From: Nanobdellota archaeon
Lineage (GTDB): Archaea; Nanobdellota; Nanobdellia; Woesearchaeales; JAHWHD01
DNA length: 35,857 nt
Reading direction: 5' to 3'
Assembly (NCBI GenBank): GCA_034722435.1
Contig: JAYENX010000023.1
Coordinates: 6,053 to 41,909, forward strand
Translations under genes and position numbers: made by a program
Shown here: in pieces, positions 1-35,857 of the stretch
Numbering within the stretch: the first letter of the stretch is position 1
How the letters are laid out: the number at the start of each line of letters is the position of its first letter
The notes under the pieces: generated by a model
Database searches by the model: none
Seen by the model: the letters and a program-made list of their open reading frames with translations, nothing else
Told to the model about the DNA's origin: nothing

Positions 1-2
1 AT

Positions 3-1232
3 ATGAACATACCATGTATAAAGTGTAAAGGTAAAAATCCTGCTAATTGTGGTAGGACTTTTTGTCCGATTATTGCAAAGAATAATGCAATGTTTAAGAT
101 CAAAGATGCTGTAAAAGAAGATTTTCAAGGTGGTAGTCCTTCAGTGTTTGTTGGTCGGGTTGGTTATCCGTATTTGAATGTGGGGATACTTGCACCGCCC
201 GGTGTTTCGGAAAGTCAAGAGTATGACGCACCACGGTTATGGTCTGACAAGGGTTATAACATTCCAAAGATTGTTGATTATCGAAGTGCTCTTGTAAATT
301 CCCGGTTCAAGTGCGGTGTGATGGAGAGTAACAAATTCCTAGATATATCGCAAGAGATTGGTATGTCTTTAAAACCTGTAGATGTTGAGGTCAATCTTAA
401 GGAGAGGCCAGGGCTGAGAATGGATATAGGTCCTAATGTAACGCCAATGGGTCCGGCAGGAAAACTTGAGAAAGCGAAGATTACTTCAAACCCTGGCGTA
501 GATACAAGGGTTGATAAAGTGGTTTCGGATACTGACCTTAAATCAACTGAAGCTATAAGGTATCTTTACAATAAAAGTTTTGATGAAAACTTTCTTTCTA
601 AATTATTAAGCGTAGGTAACCTTGGTGTTGGTAGTTCTAGAAAACTAGTTCCAACAAGATGGTCAATTACCGCAGTTGACGATAATGTAGGAAAGATGTT
701 GATATCCGAAGTTAAAGATTTTTCTAACAAGGTAAATTATACTGCGTATTTTGGTTCTTACTTAGGTAATTATTATGTTATAATGTTTTTTCCGGAAGTG
801 TGGGGATATGAATTATTTGAATCGTACATGCCAGAGGCTAGCTGGAATGCTTCATATGATTTACAGTTTACAACTGATTATGAACCTCATACCGGTAGAA
901 AGACGTATGCAGAGAATTGTGCAGGAGGGTATTACACTGTTCGACTTGCTATCCTCGAAAAATTAAAGCAGATGAAAAAGCAAGGTTCAGTTCTTGCTTT
1001 AAGATTTATCACAGGCGAATATGCTGTACCTTTAGGTGTATGGGTTACAAGAGAGGCAGGCCGAAAAACTCTTTCAGGGAAAGGTTTAGAGTTCGGTTCT
1101 AAAGAGTTAATGCTAAAGTATTGTTGGGCATTAGTAAAGAAAAAGTTTGGGTTTGATATTAATAATATCTTAAAACATTCTATAATGATAAAAAATATGA
1201 AAGAGCAGAGTAAGCTCAGTTCATTCTTTTAA
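3..1232 (+). CDS. nreA: Nre family DNA repair protein
   Basis: N-terminal CxxCKG...CG...CP Zn motif; RKLVPTRWSITAVDD and VPLGVW signature segments; C-terminal PIP box QSKLSSFF. Confidence 0.92.
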   Translation: MNIPCIKCKGKNPANCGRTFCPIIAKNNAMFKIKDAVKEDFQGGSPSVFVGRVGYPYLNVGILAPPGVSESQEYDAPRLWSDKGYNIPKIVDYRSALVNSRFKCGVMESNKFLDISQEIGMSLKPVDVEVNLKERPGLRMDIGPNVTPMGPAGKLEKAKITSNPGVDTRVDKVVSDTDLKSTEAIRYLYNKSFDENFLSKLLSVGNLGVGSSRKLVPTRWSITAVDDNVGKMLISEVKDFSNKVNYTAYFGSYLGNYYVIMFFPEVWGYELFESYMPEASWNASYDLQFTTDYEPHTGRKTYAENCAGGYYTVRLAILEKLKQMKKQGSVLALRFITGEYAVPLGVWVTREAGRKTLSGKGLEFGSKELMLKYCWALVKKKFGFDINNILKHSIMIKNMKEQSKLSSFF

Positions 1233-1243
1233 TTATTTTGGAA

Positions 1244-1852
1244 TTATTTTACAGTTCCTTTCCAACTACCGTGTTCATAACGGTCAGAAGGTTTAGGAGT
1301 CCCATCACAATTCCATCTATATGCAATTCCGTGAGTTTTGCCATCTTCGTCATAAAAGTTTTGAGCATTCATCTGACCATTTTCACAGAAAAATTCGCAT
1401 GTTACAAGTTTATGATTCTTAAGTTCACAGTGTTGTTTAATCTCACCGTTCTTGTACCACTCAATCCTCGGACCGTGCTCCTCCCCTTCCAAGTTAAAGC
1501 AGTAGAACCAGTTTTTTACTTCCCTATCAGTACCATAGACCCATTTCATGAAAGGACCTACTTTTTTGCTAGTTGATATACGCTGCCAATATACGCTGTC
1601 AGAGAAACCTAGTTTTTCGGCATCATCAGGGAAAGGCGTTGCACATCTAGCTAAAAGTTCAGCAGGTATGTCTTCATAAGCTGTGTCTTTGTTAATGTCA
1701 ATGTTACTTTCCTCCCTGAAATCGTCTTGTGCTTGTTGTTCTTCAAGATCGGACTCTTCAATACCAAGATTTGCATCACTGGATCCCTTATCACTACAAG
1801 CAGTTGCAAGTATCAATAAAGTAATTAATAATCCTAAGAATATTTTTTTCAT
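1244..1852 (-). CDS. Putative lipoprotein with MORN/YwqK-like repeats
   Basis: MKK + hydrophobic stretch + LATAC lipobox-like site; acidic linker; C-terminal HGPRIEWYKNG and HGIAYRWNCDG repeats resembling MORN_2. Confidence 0.65.
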   Translation of the reverse strand: MKKIFLGLLITLLILATACSDKGSSDANLGIEESDLEEQQAQDDFREESNIDINKDTAYEDIPAELLARCATPFPDDAEKLGFSDSVYWQRISTSKKVGPFMKWVYGTDREVKNWFYCFNLEGEEHGPRIEWYKNGEIKQHCELKNHKLVTCEFFCENGQMNAQNFYDEDGKTHGIAYRWNCDGTPKPSDRYEHGSWKGTVK

Positions 1853-1968
1853 AATTTCACCTCGATGTAGCTTAAAAAAGAATTACACTATTTAAATTTA
1901 ACTTTGTATTTATTGTTATTTGAATCATTACGAAAGTTTTATATGATGTTTTCAGTATATAATTAATT

Positions 1969-2448
1969 ATGATTGAATTTTCAAACAAAAAGGATACATT
2001 TATTGATAAAGTAGTGAGAAGCGAACTTGAATCAGAACATCTTGTACAAAGAGTTATAAGAGAGGTGGAAAATGGTCGTTATCATAATGTTTGTTCTAAA
2101 AATTTAACATACGGAAACGCGTTAATGGATTATGAAAGACGAGGATTAGTAGATAAAACTACAGTTGATGCAGCGCTCTTGAAAGGTAAATTAAGAAGGG
2201 TACCTTTAGTTCTTGGTGCAGTAGCAAAAGGAAGAGGGTATAGATGGTCAGGTTTTCAACGAACATTTGGCCAGGAGATGAACGAGTTGGTTGATGAAGG
2301 ATATATTGATGAGCTTGATGCTGATGTTGCAGTGATTGGCGAAATATTAGAAGGTAAGATTATGATTGGAGGGTTATTTGATAGTAATATCGACCTCCCT
2401 AAATTAAAGGATCCAGAGACTACTACTTTGTATGTTAGTTTAAGTTAA
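1969..2448 (+). CDS. Hypothetical protein
   Basis: 159-aa ORF with a TATA-like TTTTATAT about 25 nt upstream; no recognisable family. Confidence 0.6.
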   Translation: MIEFSNKKDTFIDKVVRSELESEHLVQRVIREVENGRYHNVCSKNLTYGNALMDYERRGLVDKTTVDAALLKGKLRRVPLVLGAVAKGRGYRWSGFQRTFGQEMNELVDEGYIDELDADVAVIGEILEGKIMIGGLFDSNIDLPKLKDPETTTLYVSLS

Positions 2449-2480
2449 GCAAAGTTTAAAAGAATAAAATAGAATTATTA

Positions 2481-2580
2481 TAAAACAGCCTTGATCCTCC
2501 CGACCGTTTAATAACGCTCGAGCAAAACAAGAAATGAAATAAATAATTAAATCATTCTAAAACAGCCTTAATCCTCCTGA
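2481..2580. repeat. Imperfect 23-bp direct repeat duplicating the alaS 3' end
   Basis: taaaacagccttgatcctcccga (2481-2503) vs taaaacagccttaatcctcctga (2558-2580), 21/23 identical. Confidence 0.85.
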
Positions 2581-4327
2581 TACCGGCAGCAGAACTTTCT
2601 TCTTTAATGATTCTAAAATGGCCGAGTTCTTTAGTGTTTGTTACATGTGGACCCATACAAATTTCTTTAGATTCATCGCCGATGGAGTATACAGAAACTT
2701 TAGGTGGGTACTTGGTTCCAAACTCTGCCTGTGCGCCTGACTTTTTTGCATCTTCAAAAGACATCTCTTCCCTTGCGATTTCTAAATGCGAATCTATAAC
2801 GCGGTTAACTTCATCCTCGACAGATTTCTTTTCTTCGTCCGTTAGTTTCCTATCAAAATTGAAATCAAACCTTAAACGTTTCGGGGTAATGTTTGAACCT
2901 TTCTGTTTAATATCTTTACCAAGTACTTTTCTGAGAGCTTCACCCAAAATATGGGTAGCTGTATGGAGCTTAGCAGTTACTTCAGAAGCTTCACTTAAAC
3001 CGCCTTTGAAACGGTCAGCTGCACCTTTTCTTGAAAGTTCCTGATGCTTTTCAAATTCTTTATGAAAACCTTTAACGTCAATAGGTACATTTTTTTCTTT
3101 AGCGATCTCCTCTATCATTTCTATAGGGAAACCATAACTTTGAAATAAAAGGAAAGCTTCAACAGCTGTTATCTGTTGGTCTTTAGCGACCATTTTTTCA
3201 AACTCTCGTAAACCTTTATCGAGAGATTTTTGGAATTTATCTTCCTCTTTCTTTAATTCTTTTAGAATGAAATCTTCTTTATCTTTAAGTTCAGGATAAT
3301 CTTTTTTGTATTGGTTGATTATTACTTTAGCTATCTCGACAGTTGCATCTATCTTGAAAAGGTCAACGTCAAGCATTTTAAGTGAACGGATAACTCTTCT
3401 GATGAACCGTCTTAAAATATATCCCTGGTCAATGTTAGAAGGAGTTATGGTTCTTTCATCTCCGAGCATGAAAACAGATGCGCGCATATGGTCAGCAATG
3501 ATACGTACATAATGGTCGTCCTGGCCAACACTTGGAGGAGTTATTTCATCAATTTTTTCTATCAAAGATTTGAATATTGAACAGTCGTATACAGTTTTCT
3601 TCCCTTCAAGCATTGCAACTGTACGTTCAACACCCATACCGGTATCAACATTGTGTTGGTCTAATTTAACGAATTTACCGCCCTCAGTTTTATTGTAATC
3701 CATGAAAACGTCGTTCCAAATTTCAAAGTATTTACCGCAATTACAACTAGGGTCGCATTTAGGACCGCAAGGTTTTACTCCGGTATCGATAAACATCTCA
3801 CTATTAGGACCGCAAGGACCAGTAGTTCCAGCAGGACCCCACCAGTTTTCTTCTTTAGATAAATAATAAATTCTTTCTTCAGGAATTCCTAGAGCGAGCC
3901 AAACTTTAGCAGCTTCTTCGTCTTTAACAGCGTCTTTATCTCCAGCAAAGACGGTAACAGATATTATTTCAGGGTCGAAACCAAGTTCTTCTGTCAAAAA
4001 TTCGTAACTCCATTTGATGGCATCTTCCTTAGTATAATCATTTAGTGACCAGTTACCAAGCATCTCGAAAAAAGTAAGATGGTGTGGATCTCCGACATTA
4101 TCGATATCGCAAGTTCTAATACACTTTTGTACATTTGCTAATCTGTTGCCCATAGGATGCGGTTGACCCATCAAGAAAGGTACTAATGGATGCATGCCTG
4201 CTGTTGTAAAAAGTACAGTAGGATCATGTTCAGGTACAAGTGAAGCCGCTTCTATGATTGCGTGATTCTTTTTCTTGAAAAAATCAAGATATTTTTTCTT
4301 TAACTCTGATGCTGTTAATGGTTTCAT
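2552..4327 (-). CDS. alaS: Alanine--tRNA ligase, short form (catalytic + editing domains, no C-Ala domain)
   Basis: LFTTAGMHPL, HLTFFEMLGNWS, VDTGMGVER, editing-site HTATH...CMGPH, and C-terminal AGIRRIKA. Confidence 0.97.
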   Translation of the reverse strand: MKPLTASELKKKYLDFFKKKNHAIIEAASLVPEHDPTVLFTTAGMHPLVPFLMGQPHPMGNRLANVQKCIRTCDIDNVGDPHHLTFFEMLGNWSLNDYTKEDAIKWSYEFLTEELGFDPEIISVTVFAGDKDAVKDEEAAKVWLALGIPEERIYYLSKEENWWGPAGTTGPCGPNSEMFIDTGVKPCGPKCDPSCNCGKYFEIWNDVFMDYNKTEGGKFVKLDQHNVDTGMGVERTVAMLEGKKTVYDCSIFKSLIEKIDEITPPSVGQDDHYVRIIADHMRASVFMLGDERTITPSNIDQGYILRRFIRRVIRSLKMLDVDLFKIDATVEIAKVIINQYKKDYPELKDKEDFILKELKKEEDKFQKSLDKGLREFEKMVAKDQQITAVEAFLLFQSYGFPIEMIEEIAKEKNVPIDVKGFHKEFEKHQELSRKGAADRFKGGLSEASEVTAKLHTATHILGEALRKVLGKDIKQKGSNITPKRLRFDFNFDRKLTDEEKKSVEDEVNRVIDSHLEIAREEMSFEDAKKSGAQAEFGTKYPPKVSVYSIGDESKEICMGPHVTNTKELGHFRIIKEESSAAGIRRIKAVLE

Positions 4328-4462
4328 TTTAATTTAAAAAAAGTAAGAAAGGTGTTTATAAACTTTTTGGGATTTGAGTTAAATAATATTGATTGGTGAT
4401 ATAGATTTTGCAGGATTAACAGAATTTGTGAAAGTTATGTTTTTAATAAATTTAAGCCACAA

Positions 4463-4494
4463 GACACTGGACAAATGCGGATAAAGTTTATAAA
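4463..4494 (+). promoter_or_regulatory. Upstream motif + BRE/TATA of the Bro-N gene (shared with the LAGLIDADG gene)
   Basis: gacactggacaaatgcggataaagtttataaa, 28/32 identical to the reverse complement of 28174-28205; ends in TTTATAAA 32 nt before the ATG. Confidence 0.7.
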
Positions 4495-4526
4495 GTTCTT
4501 AATTCAATATAAGAATAGGTGGTTGC

Positions 4527-5360
4527 ATGGACAAGGAGAACAAAATTATTGTTTTTGAGCATAATAAAATTAGAAGAGTTTGGTATAATGATGAATGGCA
4601 TTTCTCAGTAATAGATGTAATTCAAATCTTAACTAATAGTAATAATCCCAGAAATTATTGGTCTATGTTGAAAAAAAGAGAAGAAGATGCAGGGATTGAA
4701 CTGTCCACAAATTGTGTACAGTTGAAATTAAAAGCACCAGATGGAAAACTAAGAGAAACAGATTGTGCCAACACAAAATCCCTATTTAGAATAATCCAAT
4801 CAATACCCTCTAAAAAAGCCGAACCTTTTAAGAAATGGCTTGCAAAGGTAGGATATGAACGTATTCAAGAGATTGAAAACCCCGAACTTGGACAAGATAG
4901 GATTAAAGAATATTATGAGCTAAAAGGTTATCCTAAAAAATGGATAGATAAAAGACTTCGCGGTATTGCAATTAGACAAGAGTTAACAGACGAATGGAGG
5001 AATAGAGATATTAAAAATAAAAAAGACTTTGCAATATTAACTAATGAAATTAGTAAGGCGACATTTGGTAAAACTATTGGTGAATACAAAGAATTTAAGC
5101 AATTACGAAATAAAAACCACAATCTACGAGACCATATGACTGATTTGGAATTAATATTTACCATGCTTGGAGAGAAGACAACTACAGAGATTACAAAAGA
5201 AAGAGATTCTCAAGGATTTGAAGAATGTAAAGAATCTGCCAAAGAAGGTGGGGAAGCTGCAAATGATGCTAGAGAAAGTGTTGAAAGACGTCTTGGAAAA
5301 TCAACAATATCTAAAGACAATTTTTTATTAAAACAGAAAAAGAAAAAAGAGATAAAATGA
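4527..5360 (+). CDS. Bro-N (BRO family, phage antirepressor-like) domain protein
   Basis: WHFSVIDVIQIL...PRNYW and FRIIQSIPSKKAEPFKKWLAKVGYERI are typical of this BRO-N protein family. Confidence 0.88.
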   Translation: MDKENKIIVFEHNKIRRVWYNDEWHFSVIDVIQILTNSNNPRNYWSMLKKREEDAGIELSTNCVQLKLKAPDGKLRETDCANTKSLFRIIQSIPSKKAEPFKKWLAKVGYERIQEIENPELGQDRIKEYYELKGYPKKWIDKRLRGIAIRQELTDEWRNRDIKNKKDFAILTNEISKATFGKTIGEYKEFKQLRNKNHNLRDHMTDLELIFTMLGEKTTTEITKERDSQGFEECKESAKEGGEAANDARESVERRLGKSTISKDNFLLKQKKKKEIK

Positions 5361-5376
5361 AATTTAATATATAAAA

Positions 5377-6048
5377 ATGGAAAAGGTTCAAACAGCAGAT
5401 GGAAGCACTACTTTTAGAAGCAATAGTGTAGACGAGACCTATCATAGTACTTCAGGTGCAAAAGAAGAATCTTTGAAAAAGTTTGTCGAACCTTGTCTTT
5501 CATTGATAAAAGAAAAAAAAGAAATTACAGTTTTAGATGTTTGTTTTGGGTTAGGATATAACACAGCTGCGTTACTAGATTCTGTTGATGAAAATGTTAA
5601 AGTAAATATTATTGCACTAGAGAATGATCCCGAGATTATATTAAAAGTTCAGGATATTGATGATAATACGTTTTCTAAATATGAAATAATAAAAGAGTTG
5701 ATTAAAGAAAATAAAGAAAAAATAAAGAAAAAAGAGACCATAAGTATAGATAAAGATAATATAAAAATAACACTCATTATCGACGATGCCAGAAAGAGTA
5801 TAACAGGGATTAGAGATAAGTTTGATTTGTGTTTCTTAGACCCTTTTTCTCCAAAAAAGTGCCCTGAATTGTGGTCATATGAGTTTCTGAATGACATCTA
5901 TGAAAAGATGAAAGATAAATCTGTTCTTACAACGTATTCTTGTGCTAGAGTGGTTAGAGATAATCTAAAAAAAGCAGGTTTCGTAGTTAGTAATGGACCC
6001 TGCGTTGGAAGAAGGGCTCCATCAACAATTGCGAGAAAAGGGAAATAA
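5377..6048 (+). CDS. MnmC/MnmD-like SAM-dependent tRNA U34 methyltransferase
   Basis: ETYHS..GA..ES; VLDVCFGLGYN (SAM motif I); LDPFSPKKCPELWS; TTYSCA. Confidence 0.85.
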   Translation: MEKVQTADGSTTFRSNSVDETYHSTSGAKEESLKKFVEPCLSLIKEKKEITVLDVCFGLGYNTAALLDSVDENVKVNIIALENDPEIILKVQDIDDNTFSKYEIIKELIKENKEKIKKKETISIDKDNIKITLIIDDARKSITGIRDKFDLCFLDPFSPKKCPELWSYEFLNDIYEKMKDKSVLTTYSCARVVRDNLKKAGFVVSNGPCVGRRAPSTIARKGK

Positions 6049-6071
6049 GCAGGTCAACTTAATTGACCTGC
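6049..6071. terminator. Perfect 9-bp hairpin immediately after the MnmC-like gene
   Basis: gcaggtcaa-cttaa-ttgacctgc; no U-run follows, so terminator function is tentative. Confidence 0.45.
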
Positions 6072-6169
6072 GATATTAGTGATTATGGCCAAAACTTGCA
6101 GATAGAAGACTTCAACCAGTTACTTTAGCCCAAAATATTTAGTCTCTGTCTTTGAATCTGATTTTTGGT

Positions 6170-6336
6170 TTTAGGCCCAACTTCTGAGCTGTGATATTAA
6201 TCGGGCACAGATTCAAGATTGAATCTGTACCCGGGAATTCACCTCTTTTTTGAGTATAAAATAAAGAACGCCGGGGACTGCAGTGTGAGGGGTGGTTTGT
6301 AGAAGTTGGGCAGTCCCTAGCTTCTTTTATCGTGAT
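6170..6336 (-). ncRNA. Candidate structured non-coding RNA (boundaries approximate; may extend to about 6049)
   Basis: BRE/TATA at 6360-6373 points into an ORF-less region. Stems: 6175-6185/6301-6311 (11 bp perfect), 6274-6281/6310-6317 (8 bp perfect), and the 6202-6233 hairpin (14 of 15 bp paired). The loop motif recurs at 30501-30524. Confidence 0.6.
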
Positions 6337-6359
6337 AACTACTAGTATAAGTAAACTAA

Positions 6360-6373
6360 TATATAAATGTTAC
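6360..6373 (-). promoter_or_regulatory. BRE-TATA promoter driving the candidate ncRNA
   Basis: Minus strand reads GTAACATTTATATA, identical to 15969-15982, which lies 24 nt before the ATG of the PhoU-like gene. Confidence 0.65.
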
Positions 6374-6553
6374 TATTTAGTATACTGGTGTACTTTATGT
6401 ATTTTTTAGTATTCTAGTTTACAATGGCTGTACACATAGAATTCTTGAGTTAGTACTGTATAGGTGACACGAGAAAATGACTTAAAAAGTTAAAAAATAG
6501 AATTGTTTTCATATAACAAAAGCAATTAGAGTAATGAAACTAATATAGTTTGA

Positions 6554-7216
6554 TTAAAGATTAAACGGCCCCATATCAGTATAAATTAGCTTTTCTTGTC
6601 TAAAATAAACCATAAATTTCACTTGAGAAGCCATTTGTCCAGATTCTGAGTGTAATTTATAAAGATCGTTGCATATTTCTTGTATATATTTTTCTTCAAA
6701 CATAGAACTTGAACCATTTTTAATTTTAGTCTCGTCAACCATCATTTCAGACCTGTTAAAAGGAGTAATACATTTGAAAGGCATCTTAGGTTGACATTCA
6801 GTTAAACCTTCTTGAGAACAAATAATAACATGGCCCTTCCCATCATTATGTTTAATAGTTGTAGCATGACCCGTATACGATATGTCATTAACATTATAAT
6901 GCTCGTGAAGAACAAATGCAATGGCATCTTCAGGAATTCCTAAATCAACCATTTCTTTGTACATTTCCGTCGCTGTTTTATTTAATAATTTAGCATAAAC
7001 TCTTAGTTCTTTAAATTCGCTTTTATCTTTCCGTAACAAAGTATTCCAAGGTTTTCTTAGATCGAAACCATTTAAAGTTAATAATCTGCGTTGAGCGTCC
7101 TTGTATAGTTTACCAACTTCTGTTTCAAGAAGAATATTGCCTTGCTGAAAAATATGTTCTGCTCTTGGTCCTCTCAAACCTGCTTCTCGTAATTGAATAA
7201 TTCCTAATAGATTCAT
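6554..7216 (-). CDS. Hypothetical protein
   Basis: 220-aa ORF with TATA-like sequence about 25 nt upstream; no family recognised. Confidence 0.6.
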   Translation of the reverse strand: MNLLGIIQLREAGLRGPRAEHIFQQGNILLETEVGKLYKDAQRRLLTLNGFDLRKPWNTLLRKDKSEFKELRVYAKLLNKTATEMYKEMVDLGIPEDAIAFVLHEHYNVNDISYTGHATTIKHNDGKGHVIICSQEGLTECQPKMPFKCITPFNRSEMMVDETKIKNGSSSMFEEKYIQEICNDLYKLHSESGQMASQVKFMVYFRQEKLIYTDMGPFNL

Positions 7217-7270
7217 AATATTTAGAAGTTAAAGGTTTTTTATAAAAATGTCTATGTTATAGTATTAAGA

Positions 7271-9142
7271 TTATAAATTATCAGTATTTGATTGAAAGAA
7301 GTTAGATATTAAATTTTCATAATCCTTACTTATTTTCAGTTCCCAGCTTGCAGGGAAAGTTCTAAAATAGTTCGGCCAGGTAAAACGATTATCAAGAAAA
7401 ACTATAGTGCCCCTGTCAGTCTCTGAACGGATACAGCGACCAGCTGATTGGAAGCAACGGTTCATAGCAGGAAATAAATATCCATAGTCCCAACCTTTAC
7501 CGAAAAGGTCGTCATAGTATTCAATAAGTTTTTTTGTTTCTAAATCAGGTCTGTTCAGTGGAAGACCTACGACAATAACCGCTTTTAACAGATCACCAGG
7601 AAAATCAACTCCCTCACCGAAAGAGCCAGAGTAAACTCCAAGAAGAACCGATCCTATTTTTTTAAAATCTTTAAACTTTTCAAGAATCTCGAGTTTGTCG
7701 TCTTTACTAAGTCCGGGTTGCTCGCTGAAAGTGGTTTTTTTACATAGAAAAGTGAAATATTTGTTAACTTCATCTCTCAAATAATATGAAGGAAAGAAAA
7801 TTGCGGTGTTACCAGGAACTGTATTGACAATATCAGCAGTAATCTCTGCTATCCTCTTGTACTGCGCCTCGTTCCTCATAGTATATTTAGTGGTAGTCTC
7901 TGGAACAATCAAGTTAAGACGGTTCTCAGGAGGGAACGGACTAGGATATTCTTTCTCCAGAGTATCATCCGGGAAGCCGAGGACATCTTTATACATAGAA
8001 GTTGGCGTCAGTGTACCAGACATAAGAATAGTTGAATGTGTTTGTTCAATTATTGGACCAGTTATAATTGAAGGGTCTAAACATCTATAAGAAAGGGTAA
8101 GTGATTGTCCTCTTCGATTAAAGTTCTTTGAAAGAATCCTTGCAAAACCTTTATCCTCTCCTTCCCACCTTACAAGGAACTGTGCAATGCTTCCAATAAA
8201 TGAACGTTTTTGTTTCTCGCGAATCTCGCCTGCAACAAATTCTAGGTTGCCAAGGATCTCGTGATAGTCGCCAATAGAATTTACCTTGTCAATAAATTCT
8301 TGTTTTTCGATCAAGCATTCGTTATTTTGAAGTTTCTCAGAAAGCTGACGAAGAATACTTAAAAGTTCAACAAGTATAGAAGCTGTTTCTTTATATTCGT
8401 TCTTCTGCGCTTCCTTTATTGCGTTACTCAAAGTTATAGAGTTAAGGTTCTGAGTAAGCATGTCTCTCACTCTTAAAGGAAGGTTATGCGCTTCATCAAC
8501 AATGACAATAGAAGATTCAAGTGATTTATCAGTTTTCTTGAAAAAAGTATCGCGAATAGTAGGATTAAAAATGTAATTATAATCAGCCACGACAATGTTC
8601 GCTTTTGATGATAAAAGAGTAGTTATTTCGTAAGGGCAGACTTGTTGCTCTAAACAAAGATCTATCATTTCTTCAGTATGATGTGGACTAGTTACCTTCA
8701 AATCAGATAACAGTTTTTTTGATCTAACTGTTGGTTTGTTTTTATCTTTAGTGTTAGTATAAAAATCGCATTGACCTTCATCTCTTTGGTGTTTGCAGTA
8801 CTCACTGAATTCAAATGATGTTAAAAGATCAGTACCAGGAACAATACACATCCATTTCTTACCAATGATATCTACACCTACAATATCTGCTTGATGTTTT
8901 TGTTTTATTTTTTTTAGAGTATCAATTGCAATAACGTGCTGAGTATGTCTTGAAGTAAGAAAAAAGATAGTTAAATCATTCTTTATAGCATGAGCGAGAG
9001 CAGGAGCTAAAGATGCAGCTGTTTTTCCAAGACCAGTAGGAGCGTGAGCGATAATATGTTTCTTATGTTCAATAACTTCTTGAATATCTTTAATAAGTTC
9101 TGACTGACTATCCCTAATTTTATCGTGCGGAAAAAGAATCAT
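7271..9142 (-). CDS. XPD/Rad3/DinG family 4Fe-4S DNA helicase
   Basis: Q motif, HAPTGLGKT (Walker A), four Cys of the FeS domain, DEAH, SGT, EGVDFPG, QSAGRCIRSETD. Confidence 0.95.
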   Translation of the reverse strand: MILFPHDKIRDSQSELIKDIQEVIEHKKHIIAHAPTGLGKTAASLAPALAHAIKNDLTIFFLTSRHTQHVIAIDTLKKIKQKHQADIVGVDIIGKKWMCIVPGTDLLTSFEFSEYCKHQRDEGQCDFYTNTKDKNKPTVRSKKLLSDLKVTSPHHTEEMIDLCLEQQVCPYEITTLLSSKANIVVADYNYIFNPTIRDTFFKKTDKSLESSIVIVDEAHNLPLRVRDMLTQNLNSITLSNAIKEAQKNEYKETASILVELLSILRQLSEKLQNNECLIEKQEFIDKVNSIGDYHEILGNLEFVAGEIREKQKRSFIGSIAQFLVRWEGEDKGFARILSKNFNRRGQSLTLSYRCLDPSIITGPIIEQTHSTILMSGTLTPTSMYKDVLGFPDDTLEKEYPSPFPPENRLNLIVPETTTKYTMRNEAQYKRIAEITADIVNTVPGNTAIFFPSYYLRDEVNKYFTFLCKKTTFSEQPGLSKDDKLEILEKFKDFKKIGSVLLGVYSGSFGEGVDFPGDLLKAVIVVGLPLNRPDLETKKLIEYYDDLFGKGWDYGYLFPAMNRCFQSAGRCIRSETDRGTIVFLDNRFTWPNYFRTFPASWELKISKDYENLISNFFQSNTDNL

Positions 9143-9181
9143 ATAGAAAATGTGAAATGAGCGGGTTTATATGGTTTTGGA

Positions 9182-9625
9182 TTAATCTAATAAATTAAGT
9201 TCTTTCATAATCTTATCATAACAAGAGGGACAAATACCGTGACTCGCAGTATAAAAACGTTCTAGTTGGTTAAATTCTTCGTTGCTAGCAACTTTCAACC
9301 AATCACTTCTAGATTCACCATTAAGAGCAATATGAGGTTGTACACTATTACAATCAGCATAAGAACATACAGAAAGGTACATATTTGGATCTTTTTTATT
9401 ACCATTATTTTTACCGTCATTTGTAGTATTAGGAGTTATATATACAGAACCGCTAAGTAATTCTTGTAAAAAGTCTTGTGAAACTTTAACAGCTGGTGCC
9501 TCTGGAAAAAATTTGAAATCTACATAATCTTCTACAAAATTTTTTAAAATATGTTCGACCATGTCTGGTGATGCTTTTGTAGGTTTTTTATAAGGTGGCA
9601 TCCAAAATTTAACAAATTCATTCAT
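9182..9625 (-). CDS. Hypothetical protein with C-terminal Zn-binding motif
   Basis: VCSYADC...W...SHGICPSCY resembles the CxxC...SHG(I)CPxC Zn module found on bacterial signalling proteins. Confidence 0.6.
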   Translation of the reverse strand: MNEFVKFWMPPYKKPTKASPDMVEHILKNFVEDYVDFKFFPEAPAVKVSQDFLQELLSGSVYITPNTTNDGKNNGNKKDPNMYLSVCSYADCNSVQPHIALNGESRSDWLKVASNEEFNQLERFYTASHGICPSCYDKIMKELNLLD

Positions 9626-9809
9626 TCTTATTAGTCTCCATATTTTGTTTCATTATACTATCGAAAGATACTGTTGTGCCACAGGTTTTTCTACTGCAAT
9701 TATAAAGCATTATCTGTTCAGTTCTAGTTTTTTGAGTGCCAATATATTTAAAATCTGAGCGCTGTTTGCACGCTGGACAATACATTTCGTTTAATGGTAT
9801 ATCTGACAT
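9618..9809 (-). CDS. Small Zn-ribbon protein
   Basis: YCPACK...YNCSRKTCG; overlaps the start of the next gene by 8 nt, consistent with an operon. Confidence 0.6.
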   Translation of the reverse strand: MSDIPLNEMYCPACKQRSDFKYIGTQKTRTEQIMLYNCSRKTCGTTVSFDSIMKQNMETNKNE

Positions 9810-9814
9810 AATTA

Positions 9815-10024
9815 TTACCTTTGATAATCTGATACAACAGGAGGTCTTCTTGGAGGTTCAATCCTGTTTGCCTTTGCAGGTGTTGTTGTAAGAGTTGCAT
9901 ATAATATTGCTAGCGTTGCTAATCCTGATATTGCATATGAAGCCATACTTGGCTCTGAAGAAGACTTATCTCTAACAGAAGTCTTATAGTTCAAGTTTTG
10001 CATGTATAATTGTATAGGTTTCAT
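9815..10024 (-). CDS. Small hypothetical protein with one hydrophobic segment
   Basis: 69 aa; YAISGLATLAILYATL hydrophobic stretch; stop 5 nt before the next start. Confidence 0.45.
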   Translation of the reverse strand: MKPIQLYMQNLNYKTSVRDKSSSEPSMASYAISGLATLAILYATLTTTPAKANRIEPPRRPPVVSDYQR

Positions 10025-10086
10025 TGGGAAAGTAAAATCTCCACGAGATTATTTAAATAATTATCGGACTATTTTAAAATAGAACA

Positions 10087-10998
10087 TTAATCATAACTAA
10101 TCTTGCCCCTAAACTGACGTTTAAGTTTAAGAGCCCTAATCATTTCTTTACATCTATTTCTAAGTGTAACTTCAGTTATTTGAGCCACATCAGATACTTG
10201 TTTCTGTGTTCTTTTCTCGCCATCCGATATAAGGGCTGACAGATAAAGTGCTGTAGCTGCAATTGACATAGGACATTTACCAGAGGTTAATTCCAGTCTC
10301 TGCATTTCTTCAATCCATTCAACTGTCTGAGTTTGAACTTTTGGGCTTAGGTTTAGTTCTGAAGCGAACTTAGCTAAAAAGTCAATAGCTGATAATGGTG
10401 TAATCTTGATACCTAGATTTCTCATAAGTTTTCTGTAAACTTTACCAATAGCTTTCTTTTCTAGACCTGTAACTGTTGAAAACTCTTTAAGGGTTTTCGG
10501 GTACGCGAATCTTTTACATGCAATGTATAAAGCTGCGATTACGGTTTTTTCACAAGATCTTGCTTTAGTAAATCCTTTAATAACAGCTGCTCTATAGATT
10601 ACTGCAGCCTCTCTTTCAATAGTATTAGTAACTTTAAGGTTAGAAGCGATTATTTTTAGATGGCTTAAAGCTCTGTTAAGGTTTGCCTCAATTGAAGAGC
10701 TTGACCAGTTATTTTTTTGACGCATTCTCATAAATTTATACTTAGTTCTCCTTGACATAGTTCTCAAGTCTTTAGCATTACCAACATTTGTGATAAGGTT
10801 ATTAGAAATTCTTGGATCGAATGGAGCGCCTGTTCTTGAAAACTTAGCAAAATCTTCATTATCTATAAAACGTTCTCTACCGAAATCAACTAAATGATCT
10901 TCTACGACTGTAGAACAACTTCTACAAATGATTTCTCCTTTTTCTTTATCTATGAAGAATTTTGATTCTCCGCAATCTGGACATTTCTTTGGATGCAT
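10087..10998 (-). CDS. tfb: Transcription initiation factor IIB (divergent TFB paralogue)
   Basis: CPDCG...EIICRSCS Zn ribbon, two cyclin folds, C-terminal RTQKQVSDVAQITEVTLRNRCKE HTH; GGTGGT SD. Confidence 0.93.
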   Translation of the reverse strand: MHPKKCPDCGESKFFIDKEKGEIICRSCSTVVEDHLVDFGRERFIDNEDFAKFSRTGAPFDPRISNNLITNVGNAKDLRTMSRRTKYKFMRMRQKNNWSSSSIEANLNRALSHLKIIASNLKVTNTIEREAAVIYRAAVIKGFTKARSCEKTVIAALYIACKRFAYPKTLKEFSTVTGLEKKAIGKVYRKLMRNLGIKITPLSAIDFLAKFASELNLSPKVQTQTVEWIEEMQRLELTSGKCPMSIAATALYLSALISDGEKRTQKQVSDVAQITEVTLRNRCKEMIRALKLKRQFRGKISYD

Positions 10999-11036
10999 TT
11001 TTCTACCACCTAAAGTAACTATGGGTCACTCATTTA

Positions 11037-11074
11037 TAAATGTTTCGGTTTTGTAGTCACTTAATAGTGGTTAC
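11037..11074 (-). promoter_or_regulatory. TFB promoter with palindromic operator GTAGTCAC-N6-GTGGTTAC
   Basis: 11037-11068 is 31/32 identical to 32652-32683; the palindrome lies immediately upstream of BRE/TATA (TTTATAAA 11033-11040). Confidence 0.75.
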
Positions 11075-11205
11075 GTTAAGAGTTATATATTTCAATATTG
11101 TAAAAATGTCTTTTAAAATGAATAATAAACTTTATATACACCTGCCTATATCTCTGAAAATATAGTACTTAGTGTTTATATTACAGTTTAGGGGGATGAA
11201 TAAAT

Positions 11206-11475
11206 ATGAAAAATAAACCAATTTTTAATGTTTTTTTCCGAGAAAAACCTGCAATGATGCTGGTGAATCTTAAGAATGCAAAAGGGTCAATATACGCGTC
11301 TAGTCTTGCAAAGTCAATTGATTGTACGTATTCACACGTTGTTAAGATACTTCAAGAGATGGAGAAATCTGCAATAATCACATTTGAAAAACAAGGTAGA
11401 TTAAAGTTATTAACTCTTACTAAGAAAGGAGTTGATATGGCTGAACATATTGATTCTATAAGAGGATTAATTTAA
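11206..11475 (+). CDS. Winged-helix (MarR-like) transcriptional regulator
   Basis: 89 aa, YASSLAKSIDCTYSHVVKILQEMEK HTH followed by wing GRLKLLTLTKKG; GGGGGA SD. Confidence 0.85.
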   Translation: MKNKPIFNVFFREKPAMMLVNLKNAKGSIYASSLAKSIDCTYSHVVKILQEMEKSAIITFEKQGRLKLLTLTKKGVDMAEHIDSIRGLI

Positions 11476-12839
11476 TCTTTTAATTTTTTTTCTAAATTTA
11501 TTACTTCTATAGGTACTACATGCCTTTGCGCTGCGTTCTTGAGTCTATTATATTGCTCAGACTGTTGTTTAACATTCCTAGCATACTCTTCTTGGTATTC
11601 ACAAGCTCGTAACATCTGTTCTTCGCCGCAAGTTACCAATGTATAAACGCCTTTATTATAAGGCGTTGCAAGGCCGTACCTGTCATAATGTTGGTTAACA
11701 ATATCTGACCAGTGTTGAAGTAGCGGAATGGATTTTTTAAGATTAGGTAGAGCTCTAGTAAAGTCGAAAAGGTTTTGATGAGGATATATCTTGAAATTAT
11801 GGTTAGCAGCGAAACGTTCCATCTCATAAAAAAATGCCCAATCATTCCAAGAATCTACATCTGCAAGAAGGTTAACATCGTCATGGTTAAGAGTGGATTT
11901 AACTGGGACGTCCATTACAATAGAAGCTAAATCCCGGAGACCTTCAGGGCTCAGCATCTTTTTCAGTACTTGTGTACCTTCAGAAGCAATAAATTTAGCA
12001 ATATTATAGAGTCTTTGAATTTTGTTTCCATGGAAAAGATGTTTAGGGATTCGGTCATCATCTTCTTCGCCATTACCATAAACTAACATGATAGGGGTTG
12101 TCCAGTCAATACTGCCACCTTTCCTTAGACCTCCACCATATATTCTTAGAGCGTTCCAGTCCATCTGTGACAGGTTCATCATCCATATCTGTGGTTCTTT
12201 AAAATCTTTATCAGGCGTATGAAAATGAAACTTTCTATGAAAAAATTCAGATCCAGGATCGATTTGATGATTTGGAAAGATTGATTGTTTACAGTTCCAA
12301 TGTAAAATAGCTCCGTGATTTCCGGCGTCAGGATCGTTAATGAATGGTGCAATGTTTGACCAGTACGGAATATCTCCAGGTACAAAAAGGATCATATCGT
12401 CAGGGTTTGGTTGTAGAGCTTTATACCCTTGCCAGAATGAATTTCCGAGAGAGAGTTTTTGGTCTCCTTCATGAGCAAACACGAATCGTCCAGGCTCAAC
12501 ATTAAAAAATTCAGTAAAACTGTCAAGAAGTAATTTTATATTGTTACCTCCTACAACTGCAACCTTTTCTAAAGGACTTTTTAGAGCGTTCATAAGAGAA
12601 TATGCTGCAATAGGAATTCCTGAAAAAAGTGGAGATAAAAATTTTAAGAGTTCATATGGTTGGCCATTAATAGTGTCGTCAACGCATCTATATTTTACAT
12701 GACTCCTACATTTCTGGGCAAGACGGGACTCTTTAGCGTACTTTCTTAGAACTTTTTTGTCAACCTTTTCCCTTGATCCTTCATAATTATAACTGAAACT
12801 TAATATTCCTTTCTTAATTATGGGGCGGTTAAGTGTCAT
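11472..12839 (-). CDS. MobA-like/GT-A nucleotidyltransferase-fold protein with long extension
   Basis: K.L....G.PIAAYSL, VAVVGG, SLGNS...G, LFVPGDIP and later ADVDS..D match the order of NTP_transf_3 motifs. Confidence 0.55.
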   Translation of the reverse strand: MTLNRPIIKKGILSFSYNYEGSREKVDKKVLRKYAKESRLAQKCRSHVKYRCVDDTINGQPYELLKFLSPLFSGIPIAAYSLMNALKSPLEKVAVVGGNNIKLLLDSFTEFFNVEPGRFVFAHEGDQKLSLGNSFWQGYKALQPNPDDMILFVPGDIPYWSNIAPFINDPDAGNHGAILHWNCKQSIFPNHQIDPGSEFFHRKFHFHTPDKDFKEPQIWMMNLSQMDWNALRIYGGGLRKGGSIDWTTPIMLVYGNGEEDDDRIPKHLFHGNKIQRLYNIAKFIASEGTQVLKKMLSPEGLRDLASIVMDVPVKSTLNHDDVNLLADVDSWNDWAFFYEMERFAANHNFKIYPHQNLFDFTRALPNLKKSIPLLQHWSDIVNQHYDRYGLATPYNKGVYTLVTCGEEQMLRACEYQEEYARNVKQQSEQYNRLKNAAQRHVVPIEVINLEKKLKD

Positions 12840-12885
12840 GTGTATATTTTCTATATTAGAATTTTAAAAGGATTGTTATACTGTA

Positions 12886-14172
12886 TTATATATAAGATAA
12901 AAATCTTTGTTTACATGCTGTGTAAATTTTGTAAGCTCCGCCTTCTTTTAAAAAAGTTAAAGTCGAAGGTACATATTCAACAGATTTATGTTTTCGTTTG
13001 TAAAGAGCAGTTTTAAGAGTGGATAGGAAAACAGGACCTGATGAAAAATCTAGATGTTTTTTGTGTACTAAAAAGCCCGCACCAAGATCGTAAAGATGGT
13101 GTGCATCTGAAGATGTTATAGTGTTCTGTCTTTGAAGACGTTTTACGGCCTCTCTAAGCGTAGTTCTGTAAAGTTCAGTTCGCTCTCCCAAACGTAGACG
13201 TTCTGAAATCTGGTTAATTAATGATCTGTATTTACGTTTAGTACCGTCATAAAATTGTTTTGCGCGTGCAGGTGCCCATTGTGCCCACATTGAAAGTGCT
13301 GCAGCAATATGAGATTCCTTTAACGGAAGCTTTTCTGCCTGTGAAGCTTTCAAAGCGTCAATAAATTCTACATGGCTAGCTATTCTAAGAGTTGATTTTG
13401 GTAATTGGTTTAATGCTTCATCTAGAGGTAAGTCATATTGTAAACCTTTATTTAATCCGTAAACTAGAATTTCTGCATTCTCAGGACCTTCTACTTTTAA
13501 TTCGTAACCGTCAACAATATGTACACAGTTTCTATCCATCATGAATTGTTTAAAATCTTTTAAAGATTTTATCTTATAATGTAGCTTGAAAAATTCTGGA
13601 AGAGCAGAAACTAAATCGTCGGCATTTTCAAGAGTTAAAATATTAGATTTAAGGTATCTGTCCCTTACAGCAGAGTTTATATTAAGAAGTACATTATTAA
13701 AGTCAATATTCAAAGTTTTTTTATCAACTAACTGAACAAGAGGATGACCTTTCTCGATAACTATGTATCTTTCAAGAAGTTCTTCAGGAGGGTTAGTTGT
13801 TAAAAGGTTATAGATGCTGTTGTAATTAGGAGTGGTTGCATCTACATGGCAAACACAACCCATAACATCTAAACCTATATCCCTTGCTTTGTTAACTAGT
13901 TCAGTTAAAGTGACTTCAGAATCATGAGTGGTCTCGGAAGGATGAATGTGAAGATCAATGAATGCTAAATTTGGTTTCTTTGGCCTTATACGAGACCTAG
14001 TGTTACCAGTGAGCCAATCTTTCAATATTTCTGTTAAAGATTGTTTTTTTCCTTTATAATAAGGTCTTGTCCCGGCGACCTCAGAAATGTAGTTAGTGCG
14101 GCGTCGGTCGTCCATAATAGCAGAAATGGTTCCTGACACTGCTTTAGCTATCTGGTCAAATCTAATATTCAT
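12886..14172 (-). CDS. Divergent PHP-family phosphoesterase-like protein
   Basis: FIDLHIH, ..ARDIGLDVMG..CH, DGYELKV, ASH, SSDAH follow the PHP metal-ligand pattern. Confidence 0.65.
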   Translation of the reverse strand: MNIRFDQIAKAVSGTISAIMDDRRRTNYISEVAGTRPYYKGKKQSLTEILKDWLTGNTRSRIRPKKPNLAFIDLHIHPSETTHDSEVTLTELVNKARDIGLDVMGCVCHVDATTPNYNSIYNLLTTNPPEELLERYIVIEKGHPLVQLVDKKTLNIDFNNVLLNINSAVRDRYLKSNILTLENADDLVSALPEFFKLHYKIKSLKDFKQFMMDRNCVHIVDGYELKVEGPENAEILVYGLNKGLQYDLPLDEALNQLPKSTLRIASHVEFIDALKASQAEKLPLKESHIAAALSMWAQWAPARAKQFYDGTKRKYRSLINQISERLRLGERTELYRTTLREAVKRLQRQNTITSSDAHHLYDLGAGFLVHKKHLDFSSGPVFLSTLKTALYKRKHKSVEYVPSTLTFLKEGGAYKIYTACKQRFLSYI

Positions 14173-14191
14173 TATCTACCTCTTTTAATAC

Positions 14192-14437
14192 TTAACTGCA
14201 ATCAGGTATCGGCGTGTTTTCGCAGTAAGAGTTACAGTCGTACGGTAATATACAAACGTCTTCAGTGCATTTATTACCGTCGTTACAATCTATAGGTGCT
14301 CTGCATGCAATGTTACATTCTGAAACAGCCGCGCCTGTAATACTAGAATTCTGGAAACTGTTCATAGTGAATGCAAGTCCTACCATAACAACAACAAATA
14401 TTAACATCGTAACGAGTGATTTTGTTTTGTAATGCAT
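14192..14437 (-). CDS. Small membrane-anchored Cys-rich protein
   Basis: N-terminal TM helix; CNDGNKCTEDVC-type Cys repeat; 8 Cys in the C-terminal 42 aa. Confidence 0.7.
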   Translation of the reverse strand: MHYKTKSLVTMLIFVVVMVGLAFTMNSFQNSSITGAAVSECNIACRAPIDCNDGNKCTEDVCILPYDCNSYCENTPIPDCS

Positions 14438-14521
14438 TTTAGAAAATTAATGAGAATGTAGTATATAAATGTTTTGAAAGTTATTTACTTAAATGTTTTT
14501 AAAATAATAAAAAAATAAAAT

Positions 14522-15868
14522 TTATTCTCTGAGAGCGGTCAGTATTTCATTCACGCGATTCATCAATTCAGCATTTTGCTTAACTAAACTTCTATTTAAT
14601 TCCAGCATCCGTTCATATCCTGCTTGAATCTTATCCGTCCCAGGATCAACTTCAACTACTGGTGGAGCAGTAGCGGGTTGCGCAACTGGTTTTTCGACAG
14701 GTACAGGATCAGGTTTAAATAAATCTTCAAGACATAACCTTTTTTGATGTTCTTTTGCCCACATTAAATCAGATTCCAATCTTTTATGAGTAAAAAGATT
14801 AGGTTTTACAACAAGATCAGGCAATGACTGATTATTTTCAAACTCAACCAGAGTATCAGTTACATAACCGTTATTAACAGGTTCTTGTCTCAAAAGCATA
14901 GCATCCAAAAAGTTGCCTTTTGCAGCTTTTGCAAATTCAGCTGGACTGTATACTCCTCTCCAGTCTTCAAAACCATGTTCGTTAAGTTCAGTGAAAGGTT
15001 TATCTCCAAGAGGGCGAGTGTCCTTATTAACATCTGAAGGCTTAGTCCAAGATTCAAGAGTTCCGTGAAGGTCTTGAATACCAAACAAAGCAGAATTTAA
15101 CCCAGAGATTGACTCTCTGTAATCCGCTAACCTAGCTTTAATAACTTCAGATCTTTTAGTAAATTTACCAGTACCAACGAATTTATTTGTTAATGGTAAA
15201 TATCTAGCTTTAGATTTTTGTTGTGTAGAAGGTTGTCCAAACTCTTTTAATAACACACTACGAAAATGAGGTGTTCTGTATCTAAGAATTGGACGACCTA
15301 CAGGCGCATTTGCATCATATACGTTTTCAGGTTCCGTTATAGACGAACAAAACTGTTCCCATTTGGACTGTCTATAATTTATTTTTTTTTCAGCTTCCGA
15401 AACTTCCGGGGTTTTTGCAGTAGCATTCTGTCCAGAAGTTCCAGCAGGAGTTGAAACTGGTACAGATTTTACAACAGCACCTTGAGTTTCAGCACTCTCT
15501 GTAAGATACTTAGATTTAAAAAAACCAGCTTCAGCAGGGCTTAACTTGTAAGATTTTGTCACCCACTTATTTCCCCGAGTGTTATTATGCGCGAATTTAG
15601 CATATAATCCAGCATTAGGTTTTGCATCATTAACATAAACATTAAATCTGTTAAATTTACCGTCTAAATTTAACCCTAAATCTCGAGCAACTTCTTGAGT
15701 TTTTTTTTGAAGTGGTCCTGAACCGTCAGCAGGGTTAATACTTGCCTGATAAACTTTTGCGTTAGGTATACTTTGTATTGACGTAGCAGCATTAGCACTT
15801 GTAGCACCAAATAATAGTGCAGCACCTAGAGCGCCTACGATTAATCCTTTTTTTAAATATTGTTTCAT
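14522..15868 (-). CDS. Secreted hypothetical protein with C-terminal coiled coil
   Basis: MKQYLKK + hydrophobic core + ANA signal-peptidase site; Pro/Thr-rich linkers; heptad-like tail; GAGGTA SD. Confidence 0.75.
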   Translation of the reverse strand: MKQYLKKGLIVGALGAALLFGATSANAATSIQSIPNAKVYQASINPADGSGPLQKKTQEVARDLGLNLDGKFNRFNVYVNDAKPNAGLYAKFAHNNTRGNKWVTKSYKLSPAEAGFFKSKYLTESAETQGAVVKSVPVSTPAGTSGQNATAKTPEVSEAEKKINYRQSKWEQFCSSITEPENVYDANAPVGRPILRYRTPHFRSVLLKEFGQPSTQQKSKARYLPLTNKFVGTGKFTKRSEVIKARLADYRESISGLNSALFGIQDLHGTLESWTKPSDVNKDTRPLGDKPFTELNEHGFEDWRGVYSPAEFAKAAKGNFLDAMLLRQEPVNNGYVTDTLVEFENNQSLPDLVVKPNLFTHKRLESDLMWAKEHQKRLCLEDLFKPDPVPVEKPVAQPATAPPVVEVDPGTDKIQAGYERMLELNRSLVKQNAELMNRVNEILTALRE

Positions 15869-15892
15869 TTTTTTATTTACCTCACAATAATA

Positions 15893-15914
15893 GTAGTAAC
15901 TTCACAGTAACTAT
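15893..15914. promoter_or_regulatory. Third copy of the palindromic operator
   Basis: GTAGTAAC-ttcaca-GTAACTAT matches GTAGTNAC-N6-GTRRYTAY at 11053-11074 and 32668-32689. Confidence 0.6.
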
Positions 15915-16005
15915 GTCTGCAAGAGAGATATCATATATTCCTAACTGATATCAATGATATCAATCTAAGTAACATTTATATACTTCCTTACTTTTCTTCA
16001 TATTT

Positions 16006-16893
16006 ATGAAACGTAAACTTATCAAACAAGGTGGCGGAGGATTCACGTTTTACTTGCCAAAGAAATGGGCAGATAAAAGAGGACTGAAAGCAGGTGATGA
16101 AATTTCGCTCAGAGAAGTAAAAGATAGTTTGATTATTAACGGCACCGATTTAAGGAAAAAGGAAATATCATCTAAAGATGTAAACATGACAACTGCTTAC
16201 GAATTTCTTCTTGCAGCACACATAAATGGTTTTGATAAGATAACTATCAAGACTAAAGATCCTAAACTTAAAAAAGAAATAGAAAGAGTTGTTGATGGTT
16301 TTTTACTAGGTTTTGAAATAATATCTAAAGATGAAAAAGTAGTAATTGAAAATGTTGCAGAACCAACTGACAAGTTCGAGAATATAGTAAGAAGGTTATG
16401 GTTAATGATAAAAGAACTTGAAAGAAGGATTGGGTCTGAACAAATAAAAGACTTTGAGCAAGAGAAAGTAAAACTGGATAAATATGCAACTTTCTGTATG
16501 AGGACGATAATGCAAGGAAGTAAAGAGGATCATAATTTAGATATATATTGGGACGTAATAAATGCACTTTACAAACTACAGCACAGTTATGTTTACCTGT
16601 TAAGGTATAGTAATGAAGTTAAAGTATCTGAAATATTGAAAAAGCATCTTAACAAAGTACATAATAATTTCCAATCAATATACGAGATATTCTATAAAGG
16701 TTCAGTAATGGAGGCGCTTGAAATTTCAGAGTCGCTCTTTAAACAATTTAAAAACATAGATAAAGATATTGAAAAAAGTAAAGGAAAAGAGAGTGTTAAG
16801 CTGGCACATATGAAACACATAATCAGAAGTGCACACATTCTTGCAAGCGAAGTAGCTGACATGAAAATGGAAAGAAAGATTCAAGAGTTATAA
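16006..16893 (+). CDS. AbrB/SpoVT-PhoU domain regulator (archaeal phosphate-uptake regulator type)
   Basis: KRKLIKQGGG.FTFYLPKKWA...LKAGDEI AbrB-like N terminus followed by helical PhoU-like repeats. Confidence 0.8.
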   Translation: MKRKLIKQGGGGFTFYLPKKWADKRGLKAGDEISLREVKDSLIINGTDLRKKEISSKDVNMTTAYEFLLAAHINGFDKITIKTKDPKLKKEIERVVDGFLLGFEIISKDEKVVIENVAEPTDKFENIVRRLWLMIKELERRIGSEQIKDFEQEKVKLDKYATFCMRTIMQGSKEDHNLDIYWDVINALYKLQHSYVYLLRYSNEVKVSEILKKHLNKVHNNFQSIYEIFYKGSVMEALEISESLFKQFKNIDKDIEKSKGKESVKLAHMKHIIRSAHILASEVADMKMERKIQEL

Positions 16894-18360
16894 TATAGCT
16901 TCTTCCATGCATTTTTTAGTAAATATCTCTTTAGCAGTTTCAATGAATTCTTCCTCTTTCGCAGTTGGAATGATTGCACCTGCTGCAAACTTATGACCGC
17001 CTGCTTCACCGCCAACCCTTGATACTATCTCAGTTACAATTTCTCTAACATCAAGATCTTCTCTAGGTCTAATACCAGCAATTCTTAAAGAAATTTTAGT
17101 AGTATTATCGATTAACTGCGCAAGAGACATAATATAAGTATCTTTTTTAATATCAGGAGACTTGGAAAGAATTGAAGCAAGAGTTCCGCAGATAGTAGGA
17201 AGAATATGGTCCTCAGTATTGATAATAAGGTATCCGTCACCGTTAATTATATTTTCAGACGCCTTATTTCGATCATACCATTTAATCGCGTTAACGATTT
17301 CTCGTTTATAGTTAGATAAGTTTTGGAAAGCGCGTTTCTTAATATTTTCATCACCTAGGCACGTACCAATACCTAGCGAAGCTTTGTTAAGTCTGCCACA
17401 AGCATTTAGAAGAGTAGAGAATTCTTTCGCGTCACGAGTAGGAGATTCTTTTTCTTCATCAGTCAAAATGTATACAGGACCTAGCACATCTTCAGGTTTT
17501 GCTTCGTCCATACGCCTCATGATGATTCCTGAAACTAGTTTTTTAAGTTCTTCATCAGAAAGTTGGACCAACTTTTTCCAGCCTAACTCAGTTTTGGGTT
17601 TAATACCTATATCAGAAAGAAACTGGATTGCGCCAGATTCAGATCCTGATATGCCAGGTATAAAAGGGTCAGTTGAATATTCTAACACTTTATGAAGAGG
17701 TTTTGTCTGGCAACCAAAACAGCGTAAACCGTTTATCACCTTAATCTTACCGTTAGCGATAGCCTCTTGTAATATCTCGTCGTTAAGTTTACGGAAACCT
17801 TTAGATTCCTGGACATCTCCAATTGCGCCGATAATAGCAACATGAGCTAAGTCAGTCTTACCAGTGGCAGTTTTAGAGAATAAATATACAACTCCAGAGC
17901 CAGAGATTTCAACAGAACCGTCAACGCCTTGAAGGTGCGGGTTGATATGAATAAAGTTTTTGGGAAGATCAAATTGTCCCTCTGGCTCGTGATGGTCAAG
18001 GATTAATATGTTCCTATCAGAGAGTCTCTCCTTAAGATAAGAGAGCTGGCCAGAACCCAAGTCTGTGAAAATGTAGTTCTTATAATCTTCAAGTCTAAGC
18101 TCGTTAATTGTTTCGCGTTTTAGTTGCGTAACAATAGAAAGCGAATAGCGCATATTCATAGTGTTAAGAAATTTTATCATGACAGATGCAGCACAAAGAC
18201 CGTCAGCGTCAAGGTGAGATATGAGACGAACAGGAAGTTTTTTGTCAAAAGTGTTAAAAAAATCGACAGCTTTTTGCATTGAATCTTTGAACGCTTGGTA
18301 ATTGTTTTCAGAATCTTTTTCAGAAGTTTCAATGTTTTCCCTGTCAGTTACCGAGTCCAT
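16888..18360 (-). CDS. DHH family RecJ-like exonuclease
   Basis: SHLDADG, FTDLGSG, ILDHH, GAIGD, C-terminal DHHA1 AGGHKFAAGA; downstream of rps15 as commonly seen in archaea. Confidence 0.92.
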   Translation of the reverse strand: MDSVTDRENIETSEKDSENNYQAFKDSMQKAVDFFNTFDKKLPVRLISHLDADGLCAASVMIKFLNTMNMRYSLSIVTQLKRETINELRLEDYKNYIFTDLGSGQLSYLKERLSDRNILILDHHEPEGQFDLPKNFIHINPHLQGVDGSVEISGSGVVYLFSKTATGKTDLAHVAIIGAIGDVQESKGFRKLNDEILQEAIANGKIKVINGLRCFGCQTKPLHKVLEYSTDPFIPGISGSESGAIQFLSDIGIKPKTELGWKKLVQLSDEELKKLVSGIIMRRMDEAKPEDVLGPVYILTDEEKESPTRDAKEFSTLLNACGRLNKASLGIGTCLGDENIKKRAFQNLSNYKREIVNAIKWYDRNKASENIINGDGYLIINTEDHILPTICGTLASILSKSPDIKKDTYIMSLAQLIDNTTKISLRIAGIRPREDLDVREIVTEIVSRVGGEAGGHKFAAGAIIPTAKEEEFIETAKEIFTKKCMEEAIL

Positions 18361-18543
18361 AACAAAATAACAAAATCAATCATATAAATACTTTTAGTGA
18401 TTATTAGATGGTAGGAAAAAAGTAGATAATTAATGATTAAAAAAAGATAAAATTTATGTCGATAAAACAAATATTTTTAATGATTAAAAATGTTTTAATT
18501 TCATATTAAGAAATAAAAAATAAAAGAAATAAATAAAAAAACT

Positions 18544-18999
18544 TTATTCTATGTAAAGTCTTAACCTTTTAGGATTGTACTTCCAGTCAGCAGGTAACTT
18601 ACCCGTCTTTTTATAGTACTTAGCAAGCCGGTTAATCTTTGAATCTGTAAGCTGCATACCGTGTTTAGCGGATTTATCCTGTTTATTCTCATCAAGATGT
18701 TTCCTTACAGCGATAGCTTTCTTCATCAGAGCCATAAGATCTTCAGGTATGTCTTTCAAAAGCTTTTTTTCATCTAAAACTCTTGAAATCTTTTTCTTCA
18801 TTAAAGATTTTATGTCAGGTATACCATATGTATCACGTAATACCATACCAACCTGTGAAGGAGTATTGCCTTCTTTTGAAAGTTTCACAATAAGGAGCTC
18901 AACTTCTTTAGGTTTGTAACGTACCCAAGTAGGCACTTGTTTTTTAACAGGTTTTGTTGAACCGCTCTTACCACGATCCCTTGAATGCATTCTTGCTAT
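18544..18999 (-). CDS. rps15: 30S ribosomal protein S15 (uS15), apparent ATA start
   Basis: (M)ARMHSRDRGKSGS...LRDTYGIPD...IPEDL...HLDENKQDKSAKHGMQLTDSKINRLAKYYK. SD GGTGA lies 5 nt before an ATA codon at the position of the conserved Met; the longer ORF-track start at 19077 is not supported. Confidence 0.93.
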   Translation of the reverse strand: MARMHSRDRGKSGSTKPVKKQVPTWVRYKPKEVELLIVKLSKEGNTPSQVGMVLRDTYGIPDIKSLMKKKISRVLDEKKLLKDIPEDLMALMKKAIAVRKHLDENKQDKSAKHGMQLTDSKINRLAKYYKKTGKLPADWKYNPKRLRLYIE

Positions 19000-19140
19000 A
19001 TTAATCACCCAATGTGTTAATTTATTTAAGGTATCTTCAAAAAGGAGAATAAACGTTTTTATCTCCAGTATAGTCAAGCCGAGACCGGACTATCCATTGA
19101 ATAGTTACAAGGTCTTAGAACTTGTTTATAAAGATATCGA

Positions 19141-19539
19141 TTATATAGTAACTGACATTGAAGATGTAGGAGCTACCACTTTGTTTTGCCTGAAGTTTTT
19201 AAGCAAAGTGTGTTCTCGCACGTAGTCAATCACGTCCTGAGGTGTCTCGAAAAGATATTGGTAAGATTGAGAGTCTGTACCATTGCTTTCACAAGTTTCA
19301 GGTTCATGATCTCTGCAAATAGTTGGACGAGTAGGGTGTATATCGCAAAGCCCGTCATCTGTTAAAGATTTGCAAGGCGTTTTAAACTCAATTATCCAAT
19401 CATCTTCATGGTCAATGTACACAGTAACATTATGATGCATGATGTACCAGATAATGTTTTCAAAATCTTTAGTTTCTTCAGGAGTATCAATCTGTAAAGA
19501 GACGTACTTACAACAGTTTGAACATTTTTTGCATGTCAT
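19141..19539 (-). CDS. YkgJ family cysteine-cluster protein
   Basis: CKKCSNCC...CKSL...LCDIHPTRPTICR pattern. Confidence 0.85.
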   Translation of the reverse strand: MTCKKCSNCCKYVSLQIDTPEETKDFENIIWYIMHHNVTVYIDHEDDWIIEFKTPCKSLTDDGLCDIHPTRPTICRDHEPETCESNGTDSQSYQYLFETPQDVIDYVREHTLLKNFRQNKVVAPTSSMSVTI

Positions 19540-19584
19540 TTTTAAGAGAAAGAGAATTTGAAAATAGTCATATTTAAAGTTTTC

Positions 19585-21003
19585 TTATAATGTCTTAACC
19601 ATCTTGTTCTTGATTTCTTTGATTGCAGTCTTAAGCAAGTCGTTCTGGGCCTTGATGAATTCAGAATGTTTAATATGTATCTTTAAAAGGTGGATATGGT
19701 CATCAACATCGAACAGTGCAGGATTGTAAGTTTGTTTAGGATCAAGTTTAAGTTTTTTAGTATAATATGCCTCGGCCTTTTTCAAAGCACCGTGCTTGTA
19801 ATAAAAATCTGCAATTGATTGAAACAAGATTTCTTTATGTTTAAGATGTTTACCCGATAATTTCTTAATCAAAGATTTTGCTCGTTTTGAATCTTTCTTT
19901 GAAAGATATTCAATCTCTTCCTTGATTACTTTAGGATCGTTATTCATCTTTTTTTCAAGAGTTTTAAGTCTTTTTTTAGCAGGAGCGAGCTTCCCCCCAA
20001 GTATAAGGTTATGGATACCGAAAAGGTATGAATTTTTTAGAAATAATTTTTCGTCGGAAGATTGTGCTTTCTGTCTCTGAAGAAGTAATCTACTTGCTTC
20101 GTCATACTTAAGAAGTGCTTGACGTTTTCGTTTATGTTTCACTAAATAACGACCCCACTCGTAAAGGTTCCTGCTTTCGCAAAATCTAATAGCGAGATGA
20201 ATATCGTAAAGTGTAGTGTTAGGGTTTTTGACTGAAGTTAAAGTGTTGAGGGCAGATTTAAAAACGCGGTCCGCCTCCTCATAGTTTCGCCTGTTAAGAT
20301 TTTTAATACCATCAAAAAGCATAGCGATATAGATTATGTAATGTATAAGAGTTCCAAAATCTGAGCTGGCGTGCCTGATAAGTTCAGATTCGAGATCTAT
20401 CTTGTAAATCTCTTTTGAAAGTAAACGTTCTTTTATTTTCTCGTAGAAAGACATTTTAGGTTCCCTATAAAAGTCGAACTTAGGCTCAATATATACGGCG
20501 TCTTTTGAATCGTACTTTGCAGTGCCCCATATAAGAATGTTAGCTTTTAATCGTTTAACAAGAGTTTTTGCATTATTCTCGTTTACTTTTATTCTTCTAG
20601 GAAGATTTACAATGCTAATATATTTTTCAAAATTAAGGCGGTTTTTATGGTTATGTAGAGCGTTCATAAAATATTTAAGAAGTTCATCTTCGAGAATCAT
20701 CTTTTCCTCGCCACCTATATGTTTATGGATATCTAAAGAAAGGATATGAAAGTTTGCCAAAGCAATCGAAATCCTGTTCTTTGGAAACTTAATATGCCTA
20801 TGAAATAACCAAAATATTATTGTTAAGGTTGCCACGGAACCAAAAGTTAGCATATGGTATTGAGCGTAATTTATGAAAACTTCGTTAAATAAATAGCCAA
20901 GAATTACTAGTTCAGATATTAAGAATACAATTAGACCAAGGAAAGTATCACTTTCATTCCTAACAAAATCCTTTAACTGGTCTATCACCTCTGAGATATC
21001 CAC
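19585..21003 (-). CDS. Membrane protein with TPR-like repeats
   Basis: Two N-terminal TM segments; helical repeats such as YEEADRVFKSAL and AEAYYTKKLKLDP; GTG start. Confidence 0.65.
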   Translation of the reverse strand: MDISEVIDQLKDFVRNESDTFLGLIVFLISELVILGYLFNEVFINYAQYHMLTFGSVATLTIIFWLFHRHIKFPKNRISIALANFHILSLDIHKHIGGEEKMILEDELLKYFMNALHNHKNRLNFEKYISIVNLPRRIKVNENNAKTLVKRLKANILIWGTAKYDSKDAVYIEPKFDFYREPKMSFYEKIKERLLSKEIYKIDLESELIRHASSDFGTLIHYIIYIAMLFDGIKNLNRRNYEEADRVFKSALNTLTSVKNPNTTLYDIHLAIRFCESRNLYEWGRYLVKHKRKRQALLKYDEASRLLLQRQKAQSSDEKLFLKNSYLFGIHNLILGGKLAPAKKRLKTLEKKMNNDPKVIKEEIEYLSKKDSKRAKSLIKKLSGKHLKHKEILFQSIADFYYKHGALKKAEAYYTKKLKLDPKQTYNPALFDVDDHIHLLKIHIKHSEFIKAQNDLLKTAIKEIKNKMVKTL

Positions 21004-21076
21004 GAGTTTATTTATATATAAATAGTTTATAAATGTTATTATTATAAGGAGTTAAATTTGTGTTAGTTGTGGATTT

Positions 21077-21204
21077 GTTTCACTCGTATCTTAAAGCAGA
21101 GTCGCTTTGTTCCTAGCTTCAAGATTCTCGTTTCACTCGTATCTTAAAGCAGAGTCGCTTTGTTCCTAGCTTCAAGATTCTCGTTTCACTCGTATCTTAA
21201 AGCA
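21077..21204. repeat. 53-bp tandem repeat (about 2.4 copies) duplicating the permease gene 3' end
   Basis: Unit gtttcactcgtatcttaaagcagagtcgctttgttcctagcttcaagattctc at 21077-21129 and 21130-21182 (identical), plus a partial copy at 21183-21204 overlapping the stop codon. Confidence 0.95.
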
Positions 21205-22436
21205 TCTACAGGTTTTAATCTTGAAGCGCGGTACGCAGGGATTGCTCCAGCAATCATCCCAATCACTATCGAAAAAACAAATGCGAAAATTAAAAGTTCA
21301 GGAGTTAGAGCTGTTGAACCGAACATTCTGGAGATTCCTCCACCAGTACCGCCCCCAATCAACAGACCTATGTAACCAGATGCTACAGAGCCTAGAATAA
21401 CTCCGCCGAGACCGCCAACAAACCCAATCATTCCAGAATTGAACAAGAATATTAACATGATATCCACATTCTTTGCACCTATAGCTTTCATAATGCCTAT
21501 CTCTTTAGTTTTTTCAAGAACAGCAGTAAACATAGTGTTAGATATACCAACAGCGCCAACAACTAAAGAAATGGCAGCAATTGCGCCTAAAAAGATCGCC
21601 ATCATGTTTAGAGTTTCAGTTATAGTAGTTTGAAGTTCTAAGGAAGATGAAACTGAAAAGTCGCGTTCATCTTCTCTAAGTATCCCTCTAGAGAGCATAA
21701 GTTTTTTCTCAATTATTGCAGAAGTATCATTAACTGTATCCGCATCTTCAACTTGCACAGTTATAGAATCAAAATCGTCATCCCCTACATCGTCTAAGAC
21801 AGATCTTGCAGCAGTCATAGGAATGATAACTGCCCGATCATTTTCGCCTTCTGCAAATATTCCGACAACTTTGAAGATTCTTCCTTCAATAGTAATTTGA
21901 CGATTTATTTGTACCTCTTTATCGAAGTAAGATGTTGCTTGGGTATAGCCAAGAATAACTGCAAACTGGTCAGAGGTTGTCAAATAACGACCAGATTTAA
22001 GTTTGTCAGTTGTTATATCTTTCCAGACTTCGGTATCGACTCCGGTTACAGTAAGTTCGCCGGTTTCGCCAAGATATGCGACTTCGCTACTTTCAGAAAT
22101 CTGGCCCATAACAAATTTCACATTAGGAATAGTTTTTAGTGCAAGAACATCTTTATCACTAAGATCTTCCTGATCGGCCGCATTAGCACTAGAACTGCCG
22201 CTCCCACCACCCATACGAAAACTAGATGCTCGTGAAAAACCAGGTGTAACAGTTATAATATCCGCACCTAAATCTCCGAACCGTTCAGCCAAAGATTGTT
22301 GAGCTCCCTGGCTTATAGAAACAATAGAAACAACAGAAGCTATACCTATAACTATACCAAGAATAGTTAACCAGCTCCGTAGTTTACTATGTACTAAAAT
22401 GTTCCATGCAAGTTCAAAAGATTTACTTAACCTCAT
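21186..22436 (-). CDS. MacB/FtsX family ABC transporter permease
   Basis: LRSWLTILGIVIGIASVV, periplasmic-type domain, EKTKEIGIMKAIGA, PAYRASRLKPVDALRYE. Confidence 0.95.
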   Translation of the reverse strand: MRLSKSFELAWNILVHSKLRSWLTILGIVIGIASVVSIVSISQGAQQSLAERFGDLGADIITVTPGFSRASSFRMGGGSGSSSANAADQEDLSDKDVLALKTIPNVKFVMGQISESSEVAYLGETGELTVTGVDTEVWKDITTDKLKSGRYLTTSDQFAVILGYTQATSYFDKEVQINRQITIEGRIFKVVGIFAEGENDRAVIIPMTAARSVLDDVGDDDFDSITVQVEDADTVNDTSAIIEKKLMLSRGILREDERDFSVSSSLELQTTITETLNMMAIFLGAIAAISLVVGAVGISNTMFTAVLEKTKEIGIMKAIGAKNVDIMLIFLFNSGMIGFVGGLGGVILGSVASGYIGLLIGGGTGGGISRMFGSTALTPELLIFAFVFSIVIGMIAGAIPAYRASRLKPVDALRYE

Positions 22437-23443
22437 TTTTTGTTTTTAGAAGCCCTATGTTTCTCTTGTTCCTTTTCTTCTTTTCTTTGAGAATATACTT
22501 TGAAAAGTTTGTTAAAGATTAAAAGTATGACCACTACAACGCCCCAGAACCAAATTTCTTGGTAAATAGGTATATCGGATTGTGTCATACTGCTCTTTCG
22601 TTGAGTTACAAATTCTTCTTTTGATAGTCCTTCAGGAATTATTGTACCATCAGAAAGTGTAACGATTGATTTGTAGTTTAAAGTTTTAAGAAATGTTCTT
22701 CTCTCGCCTAAAGTATCAGTATAATCTATTTGGATATCTAAAGGAAGTTCGCCAGATTCTTTTGTAGTACGTTTAGTTTGGATATTGAAAGCAACTAAAG
22801 TATAATCGCCATCTTCAAGGTTACCAACCATTTGGCCATCCGTGCCAACTATTTCAAAATATTCTTGCTCAGGAACTCGCACTATAACAGAATACGCTTC
22901 GTTTTTGCCAGTGTTTGCAAGTGCAATCACAATCTCTGCACCGTTAATTTCCTGGATTACAAAATCAAAATCAGTCTGAGCATCTTCTACTTCAATATTA
23001 AAAGTTTTAATGGCCCAAGCGTCATTAGAAGTTACAGTATCATCTCTAAATTTAAACTCAATCTCATTAGTACCTTCAACTGCATCTTTGTCAACTCTAA
23101 CCTTATACTCAAGAACAATAGGTTCAGAATCAATCTGGCCGTATTTTCTAACAGATTCTTCGTTTAAATCGAGTGAAAAAGGATATTTAGCAATAAGTTC
23201 GAATATTGCATTTTCAGTCATAACATTCCCGGTGTTCTCTATCTTGACCCACATAGTGAAATATTCGCCAGGGTTAACGGGATAAGGTTCGTATTTTATT
23301 TGTTGTACTTGAAGATGTGAAAAATCGTATTTCCCGCCCCAAGTTTCGTACACTGTGTAATTAGTTTCAGTACTTTCTGCCAAGACTAAACTTGAAAAGA
23401 TAATCATAGCAAATATTGTTAAAAATAGTATTGATTTTTTCAT
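22433..23443 (-). CDS. COG1361-like (S-layer domain) surface protein
   Basis: Signal peptide, YEPYPVNPGE...VKIENTG, Ig-like beta repeats, C-terminal TM anchor plus basic tail; typical partner of MacB-type ABC pairs in archaea. Confidence 0.75.
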   Translation of the reverse strand: MKKSILFLTIFAMIIFSSLVLAESTETNYTVYETWGGKYDFSHLQVQQIKYEPYPVNPGEYFTMWVKIENTGNVMTENAIFELIAKYPFSLDLNEESVRKYGQIDSEPIVLEYKVRVDKDAVEGTNEIEFKFRDDTVTSNDAWAIKTFNIEVEDAQTDFDFVIQEINGAEIVIALANTGKNEAYSVIVRVPEQEYFEIVGTDGQMVGNLEDGDYTLVAFNIQTKRTTKESGELPLDIQIDYTDTLGERRTFLKTLNYKSIVTLSDGTIIPEGLSKEEFVTQRKSSMTQSDIPIYQEIWFWGVVVVILLIFNKLFKVYSQRKEEKEQEKHRASKNKK

Positions 23444-23449
23444 TTCGTA

Positions 23450-24154
23450 TCACCCGTGTTTAGTATCTTTAATTATAATTCCGTCTTTCAAATAGACAAC
23501 TCGTTTTGCGTATTTTATTAAATGAGTATCGTGAGTGATAAGGATTACAGTTTTTCCCTTATCGCGATTAAGTTTACCCAGAAAGTCCATGACAAAAGTG
23601 CCTGTTTTACTGTCAAGGTTCCCAGTTGGTTCGTCTGCCAAGATAATTTCAGGATCGTTAGCAAGAGCTCTTGCAATTGCAACACGTTGCTGTTGGCCGC
23701 CTGAAAGTTCACCAGGTTTATGATGTATCCTGTCTCCAAGTCCGAGTACTTCCAAAAGTTCGCGAGCTTTACTTTTTGCCAAAGCAGGAGATGATTCTAT
23801 AAATTCCATAGGCAGCATTACATTTTGTAAAGCGCTTAAAGTAGGTATAAGATTAAACTGTTGAAAAATGAAACCAATAGTTTTACCTCTTAACACTGCA
23901 AGAGACGATTCGCGCATCTTTGAAACATCTTTATCTTTAAGGTAAACAAAACCTTCACTGGGTACATCTAGTGCTCCAACAATGTTCATCATAGTAGATT
24001 TACCTGAACCGCTAGGGCCCGTAATAGCTAAAAAGTCGCCTTCGTTAACCTCTAGATTAATCTTTTTCAGTACAGTAATCTTACCAGCTTTGCCCATGCT
24101 ATAAGATTTCCAGACATTGTCTAATTGTAAAAGAGTTTCGGATGTCATAGTCAT
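23450..24154 (-). CDS. ABC transporter ATP-binding protein (LolD/MacB type)
   Basis: GPSGSGKST, LSGGQQQRVAIARAL, ILADEPTGNLD, ITHD. Confidence 0.96.
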   Translation of the reverse strand: MTMTSETLLQLDNVWKSYSMGKAGKITVLKKINLEVNEGDFLAITGPSGSGKSTMMNIVGALDVPSEGFVYLKDKDVSKMRESSLAVLRGKTIGFIFQQFNLIPTLSALQNVMLPMEFIESSPALAKSKARELLEVLGLGDRIHHKPGELSGGQQQRVAIARALANDPEIILADEPTGNLDSKTGTFVMDFLGKLNRDKGKTVILITHDTHLIKYAKRVVYLKDGIIIKDTKHG

Positions 24155-24267
24155 AAGTATTAAATTAGAGAGATTAATGTATTTTTACTTTATAAATTAA
24201 GTGGATTTAAAATCCATTTTTATAAATAGTAATTATTTATTTCACTTTAACAAAAAAATAAAAAAAA

Positions 24268-24804
24268 TTATACTCTTCCTTTTCTTTGTCCAAGGTTGTC
24301 GCAGTTACCATCATTGTTTGCATCAATAAAATTGTTTTGTTGCATTCTTTGACCCTGACCTGCGCCCTGTCCCTTAGCCGAACCAGTTCCTTTACCGTAA
24401 CCTGAACCGTCTTTAGGACCCATACCGTTGTTTAAACCAAGCTCTGCTCTTAACATTGCAGCTGTTTCGTGGTCTCCAGCCATTCCTGCTTCGTGAGCTT
24501 TAACAAAGGTTTCAAAGTTTTCTTCTGTCACAAGTTCTAGAACTCTAGGAGTTCTCCCACTAGCAGTCATTGACTCGTACCAAGTATTGTAGTCTAAATC
24601 TGCAAATGCTTGTTCCATTATTGCATGTCTTTCTTCAGTATAGTCAGGACCTTTTACAGAGTAATCTCCCCTGTAAGCGCTAACAATGCTTGTTGAAAAT
24701 ATTACTCCAACAATCATAAGTGCTAACAAACCGAATATTGTAGTTTTCCCTGAAACTTTTAGTTTCTGGGACACAAAAAATTTTTTATTTTTTCGTGTTT
24801 TCAT
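24268..24804 (-). CDS. Exported hypothetical protein with Gly-rich tail and EF-hand-like motif
   Basis: Basic N terminus + hydrophobic signal; GxGxG-rich segment; FIDANNDGNCD. Confidence 0.7.
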   Translation of the reverse strand: MKTRKNKKFFVSQKLKVSGKTTIFGLLALMIVGVIFSTSIVSAYRGDYSVKGPDYTEERHAIMEQAFADLDYNTWYESMTASGRTPRVLELVTEENFETFVKAHEAGMAGDHETAAMLRAELGLNNGMGPKDGSGYGKGTGSAKGQGAGQGQRMQQNNFIDANNDGNCDNLGQRKGRV

Positions 24805-24991
24805 TTTTGTGTTCCTCCCTGTTAAGTTTTTAATTTTTATAATCAGTGTTGTTCACTGATACACATATAATGGCCGGAATAGTTTATAAGTAAGAAGAAA
24901 GAAAAATGTATACTTTAAGTCCACATTTTTTATATACATTTAAATATAATTATTAATATTAAAATAGAATAATGTTTTAGGTGAAAAAAAT

Positions 24992-25642
24992 ATGCCAATC
25001 AACCCTTTAAATTTTGCAAGCGAACTTATCTATACTACCATAGTTGTAATCTTATGTTGGTTTGTATATTATAAAACTAAAGAAATATATGCCCTTTCAA
25101 AGTATCAAGGGATTAAATATTTTCGTACGTCGTTCTTATTATTTGGTTTAGCGTACTTAACAAGGTTTGTATTTCATATTTTCAAAATTAGTATAGGAAA
25201 TATAAGTTTCCAGTTTAATCGAGAGATATTTTTTCCGTCAATGTTGGTTGTTACAGCGTACCTAAGTACAATGGCAATCTTTTATCTCGCATATAGCACG
25301 GTATGGAAACGGATAAAGTATAAACATTTCTTAATATTTGCAAATTTGATTGCAATCATCGTAGCAGTAGTATCGTGGACAAGCAAGTCGCCGTTCATAA
25401 TAATGTTAGTTCAATTACCGTTACTGATATTTACGTTAGTAGCAATATTGTTGAAACATCGAAAAAAGAAGAAGTCTAATGCTAGAACATTATATTTTTT
25501 AATCACATTATTCTGGCTAGTTAATCTTTACCTTCTAGGACCGAAATGGAGGATAGTGTTCGAGATGCGAATAATATTGCAAGTGTTATCGCTAGTAGTA
25601 TTTAGCATGTTAATATATAAAGTTACAAAGTGGATAAAATGA
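24992..25642 (+). CDS. Polytopic membrane protein (7TM sensor-like)
   Basis: About seven hydrophobic helices; stop codon overlaps the start of the downstream wHTH gene (ATGA). Confidence 0.7.
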   Translation: MPINPLNFASELIYTTIVVILCWFVYYKTKEIYALSKYQGIKYFRTSFLLFGLAYLTRFVFHIFKISIGNISFQFNREIFFPSMLVVTAYLSTMAIFYLAYSTVWKRIKYKHFLIFANLIAIIVAVVSWTSKSPFIIMLVQLPLLIFTLVAILLKHRKKKKSNARTLYFLITLFWLVNLYLLGPKWRIVFEMRIILQVLSLVVFSMLIYKVTKWIK

Positions 25643-25914
25643 GTCGAAAAAGAGAGAGGTTAGAGGTAATGCATGATGTGTTAAAGATTATTAGAGAGCA
25701 TCATAATTCGATAAAGCCAACACCTTTGCTTAGATATTCTAACCTGTCATCATCAAGTTTTACCGAATATTTTAAAGAGTTAAAAGCGAAAGAACTTATC
25801 AAAGAAATGGTAGATAAAAAAGGAAAAAAGTTTATCACGCTTACTGATAAAGGGTTTAAGTTCTTGGAAAAGTATAGAGTTATTCTCGGGTTCATTGATG
25901 AGTTCGATCTTTGA
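25639..25914 (+). CDS. Archaeal winged-helix transcriptional regulator
   Basis: RERLEVMHDVL...KPTPLLRYSNLS...YFKEL....LI........TDKGFKFL; ATG at 25639 preferred over GTG at 25630 because of the ATGA overlap. Confidence 0.85.
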   Translation: MSRKRERLEVMHDVLKIIREHHNSIKPTPLLRYSNLSSSSFTEYFKELKAKELIKEMVDKKGKKFITLTDKGFKFLEKYRVILGFIDEFDL

Positions 25915-25932
25915 GATTTAGAAGTTATGTAT

Positions 25933-26047
25933 AAAGTATCTCGCTCAAGGTTATCAAATAAAAATTCTAACAAATTACAATCAACCACTTCCACTTGTAT
26001 TAATCAATAGGTAACGCTTTCGCTGGCCAAAATATTAGGGGCACTTT
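25933..26047. other. About 115-nt intergenic element with terminal stem (family with 33943-34056)
   Basis: Ends aaagt.tctc / gggg.acttt can pair; contains ctggccaaaatattagg near the 3' end. Confidence 0.35.
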
Positions 26048-26101
26048 CTATTATCCAAGCTTATGAATAAATATAAATAATAGAAGTTCTTGTTAAATAA
26101 A

Positions 26102-26668
26102 ATGCAAAAAATAGAGATTGAGCTGAAGTTTGAACTTGATAATAAAAATGAGTTAATCAGTAAACTGAATAAAATGGCAGAGTTTGTTACTGAAACTGAT
26201 GAAAGAGATACGTATTACGTGCCTGCACATAAGAATTTCTTAAGCGTATATCCTGTTAGAGAATGGTTGAGGATTCGCAAGACTGGTGATAAAGTTCAAC
26301 TGAACTATAAAGATTGGCACCATACAAAAACGTGTAAAGCCATATCGTGCGACGAACTTGAGAGCGATGTCTCAGACGGCGAGGCTGTGAAAAGTATTTT
26401 GGAAAGGTTAGATTTTAAAGAAATTGTAGTTGTTGATAAATTCAGAAAGTATTGGAAGTTTAAAGATTTGATTATACAAATAGATACTGTTAAAGAGTTA
26501 GGAGATTTTCTCGAAGTCGAAGCAGATAAAGAGTTTAGTTCTATAGACGAGGCAAAAAAGTATATCTTACAAGTAGTAGAAGAGTTAGGCGTGGATACAT
26601 CTAAGGAAGTAAGAAAAGGGTATCCGTTTATGTTCTTAGTTAGAGATGGGATTGTTAAGGAAGAGTAA
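26102..26668 (+). CDS. CYTH domain protein (class IV adenylate cyclase/triphosphatase family)
   Basis: EIELKF (ExExK), ERDTYY, LRIR, VDKFRKYW, IDTVKELGDFLEVE, GY. Confidence 0.92.
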   Translation: MQKIEIELKFELDNKNELISKLNKMAEFVTETDERDTYYVPAHKNFLSVYPVREWLRIRKTGDKVQLNYKDWHHTKTCKAISCDELESDVSDGEAVKSILERLDFKEIVVVDKFRKYWKFKDLIIQIDTVKELGDFLEVEADKEFSSIDEAKKYILQVVEELGVDTSKEVRKGYPFMFLVRDGIVKEE

Positions 26669-26728
26669 AAATGTACGTGTGAAAAGTTATAGAAATCTTT
26701 AGATATTTAAAAAATAAGAATTAAATAT

Positions 26729-27169
26729 ATGAAAAATATAATGGACCTAGATAACAATGTACGTGGCCAGATTTGTGAGGAGTTAGCAAAACATTATATT
26801 TGTTTAGCGATAAGGTGTAAATATGTTGATTCTAAAGTTATTGATAATTGGAAAATAAATCAAGAACAGAAAGCATTTATCAAAAAATATTGGAAGTATA
26901 TAGACATAATTAGATTTAACAATCACAAACAAATTGTTGACATCTACGAAATAAAGAGTAGGAAATTTCAGCATATATCTTGGAAAACACATTCTATTTC
27001 TGAATTCATGTTAAAATTGTATAAAGAAGCAATTCGATTAGGAATGAAAATTAAAGTTTTTAATATTGAATTACATGAAAATTGGAACTTTGATTTTACT
27101 GTTAAAGAATTCTCGGAATCAGACTTTGCAGTCAGTGTAAAAAGGGGACAGCGGTTCAGTAGACGATAG
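26729..27169 (+). CDS. Hypothetical protein, PD-(D/E)XK nuclease-like
   Basis: GQICE...YIDII...VDIYEIKS resembles the E...D...EIK restriction-fold motif. Confidence 0.5.
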   Translation: MKNIMDLDNNVRGQICEELAKHYICLAIRCKYVDSKVIDNWKINQEQKAFIKKYWKYIDIIRFNNHKQIVDIYEIKSRKFQHISWKTHSISEFMLKLYKEAIRLGMKIKVFNIELHENWNFDFTVKEFSESDFAVSVKRGQRFSRR

Positions 27170-27225
27170 CGCGAGGGCTAGAAAGGTATAATTTATTCTG
27201 ATAAAATAATAAAAGAAAATAAAAA

Positions 27226-27415
27226 TAGCCCCGCGCGGACTTTCGATGAATCACACTTGAAAGAGTGCACGAGGCACGTAGTGGATCAAATTGAGCTCAT
27301 TTCGAACCGCGGTCCCCGGATATCTTTAGGTACAACCTAAAAAGGGATGTAGTCTTCCAAAGTCCGAGATGATTGGCCACTACATTCCGCGAAGCTTTTG
27401 CTTCTCTACGGGGCT
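27226..27415 (-). tRNA. tRNA-Gln(UUG) with three introns (10/11, 37/38, 59/60)
   Basis: Exons 27415-27406, 27384-27357, 27321-27301 and 27239-27226 join to a 73-nt cloverleaf AGCCCCG TA GTGT AGTGGCCAA TCAT C TCGGA CTTTGGA TCCGG GGAC CGCGG TTCGAAT CCGCG CGGGGCT A. Each intron (21, 35, 61 nt) forms a BHB-like motif. CCA is not encoded. Confidence 0.93.
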
Positions 27416-27458
27416 ATAAATGGCCATCTGGACTAATTTAGTAAATTAAATAGCCTAT

Positions 27459-28130
27459 TTATAAATTTAATGCCTTTTTACGTTGTTCAAGAGTAGATTT
27501 AGGGATACAAAATCCCTTTTGCTTCCAGTACAAGTATTTAGTTTTATGTACAGGATTATTCATATTAACTAATTGCATCCATTTATCTAAGTTTTTAGAA
27601 CCTGAAATATGATAATAATGAAGTCCCCTTTTATCTATCCAACTAGAAAAATTGAAACCTAATGAGATAATCAAATCTTTAAGTTTAATCGAAAGAGGGC
27701 TATGCTTGAAACAAAATTGAATTCGGGGATAATGGTTAACTAACTTAGATTGTTTTTGAAACTTTAAAGAACCATCCGTATCGAATAAACCTCTTAAAAA
27801 ATGAGGTATAAGACAATCATTTTTTAAAATTAAATTAGGTACTCCAACTCCGAGTTTGTTTCCTTGTTTTAATCCCAACTTCAATAAAAATTTTACAGCA
27901 ATTTTATTATTTAATTCGATATAAATAGCATTTCTATCATTTCGAAATTTTATTTTCAAAGATTTATTAAATATTTTAGAAAAAAGAGGAAGCACTCGGT
28001 TTTCATAATATGAATAATCCTCTAAACTACCAACAATAGTTATTCTATACTCAGATTTATGTAAATTTCCATCACCCAGTATAATTCCAAGAAGTTCAGC
28101 AAGTTTATAATTATTTGAGGAATTATTCAT
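27459..28130 (-). CDS. Free-standing two-motif LAGLIDADG endonuclease-like protein
   Basis: LAELLGIILGDGNL and FLRGLFDTDGSL motifs; ATG at 28130 with GGGTG SD (GTG at 28142 is an alternative start). Confidence 0.9.
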   Translation of the reverse strand: MNNSSNNYKLAELLGIILGDGNLHKSEYRITIVGSLEDYSYYENRVLPLFSKIFNKSLKIKFRNDRNAIYIELNNKIAVKFLLKLGLKQGNKLGVGVPNLILKNDCLIPHFLRGLFDTDGSLKFQKQSKLVNHYPRIQFCFKHSPLSIKLKDLIISLGFNFSSWIDKRGLHYYHISGSKNLDKWMQLVNMNNPVHKTKYLYWKQKGFCIPKSTLEQRKKALNL

Positions 28131-28173
28131 TTTAAAATTCACCCTATCTTGATTTAAATTTATAATTCAAGCA

Positions 28174-28205
28174 TTTATAAACTATTACCGGATTTGTCCA
28201 GTGTC
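28174..28205 (-). promoter_or_regulatory. Upstream motif + BRE/TATA of the LAGLIDADG gene
   Basis: Minus strand gacactggacaaatccggtaatagtttataaa, 28/32 identical to 4463-4494. Confidence 0.7.
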
Positions 28206-28270
28206 CAGTGGATCAATATAATAATAAGAGAAAAAATCATAAAAATTATTCTTCAACTTTAACTTCTTCT

Positions 28271-29035
28271 CTAAACCTTAAAAATCTCAAGAACTTCTTC
28301 CTCGATAAAATGTAATTTACCAGGGATGATTAAAGAATGAAGAGGTTCACCAAAATCTTCTCCAATAAGTTTAGAGATTCGTCCGAATTTTATAATAGGA
28401 TTTTCAGAACCTATCCTTGCACAACCTATAACCAAAGTATCTTCAGTTATAATTTTGTCCTGGCGGTTATATTCTATGTTAAGGAGATTACGTAATGCTT
28501 CGTTAATAGTCATGAAACGATTTTCATGAGTCTTTATATCGAGAAGGCATAAAGTGTGAAGATCGTGTTTCATATTTTTCTTTATAACATCGTAAGGAGT
28601 TTGAGGTTCGTAACCAGGCTCTGTAAAAACTACTGAAGTTGTCTTACCAAACTTATAAAGTTCAAGACCTGTTACAGAAATAGCGTTCATAATGGAAGCG
28701 TTGTGAATAAATTTAGTAGAAATACCAAGTTTATGGGCTCTTAACCTTAAATCAGTATGAGTCGTAGCTCCAAATATGTCACCTATAACTAAAAAAGCAG
28801 TTTTCTTTTCTTTTGCATCTTTAAGAATAGTATCTTCAGGACGATTTTCTACTAAGTCACGGTCTGCAAGGATTACTTTTTTGCCATACAATTCTTCTAA
28901 AGCTTTAACATCGCAGTTAAGTTTAGATGTGTAACTCTCTAAGTAAATTGCATCACAATTTTTTAAAATTTCCTGACCTTTCAGGGTTATGTCTTTCTCG
29001 TCGTTGAGACCTATTCCGATGAAGTATAATGTCAT
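28271..29035 (-). CDS. dph5: Diphthine synthase
   Basis: MTLYFIGIGL..EKDITLKG, YLESYTS, FLVIGD.FGATTH.DL, GLELYKFGKTTS, HTLCLLDIK, PLHSLIIPGKLHFIEEE. Confidence 0.95.
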   Translation of the reverse strand: MTLYFIGIGLNDEKDITLKGQEILKNCDAIYLESYTSKLNCDVKALEELYGKKVILADRDLVENRPEDTILKDAKEKKTAFLVIGDIFGATTHTDLRLRAHKLGISTKFIHNASIMNAISVTGLELYKFGKTTSVVFTEPGYEPQTPYDVIKKNMKHDLHTLCLLDIKTHENRFMTINEALRNLLNIEYNRQDKIITEDTLVIGCARIGSENPIIKFGRISKLIGEDFGEPLHSLIIPGKLHFIEEEVLEIFKV

Positions 29036-29184
29036 AATGTTTATTTTTAGAAGGGCGTTTATATAATTAATTGAACAATATATGAAAATAACAAGTTTAG
29101 TACTGAATGATAACTAAAAAAGTACAGATTAAAAAGAAAGGTTTGTCGTCTATAAAATAAGATTTGAAGAGCAAAAACACTAAT

Positions 29185-29298
29185 CGAAAGATTTAAATAG
29201 TAGTTTTGATATAAATAAGAATTAAATTAAAGGATTTTTTGGCGAAAATCCAGAGATGTTTTTTATTGGCGATTTGTGTTACGAATTTTGGCGAATTC
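29185..29298 (+). promoter_or_regulatory. ftsZ promoter and leader with repeated TTGGCG elements
   Basis: cgaaag-atttaaata BRE/TATA at 29185-29199; TTGGCGA at 29239, 29266 and 29288, two of them in hairpin loops. Confidence 0.55.
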
Positions 29299-29417
29299 TA
29301 AGTAGAGTATAATTCAAGATATATTTAAAGATTACTATACTCGAAGATATAGTTTCAAAACTATAAGTTGAGGGACTTAATTTAAACAAAAAACTACCGA
29401 GAGGGGGGATTAAAAAA

Positions 29418-30482
29418 ATGGATTTTATCGTGGAAAACGCAATGAAAAATCAGCCTACAATGGATATGCAGGTTGGACAAGCAAATATTAAAGTTATTGG
29501 TGTCGGTGGCGCAGGTAACAATATGGTTGGATGGTTATATAGAAAAGGGATTTCAGGTGCTGAAATTATCGCATGTAACACAGACCAGCAGCACTTAAAC
29601 ATAACAGATGCTGACAGAAAATTTTTGATAGGAACAGACACTACAAGAGGTCTAGGTTGTGGTGGATTTCCTGAGAAAGGAGCAGAGTCAGCTCAAGAGA
29701 GTTTAGCAGAAGTTAAAGATACATTAAAAGGATCAGACATGGTATTCATCTGCGCAGGAATGGGTGGAGGAACAGGAACAGGAGCTGCACCAGTTGTTGC
29801 TCAAGTTGCTAAAGATACTGGAGCGATTGTAATCGGAACAGTAACAATGCCATTCAAGATTGAGAGAGCTAGAGTTGACAAAGCTGAATTTGGTTTACAA
29901 CAATTAAGACAAGTTTCTGATACAGTAATTGTAATAGACAACAATAGACTTGTACAAATTGCAGGTAACTTACCAATCCAACAAGCATTTGCAGTGGCTA
30001 ATGAACTGATTTCAACAATGATTAAAGGAATTGTAGAGATTATCGCAGTACCTTCACTTGTTAATCTGGACTATGCTGACGTAAAAGCTATTATGTCAAG
30101 AGGCGGAGTTTCAAGTATCGGTGTAGGAAGCTCAGACACAAACAGCAGAGTTGAAGAAGCTGTAAGAGGTGCTTTAACTAACCCTCTTCTAGATATCAAC
30201 TACGAAGGGTCAACAGGCGCACTTATCCATATAAGCGGTGGACCTGACATGACACTTGACGAAGTTGCTAGAGCAGGTGAACTAGTTACAGAGAGCCTTG
30301 ATGATGATGCAAATGTTATATGGGGAGCTAGAGTTGATGAAAACCTAAAAGGAAAGCTAACCGTAATGACTATCATCACAGGTGTAAAGTCTCCATGGAT
30401 ACTGGGGAAGATTGACCAGAAAAGAGCTACACAGGAAGCTGAAGCTCTGAGCCAGGAACTAGGCATCGAGATAGTAAGGTAA
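29418..30482 (+). CDS. ftsZ: Cell division protein FtsZ
   Basis: IKVIGVGGAGNN, AGMGGGTGTGAAP, IVIDNNRL, VNLDYADVK, VIWGARVD. Confidence 0.98.
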   Translation: MDFIVENAMKNQPTMDMQVGQANIKVIGVGGAGNNMVGWLYRKGISGAEIIACNTDQQHLNITDADRKFLIGTDTTRGLGCGGFPEKGAESAQESLAEVKDTLKGSDMVFICAGMGGGTGTGAAPVVAQVAKDTGAIVIGTVTMPFKIERARVDKAEFGLQQLRQVSDTVIVIDNNRLVQIAGNLPIQQAFAVANELISTMIKGIVEIIAVPSLVNLDYADVKAIMSRGGVSSIGVGSSDTNSRVEEAVRGALTNPLLDINYEGSTGALIHISGGPDMTLDEVARAGELVTESLDDDANVIWGARVDENLKGKLTVMTIITGVKSPWILGKIDQKRATQEAEALSQELGIEIVR

Positions 30483-30491
30483 AAGTTCATA

Positions 30492-30545
30492 AAAGTTCTT
30501 TGCCCTTACTTCTACAACCACCCCCAATGGAAGGCAGGGAACTTT
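30492..30545 (+). other. Stem-loop in the ftsZ 3' UTR carrying the C-rich loop motif
   Basis: 15-bp stem aaagttctttgcc(c)tt / aaggcagggaacttt enclosing acttctacaaccacccccaatgg. Confidence 0.65.
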
Positions 30546-30549
30546 CATG

Positions 30550-30580
30550 CTCCAGCCTAGCTGGAGTTTTTTTCTTTTTT
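30550..30580 (+). terminator. Hairpin + oligo-T terminator of ftsZ
   Basis: ctccag-cctag-ctggag followed by a long T-rich tract. Confidence 0.7.
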
Positions 30581-30678
30581 TTATTATTTAATTTAGAATT
30601 CTATATTGTTTCTAGATAATAATTTTATTTATGTAATTCTAAAACATATCTCTGCAAATTATTACTTAAAAATAGCAA

Positions 30679-31353
30679 TTATTTCTTTTTCTTAATCTCT
30701 TTAACCTTCTCAACAACCTTTTCACTTAGCTTTTTAGCACCTTTCTTGACTGCTTTTAAGGTGTTTTTTACTGTTTTCTCGACCCTTACAGATGACCAAC
30801 CAGTGAATTCAGAAAGATCTTCATATTTATTATCGTACCTGTCAATACCTAAAACATCCTGTAACCTGTACTTAGGAAGTTTAGAAGGGGTCTCGTCAGG
30901 GTAACCTATAGGTATGATGACTTGGGGCCTTATACTTCCAGGTATACCGAGAGTTGACTTTACTGCGTCTTCATCAAAAGCGCCAACCCAGCAAGTAGCA
31001 AGACCAACATCGCAAGCAGCTAACATTATAACCATTGCAGCAGCTGCAGAATTTTGGATTGAATAAAGACGTTCACCTCTTATACCATAGAACTTTTTTG
31101 CTTTATCAGGTTCTGAACATACAACTATAATTGCGGGCGCAGTGGACATCCATGCCTGGCTTGCACAAGCACCGCAAAGTTTCTTGATTTTACCTTTATC
31201 AAAAACAACTATAAATTTATTATTTTGTAAATTACCAGAAGTCGGAGTGTAACGAGCTGCATCAATTATCTTAGTCACGACATCCCAATCTAAAGGTATA
31301 TCCATGAATTTTCTAACAGAACGTCTCTTTTTAATGCAGTCAGTAGTTTCCAT
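30679..31353 (-). CDS. Nitroreductase family protein
   Basis: IKKRRSVRKF, ARYTPTSGNLQ, SIQNSAAA, GLATCWVGAF, IPIGYP. Confidence 0.93.
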   Translation of the reverse strand: METTDCIKKRRSVRKFMDIPLDWDVVTKIIDAARYTPTSGNLQNNKFIVVFDKGKIKKLCGACASQAWMSTAPAIIVVCSEPDKAKKFYGIRGERLYSIQNSAAAAMVIMLAACDVGLATCWVGAFDEDAVKSTLGIPGSIRPQVIIPIGYPDETPSKLPKYRLQDVLGIDRYDNKYEDLSEFTGWSSVRVEKTVKNTLKAVKKGAKKLSEKVVEKVKEIKKKK

Positions 31354-31390
31354 ATTAAAATATAAAAAGAAAAATGGTATTTAAATGTTT

Positions 31391-32623
31391 TTATTCATTA
31401 AGCTTAGCAAAGCCCGTATCTTTCTTATATGTAGAAAACATCTTTGCAGGACCTATCAATCCAGTGACTGCGAAAGCAACTGCATAATTGATAATAGCTT
31501 CAACAGGGTTATTGTAACCGAAAGTATCAAACTCGCCAGGTCTTTCAAAAAACATTTTATCGTAATTAAAACAATGGTCAGCAACAGTTCCCCAGATATT
31601 TAACAAAGATGCGTGATCACCAGAAGGTTTTGTATCGCCATTTATCAAAGCTTCAATAATGAGCTGTTTTGCTTCTTCAGGTTTATCAAAGTGAAGGTCT
31701 TGACCAGTGTAAACATTTGTGAATGCACGAGCAACACTCCCATTGTGAGAGTCCGAACCTGCAATCATGTTTTTCTTATTTTTTACTGCATAATCTTCAA
31801 CTAATTTATTCTGGCGTTCAATACAGTTACCGTTCCTTACTTCAAGTATAGGTGCAGCATCGACAACCTGTTTAAGTTGTGCTAATGATAGACCAGAGTC
31901 TTGGTACCAGTGCGTAAGAGCTGGATGGTTCAAAGCAGCAGCCAGTTTATTCTGTTCTGCGTACTTGAAAACTTCGAAAACATTATTTCTTAATTGCATA
32001 AGCTTTGCGTAATGTGCCTGGAACTGTTCAGGGTTTGCTCCAAGAACACCTACATGAAATTCAACATTTTGAACACCAGGAAAATGTACACTTAGTTCAA
32101 CACCTGGAAGAACTCTAGGATTTTTTGCAGCTTCAATTGAATATTTATCGTGATTTGTTAAAGCAATAAAATCTATACCTGACTTATCAGCAGATCTAAG
32201 TAGCTCAGGAACGTCATGGTTAAGATTGTAACCGAAACCTGTTTTACCTTCTGCAATCTCAACTTGTTTTTGTTTTTCACCTTCAATTCTATCTGCAAGA
32301 ATTTTAAGAAATTCGCCTTCAAAACGTCCAACATTGTTAACGAGAGCTTCAAGAGGTTTTATTCTTTGTTTACCATTATCGCTTGGAAAAATTTTCTTTA
32401 ACCTTTGCATAGCTTCATCAGGAGAAATTGATGAAGACTCACGAATAAGAGAACGCATCGCATTTTCATATCTTCCAGAGAAGAACGAAGCAACTTTTTT
32501 GTATATATCTGTTAACATCCCCAGGTCTCTGCCTGGTTTCATTAAGTATTCAGTACTAAATTTTTCAGAACCGCCTTTTTTTGGTTCACCATGAATGTGT
32601 GGATCTAGAGTTATTAGAGTCAT
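31391..32623 (-). CDS. PHP-family phosphoesterase with N-terminal insertion
   Basis: LDPHIH ... IDFIALTNHD, PGVELSV, FHVGVLG, LNHP, EVRNG, AGSDSH. Confidence 0.85.
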   Translation of the reverse strand: MTLITLDPHIHGEPKKGGSEKFSTEYLMKPGRDLGMLTDIYKKVASFFSGRYENAMRSLIRESSSISPDEAMQRLKKIFPSDNGKQRIKPLEALVNNVGRFEGEFLKILADRIEGEKQKQVEIAEGKTGFGYNLNHDVPELLRSADKSGIDFIALTNHDKYSIEAAKNPRVLPGVELSVHFPGVQNVEFHVGVLGANPEQFQAHYAKLMQLRNNVFEVFKYAEQNKLAAALNHPALTHWYQDSGLSLAQLKQVVDAAPILEVRNGNCIERQNKLVEDYAVKNKKNMIAGSDSHNGSVARAFTNVYTGQDLHFDKPEEAKQLIIEALINGDTKPSGDHASLLNIWGTVADHCFNYDKMFFERPGEFDTFGYNNPVEAIINYAVAFAVTGLIGPAKMFSTYKKDTGFAKLNE

Positions 32624-32651
32624 TTTATTATAACTTAGTCGTACTAGTATT

Positions 32652-32689
32652 TAAATGTTTCGTTTTTGTAGTCACTTAATAGTAACTAC
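32652..32689 (-). promoter_or_regulatory. PHP gene promoter with palindromic operator GTAGTCAC-N6-GTAACTAC
   Basis: 31/32 identical to 11037-11068; same spacing to the TATA (32648-32655). Confidence 0.75.
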
Positions 32690-32812
32690 AATTAAACAAC
32701 TTCAGAAAGCAAGTATAATAAGTAATAATATGTACAAACAACTTATAAGTCATATAAATATCTATAGTTTAGACAATAAAGTTATTTAAACTATCTCCAT
32801 TTTTGTATTTAT

Positions 32813-33439
32813 ATGAAGAATTTAGGATGGAACATTGACGCTTTTCTTTATGATATATTCTTGGGAAGGGTTGATAAAAAACTGTACAAGGATGTTCTTT
32901 TAGTTCTTGGTAAAGTTAAGAAAGGTGTTAAGATTGATGAGTTCGGGTGCGGTACTGGAGAGTTGACCAGAAGATTACCAAAAAGTGCCAAGATAAGAGC
33001 TGTTGATTATTCTCCTAATGCTTTGAAAAAAGTTGAACAAAAGACTCAGAAAAATGTTAAAGTATTCTGTTTAGATTTCTATAAAAAACAACCAAAAGGT
33101 AGGCCAGATATACTTATAGCGTGTAGAAGTCTGTACCATAAAGATGTTGAGAAAAGTATGAAGATGCTTTCAAAACATATTGGGAAAGGAACCGTCATAA
33201 TCGCGCATCCGCAACCGAGCTGGTGGAAATATGTTTTTCCTAAAACTAAAGGGTTCAGGTTACCGAGCTTTATCCAGTTAGTAAAATCGTATGGCAGGTT
33301 TGCGAACATGACAGGCCAAGCACCATACGCGTTATTCTCAAGTAAGAAATGGTTGAAAGTAGCTAAAAAGTATTTTAAGAATGTCAAACTTTATAGAGCT
33401 GCACACGACACACATTATATTCTTAAACTTAGCAAGTAA
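32813..33439 (+). CDS. Class I SAM-dependent methyltransferase
   Basis: IDEFGCGTGELT motif I, AVDYSPNAL, CLDF, DILIACRSLYH. Confidence 0.85.
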   Translation: MKNLGWNIDAFLYDIFLGRVDKKLYKDVLLVLGKVKKGVKIDEFGCGTGELTRRLPKSAKIRAVDYSPNALKKVEQKTQKNVKVFCLDFYKKQPKGRPDILIACRSLYHKDVEKSMKMLSKHIGKGTVIIAHPQPSWWKYVFPKTKGFRLPSFIQLVKSYGRFANMTGQAPYALFSSKKWLKVAKKYFKNVKLYRAAHDTHYILKLSK

Positions 33440-33471
33440 ATTTTATATATTATGTAAGGATTGTTTTTTTC

Positions 33472-33939
33472 ATGGTTGTAAGAGATTATAAAGATGAAGA
33501 TTTTGAAGCAGTAAAACATTTTCTTGAAAAAATCGTTGCCGAAAGTGATTCTGTAAAAATTAGGAATGAATTTGATAAAATTAAAACTTGCAGAGATTCT
33601 ATGATACTTGTAAACTTTGAAGGGGGCACAATAACAGGGCTTGTGACAGGGCATGAATTACAATCTTATCTTAAAGAGCTCGGTTCATCAAAAATTGTTC
33701 GAATAGGCGATTATTATCTTAGATAGGTACTAGCTTACAGCGGTATGGCTTATACATTAGTAGATGAACTTATTAAAAGGTCAAGACACGATTATAACTA
33801 TACAAAAATATTCGCTACAAGTAATGTGAGAAACTGTGAACTGTTAGAAGAGTTAGGGTTTGAGATGATTGGTGAAAGAAAGCCTGTTAACATGGTCATG
33901 GATTTAGGAGAGTTAGCATATTGTTCAGAGATAATCTAG
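33472..33939 (+). pseudogene. GNAT acetyltransferase-like gene interrupted by an in-frame TAG
   Basis: ORFs 33472-33726 and 33745-33939 share one frame separated only by TAG (33724-33726). Read through, it gives IGDYYLR*VLAYSGMAYTLVDELIKR, like GNAT motif A, then N...L.EELGF (motif B). Confidence 0.65.
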
Positions 33940-33942
33940 TAG

Positions 33943-34056
33943 AAAATCTCTCGTTCGCCTGCTCGAATAGTACATGAATTGACAATAAATAATCTCGCAC
34001 CAATACCGTCTGACAAATAGTGTCTTGGGTCACTGGCCAAATATAGGCGAGATTTT
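33943..34056. other. About 114-nt intergenic element with terminal inverted repeat
   Basis: aaaatctc (33943-33950) / gagatttt (34049-34056); ctggccaaatatagg at 34033-34047. Confidence 0.4.
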
Positions 34057-34112
34057 ATACTAAACCCTCAGAACGATAAGTATTAAATATAATCAATGAA
34101 TTTTCTAGTAAC

Positions 34113-35857
34113 ATGAAATATATTAAACTGGTTGAACTGTTCCAAGAACTTGAAAGTACTTCTAAAAGGTTGCAAAAGACTGATTATATCTCAAAATTTA
34201 TCAAAGATGTTGATGAGCTTGAAGAGGTCGTTCTTTTATTACAGGGTAGAGTTTTTCCGTTATGGGACAGAAGAAAGATAGGGGTAGCTGCAAGGATGAT
34301 ATTGAAAGCTATCAATATCGCAACAGGGTTTGATTTTTCTAAAGTTGAAGATGAATGGAAACGTACGGGAGATCTTGGAAAGACTGCACAGAATCTGGTT
34401 GCAAATAAGAAGCAAGCCACTTTATTTTCTACAGATTTAACAGTGAAAAAGGTGTTTTCTAATCTTAAAAAACTTGCAGGGATTGAAGGCTTAGGCACAG
34501 TAGATGTCAAAGTAAAGTTAATATCTGAACTTCTTACATCTGCTAAACCGCTTGAAGCAAGGTATATAGTAAGGACGTTAGTCGAAGAGTTAAGGGTTGG
34601 AGCGGGCGAAGGAGTGTTACGCGATTCAATCATTTGGGCGTACCTTGTAGGGTTTATTGAATATGATAAAAAGAAAAATTCTATAGTGCTAGACGAAGGT
34701 CAGAGAGAGCAATATAATGAGTACCTTACAATAACGCAGGAAGCTTTTGATATTACAAATGATTTTGCGACTGTGGCAGCTATAGCGAAAAAGGATAGAG
34801 TTGATGGACTTAAAAGAGTGTCCCTGGCTCCAGGTAGACCTATAAAAGTTATGCTGGGTCCGAAAGTAAAAAGTTTCAAGGAAGCTTTCAAAAGATTTGA
34901 CAAGCTCGAGATTGAAGAAAAACTTGACGGGTTCAGGATGCAGATACATAAATATGAAGGTAAAGTTAAAATATTTACGCGGCGTATGGAAGAAGTTACA
35001 TCACAATTCCCTGAAGTTATTAAAGCTGTAAACGAAAATGTGACAGGAGATACGTTCATCATCGATGGAGAGGCGATAGGTTTTGATAAAGTTACAGGAA
35101 AATATACGCCGTTCCAAAAAATTTCGCAGAGAATAAAACGAAAACATGATATATACCAGATAGCTAAAGAGCTTCCTGTTGAGTTGGTAGTGTTCGATGT
35201 ACTTTATTATGGTAACGTATCAATGTTAAAAATGCCGTTTATTGAAAGGAGAGAGTTCTTGAAAAATATTGTTAAAGAGCAAGATAAAAAATTGAAAATT
35301 GTTAAGAACTTGGTTACTGATAAAGAAGAAGAAGCTTTAATGTTTTATAATAAATGTTTAATCAATGGTTTAGAAGGAGTAATGATTAAAGGTTTGGATA
35401 CAATATATCGACCAGGGAAAAGAGTAGATGGTTGGATGAAACTGAAACCGACAATGCAAGAGCTTGACCTCGTGATAGTGGCTGCTGAGTTTGGGCATGG
35501 AAAACGTTCAGAATGGTTCTCATCTTTCACCTTAGCATGTAAAGATGATGATACTGGTTCGTTTATGGAAATTGGTAAAGTCGGGACGGGGTTTAAAGAG
35601 AAAGCGTCAGAAGGTTTAACATTCGAAGAGTTAACCAATTTATTAAAACCTCTTATTGTTTCAGAAAGTTCAACAGGGGTAAAAGTGAAACCTTCAATAG
35701 TAGTAGAAGTTTTATATGAAGAGATTCAGAAAAGTCCGAGCTACGGATCAGGTTATGCGTTACGGTTCCCTAGAGTAAGCAGGTTAAGAGAGGATAGAGG
35801 GGCTGATGATTGTTCAACTCTAGAATTTGTTCAAGGACTTTTTAGTGAGCAAAGTAA
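34113..35857 (+). CDS. lig: ATP-dependent DNA ligase (runs off the window end; missing from the ORF track)
   Basis: Manual translation: MKYIKLVELFQELESTSKRL..., EEKLDGFRMQIHK (motif I), IIDGEAI, VVFDVL, EGVMIK, WMKLKP, LRFPRV..LREDR; no in-frame stop before base 35857. Confidence 0.95.
   Translation, partial: MKYIKLVELFQELESTSKRLQKTDYISKFIKDVDELEEVVLLLQGRVFPLWDRRKIGVAARMILKAINIATGFDFSKVEDEWKRTGDLGKTAQNLVANKKQATLFSTDLTVKKVFSNLKKLAGIEGLGTVDVKVKLISELLTSAKPLEARYIVRTLVEELRVGAGEGVLRDSIIWAYLVGFIEYDKKKNSIVLDEGQREQYNEYLTITQEAFDITNDFATVAAIAKKDRVDGLKRVSLAPGRPIKVMLGPKVKSFKEAFKRFDKLEIEEKLDGFRMQIHKYEGKVKIFTRRMEEVTSQFPEVIKAVNENVTGDTFIIDGEAIGFDKVTGKYTPFQKISQRIKRKHDIYQIAKELPVELVVFDVLYYGNVSMLKMPFIERREFLKNIVKEQDKKLKIVKNLVTDKEEEALMFYNKCLINGLEGVMIKGLDTIYRPGKRVDGWMKLKPTMQELDLVIVAAEFGHGKRSEWFSSFTLACKDDDTGSFMEIGKVGTGFKEKASEGLTFEELTNLLKPLIVSESSTGVKVKPSIVVEVLYEEIQKSPSYGSGYALRFPRVSRLREDRGADDCSTLEFVQGLFSEQS

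Follow-up and report, generated by a model that had tools for sequence, protein, structure and literature searches.

The minus strand of the window, from about position 6336 to about position 6049, very probably carries a real, conserved and uncatalogued non-coding RNA gene. The window is the whole stretch of DNA that was analysed, 35,857 nucleotides of contig C23 from a 1.3-Mb archaeal genome (G000, completeness 94.5%). The account that we favour, with a probability of about 0.5, is that an RNA gene lacking an open reading frame was derived from the transcription unit of a conserved 131-residue protein, p131, and that its RNA carries a loop of anti-Shine-Dalgarno (anti-SD) type. As far as sampled, the RNA family appears to be confined to one Woesearchaeota-type (DPANN) order.

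The RNA lies in a 505-nt gap (6049–6553) flanked by two converging genes. A Methyltransf_30/MnmC-like gene (5377–6048) approaches the gap on the plus strand, and a 220-aa ORF with no family match (6554–7216), which follows a gene for an XPD-type helicase, approaches it on the minus strand. Two genes upstream of the RNA lies a gene for a protein with a Bro-N domain (4527–5360, plus strand), which is characteristic of viruses and mobile elements. Homologues of one protein of G000 all carry the annotation Candidatus Woesearchaeota or Nanoarchaeota. G000, G001, G002 and G015 share the converging MnmC-like neighbour, which is found in part in G041. Metagenome contigs carrying the neighbouring MnmC-like gene gave three distant loci, none of which contained the hairpin described below.

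An earlier, sequence-only reading of this DNA had drawn attention to a BRE/TATA 14-mer on the minus strand (6360–6373), identical to the one that precedes ORF 16006 and followed by no reading frame. Both observations were confirmed. The 14-mer is repeated exactly at 15969–15982 on the plus strand, ending 24 nt before the ATG of ORF 16006–16893, and no credible ORF was found downstream of the promoter on the minus strand, the sole candidate being a 25-aa ORF with a TTG start inside a hairpin. With up to two mismatches allowed, the 14-mer occurs seven times in the window, compared with 0.9 copies expected. Transcription is predicted to start at 6336, 24 nt past the 14-mer; the same spacing precedes the ATG of ORF 16006 and that of the leaderless p131 gene.

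When the whole window was searched against Rfam at the gathering score no match was obtained, and a search of positions 5950–6600 at E ≤ 10 returned noise only. No tRNA or tmRNA was found in the window. Identity with RNase P RNA (RF00373) or SRP RNA (RF01857) was rejected because the genome carries both RNAs on another contig, C13, with scores of 130.5 and 136.9 bits respectively. The minus strand of 6049–6340 folds at −94 kcal/mol (z = −7.15), and none of 200 shuffled sequences folded as well. The plus strand of the same region gave z = −2.9, indicating that the structure is strand-specific. The sequence-only reading had proposed an undescribed non-coding RNA on this strand, and the proposal is supported, with a predicted start near 6336 and no match in Rfam. 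Its further suggestion, that the RNA might be antisense to the 3′ end of the MnmC-like gene, was not upheld; any overlap is confined to the U-rich tail of the last hairpin.

This last hairpin, with a 10-bp stem and a U-rich tail (6049–6071, minus strand), was identified in a scan for terminator-like elements and in the fold, is kept in G001, and adjoins the stop codon of the converging MnmC-like gene. It is likely to be the 3′ end of a long form of the transcript. Preceding it on the RNA is a 3′ domain (6072–6201), which includes the 3′ arm (6175–6185) of an 11-bp helix considered below. The 3′ domain and the terminal hairpin are recognisable in the genus only (G001), where support is thin; the domain has short conserved blocks and two small helices in common with G001 only, and nothing more was found for it by BLASTN of 6040–6400 against 60 relatives.

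Hairpin modules and their conservation

The 5′ part of the RNA is formed by module 1, a long hairpin at 6262–6330 on the minus strand, delimited by a covariance model (R1), the predicted fold and covariation. Its core is a perfect 8-bp stem (6310–6317 with 6274–6281), which in the minimum-energy fold is extended by pairing of about 6320–6330 with 6262–6272. The core stem encloses a 28-nt unpaired loop (6282–6309) containing UUCU at 6301–6304 and a C-rich core at 6286–6298. Folded alone, module 1 has an energy of −22.3 kcal/mol (z = −5.25), with about 20 interrupted pairs and the 28-nt loop fully open. A U-rich tract read from the sequence at 6252–6268 follows the hairpin and is probably a leaky archaeal terminator; most family members have a U-rich tail in this position. 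An H-type pseudoknot (6321–6325 with 6301–6305) was considered, and was dropped in favour of the extended local stem that is present in the minimum-energy fold. A 5′-flank complement like the putative pseudoknot arm was seen in four close relatives, and, on reading of the sequences, the extended local stem shows compensating changes in G001, G002 and G041.

A plain 13-mer pattern search of 300 genomes was too noisy relative to a reversed control, and the covariance model was used instead. Model R1 was built from 12 copies (alignment A4). It matched the window copy (6266–6321) with 48.2 bits and E = 4.9e-12, and found no other match in the genome. At E ≤ 0.01 it matched 95 of the 151 genomes searched in the order, most of them with a single match, and all 63 positive genomes in a phylum-level sample came from the same order. 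In 80 sense matches, 91.2% of stem cells were paired compared with 78.4% in shuffles, and 123 cells carried double changes compared with 29.5. Compensatory changes were seen in all 11 stem pairs, the score was reached by none of 500 shuffles and slid controls were far lower; fitting of the alignment to the model gives the structure some advantage. The 9-nt core of the loop was exact in 44 of 84 homologues and had no more than two mismatches in 79; it was 94% unpaired in minimum-energy folds, with UUCU about 3 nt upstream in 76. The window RNA thus has the covarying stem, the UUCU and C-rich loop and the U-rich tail that characterise what we call the p131-associated C-loop hairpin RNA family. 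A plain 3′ end resembling an intrinsic terminator was rejected as a description of module 1: although it has both a hairpin and a U-tract, its loop core hardly varies across the order.

Seven of the genomes used (G001, G002, G113, G122, G133, G208 and G210) are unpublished. The within-genus comparison and the G001 orc1 result given below depend on G001. Copies from G001 and G002 are in the A4 seed, and each of G001, G002, G122 and G133 contributes one row to alignment A7. None of the seven genomes is needed for the family-wide counts.

Module 2 (6202–6249, minus strand) consists of an A-rich Shine-Dalgarno (SD)-like word at 6240–6249 followed by a 14-bp hairpin at 6202–6233. The word occurs no more than 150 nt behind the module 1 hairpin in 17 of 84 homologues, where 0.0125 would be expected. 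The 50 nt that follow it have a median folding energy of −15.6 kcal/mol, against −4.6 kcal/mol after the same word elsewhere in this genome (p = 5e-10). The module 2 hairpins of the homologues are unrelated to one another in sequence, and comparison of this genome with G001 shows compensating changes at seven of the 14 pairs. No start codon was found at a usable spacing from the word, either here or in G001. The only other element of this kind in the genome is on contig C50 (~57280–57350), 14 nt past the end of a gene. It has a variant of the SD-like word, a hairpin of −22.8 kcal/mol and a U-run, and is preceded by a UUCU-containing stretch resembling the loop of module 1.

The p131 promoter and hairpin arrangements

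BLASTN of 6040–6400 (minus strand) against relatives delimited a conserved promoter block at 6346–6391, which was matched at 85–97% identity, at several loci each, in 60 of 60 relatives. It contains the TATA box (6360–6367), the BRE (about 6368–6373) and an upstream element with the palindrome GTATAC (6380–6385), and ends 38 nt upstream of the module 1 hairpin in the window. Copies of the block stand before the leaderless p131 gene, before ORF-less hairpin RNAs and, in one genome, before ftsZ. The promoter had been taken for an orphan in the sequence-only reading; it is in fact a copy of the p131 promoter block found throughout the order. The promoter of ORF 16006 has the BRE/TATA 14-mer only, without the upstream element. 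At the locus with ftsZ (L021, contig C22 of G047), the 5′ leader of the gene driven by the conserved promoter holds the module 2 word. A weaker block, with 6 mismatches in 30, was seen in this genome at an 87-aa PRC-barrel gene (contig C58, 37626–37889, minus strand).

The p131 gene of this genome is leaderless and encodes 131 amino acids (contig C25, 27277–27672, minus strand). The protein is 60–79% identical across families of the order and has more than 4100 homologues, all annotated as hypothetical. No family was found for it in Pfam or NCBIfam, Foldseek gave nothing at E ≤ 0.001, a protein atlas contained hypothetical Woesearchaeota clusters only, and a literature search found no description of p131 or of the RNA. 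The predicted structure is a winged helix (pLDDT 78), for which VIA-align gave generic matches (Z ≤ 7.9), mostly to DNA-binding or protein-binding domains. The protein is plausibly the factor that binds the promoter palindrome, which would put the RNA in the p131 regulon. As promoter and GTATAC element are shared with p131, the RNA should be co-regulated with it.

We surveyed the arrangement of 84 hairpins in 78 loci. Forty-one lie 0–150 nt behind the stop codon of p131, with the promoter block about 420–460 nt upstream. A further 34, including the window copy, have a promoter copy 28–240 nt before them and no p131 gene in the interval, and the other nine are different cases, several being second tandem copies. 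In 75 of the 84 cases the hairpin is thus physically linked to p131 or to the promoter block. This genome has the stand-alone form, and no hairpin was found behind its p131 gene. The simplest history suggested by these arrangements is that the RNA gene is a copy of the p131 transcription unit in which promoter and 3′ UTR were kept and the ORF was lost; the hairpin retained would be the one that serves as 3′ UTR of the p131 mRNA in most relatives.

Two C-loop hairpins in tandem behind p131 or the promoter were observed at six loci of relatives (L086, L028, L151, L171, L158 and L089). On contig C56 of this genome (~41792–41925, plus strand), about 6 kb from the 16S rRNA gene, a promoter-like block differing at 4 of 30 positions precedes a hairpin that lacks an ORF (−19.7 kcal/mol, z = −2.8); its features are UUCU, a CCCCUCA loop and eight consecutive U. 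This element looks like a diverged paralogue below detection by R1.

Loop targets and rival explanations

We propose, at slightly less than even odds, that the RNA acts by anti-SD base pairing. The C-rich loop would be a seed that pairs with ribosome-binding sites of GGGGUG type, and pairing would block translation initiation at such G-rich sites. The 3′ end of the 16S rRNA is canonical, and the loop resembles the anti-SD sequence without being identical to it; its complementarity to GGGGUG-type sites is perfect. The 16-nt loop was scanned for duplexes against 1253 gene starts, taken from crude gene calls. The best duplex was at the ribosome-binding site of orc1/cdc6 (contig C28, leader at bases 224–241), where 13 of 13 bases pair (−23.8 kcal/mol) and complementarity ends 4 nt before the ATG. 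A lipoprotein gene (−20.0 kcal/mol) and an HPPK-like gene (−19.4 kcal/mol) came next, ftsZ was eleventh, and the median was −4.3 kcal/mol. Of 150 shuffled loops, one reached −23.8 kcal/mol anywhere in the genome. In this genome orc1/cdc6 would be the prime candidate target; ftsZ and a few dozen other genes that have G-rich sites are weaker ones. Expression as a discrete transcript is suggested by the conserved promoter and the terminator-like ends. Two 3′ ends are likely, each used by part of the transcripts, one at the U-tract that follows module 1 (~85 nt) and the other at the terminal hairpin (~290 nt).

Leader-bearing orc1 genes of two relatives also pair well with their own loops, at −20.1 kcal/mol in G132 and −16.4 kcal/mol in G108. 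In G132 the loop has CCCCCC opposite GGGGGG, where this genome has CCCCUC opposite GAGGGG. Pairing is weak in G001, G020, G026, G027 and G041; in G001, of the same genus, the match is down to 6 + 3 bp (−12.8 kcal/mol). Moreover, orc1 lacks a leader in about 30 of the 40 relatives, and the G-rich boxes located ~60 nt upstream of it are the G-strings of origin-recognition boxes (a dyad, then a G-string) and not ribosome-binding sites. Therefore orc1 cannot be the conserved target of the family, and was rejected as such. Pairing of the loop in cis with the p131 mRNA was also rejected, as no strong or positionally meaningful site was found.

Upstream of orc1/cdc6 in this genome (contig C28, ~130–240) there is a canonical origin-recognition box with a dyad and a GGGGT G-string, and an element resembling a mini-origin-recognition box lies between the TATA box of the gene and its start codon. 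The layout is alike in about 40 relatives, and probably marks a replication origin.

Further points tell against the anti-SD account. The invariance of the loop makes intermolecular covariation hardly testable, the association with p131 is equally compatible with a protein-binding role, and the account does not cover module 2, with its perfect SD-like word and no start codon. In a protein-binding role the loop, and perhaps the SD-like word, would be recognised by p131 or another protein, so that the RNA might be a partner in a ribonucleoprotein, a decoy or an autoregulatory site. Such a role would suit the association with the p131 gene or promoter (75 of 84), a loop conserved as sequence, as protein sites often are, the strong conservation of p131 as a winged-helix protein with its more than 4100 homologues, and the lack of a cis target of the loop in the p131 mRNA. 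We nevertheless consider it rather unlikely, because the structural matches of p131 are to generic winged helices (Z ≤ 7.9), mostly DNA- or protein-binding domains, the promoter palindrome points to DNA binding, and shuffled loops are less complementary to G-rich ribosome-binding sites than the actual loop. The hairpin could alternatively be a cis element at the 3′ end of the p131 transcript, serving as terminator or stability hairpin, with the stand-alone copy a remnant, without function in trans, of a duplicated p131 gene whose ORF was lost. Promoter and hairpin without an ORF are, however, kept in 30 loci from many families, and a terminator needs no loop core that is near-invariant throughout an order; U-tracts alone are sufficient for termination in archaea. 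These points make the cis element improbable, although a hairpin with a U-rich tail is the norm for the family, 41 of 84 copies lie 0–150 nt behind p131, and the p131 gene of this genome has no such hairpin behind it.

Internal rearrangement of the RNA was also considered. The sequence-only reading had described a perfect 11-bp helix (6175–6185 with 6301–6311) that competes with the 8-bp helix of module 1 (6274–6281 with 6310–6317), together with the long hairpin at 6202–6233. All three were found as described, the last as the 14-bp stem of module 2 in the minimum-energy fold, with its compensated pairs in G001. From the first two it had concluded that the RNA has two mutually exclusive folds and might be a switch, in which the long-range and local helices alternate to change RNA activity; this we regard as most improbable. 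Both helices are indeed perfect and have bases 6310–6311 in common, an 11-bp perfect match within ~290 nt has an estimated chance of roughly 0.01, and the 3′ arm is a near-copy of a segment 5′ of the hairpin. However, the minimum-energy fold (−94.0 kcal/mol) contains the 8-bp helix, and forcing the 11-bp helix raises the energy by 10 kcal/mol, to −83.9 kcal/mol. The local hairpin also forms first in transcription. On reading of the alignment, the 11-bp helix has at best a weak 6-bp AU counterpart in G001, which is not convincing, whereas the extended local stem covaries. There is no conserved core like that of a ligand-binding RNA and no regulated gene downstream, the next gene converging on the RNA. 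The 11-bp helix is possibly lineage-specific, and we do not take it as evidence of a switch.

Starting from the anti-SD account, a wider scheme can be imagined in which the C-loop hairpin RNAs (the window gene, the C56 paralogue and a hairpin at the 3′ end of ftsZ) and p131 together make up a cell-cycle circuit based on RNA in these reduced archaea. Pairing of the loops would be with the G-rich leaders of orc1/cdc6 and of ftsZ or, more radically, with the GGGGTGG G-strings of the origin-recognition boxes beside orc1. This scheme is speculative and we give it little credence; if it were true, replication initiation and division would be coupled to p131 expression.

Comparison with known systems

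Several regulators of Firmicutes and Actinobacteria, among them RNAs of the RsaE/RNAIII type, the icaR 3′-UTR motif and 6C RNA, have unpaired C-rich hairpin loops complementary to G-rich SD sequences. The window RNA resembles them in having an unpaired C-rich loop complementary to G-rich SD sites and, as for icaR, in the location of the family in a 3′ UTR. They are bacterial, however, and unrelated to it in sequence. Pairing of a 3′ UTR with its own 5′ UTR, as in icaR, does not fit here because the p131 mRNA has no cis target. In enterobacteria, small RNAs derived from 3′ UTRs (CpxQ, DapZ and SroC) combine a regulatory hairpin and a terminator, located where an mRNA ends, and are able to act as separate RNAs. 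The family shares with these the hairpin and terminator-like end behind an mRNA. It differs in that the C-loop module also stands as a gene of its own under a duplicate of the parental promoter, and processing from the p131 mRNA is hypothetical.

A comparable element is found in the window itself, at the 3′ end of ftsZ (30488–30560), where a stem-loop behind the gene has UUCU, then a C-rich loop core, then a U-rich tail, as in module 1. We assign it to a sister family and not to the family itself, because R1 does not match it even at E ≤ 1 in this genome and because its stem and host gene are different.

Among archaeal RNAs, sRNA41 of Methanosarcina mazei is an intergenic small RNA that masks ribosome-binding sites (PMC5867862). 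Like sRNA41, the window RNA is archaeal and non-coding, lies between genes and has a promoter of its own; its proposed mode of action is to occlude ribosome-binding sites by means of a complementary stretch. The two have no sequence relation and come from different lineages. Unlike sRNA41, the window RNA belongs to a family that also occurs as 3′ UTR behind one particular protein gene, shares the promoter of that gene and has a second, SD-like module.

A literature search found no described regulatory RNA family in DPANN archaea. The DPANN archaea considered here are uncultured and have tiny genomes with few recognisable regulators. In most sampled genomes of the order, the analysis defines an RNA family with a promoter, a structure, a seed-like loop and a partner protein gene, and it singles out p131 and the GTATAC-bearing promoter as a conserved regulatory unit. 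The replication initiator is a testable candidate target of the RNA in this genome. The locus would also illustrate the birth of a small RNA gene in which the promoter and 3′ UTR of a protein gene were kept and its ORF was lost.

What the first reader, a model, noticed from the sequence alone, without database searches (positions are those of the whole stretch)
27226..27415. tRNA-Gln(UUG) with three introns, including one at position 10/11
Seen in sequence: removing 27405-27385 (21 nt), 27356-27322 (35 nt) and 27300-27240 (61 nt) gives a canonical 73-nt tRNA-Gln. Intron 1 forms CCGU/GCGG central helix, AG|A and AA|U bulges and a GAAGC-AAAA-GCUUC inner hairpin, but it uses acceptor-stem bases 5-8 and lacks an outer helix. 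Intron 2 is a textbook BHB (CUUU/AAAG). Intron 3 uses UUCG/CGAA in the T loop. Established: multi-intron tRNAs are mainly known from Thermoproteales, and relaxed BHB/BHL motifs need broad-specificity splicing endonucleases. Inference: 10/11 is an unusual site, and because intron 1 pairs with acceptor-stem bases, splicing probably has to occur before or in competition with cloverleaf folding, implying an ordered pathway.
Basis: partly seen in the sequence, partly recalled or inferred. Interest (0 to 1): 0.8.

Follow-up and report, generated by a model that had tools for sequence, protein, structure and literature searches.

The report
Three-intron tRNA-Gln with endonuclease-linked intron
This is the only glutamine tRNA gene found in a tiny Woesearchaeota-type (DPANN) archaeon, cut into four pieces by three protein-spliced introns; its odd first intron turns up across related species next to a selfish DNA-cutting (LAGLIDADG) gene, which hints at how such tRNA introns spread.

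Summary
Removing 27405-27385, 27356-27322 and 27300-27240 (minus strand) gives a 73-nt cloverleaf that ARAGORN calls tRNA-Gln(UUG). It is the only Gln tRNA gene I found in the 94.5%-complete assembly.

The intron 1 junction is the contiguous sequence in orthologues without that intron: the same-genus and same-family genomes (unpublished) and several other families.

Multi-intron tRNAs are a known kind and are common in this genome, as earlier reports of this scan noted. Three points go beyond that:

- **Recurrence.** The 10/11 intron occurs in 21 tRNA-Gln genes in 20 of 401 genomes of the order. All share a central helix with exon bases 5-8, a co-varying inner hairpin and no outer helix.
- **Link to an endonuclease gene.** A free-standing LAGLIDADG gene sits 13-55 nt upstream. 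Nine of its 11 close homologues flank such a gene. None of about 25 tRNA-Gln loci without the intron has it. This fits collaborative homing. This scan proposed the same idea earlier for tRNA-Trp on another piece of this genome.
- **Competition with the acceptor stem.** The intron 1 motif competes with the acceptor stem. In most orthologues a 5' leader antisense to the tRNA 3' end relieves this in folding models. Here the core of intron 3 seems to do so, which predicts that intron 1 is cut first.

The genome has one plain alpha-type EndA without the known specificity loops. Splicing, homing and splicing order are all inferred, not shown.

The parts
27226..27415 (-). tRNA-Gln(UUG) gene: four exons and three introns, no encoded CCA
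   Evidence: The spliced product is called tRNA-Gln(ttg) by ARAGORN. It is the only Gln tRNA found in the assembly by spliced alignment.
27406..27415 (-). Exon 1, tRNA positions 1-10
   Evidence: It runs straight into exon 2 in orthologues without intron 1.
27385..27405 (-). Intron 1, 21 nt, at position 10/11. Relaxed HBh'-type motif: central helix CCGU(5-8)/GCGG, bulges AG|A and AA|U, 5-bp inner hairpin, no outer helix.
   Evidence: Absent from G001 and G002. Present with the same architecture in 20 other tRNA-Gln genes of the order.
27357..27384 (-). Exon 2, positions 11-37 (rest of D arm, 5' anticodon stem, anticodon UUG)
27322..27356 (-). Intron 2, 35 nt, at canonical position 37/38. Strict hBHBh' motif (CUUU/AAAG).
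   Evidence: central 4/4, inner 2, outer 6. Conserved in G001 and G002, with wobble changes in the central helix.
27301..27321 (-). Exon 3, positions 38-59
27240..27300 (-). Intron 3, 61 nt, at position 59/60 in the T loop. Central helix UUCG/CGAA, with the T stem as outer helix. Its conserved core (GCCUCGUGC) can pair with the 3' acceptor strand.
   Evidence: About 85% identical in G001 and G002. The same intron family occurs at 59/60 of a tRNA-Gly(UCC) in G122.
27226..27239 (-). Exon 4, positions 60-73
27456..27473 (-). BRE/TATA-type promoter of the tRNA. It overlaps the last codons (A-L-N-L-stop) of the upstream LAGLIDADG gene.
   Evidence: Sequence reading. The same promoter word precedes tRNA-Gln in relatives with and without the endonuclease gene.
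27430..27435 (-). Weak leader 'decoy' UAGUCC at -20 to -15, able to pair with the 3' acceptor strand. It is the degenerate counterpart of the strong antisense leaders seen in orthologues.
   Evidence: dG -9.1 kcal/mol, z 0.2 in this genome; -16 to -27 kcal/mol in 12 of 18 orthologues.
27201..27225 (-). T-rich tract directly after the discriminator base, the likely terminator
   Evidence: Sequence reading.
27459..28142 (-). Free-standing double-motif LAGLIDADG homing-endonuclease gene (227 aa). It ends 43 nt upstream of the tRNA on the same strand.
   Evidence: Pfam PF14528 at 22.7 bits against a cut-off of 22.5. Both motifs and their acidic residues are invariant in 8 homologues. A profile of the family hits solved LAGLIDADG enzymes. 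Its close homologues flank tRNA-Gln genes that carry the 10/11 intron.
28271..29035 (-). Diphthine-synthase-like gene, used as a synteny anchor upstream of the endonuclease gene
   Evidence: tblastn. The same gene lies next to tRNA-Gln in relatives in all three states: no endonuclease gene and no intron 1 (G053, G058); intron 1 only (G182); both (G161, G341).

Best explanation
This is a working, single-copy tRNA-Gln(UUG) gene of a Woesearchaeales (DPANN) archaeon.

**Transcription and splicing.** The gene is transcribed from a BRE/TATA promoter that overlaps the end of the upstream LAGLIDADG gene. The precursor carries three bulge-helix-bulge introns at 10/11, 37/38 and 59/60. The genome's single alpha-type splicing endonuclease cuts them out and RtcB joins the exons.

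**Splicing order.** The intron 1 motif is built with acceptor-stem bases 5-8. It therefore exists only while the 3' acceptor strand is unpaired or held elsewhere. In most orthologues a 5' leader antisense to the tRNA's own 3' end holds that strand. In this gene the conserved core of intron 3 appears to do so. Intron 1 should therefore be cut early, before intron 3 is removed.

**Origin of intron 1.** Intron 1 is not an old resident of this gene. It is linked to the free-standing LAGLIDADG gene docked on the tRNA promoter. Most likely the endonuclease cuts intron-less tRNA-Gln genes at or near position 10/11. Repair from an invaded allele then copies in both the endonuclease gene and the mini-intron, and the intron splits the target site and protects the carrier (collaborative homing).

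**Status of each step.**
- Shown: gene structure, motif geometry, comparative presence and absence, co-occurrence, and complementarity.
- Inferred: actual splicing, splicing order, endonuclease target, immunity, and direction of transfer.
For: **Gene and junctions**
- The cloverleaf, anticodon and A1-U72 pair are confirmed.
- G001, G002 and several other families read straight across the intron 1 junction.
- No other Gln tRNA is in the assembly. The ARAGORN 'tRNA-Gln' on contig C13 is a false call spanning protein genes.

**Splicing machinery**
- There is one EndA gene with PF01974 and PF02778 domains and no paralogue.
- RtcB is present.

**Intron 1 family**
- 21 genes in 20 of 401 genomes, across 15 families.
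- Of the 19 genes scored, 18 have 4/4 central pairs, and the hairpin co-varies.
- G344 has a compensatory exon A7 with an intron AUGG strand.

**Link to the endonuclease gene**
- Of 11 genomes with a close homologue (at least 43% identity), 9 have it directly upstream of a tRNA-Gln with the 10/11 intron.
- One more (G069) is split across contig ends in a way that fits adjacency.
- None of about 25 tRNA-Gln loci without the intron has it, including the sister genomes.
- All three states occur in the same synteny next to the diphthine-synthase-like gene.
- The enzyme's motifs are intact in all 8 aligned homologues.
- Similarity between this genome and G001 stops at the intron 1 site.

**Competition with the acceptor stem**
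- P(intron 1 helix) is 0.93-0.99 in the nascent RNA.
- In the full precursor it ranges from 0.07 to 0.91, depending on the leader length modelled.
- It is about 0 once intron 3 is gone.
- Leaders of intron-bearing genes pair with their own 3' ends: mean -19.2 against -9.25 kcal/mol, Mann-Whitney p = 2e-6, with compensatory T-stem changes.
- The natural leader raises P from about 0 to 0.88-0.996 in 12 of 18 orthologues.
Against: - There are no RNA data, so splicing and its order are model predictions. Minimum-free-energy models of pre-tRNAs are crude, and for this gene the result swings with the assumed leader length.
- The endonuclease gene and the intron lie about 50 nt apart. Any kind of inheritance keeps them together, so co-occurrence alone does not show that the intron is the enzyme's target or shield.
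- Ten intron-bearing genes lack the endonuclease gene.
- One close homologue (G282) lies beside an intron-less tRNA-Gln.
- Genomes of one order are not independent samples.
- The enzyme is a plain alpha type. It has no insertion where the N. equitans and ARMAN-2 enzymes carry their loops and no gaps against the M. jannaschii enzyme. Published work says such enzymes need strict motifs (PMC3239211), so how intron 1's open 3' site is cut is unexplained.
- The absence of intron 1 in the same genus and family rests on unpublished genomes G001 and G002.
Confidence: 0.6

Rival explanations
1. This is an ordinary multi-intron tRNA. Intron 1 is an old intron of the order's tRNA-Gln that has been lost many times. 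The LAGLIDADG gene is an unrelated lodger that settled once beside an intron-bearing allele and was inherited with it. The association is then physical linkage, not function.
For: - The intron occurs without the endonuclease gene in 10 of 21 genes.
- Hairpins share a purine-rich stem start across families, as expected for common descent.
- LAGLIDADG genes are very common in the order, in 121 of 401 genomes, and lie beside many different tRNAs.
- G282 carries a close homologue beside an intron-less gene.
Against: - Nine or ten of the 11 close homologues lie beside an intron that only about 5% of genomes carry.
- The block is scattered over 10 families and is missing from the same genus and family.
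- All three states are found in one synteny.
- Vertical descent would need very many independent, exact losses of both parts.
Confidence: 0.27
2. The antisense leaders, and the pairing of the intron 3 core with the 3' acceptor strand, are DNA relics such as partial duplications left by recombination or insertion. They have no role in RNA folding. The intron 1 motif simply forms during transcription.
For: - Several leaders are short direct repeats of the tRNA's first 7 bases, which could be repair footprints.
- This genome's own leader decoy is weak (z 0.2).
- Nascent-transcript models already give P above 0.9 without any helper.
Against: - The long leaders carry the extra A expected of an antisense copy, not a direct copy of the T arm.
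- They track each genome's own T-stem sequence through compensatory changes.
- The signal is absent from 25 genes without the intron.
Confidence: 0.3
3. The locus is a decaying pseudogene or a chance cloverleaf, and glutamine codons are read by a tRNA gene missing from the assembly.
For: - The assembly is 94.5% complete, in 60 contigs.
- Standard tRNA finders do not call the gene.
Against: - The exons are identical to those of the same-genus orthologue.
- All stems are intact.
- All three motifs are in register.
- A promoter and a T-tract are present.
- About 26 other tRNA genes here are split in the same manner.
Confidence: 0.03

Closest known systems
Multiple-intron tRNA genes of Thermoproteales (Sugahara et al. 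2007, 2008; reviewed in PMC4090602 and PMC4033280)
   Same: [quoted passage not shown] Relaxed motifs lacking one flanking helix. Similar introns shared between different tRNAs. An intron even at 3/4 in the acceptor stem, which must likewise be cut from a non-cloverleaf fold.
   Different: A different superphylum (DPANN, not TACK). Here there is a single alpha-type EndA rather than the heterotetramer with the Crenarchaea-specific loop. Position 10/11 is not in the position lists I could read. No endonuclease gene or antisense leader has been linked to those introns.
ARMAN-2 disrupted tRNAs with epsilon2 EndA, and DPANN alpha4 EndAs with the L3 loop (PMC3239211, PMC3488258, PMC5829648)
   Same: A DPANN lineage with many non-canonical and T-loop (59/60) introns. 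Incomplete tRNA sets from standard predictors. Co-variation of intron load with the enzyme has been discussed.
   Different: This enzyme is 176 aa. It aligns with the M. jannaschii alpha4 enzyme without gaps in the catalytic domain. It lacks the 6-residue basic insertion of the N. equitans loop. None of the published specificity loops is visible.
Collaborative homing: free-standing endonuclease F-CphI and the psbA group I intron of cyanophage S-PM2 (PMC6083498); mobE and I-TevIII trans homing in T4 (PMC2790892)
   Same: An endonuclease gene outside the intron, next to the intron-bearing gene. The intron is thought to split the target and so protect the carrier. Both move together by break repair. 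Distribution among relatives is patchy.
   Different: Here the intron is a 21-nt protein-spliced archaeal intron in a tRNA, not a self-splicing group I intron. The host is a cell, not a phage. The enzyme is a LAGLIDADG type. Cleavage and immunity are untested.
LAGLIDADG enzymes encoded inside archaeal rRNA bulge-helix-bulge introns, such as I-DmoI, I-PorI and I-Tsp061I (PMC2602781; PDB 2DCH matched)
   Same: The same enzyme family and the same intron type (cut by EndA), with homing shown for rRNA introns.
   Different: Those genes lie within long introns. Here the open reading frame lies outside, about 50 nt from a mini-intron too short to encode anything.

Membership tests
Archaeal bulge-helix-bulge (protein-spliced) tRNA intron | A 4-bp central helix flanked by two 3-nt bulges, with cleavage after the second bulge base on each strand | tested here: met
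   All three introns have 4/4 central pairs in the register that gives the cloverleaf. The intron 1 junction equals the contiguous sequence of orthologues without it.
Archaeal bulge-helix-bulge (protein-spliced) tRNA intron | Both flanking helices present (the strict hBHBh' form) | tested here: not met
   Met for intron 2 only. Intron 1 has an inner hairpin but 0-1 outer pairs (HBh' form). Intron 3 has the T stem as outer helix but an inner helix offset by one unpaired base. Introns 1 and 3 are therefore relaxed forms, which are a recognised sub-kind.
Archaeal bulge-helix-bulge (protein-spliced) tRNA intron | Splicing endonuclease and RtcB ligase encoded in the genome | tested here: met
   One EndA gene and one RtcB gene.
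Archaeal bulge-helix-bulge (protein-spliced) tRNA intron | Excision observed in RNA | not testable with these tools
   No transcript data are available.
tRNA-Gln (archaeal) | Cloverleaf with anticodon UUG, A1-U72 first pair and discriminator A73 | tested here: met
   ARAGORN call on the spliced sequence. A1-U72 as a mark of archaeal tRNA-Gln is recalled knowledge.
LAGLIDADG homing endonuclease (double-motif, single chain) | Two LAGLIDADG motifs, each with a conserved acidic residue, and a family profile match | tested here: met
   PF14528 at 22.7 bits against a cut-off of 22.5. D24 and D123 are invariant in 8 homologues. The profile hits PI-PfuI, an archaeal intron endonuclease (2DCH) and I-AniI.
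Collaborative homing (free-standing endonuclease plus intron) | Endonuclease gene adjacent to the intron-bearing gene, and co-distributed with the intron among relatives | tested here: met
   Nine (probably ten) of 11 close homologues lie beside a 10/11-intron tRNA-Gln. None of about 25 loci without the intron has one. Empty, intron-only and full states are seen in one synteny.
Collaborative homing (free-standing endonuclease plus intron) | The enzyme cuts the intron-less allele at or near the intron site, and the intron abolishes cutting | not testable with these tools
   Indirect evidence only. Second, intron-less tRNA-Gln genes in genomes carrying the endonuclease gene differ at 3-4 of the first 20 bases.
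Broad-specificity EndA (heterotetramer with CSL, epsilon2 with ASL, or alpha types with the N. equitans-type loop) | A second structural subunit, or a specificity-loop insertion | tested here: not met
   There is no second EndA-like gene. The protein has no insertion relative to M. jannaschii EndA. It is 6 residues shorter than the N. equitans enzyme at its basic loop (loop defined in PMC3488258).

The most novel reading that the evidence does not exclude
In Woesearchaeales, short protein-spliced tRNA introns spread by collaborative homing with free-standing LAGLIDADG endonuclease genes docked on tRNA promoters. Introns that land where their motif clashes with the cloverleaf are accommodated by antisense 'acceptor-holding' elements, either a 5' leader or another intron. 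These elements impose a splicing order and let a plain alpha4-type endonuclease act on them. This would give a concrete mechanism for the unexplained gain and 'transposition' of archaeal tRNA introns.
Probability: 0.35. Interest if true: 0.85.

Novelty: new variant of a known kind. Interest (0 to 1): 0.62.

Why it matters
How archaeal tRNA genes acquire non-canonical introns is an open question. The 2014 review calls the mechanism of intron transposition unknown (PMC4090602). A 2026 census in Asgard archaea found no general route of arrival (bioRxiv 10.64898/2026.10.13.758758).

This locus and its roughly 20 relatives offer a directly testable route: a DNA-cutting selfish gene beside the tRNA, with the intron at its presumed target. 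Empty, intron-only and fully invaded alleles are all available in one gene neighbourhood.

The locus also shows an intron whose splicing motif cannot coexist with the finished tRNA fold. The apparent fix is a leader, or another intron, that pairs with the tRNA's 3' end. That would be a built-in ordering device for RNA processing.

Finally, it sharpens the puzzle of how a plain alpha-type endonuclease handles relaxed motifs. In practical terms, standard tRNA finders recover only 10-15 tRNA genes in this genome.

Tried and rejected
- **Standard tRNA finders.** ARAGORN and Rfam (gathering and E-value modes) on the unspliced locus found nothing.
- **False second tRNA-Gln.** ARAGORN's second 'tRNA-Gln' on contig C13, with a 1473-nt 'intron', spans protein-coding genes and has poor stems. 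I rejected it.
- **Intron copies in this genome.** BLAST of the three introns against the genome found no other copy, only AT-rich noise.
- **GC islands as a filter.** Restricting a tRNA search to GC-rich islands failed because they cover 52% of the genome. I used a spliced-alignment scan with 55 mature tRNA queries from relatives instead. Its automatic position numbering is off by about 1 in places, and it recovered only about 26 genes.
- **Intron 3 as a C/D-box RNA.** I rejected this because the box-like bases are not conserved in G001 and G002 (reading).
- **Synteny with G001 and G002.** No similarity exists beyond the tRNA and its promoter, so the left border of the acquired block could not be set.
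- **Second 'Gln' hits.** Those in G161, G114 and G069 turned out to be tRNA-Glu.
- **Literature gaps.** Sugahara 2007 is not held in the library, and the text tools cannot search for '10/11'. I cannot say the position has never been reported.

Full report
**Where this is.** The window is contig C23:6053-41909 of a 1.30-Mb, 33% G+C, 60-contig assembly rated 94.5% complete. Public records that encode the closest relatives of its splicing endonuclease are titled Candidatus Woesearchaeota or Nanoarchaeota. The organism is therefore a Woesearchaeales-type DPANN archaeon, as earlier notes of this scan also said.

**The observation.** ARAGORN folds it as tRNA-Gln(ttg) with A1-U72, a 7-bp acceptor stem and discriminator A. 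ARAGORN and Rfam miss the unspliced gene.

Each intron sits in a 3-4-3 bulge-helix-bulge register:
- Intron 1 (21 nt, 10/11) pairs exon bases 5-8 with its own 3' part. It has a 5-bp inner hairpin and no outer helix.
- Intron 2 (35 nt, 37/38) is strict.
- Intron 3 (61 nt, 59/60) uses T-loop bases, with the T stem as outer helix. One unpaired base offsets its inner helix.

A BRE/TATA-like word lies upstream and a T-tract follows the gene.

**Is it the working gene?** Only 10 Rfam tRNA hits and 15 ARAGORN calls exist in the genome. I took 54 mature tRNAs from two intron-poor relatives plus the spliced Gln sequence. I scanned the whole genome with a spliced aligner that knows nothing of the splicing motif.

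The scan recovered about 26 tRNA genes. Most have introns near 20/21, 37/38 and 59/60. No second Gln tRNA (UUG or CUG) appeared, and no other intron lies 5' of the D loop. ARAGORN's other 'tRNA-Gln' is a false call across protein genes.

**Relatives settle the junctions.** The same-genus genome G001 and the same-family genome G002 (both unpublished) have the same gene with introns 2 and 3 (83-90% identical). They lack intron 1, and exon 1 runs straight into exon 2 with the predicted bases. Published genomes of other families also show the same contiguous junction, for example loci L016, L019 and L022.

A pattern search of 401 genomes of the order found 20 tRNA-Gln genes with an insert at exactly 10/11, after removing 5 false matches. 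A further one (G344) came from the endonuclease search. That makes 21 genes in 20 genomes and 15 families, covering both UUG and CUG isoacceptors.

The inserts are 18-39 nt long. Of the 19 genes scored, 18 keep 4/4 central pairs. All start with A after a two-base bulge. Their hairpins differ in sequence but average 5.05 contiguous pairs, against 0.74 for shuffled interiors. The outer helix is 0-1 bp. G344 changes exon base 7 and the intron strand together. Position 10/11 is therefore rare, but it is a real and recurrent site for this tRNA.

**The enzyme.** The genome holds one EndA gene, on contig C58, encoding 176 aa. It has both Pfam domains and lies divergent from an RNase Z-like gene. No second EndA-like gene was found. 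RtcB is present.

The protein aligns with M. jannaschii alpha4 EndA without gaps over the catalytic domain. It is 6 residues shorter than the N. equitans subunit exactly at that enzyme's basic loop (loop defined in PMC3488258). Published work holds that alpha4 and alpha'2 enzymes need strict motifs (PMC3239211). It links DPANN alpha4 enzymes that carry that loop with disrupted tRNAs (PMC5829648). Here the loop is not visible, so how intron 1's open 3' site is cut remains unexplained.

**Competition with the cloverleaf.** The intron 1 helix and acceptor pairs 5-7 exclude each other. Partition-function folding gives these probabilities for the intron 1 helix:
- 0.93-0.99 in the first 34-59 nt of transcript.
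- 0.25 in the leaderless 190-nt precursor, where the two folds differ by 0.4 kcal/mol.
- 0.07-0.91 depending on the leader length assumed.
- About 0 once intron 3, or introns 2 and 3, are removed.

In the folds where intron 1 can be cut, the 3' acceptor strand pairs with the conserved core of intron 3. This genome has a C there where the four other copies of that intron family have U, which turns a wobble pair into a G-C pair.

**Antisense leaders.** In the orthologues the same problem appears to be solved differently. The 60 nt upstream of tRNA-Gln genes with the 10/11 intron are complementary to the last 24 nt of their own tRNA.
- Intron-bearing genes (n = 18): mean duplex energy -19.2 kcal/mol, z -3.05 against shuffled leaders.
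- Genes without the intron (n = 25): mean -9.25 kcal/mol, z +0.21.
- Mann-Whitney p = 2e-6.

The long versions pair from the T loop to the acceptor end. They carry the extra A expected of an antisense copy and follow each genome's T-stem sequence through compensatory changes. The short versions repeat the first seven tRNA bases just upstream. Adding the natural 40-nt leader raises the modelled probability of the intron 1 helix from about 0 to 0.88-0.996 in 12 of 18 genes. This genome's own leader keeps only a weak 6-base decoy.

**The endonuclease link.** A first-reader note on this window pointed out a LAGLIDADG-like open reading frame upstream. The 227-aa protein (27459-28142, minus strand) ends 43 nt before the tRNA. 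Its last codons are the tRNA promoter. It passes the Pfam LAGLIDADG_3 cut-off narrowly. Both motifs are invariant among 8 homologues, and its family profile hits solved LAGLIDADG enzymes.

A protein search of the same 401 genomes found the wider family in 121 genomes, but close homologues (at least 43% identity) in only 11. Of those 11:
- Nine lie 13-55 nt upstream of a tRNA-Gln that carries the 10/11 intron, eight of them on the same strand.
- One (G069) sits at a contig end, while that genome's intron-bearing tRNA-Gln starts another contig.
- One (G282) lies beside an intron-less tRNA-Gln whose bases around the site differ from the consensus.

None of about 25 tRNA-Gln loci without the intron has the gene, G001 and G002 included.

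Next to a diphthine-synthase-like gene, all three states occur:
- Neither endonuclease gene nor intron 1: G053, G058.
- Intron 1 only: G182.
- Both: this genome, G161, G341.

Similarity between this genome and G001 ends at the intron 1 site. Intron-less second Gln genes in carrier genomes differ at 3-4 of the first 20 bases.

**Reading.** The pattern is what collaborative homing predicts (F-CphI with the psbA intron, PMC6083498; mobE, PMC2790892; found). It also matches the invade, decay and loss cycle of homing genes. Physical linkage over about 50 nt would produce the same co-occurrence, so the target and the immunity role are inference.

I found no paper linking free-standing endonuclease genes with archaeal tRNA introns. 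Earlier reports of this scan proposed the same idea for tRNA-Trp on another piece of this genome, so this is a second case with broader comparative support.

**Dependence on unpublished genomes.**
- G001 and G002: absence of intron 1 and of the endonuclease gene in the same genus and family.
- G122: the intron 3 family in a tRNA-Gly gene.
- G315: one of the 21 intron-bearing genes, and the one with a distant LAGLIDADG homologue.

Noticed in passing
window 27240-27300 (-); L182 (G122, unpublished); L178 (G041): Intron 3 belongs to a small conserved intron family found in 5 of 401 genomes. It sits at 59/60 of tRNA-Gln in this family of genomes and at 59/60 of a tRNA-Gly(UCC) in G122. In G041 a copy lies just 3' of a tRNA-Gly(UCC), inside a hairpin with its own bulge-helix-bulge-like closure. 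The outer stem co-varies while the core is fixed, which suggests a mobile or protein-bound element.
   Followed up: partly
L194-L212 (relatives of the order): More distant homologues of the LAGLIDADG protein (33-41% identity) also lie 30-60 nt upstream of tRNA genes. [quoted passage not shown] The family occurs in 121 of 401 genomes. Each subfamily may have its own tRNA and intron site.
   Followed up: partly
G000:C58:50280-50807 (-), locus L031: The single EndA gene lies head-to-head with an RNase Z-like metallo-beta-lactamase gene. Two tRNA-processing enzymes therefore share one intergenic region.
   Followed up: no
window 26729-27169 (+): A 146-aa open reading frame converges on the tRNA 3' end. 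It has no Pfam match. Weak homologues (23-28% identity) lie beside tRNA-Gln in G002, G037 (L018) and G052 (L022). Another first-reader note calls it PD-(D/E)XK-like, which I did not test.
   Followed up: no
whole genomes G000, G018 versus G027, G024, G048, G030: The number of tRNA genes that the Rfam model detects varies widely within the order. It is 10 and 14 in this genome and G018, against 31-38 in four other near-complete genomes. Intron load therefore differs strongly between families that share a 65-79% identical EndA.
   Followed up: partly
L218, L219 (G282): G282 has a close homologue of the endonuclease gene. Both of its tRNA-Gln genes lack the 10/11 intron but share unusual bases around the site (C9 and A12). 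This could be resistance by substitution rather than by intron.
   Followed up: partly
window 27456-27473 (-) and upstream of tRNA-Gln in relatives: One promoter word (a BRE plus TATA of about 16 nt) recurs before tRNA-Gln across families. Where the endonuclease gene is present, the same bases encode its conserved C-terminus (A-L-N-L).
   Followed up: partly

Follow-up and report, generated by a model that had tools for sequence, protein, structure and literature searches.

A conserved C-rich hairpin downstream of ftsZ1 in Woesearchaeales and its sister hairpin family

The ftsZ1 locus and two C-rich hairpin loops

The DNA under study originated from a Nanobdellota archaeon of the order Woesearchaeales (DPANN), the assembly of which comprises 1.3 Mb with 33% G+C and is 94.5% complete. 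The window, namely, the whole stretch of 35,857 nucleotides that was analysed, corresponds to positions 6053–41909 of contig C23. It contains the ftsZ1 coding sequence (29418..30482, + strand; 354 aa), which was identified by the Pfam Tubulin/FtsZ GTPase (2e-47) and FtsZ_C (1e-30) domains. According to Pfam, its neighbours in the window are typical of archaea, namely, an XPD-type helicase, an alanyl-tRNA synthetase, a TP_methylase-family protein, and a nitroreductase; the second paralogue, FtsZ2, is encoded on a different contig. The ribosome-binding site (RBS) of ftsZ1, GAGAGGGGGG, is located at 29399..29408 (+ strand), and the G-rich SD noted there by the first-pass annotation includes the G-run GGGGGG at 29403–29408, 9 nt ahead of the ATG. 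In this genome, the 16S rRNA 3' end is the canonical GGAUCACCUCCU, the commonest Shine–Dalgarno (SD) words are GAGGU, AGGUG, and GGUGA, and the usual SD is GAGGUGA. A GGGGG word was found within −20..−2 of only 15 of the 990 genes.

The same annotation, made from the sequence alone, had described a C-rich motif shared by the 3' region of ftsZ and a second site in the window. Both sites were found where it had placed them, and the motif was within a hairpin loop each time. At site 1 on the + strand, the motif consists of UGCCC (30501–30505), UU, ACUUCUACAA (30508–30517), CCACCCC (30518–30524), and GCAG (30534–30537), while site 2 on the − strand consists of UGCCC (6312–6308), A, ACUUCUACAA (6306–6297), A, CCACCCC (6295–6289), and GCAG (6281–6278). 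In the genome-wide search that had been proposed, the 17/18-mer ACUUCUACAA(A)CCACCCC occurred in exactly two copies in the 1.3-Mb assembly, i.e., sites 1 and 2, and its reversed control had no copy in the whole assembly. When three or fewer mismatches are allowed, 0.07 motif matches are expected by chance in the window.

The stems that close the two loops are different. The stem of site 1 consists of 13 bp (AAAGUUCUUUGCC/GGCAGGGAACUUU) including two G-U pairs, and can be extended to 16 bp with one mismatch, while that of site 2 consists of 8 bp (GGGACUGC/GCAGUCCC) and outer pairs. The earlier description of a conserved loop with divergent stems was correct. The idea of one shared motif was borne out for the loops, which are of the same kind, but the two sites were found to belong to distinct hairpin families, termed type A (site 1) and type B (site 2). 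When site 2 was scored with R1, the covariance model of type A, 11.2 bits were obtained (E 0.5; 6264–6314, − strand) and most stem pairs were broken; moreover, site 2 does not lie beside ftsZ.

The type A hairpin at the 3' end of ftsZ1

In the case of site 1, the type A hairpin (30487..30548, + strand) matched R1 with 24.9 bits (E 5.5e-5 in the window) over the full model, and this was the best R1 match in the whole genome. The hairpin begins 10 nt past the ftsZ1 stop at 30482. Its stem is formed by 30492–30504 and 30533–30545, and the loop includes UUCUACAACCACCCCCAAU, whose C-rich core, CCACCCCC, occupies 30518–30525. Site 1 does not resemble an intrinsic terminator, as it is followed by CAUG and then by a separate terminator-like hairpin, CUCCAGC-CUA-GCUGGAG, with a U-run (30550..30582, + strand), which was recognised from its sequence. 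Because of this terminator hairpin, the type A hairpin is predicted to lie inside the ftsZ1 transcript, just ahead of its 3' end. The same arrangement of hairpin and terminator was observed at the same-genus locus (L013/L006).

Bacterial-style terminators with a hairpin and a U-run were seen at gene ends of this archaeon at 30550–30582 (+) and also at 6201–6236 (+), where the terminator closes a convergent methyltransferase gene (5377–6048) and abuts the 3' end of the predicted type B RNA. Separately, the word UUUCAU(A/G)NUCA recurs at many loci (e.g., L019, L026, L055, and L085) upstream of the type A hairpin, after the first T-run or hairpin; in the window, it is found at 30543–30552, just past the type A hairpin.

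The conservation of type A was surveyed using 80 public ftsZ1 loci and the window, i.e., 81 Woesearchaeales loci, and public records suffice for the conclusions on this type. A hairpin was found 0–232 nt past the ftsZ1 stop in about 75 of the 81 loci. It was also found after ftsZ1 in the genomes G092 (same genus), G183 (same family), and G043 (other family), of which G092 and G183 are unpublished. These two genomes provided the orthologous type B loci, the alignment A2, and the flanks of ftsZ1 and FtsZ2; G092 also provided a same-genus Cdc6 site. The consensus stem of type A is cuUGCC.../...GGCAag, and the loop of 13–46 nt (median 26 nt) contains [A/U]CACCCCC[A/G]A or UUACACCACCCCC.

The 75 type A sequences were combined into the alignment A1 with a 13-pair helix, which was compared with 500 shuffles and with controls in which the partner strand was slid. 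The helix cells were paired in 83% of cases, compared with 69% in the shuffles and 37–46% in the slid controls. The double-change cells numbered 131 when 42 were expected, and none of the 500 shuffles reached this value. In the stems, 46 G-U and 23 A-C combinations were counted, which is weak evidence on the strand.

Subsequently, R1 was used to search whole genomes, one per family, with a threshold of E 0.01 or better. Matches were obtained in 50 of 61 Woesearchaeales families, nearly always as one match per genome (45 of the 50), and all 30 of the best matches examined were on the same strand as ftsZ1 and 10–170 nt downstream of it. The 11 families missed by R1 were inspected individually; six have the hairpin, two are doubtful, and three are without it. 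Outside the order, an R1 match was found in only one of 14 same-class genomes. Within the own genome, weak R1 matches on C7 and C58 were rejected, as they fall in coding-like sequence and have no convincing hairpin. A dispersed intergenic repeat or MITE was likewise ruled out by the two motif copies in the genome and by the single R1 match in most matched genomes.

No Rfam 15 model matched in the window at the gathering score, and permissive thresholds around both sites gave matches only at chance level (E ≥0.47). ARAGORN detected no tRNA or tmRNA, and the literature searches returned no account of an RNA linked to ftsZ in archaea or DPANN. Taken together, the spread of R1, the covariation, the linkage with ftsZ1, and the lack of an Rfam match indicate that type A is a real, structured element and no dispersed repeat. 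Therefore, it was concluded that type A is an order-wide, structurally conserved, single-copy, ftsZ1-linked, and uncatalogued hairpin in Woesearchaeales. The first-pass annotation would have been contradicted by relatives without the motif, by stems without covariation, or by a dispersed neutral repeat. The motif was found in the ftsZ 3' regions of relatives, covariation was found in the model made from these regions of related genomes, and the element proved to be single-copy. As the finding survives these three tests, the earlier interpretation is partly supported.

A possible explanation is that the hairpin is solely an element of 3'-end formation or stability, such as a stop for 3'–5' exonuclease or an aid to termination, with the loop composition as a by-product; the likeness of sites 1 and 2 would then reflect the common descent of two terminator hairpins. 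A run of T5 or more was found within 70 nt past the hairpin in 70 of 75 relatives and directly after it in 42 of 75, T-runs also follow the type B hairpins, and both types are predicted to lie at transcript ends. However, ordinary terminators have neither a near-invariant loop nor a gene-specific, single-copy spread over about 60 families, a large loop (median 26 nt) is poorly suited to a terminator, and in the window a separate terminator hairpin follows site 1. This explanation was accordingly considered quite improbable.

The type B hairpin and gene X

The type B hairpin RNA at site 2 is predicted at 6256..6329 on the − strand. Its inner stem is formed by GGGACUGC (6317–6310) and GCAGUCCC (6281–6274), to which outer pairs are added; the loop of 28 nt is CCAACUUCUACAAACCACCCCUCACACU, and a U-rich tail covers 6268–6256. 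Approximately 40 nt upstream of the hairpin, a BRE/TATA-like sequence, GTAACATTTATATA, is the predicted promoter of the RNA (6360..6373, − strand); it is invariant in the three family genomes of A2 and fits the promoter consensus found ahead of leaderless genes of the order. Synteny of the locus extends to G092 and G183. In A2, neither the promoter AACAUUUAUAUA nor the loop CAAACCACCCCUCACAC varies, whereas the stems of the three family genomes differ yet still pair (GGGACUGC/GCAGUCCC, GGGGCUGC/GCAGCCUC, and GGGCUCUC/GAGAGCCC).

A type B model, R2, was prepared from four seeds, namely, site 2 and the sequences from G092, G183, and G043. R2 scored site 2 at 71 bits, although site 2 is itself a seed sequence; single non-seed matches with 22–31 bits were obtained in 16 further families. 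There, a long G+C-rich stem of the GGGCUCCC type, a large loop with UUCU..AACCACCCC, and a U-run after the hairpin were observed, once per genome. In the model-fitted alignment, the type B stems were 96.5% paired, and all eight of eight pairs covaried.

In 10 of the 16 further families, the type B hairpin starts no more than about 12 nt from the stop codon of a gene referred to here as gene X. It encodes a conserved hypothetical protein of approximately 140 aa, with the N-terminus MVILFDQFNLP and the C-terminus RIGLMWLQELRKPP; examples are L146:1065–1496 (+), L160:1563–1979 (−), and, in the own genome, C25:27277–27690 (−). The protein matched nothing in Pfam or NCBIfam, and its neighbours in the ESM Atlas were annotated only as 'hypothetical protein, Nanobdellota'. 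Gene X is leaderless, with a TATA element about 25 nt ahead of the ATG and no SD. Since type B mostly follows a leaderless gene without an SD, it cannot act on its own 5' end, and any action would have to be in trans or through a protein. In the own genome, gene X lacks the hairpin, which is found instead at site 2 behind a separate predicted promoter. On the sequence evidence, type B in this family is a predicted stand-alone small-RNA gene of a sister hairpin family. The identity of the type A and type B elements is regarded as highly certain.

The loops of both types share the pattern UUCU-N(1-4)-(A)CA(A)CCACCCC. When the loops were compared, the own-genome type A loop gave 16–17 with type B loops, the same as type B loops among themselves, and 11–12 with its own orthologues. 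This closeness possibly results from gene conversion or a shared partner. It could also be argued that nothing more than recent sequence exchange or chance links the two sites, in which case the decamer ACUUCUACAA would stem from gene conversion or drift and imply no functional link of the free RNA with ftsZ. The loop values are in line with this argument, as is the fact that the decamer is not kept in the same-genus type A copy. In contrast, the looser loop pattern was found in all three family genomes and in many type A loops, so the similarity is a property of the families and no one-off event, and each element is conserved in its own right. A link through exchange or chance alone was therefore judged very improbable.

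To rank predicted targets, the RBSs of all 990 genes of the own genome were compared with the type B loop; a PKD/cadherin-domain protein was ranked first, Orc1/Cdc6 second, FtsZ2 third, and ftsZ1 13th. The RBS of Orc1/Cdc6 (C28:239–1444; L188), UUGAGGGGUGGUUUUA-AUG, is perfectly complementary over 12 nt (GAGGGGUGGUUU) to the type B loop AAACCACCCCUC. The same-genus site is a weaker match, and three other families, in which the gene is seemingly leaderless, have none. As the Cdc6 site is not kept in other families, a cell-cycle regulon of the type B RNA, connecting replication and division, is not claimed. The RBS of FtsZ2, UGAGGUGUGG, is conserved in the family and is only partly complementary to the type B loop. 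In the case of the Bro-N gene, for which the first-pass annotation had suggested an SD pairing with the motif, the sequence GGUGGUUG at 4518–4525 is indeed complementary, but its role as an SD target did not hold up, with a 1-nt spacer to the ATG, a rank of 18 out of 990, and no comparative support.

Complementarity between loop and ribosome-binding site

The G-run of the ftsZ1 RBS at 29403–29408 is the proposed partner of the C-run in the type A loop. In the order, GGGG or GGUGGU was found in the ftsZ1 RBS at 71 of 73 loci, compared with 62 of 300 neighbour ORFs (21%). The type A loop core [A/U]CACCCCC, with the forms AUCACCCCC or ACCACCCCC, is an 8/9 copy of the 16S tail AUCACCUCC with U changed to C, and due to this change it would pair with the G-run without the G-U wobble of the ribosome. 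The mean duplex energy was calculated to be −14.4 kcal/mol for loop and RBS, compared with −10.9 kcal/mol for the true anti-SD and −11.2 kcal/mol for shuffled loops. Cognate loop–RBS pairs were stronger than non-cognate pairs (permutation p 0.0006), with a difference of 0.8 kcal/mol and with statistics that ignore phylogeny.

The complementarity was further evaluated with exact reverse-complementary words containing at least 4 G/C, one in the 5'UTR (−60..−1) and the other between the stop and +200. For ftsZ1, 43% of the 77 loci had words of at least 8 nt, and 18% had words of 10 nt or more. The corresponding values were 4% and 0% for the two orientation controls, 9% and 3% for non-cognate 5'/3' pairs, and 1.1% and 0.4% for all genes of the own genome. 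The words are clade-specific and mostly lie over the RBS (GGUGGUGUAA, AGGGGGUAAAGGAAA, AAAAAGAGGGG, AAGGGGUGA, and GUGAGUAGG), and others are located further upstream, such as AGGGUGGACAC at −34 and ACACAAAGAC at −32. On the 3' side, some words fall in the type A loop and others in a second, upstream hairpin, GAUCACCCCUUUAGUCUUUGUGGUGA.

In one clade, the loop UUACACCACC matches the SD plus spacer GGUGGUGUAA over 10–11 nt, and a compensatory change was observed within this clade in L023 and L030, where the SD is GGUGGUGG and the loop is CCACCACC. G043 has two ftsZ1-type paralogues. In copy b (L009), the SD is a G-run and the type A 3' hairpin is present, while copy a (L008/L003) has no such hairpin and its SD is GGAGGAGG. 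Copy a carries a type B-like hairpin approximately 75 nt upstream, in a leader of about 190 nt with two further hairpins.

Several additional complementarities were observed along the ftsZ1 mRNAs. In 15 of 80 loci, the second hairpin, GAUCACCCCUUUAGUCUUUGUGGUGA, which is conserved, separates the ftsZ1 stop from the type A hairpin; within the first 120 nt past the stop it was seen in L045, L054, L059, L060, L065, L067, L070, L071, L074, L080, L084, and L087. Its 5' arm resembles the 16S tail, and its segment GUCUUUGUGU complements the ACACAAAGAC box at about −32 of the 5'UTR of the same gene. An 11-nt perfect complement exists in L029, L033, L036, and L037 between AGGGUGGACAC (5'UTR, −34) and GUGUCCACCCU (+13 to +24), and the latter site is a terminator-like hairpin right after the ftsZ1 stop. 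In L072, the 15-nt complement AGGGGGUAAAGGAAA spans the whole RBS. A conserved G-rich box, GUGAGGG or UUGAGGGAC, is present close to where the ftsZ1 leader is predicted to begin in the window (29350–29375), L013, and L007, and its equivalent in other clades is GAGGGUGG. Both CCCUCAC in the type B loop and CCACCC in type A loops are complementary to this box; the CCCUCAC/GUGAGGG complementarity extends over 6–8 nt in the three family genomes, as judged by eye.

For the window itself, the possible pairing is limited to GGGGG(G)/CCCCC, i.e., a run of 5–6 G-C pairs, and its loop and RBS share no complementary word that reaches 7 nt. When the 5' fragment and the hairpin were cofolded as two strands, the net energy was −2.5 kcal/mol, which was no better than that of composition-preserving loop shuffles. 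RBS–loop pairs appeared in the minimum-energy cofold structure at 23 of 73 loci, and independent loop/SD covariation events were few. In 33 of the 75 loci, a T-run was observed between the ftsZ1 stop and the hairpin, so the presence of the hairpin in the mRNA would require read-through of a terminator there. The anti-SD-like seed put forward by the first-pass annotation agrees with the order-wide, ftsZ1-specific 5'UTR/3'UTR complementarity centred on the RBS, but in this genome it comes down to those few G-C pairs.

The loop bases flanking the C-run are also conserved, with AAC or GAA after it and UUCU before it, and SD pairing leaves these unexplained. Such near-invariance of the loop beyond the needs of SD pairing in A1 (CACCCCC with AAC/GAA, and UUCU upstream) would be understandable if the C-rich apical loops were sites for an RNA-binding protein that controls stability, 3'-end formation, or translation of the ftsZ1 and gene X mRNAs. 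The candidates would be a homologue of the KH-domain protein Dim2/Pno1 or a poly(C)-type binder, and the free type B RNA would serve as a decoy. The archaeal Dim2/Pno1 homologue normally binds the 16S 3' tail, and the loop mimics this rRNA tail, AUCACCUCC. A protein site would also fit a loop that is common to two hairpin families on unrelated genes, one of them leaderless and without an SD, as well as the thermodynamically weak gain from RNA–RNA pairing. However, no candidate protein was found or tied to the elements by gene neighbourhood, and a protein site explains neither the G-run at the ftsZ1 RBS nor the clade-specific 5'UTR words, whose complementarity to the 3' region of the same gene greatly exceeds that of the controls. 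On balance, protein binding is an unlikely explanation, but one to be taken seriously.

Pairing of the loop with the RBS is instead preferred as the working mechanism. The 3'UTR of ftsZ1 would function as a built-in anti-SD element, the C-rich loop of which pairs with the gene's own G-rich RBS, and in some clades the second upstream hairpin may join in this pairing. The pairing could be intramolecular or intermolecular and would compete with the 30S subunit, and this competition would set the synthesis of FtsZ1, and perhaps the decay of the mRNA, as in the icaR 3'UTR. The stand-alone type B RNA, having the same seed, may act in trans on G-rich RBSs, with ftsZ1 and ftsZ2 among the candidates. 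Overall, this loop–RBS mechanism for ftsZ1 has an even chance of being right.

A broader and more tentative proposal is that the ftsZ1 mRNA closes on itself throughout the order, that clade-specific 3'UTR elements pair with its RBS and gate its translation, and that sister hairpins, either on a second conserved gene or freed as small RNAs as in this genome, compete for these G-rich sites in an RNA-only circuit for the timing of division. The C-rich hairpin loop would then be the universal one among these clade-specific elements. If the message does close on itself in this manner, it would be the first translational switch between the 5' and 3' UTRs to be defined in archaea, and archaeal ftsZ would have its first conserved RNA regulator.

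Little is known of how archaea control their FtsZ levels, and in DPANN archaea regulation has hardly been studied and cultures are few. An RNA element that occurs in single copy and accompanies ftsZ1 in about 90% of the sampled Woesearchaeales families offers a testable handle on the post-transcriptional control of division, and R1 and R2 are two new RNA motif models usable for annotation.

The known system with the closest resemblance is the icaR mRNA of Staphylococcus aureus, in which pairing between UCCCCUG of the 3'UTR and the SD UAGGGGG keeps ribosomes from loading and favours cleavage (PMC3868564). Similar to icaR, a C-run in the 3'UTR (CACCCCC in ftsZ1) would complement the SD G-run of the same mRNA (GGGGGG/GGGGGU in ftsZ1), the pairing would be short, about 7 bp, and a block of ribosome loading, in cis or in trans, is proposed. 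Unlike icaR, which is a bacterial single-species case, type A belongs to a division gene of archaea, is conserved across a whole order, and carries its motif on a covarying hairpin, in the apical loop, at the very end of the predicted transcript. The icaR pairing has been demonstrated, while that of ftsZ1 is predicted from sequence; if the latter is true, the 3'UTR anti-SD mechanism of the icaR type would be extended from one bacterium to an archaeal order.

In the case of type B, C-rich (UCCC) seed loops are known from the Staphylococcus small RNAs RsaA–K and RNAIII (PMC2790875), and in the archaeon Methanosarcina mazei, ribosome-binding sites are masked by sRNA41 (reviewed in PMC5867862). 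Like these RNAs, the type B RNA is predicted to display, on a stable hairpin, an unpaired C-rich loop that is complementary to SDs. It differs from them in having no homology in sequence or structure and no Rfam match, and its targets are predicted ones.

A third comparison concerns the metazoan histone mRNA, which ends in a 3' stem-loop bound by SLBP. As in that case, a conserved hairpin is found at the mRNA 3' end of a cell-cycle gene and is restricted to one gene class. This is an analogy only; the domain of life, the size, and the sequence are different. Overall, types A and B constitute a new pair of RNA motifs which, by analogy, would work most like the anti-SD element of the icaR 3'UTR and the small RNAs with C-rich seeds.
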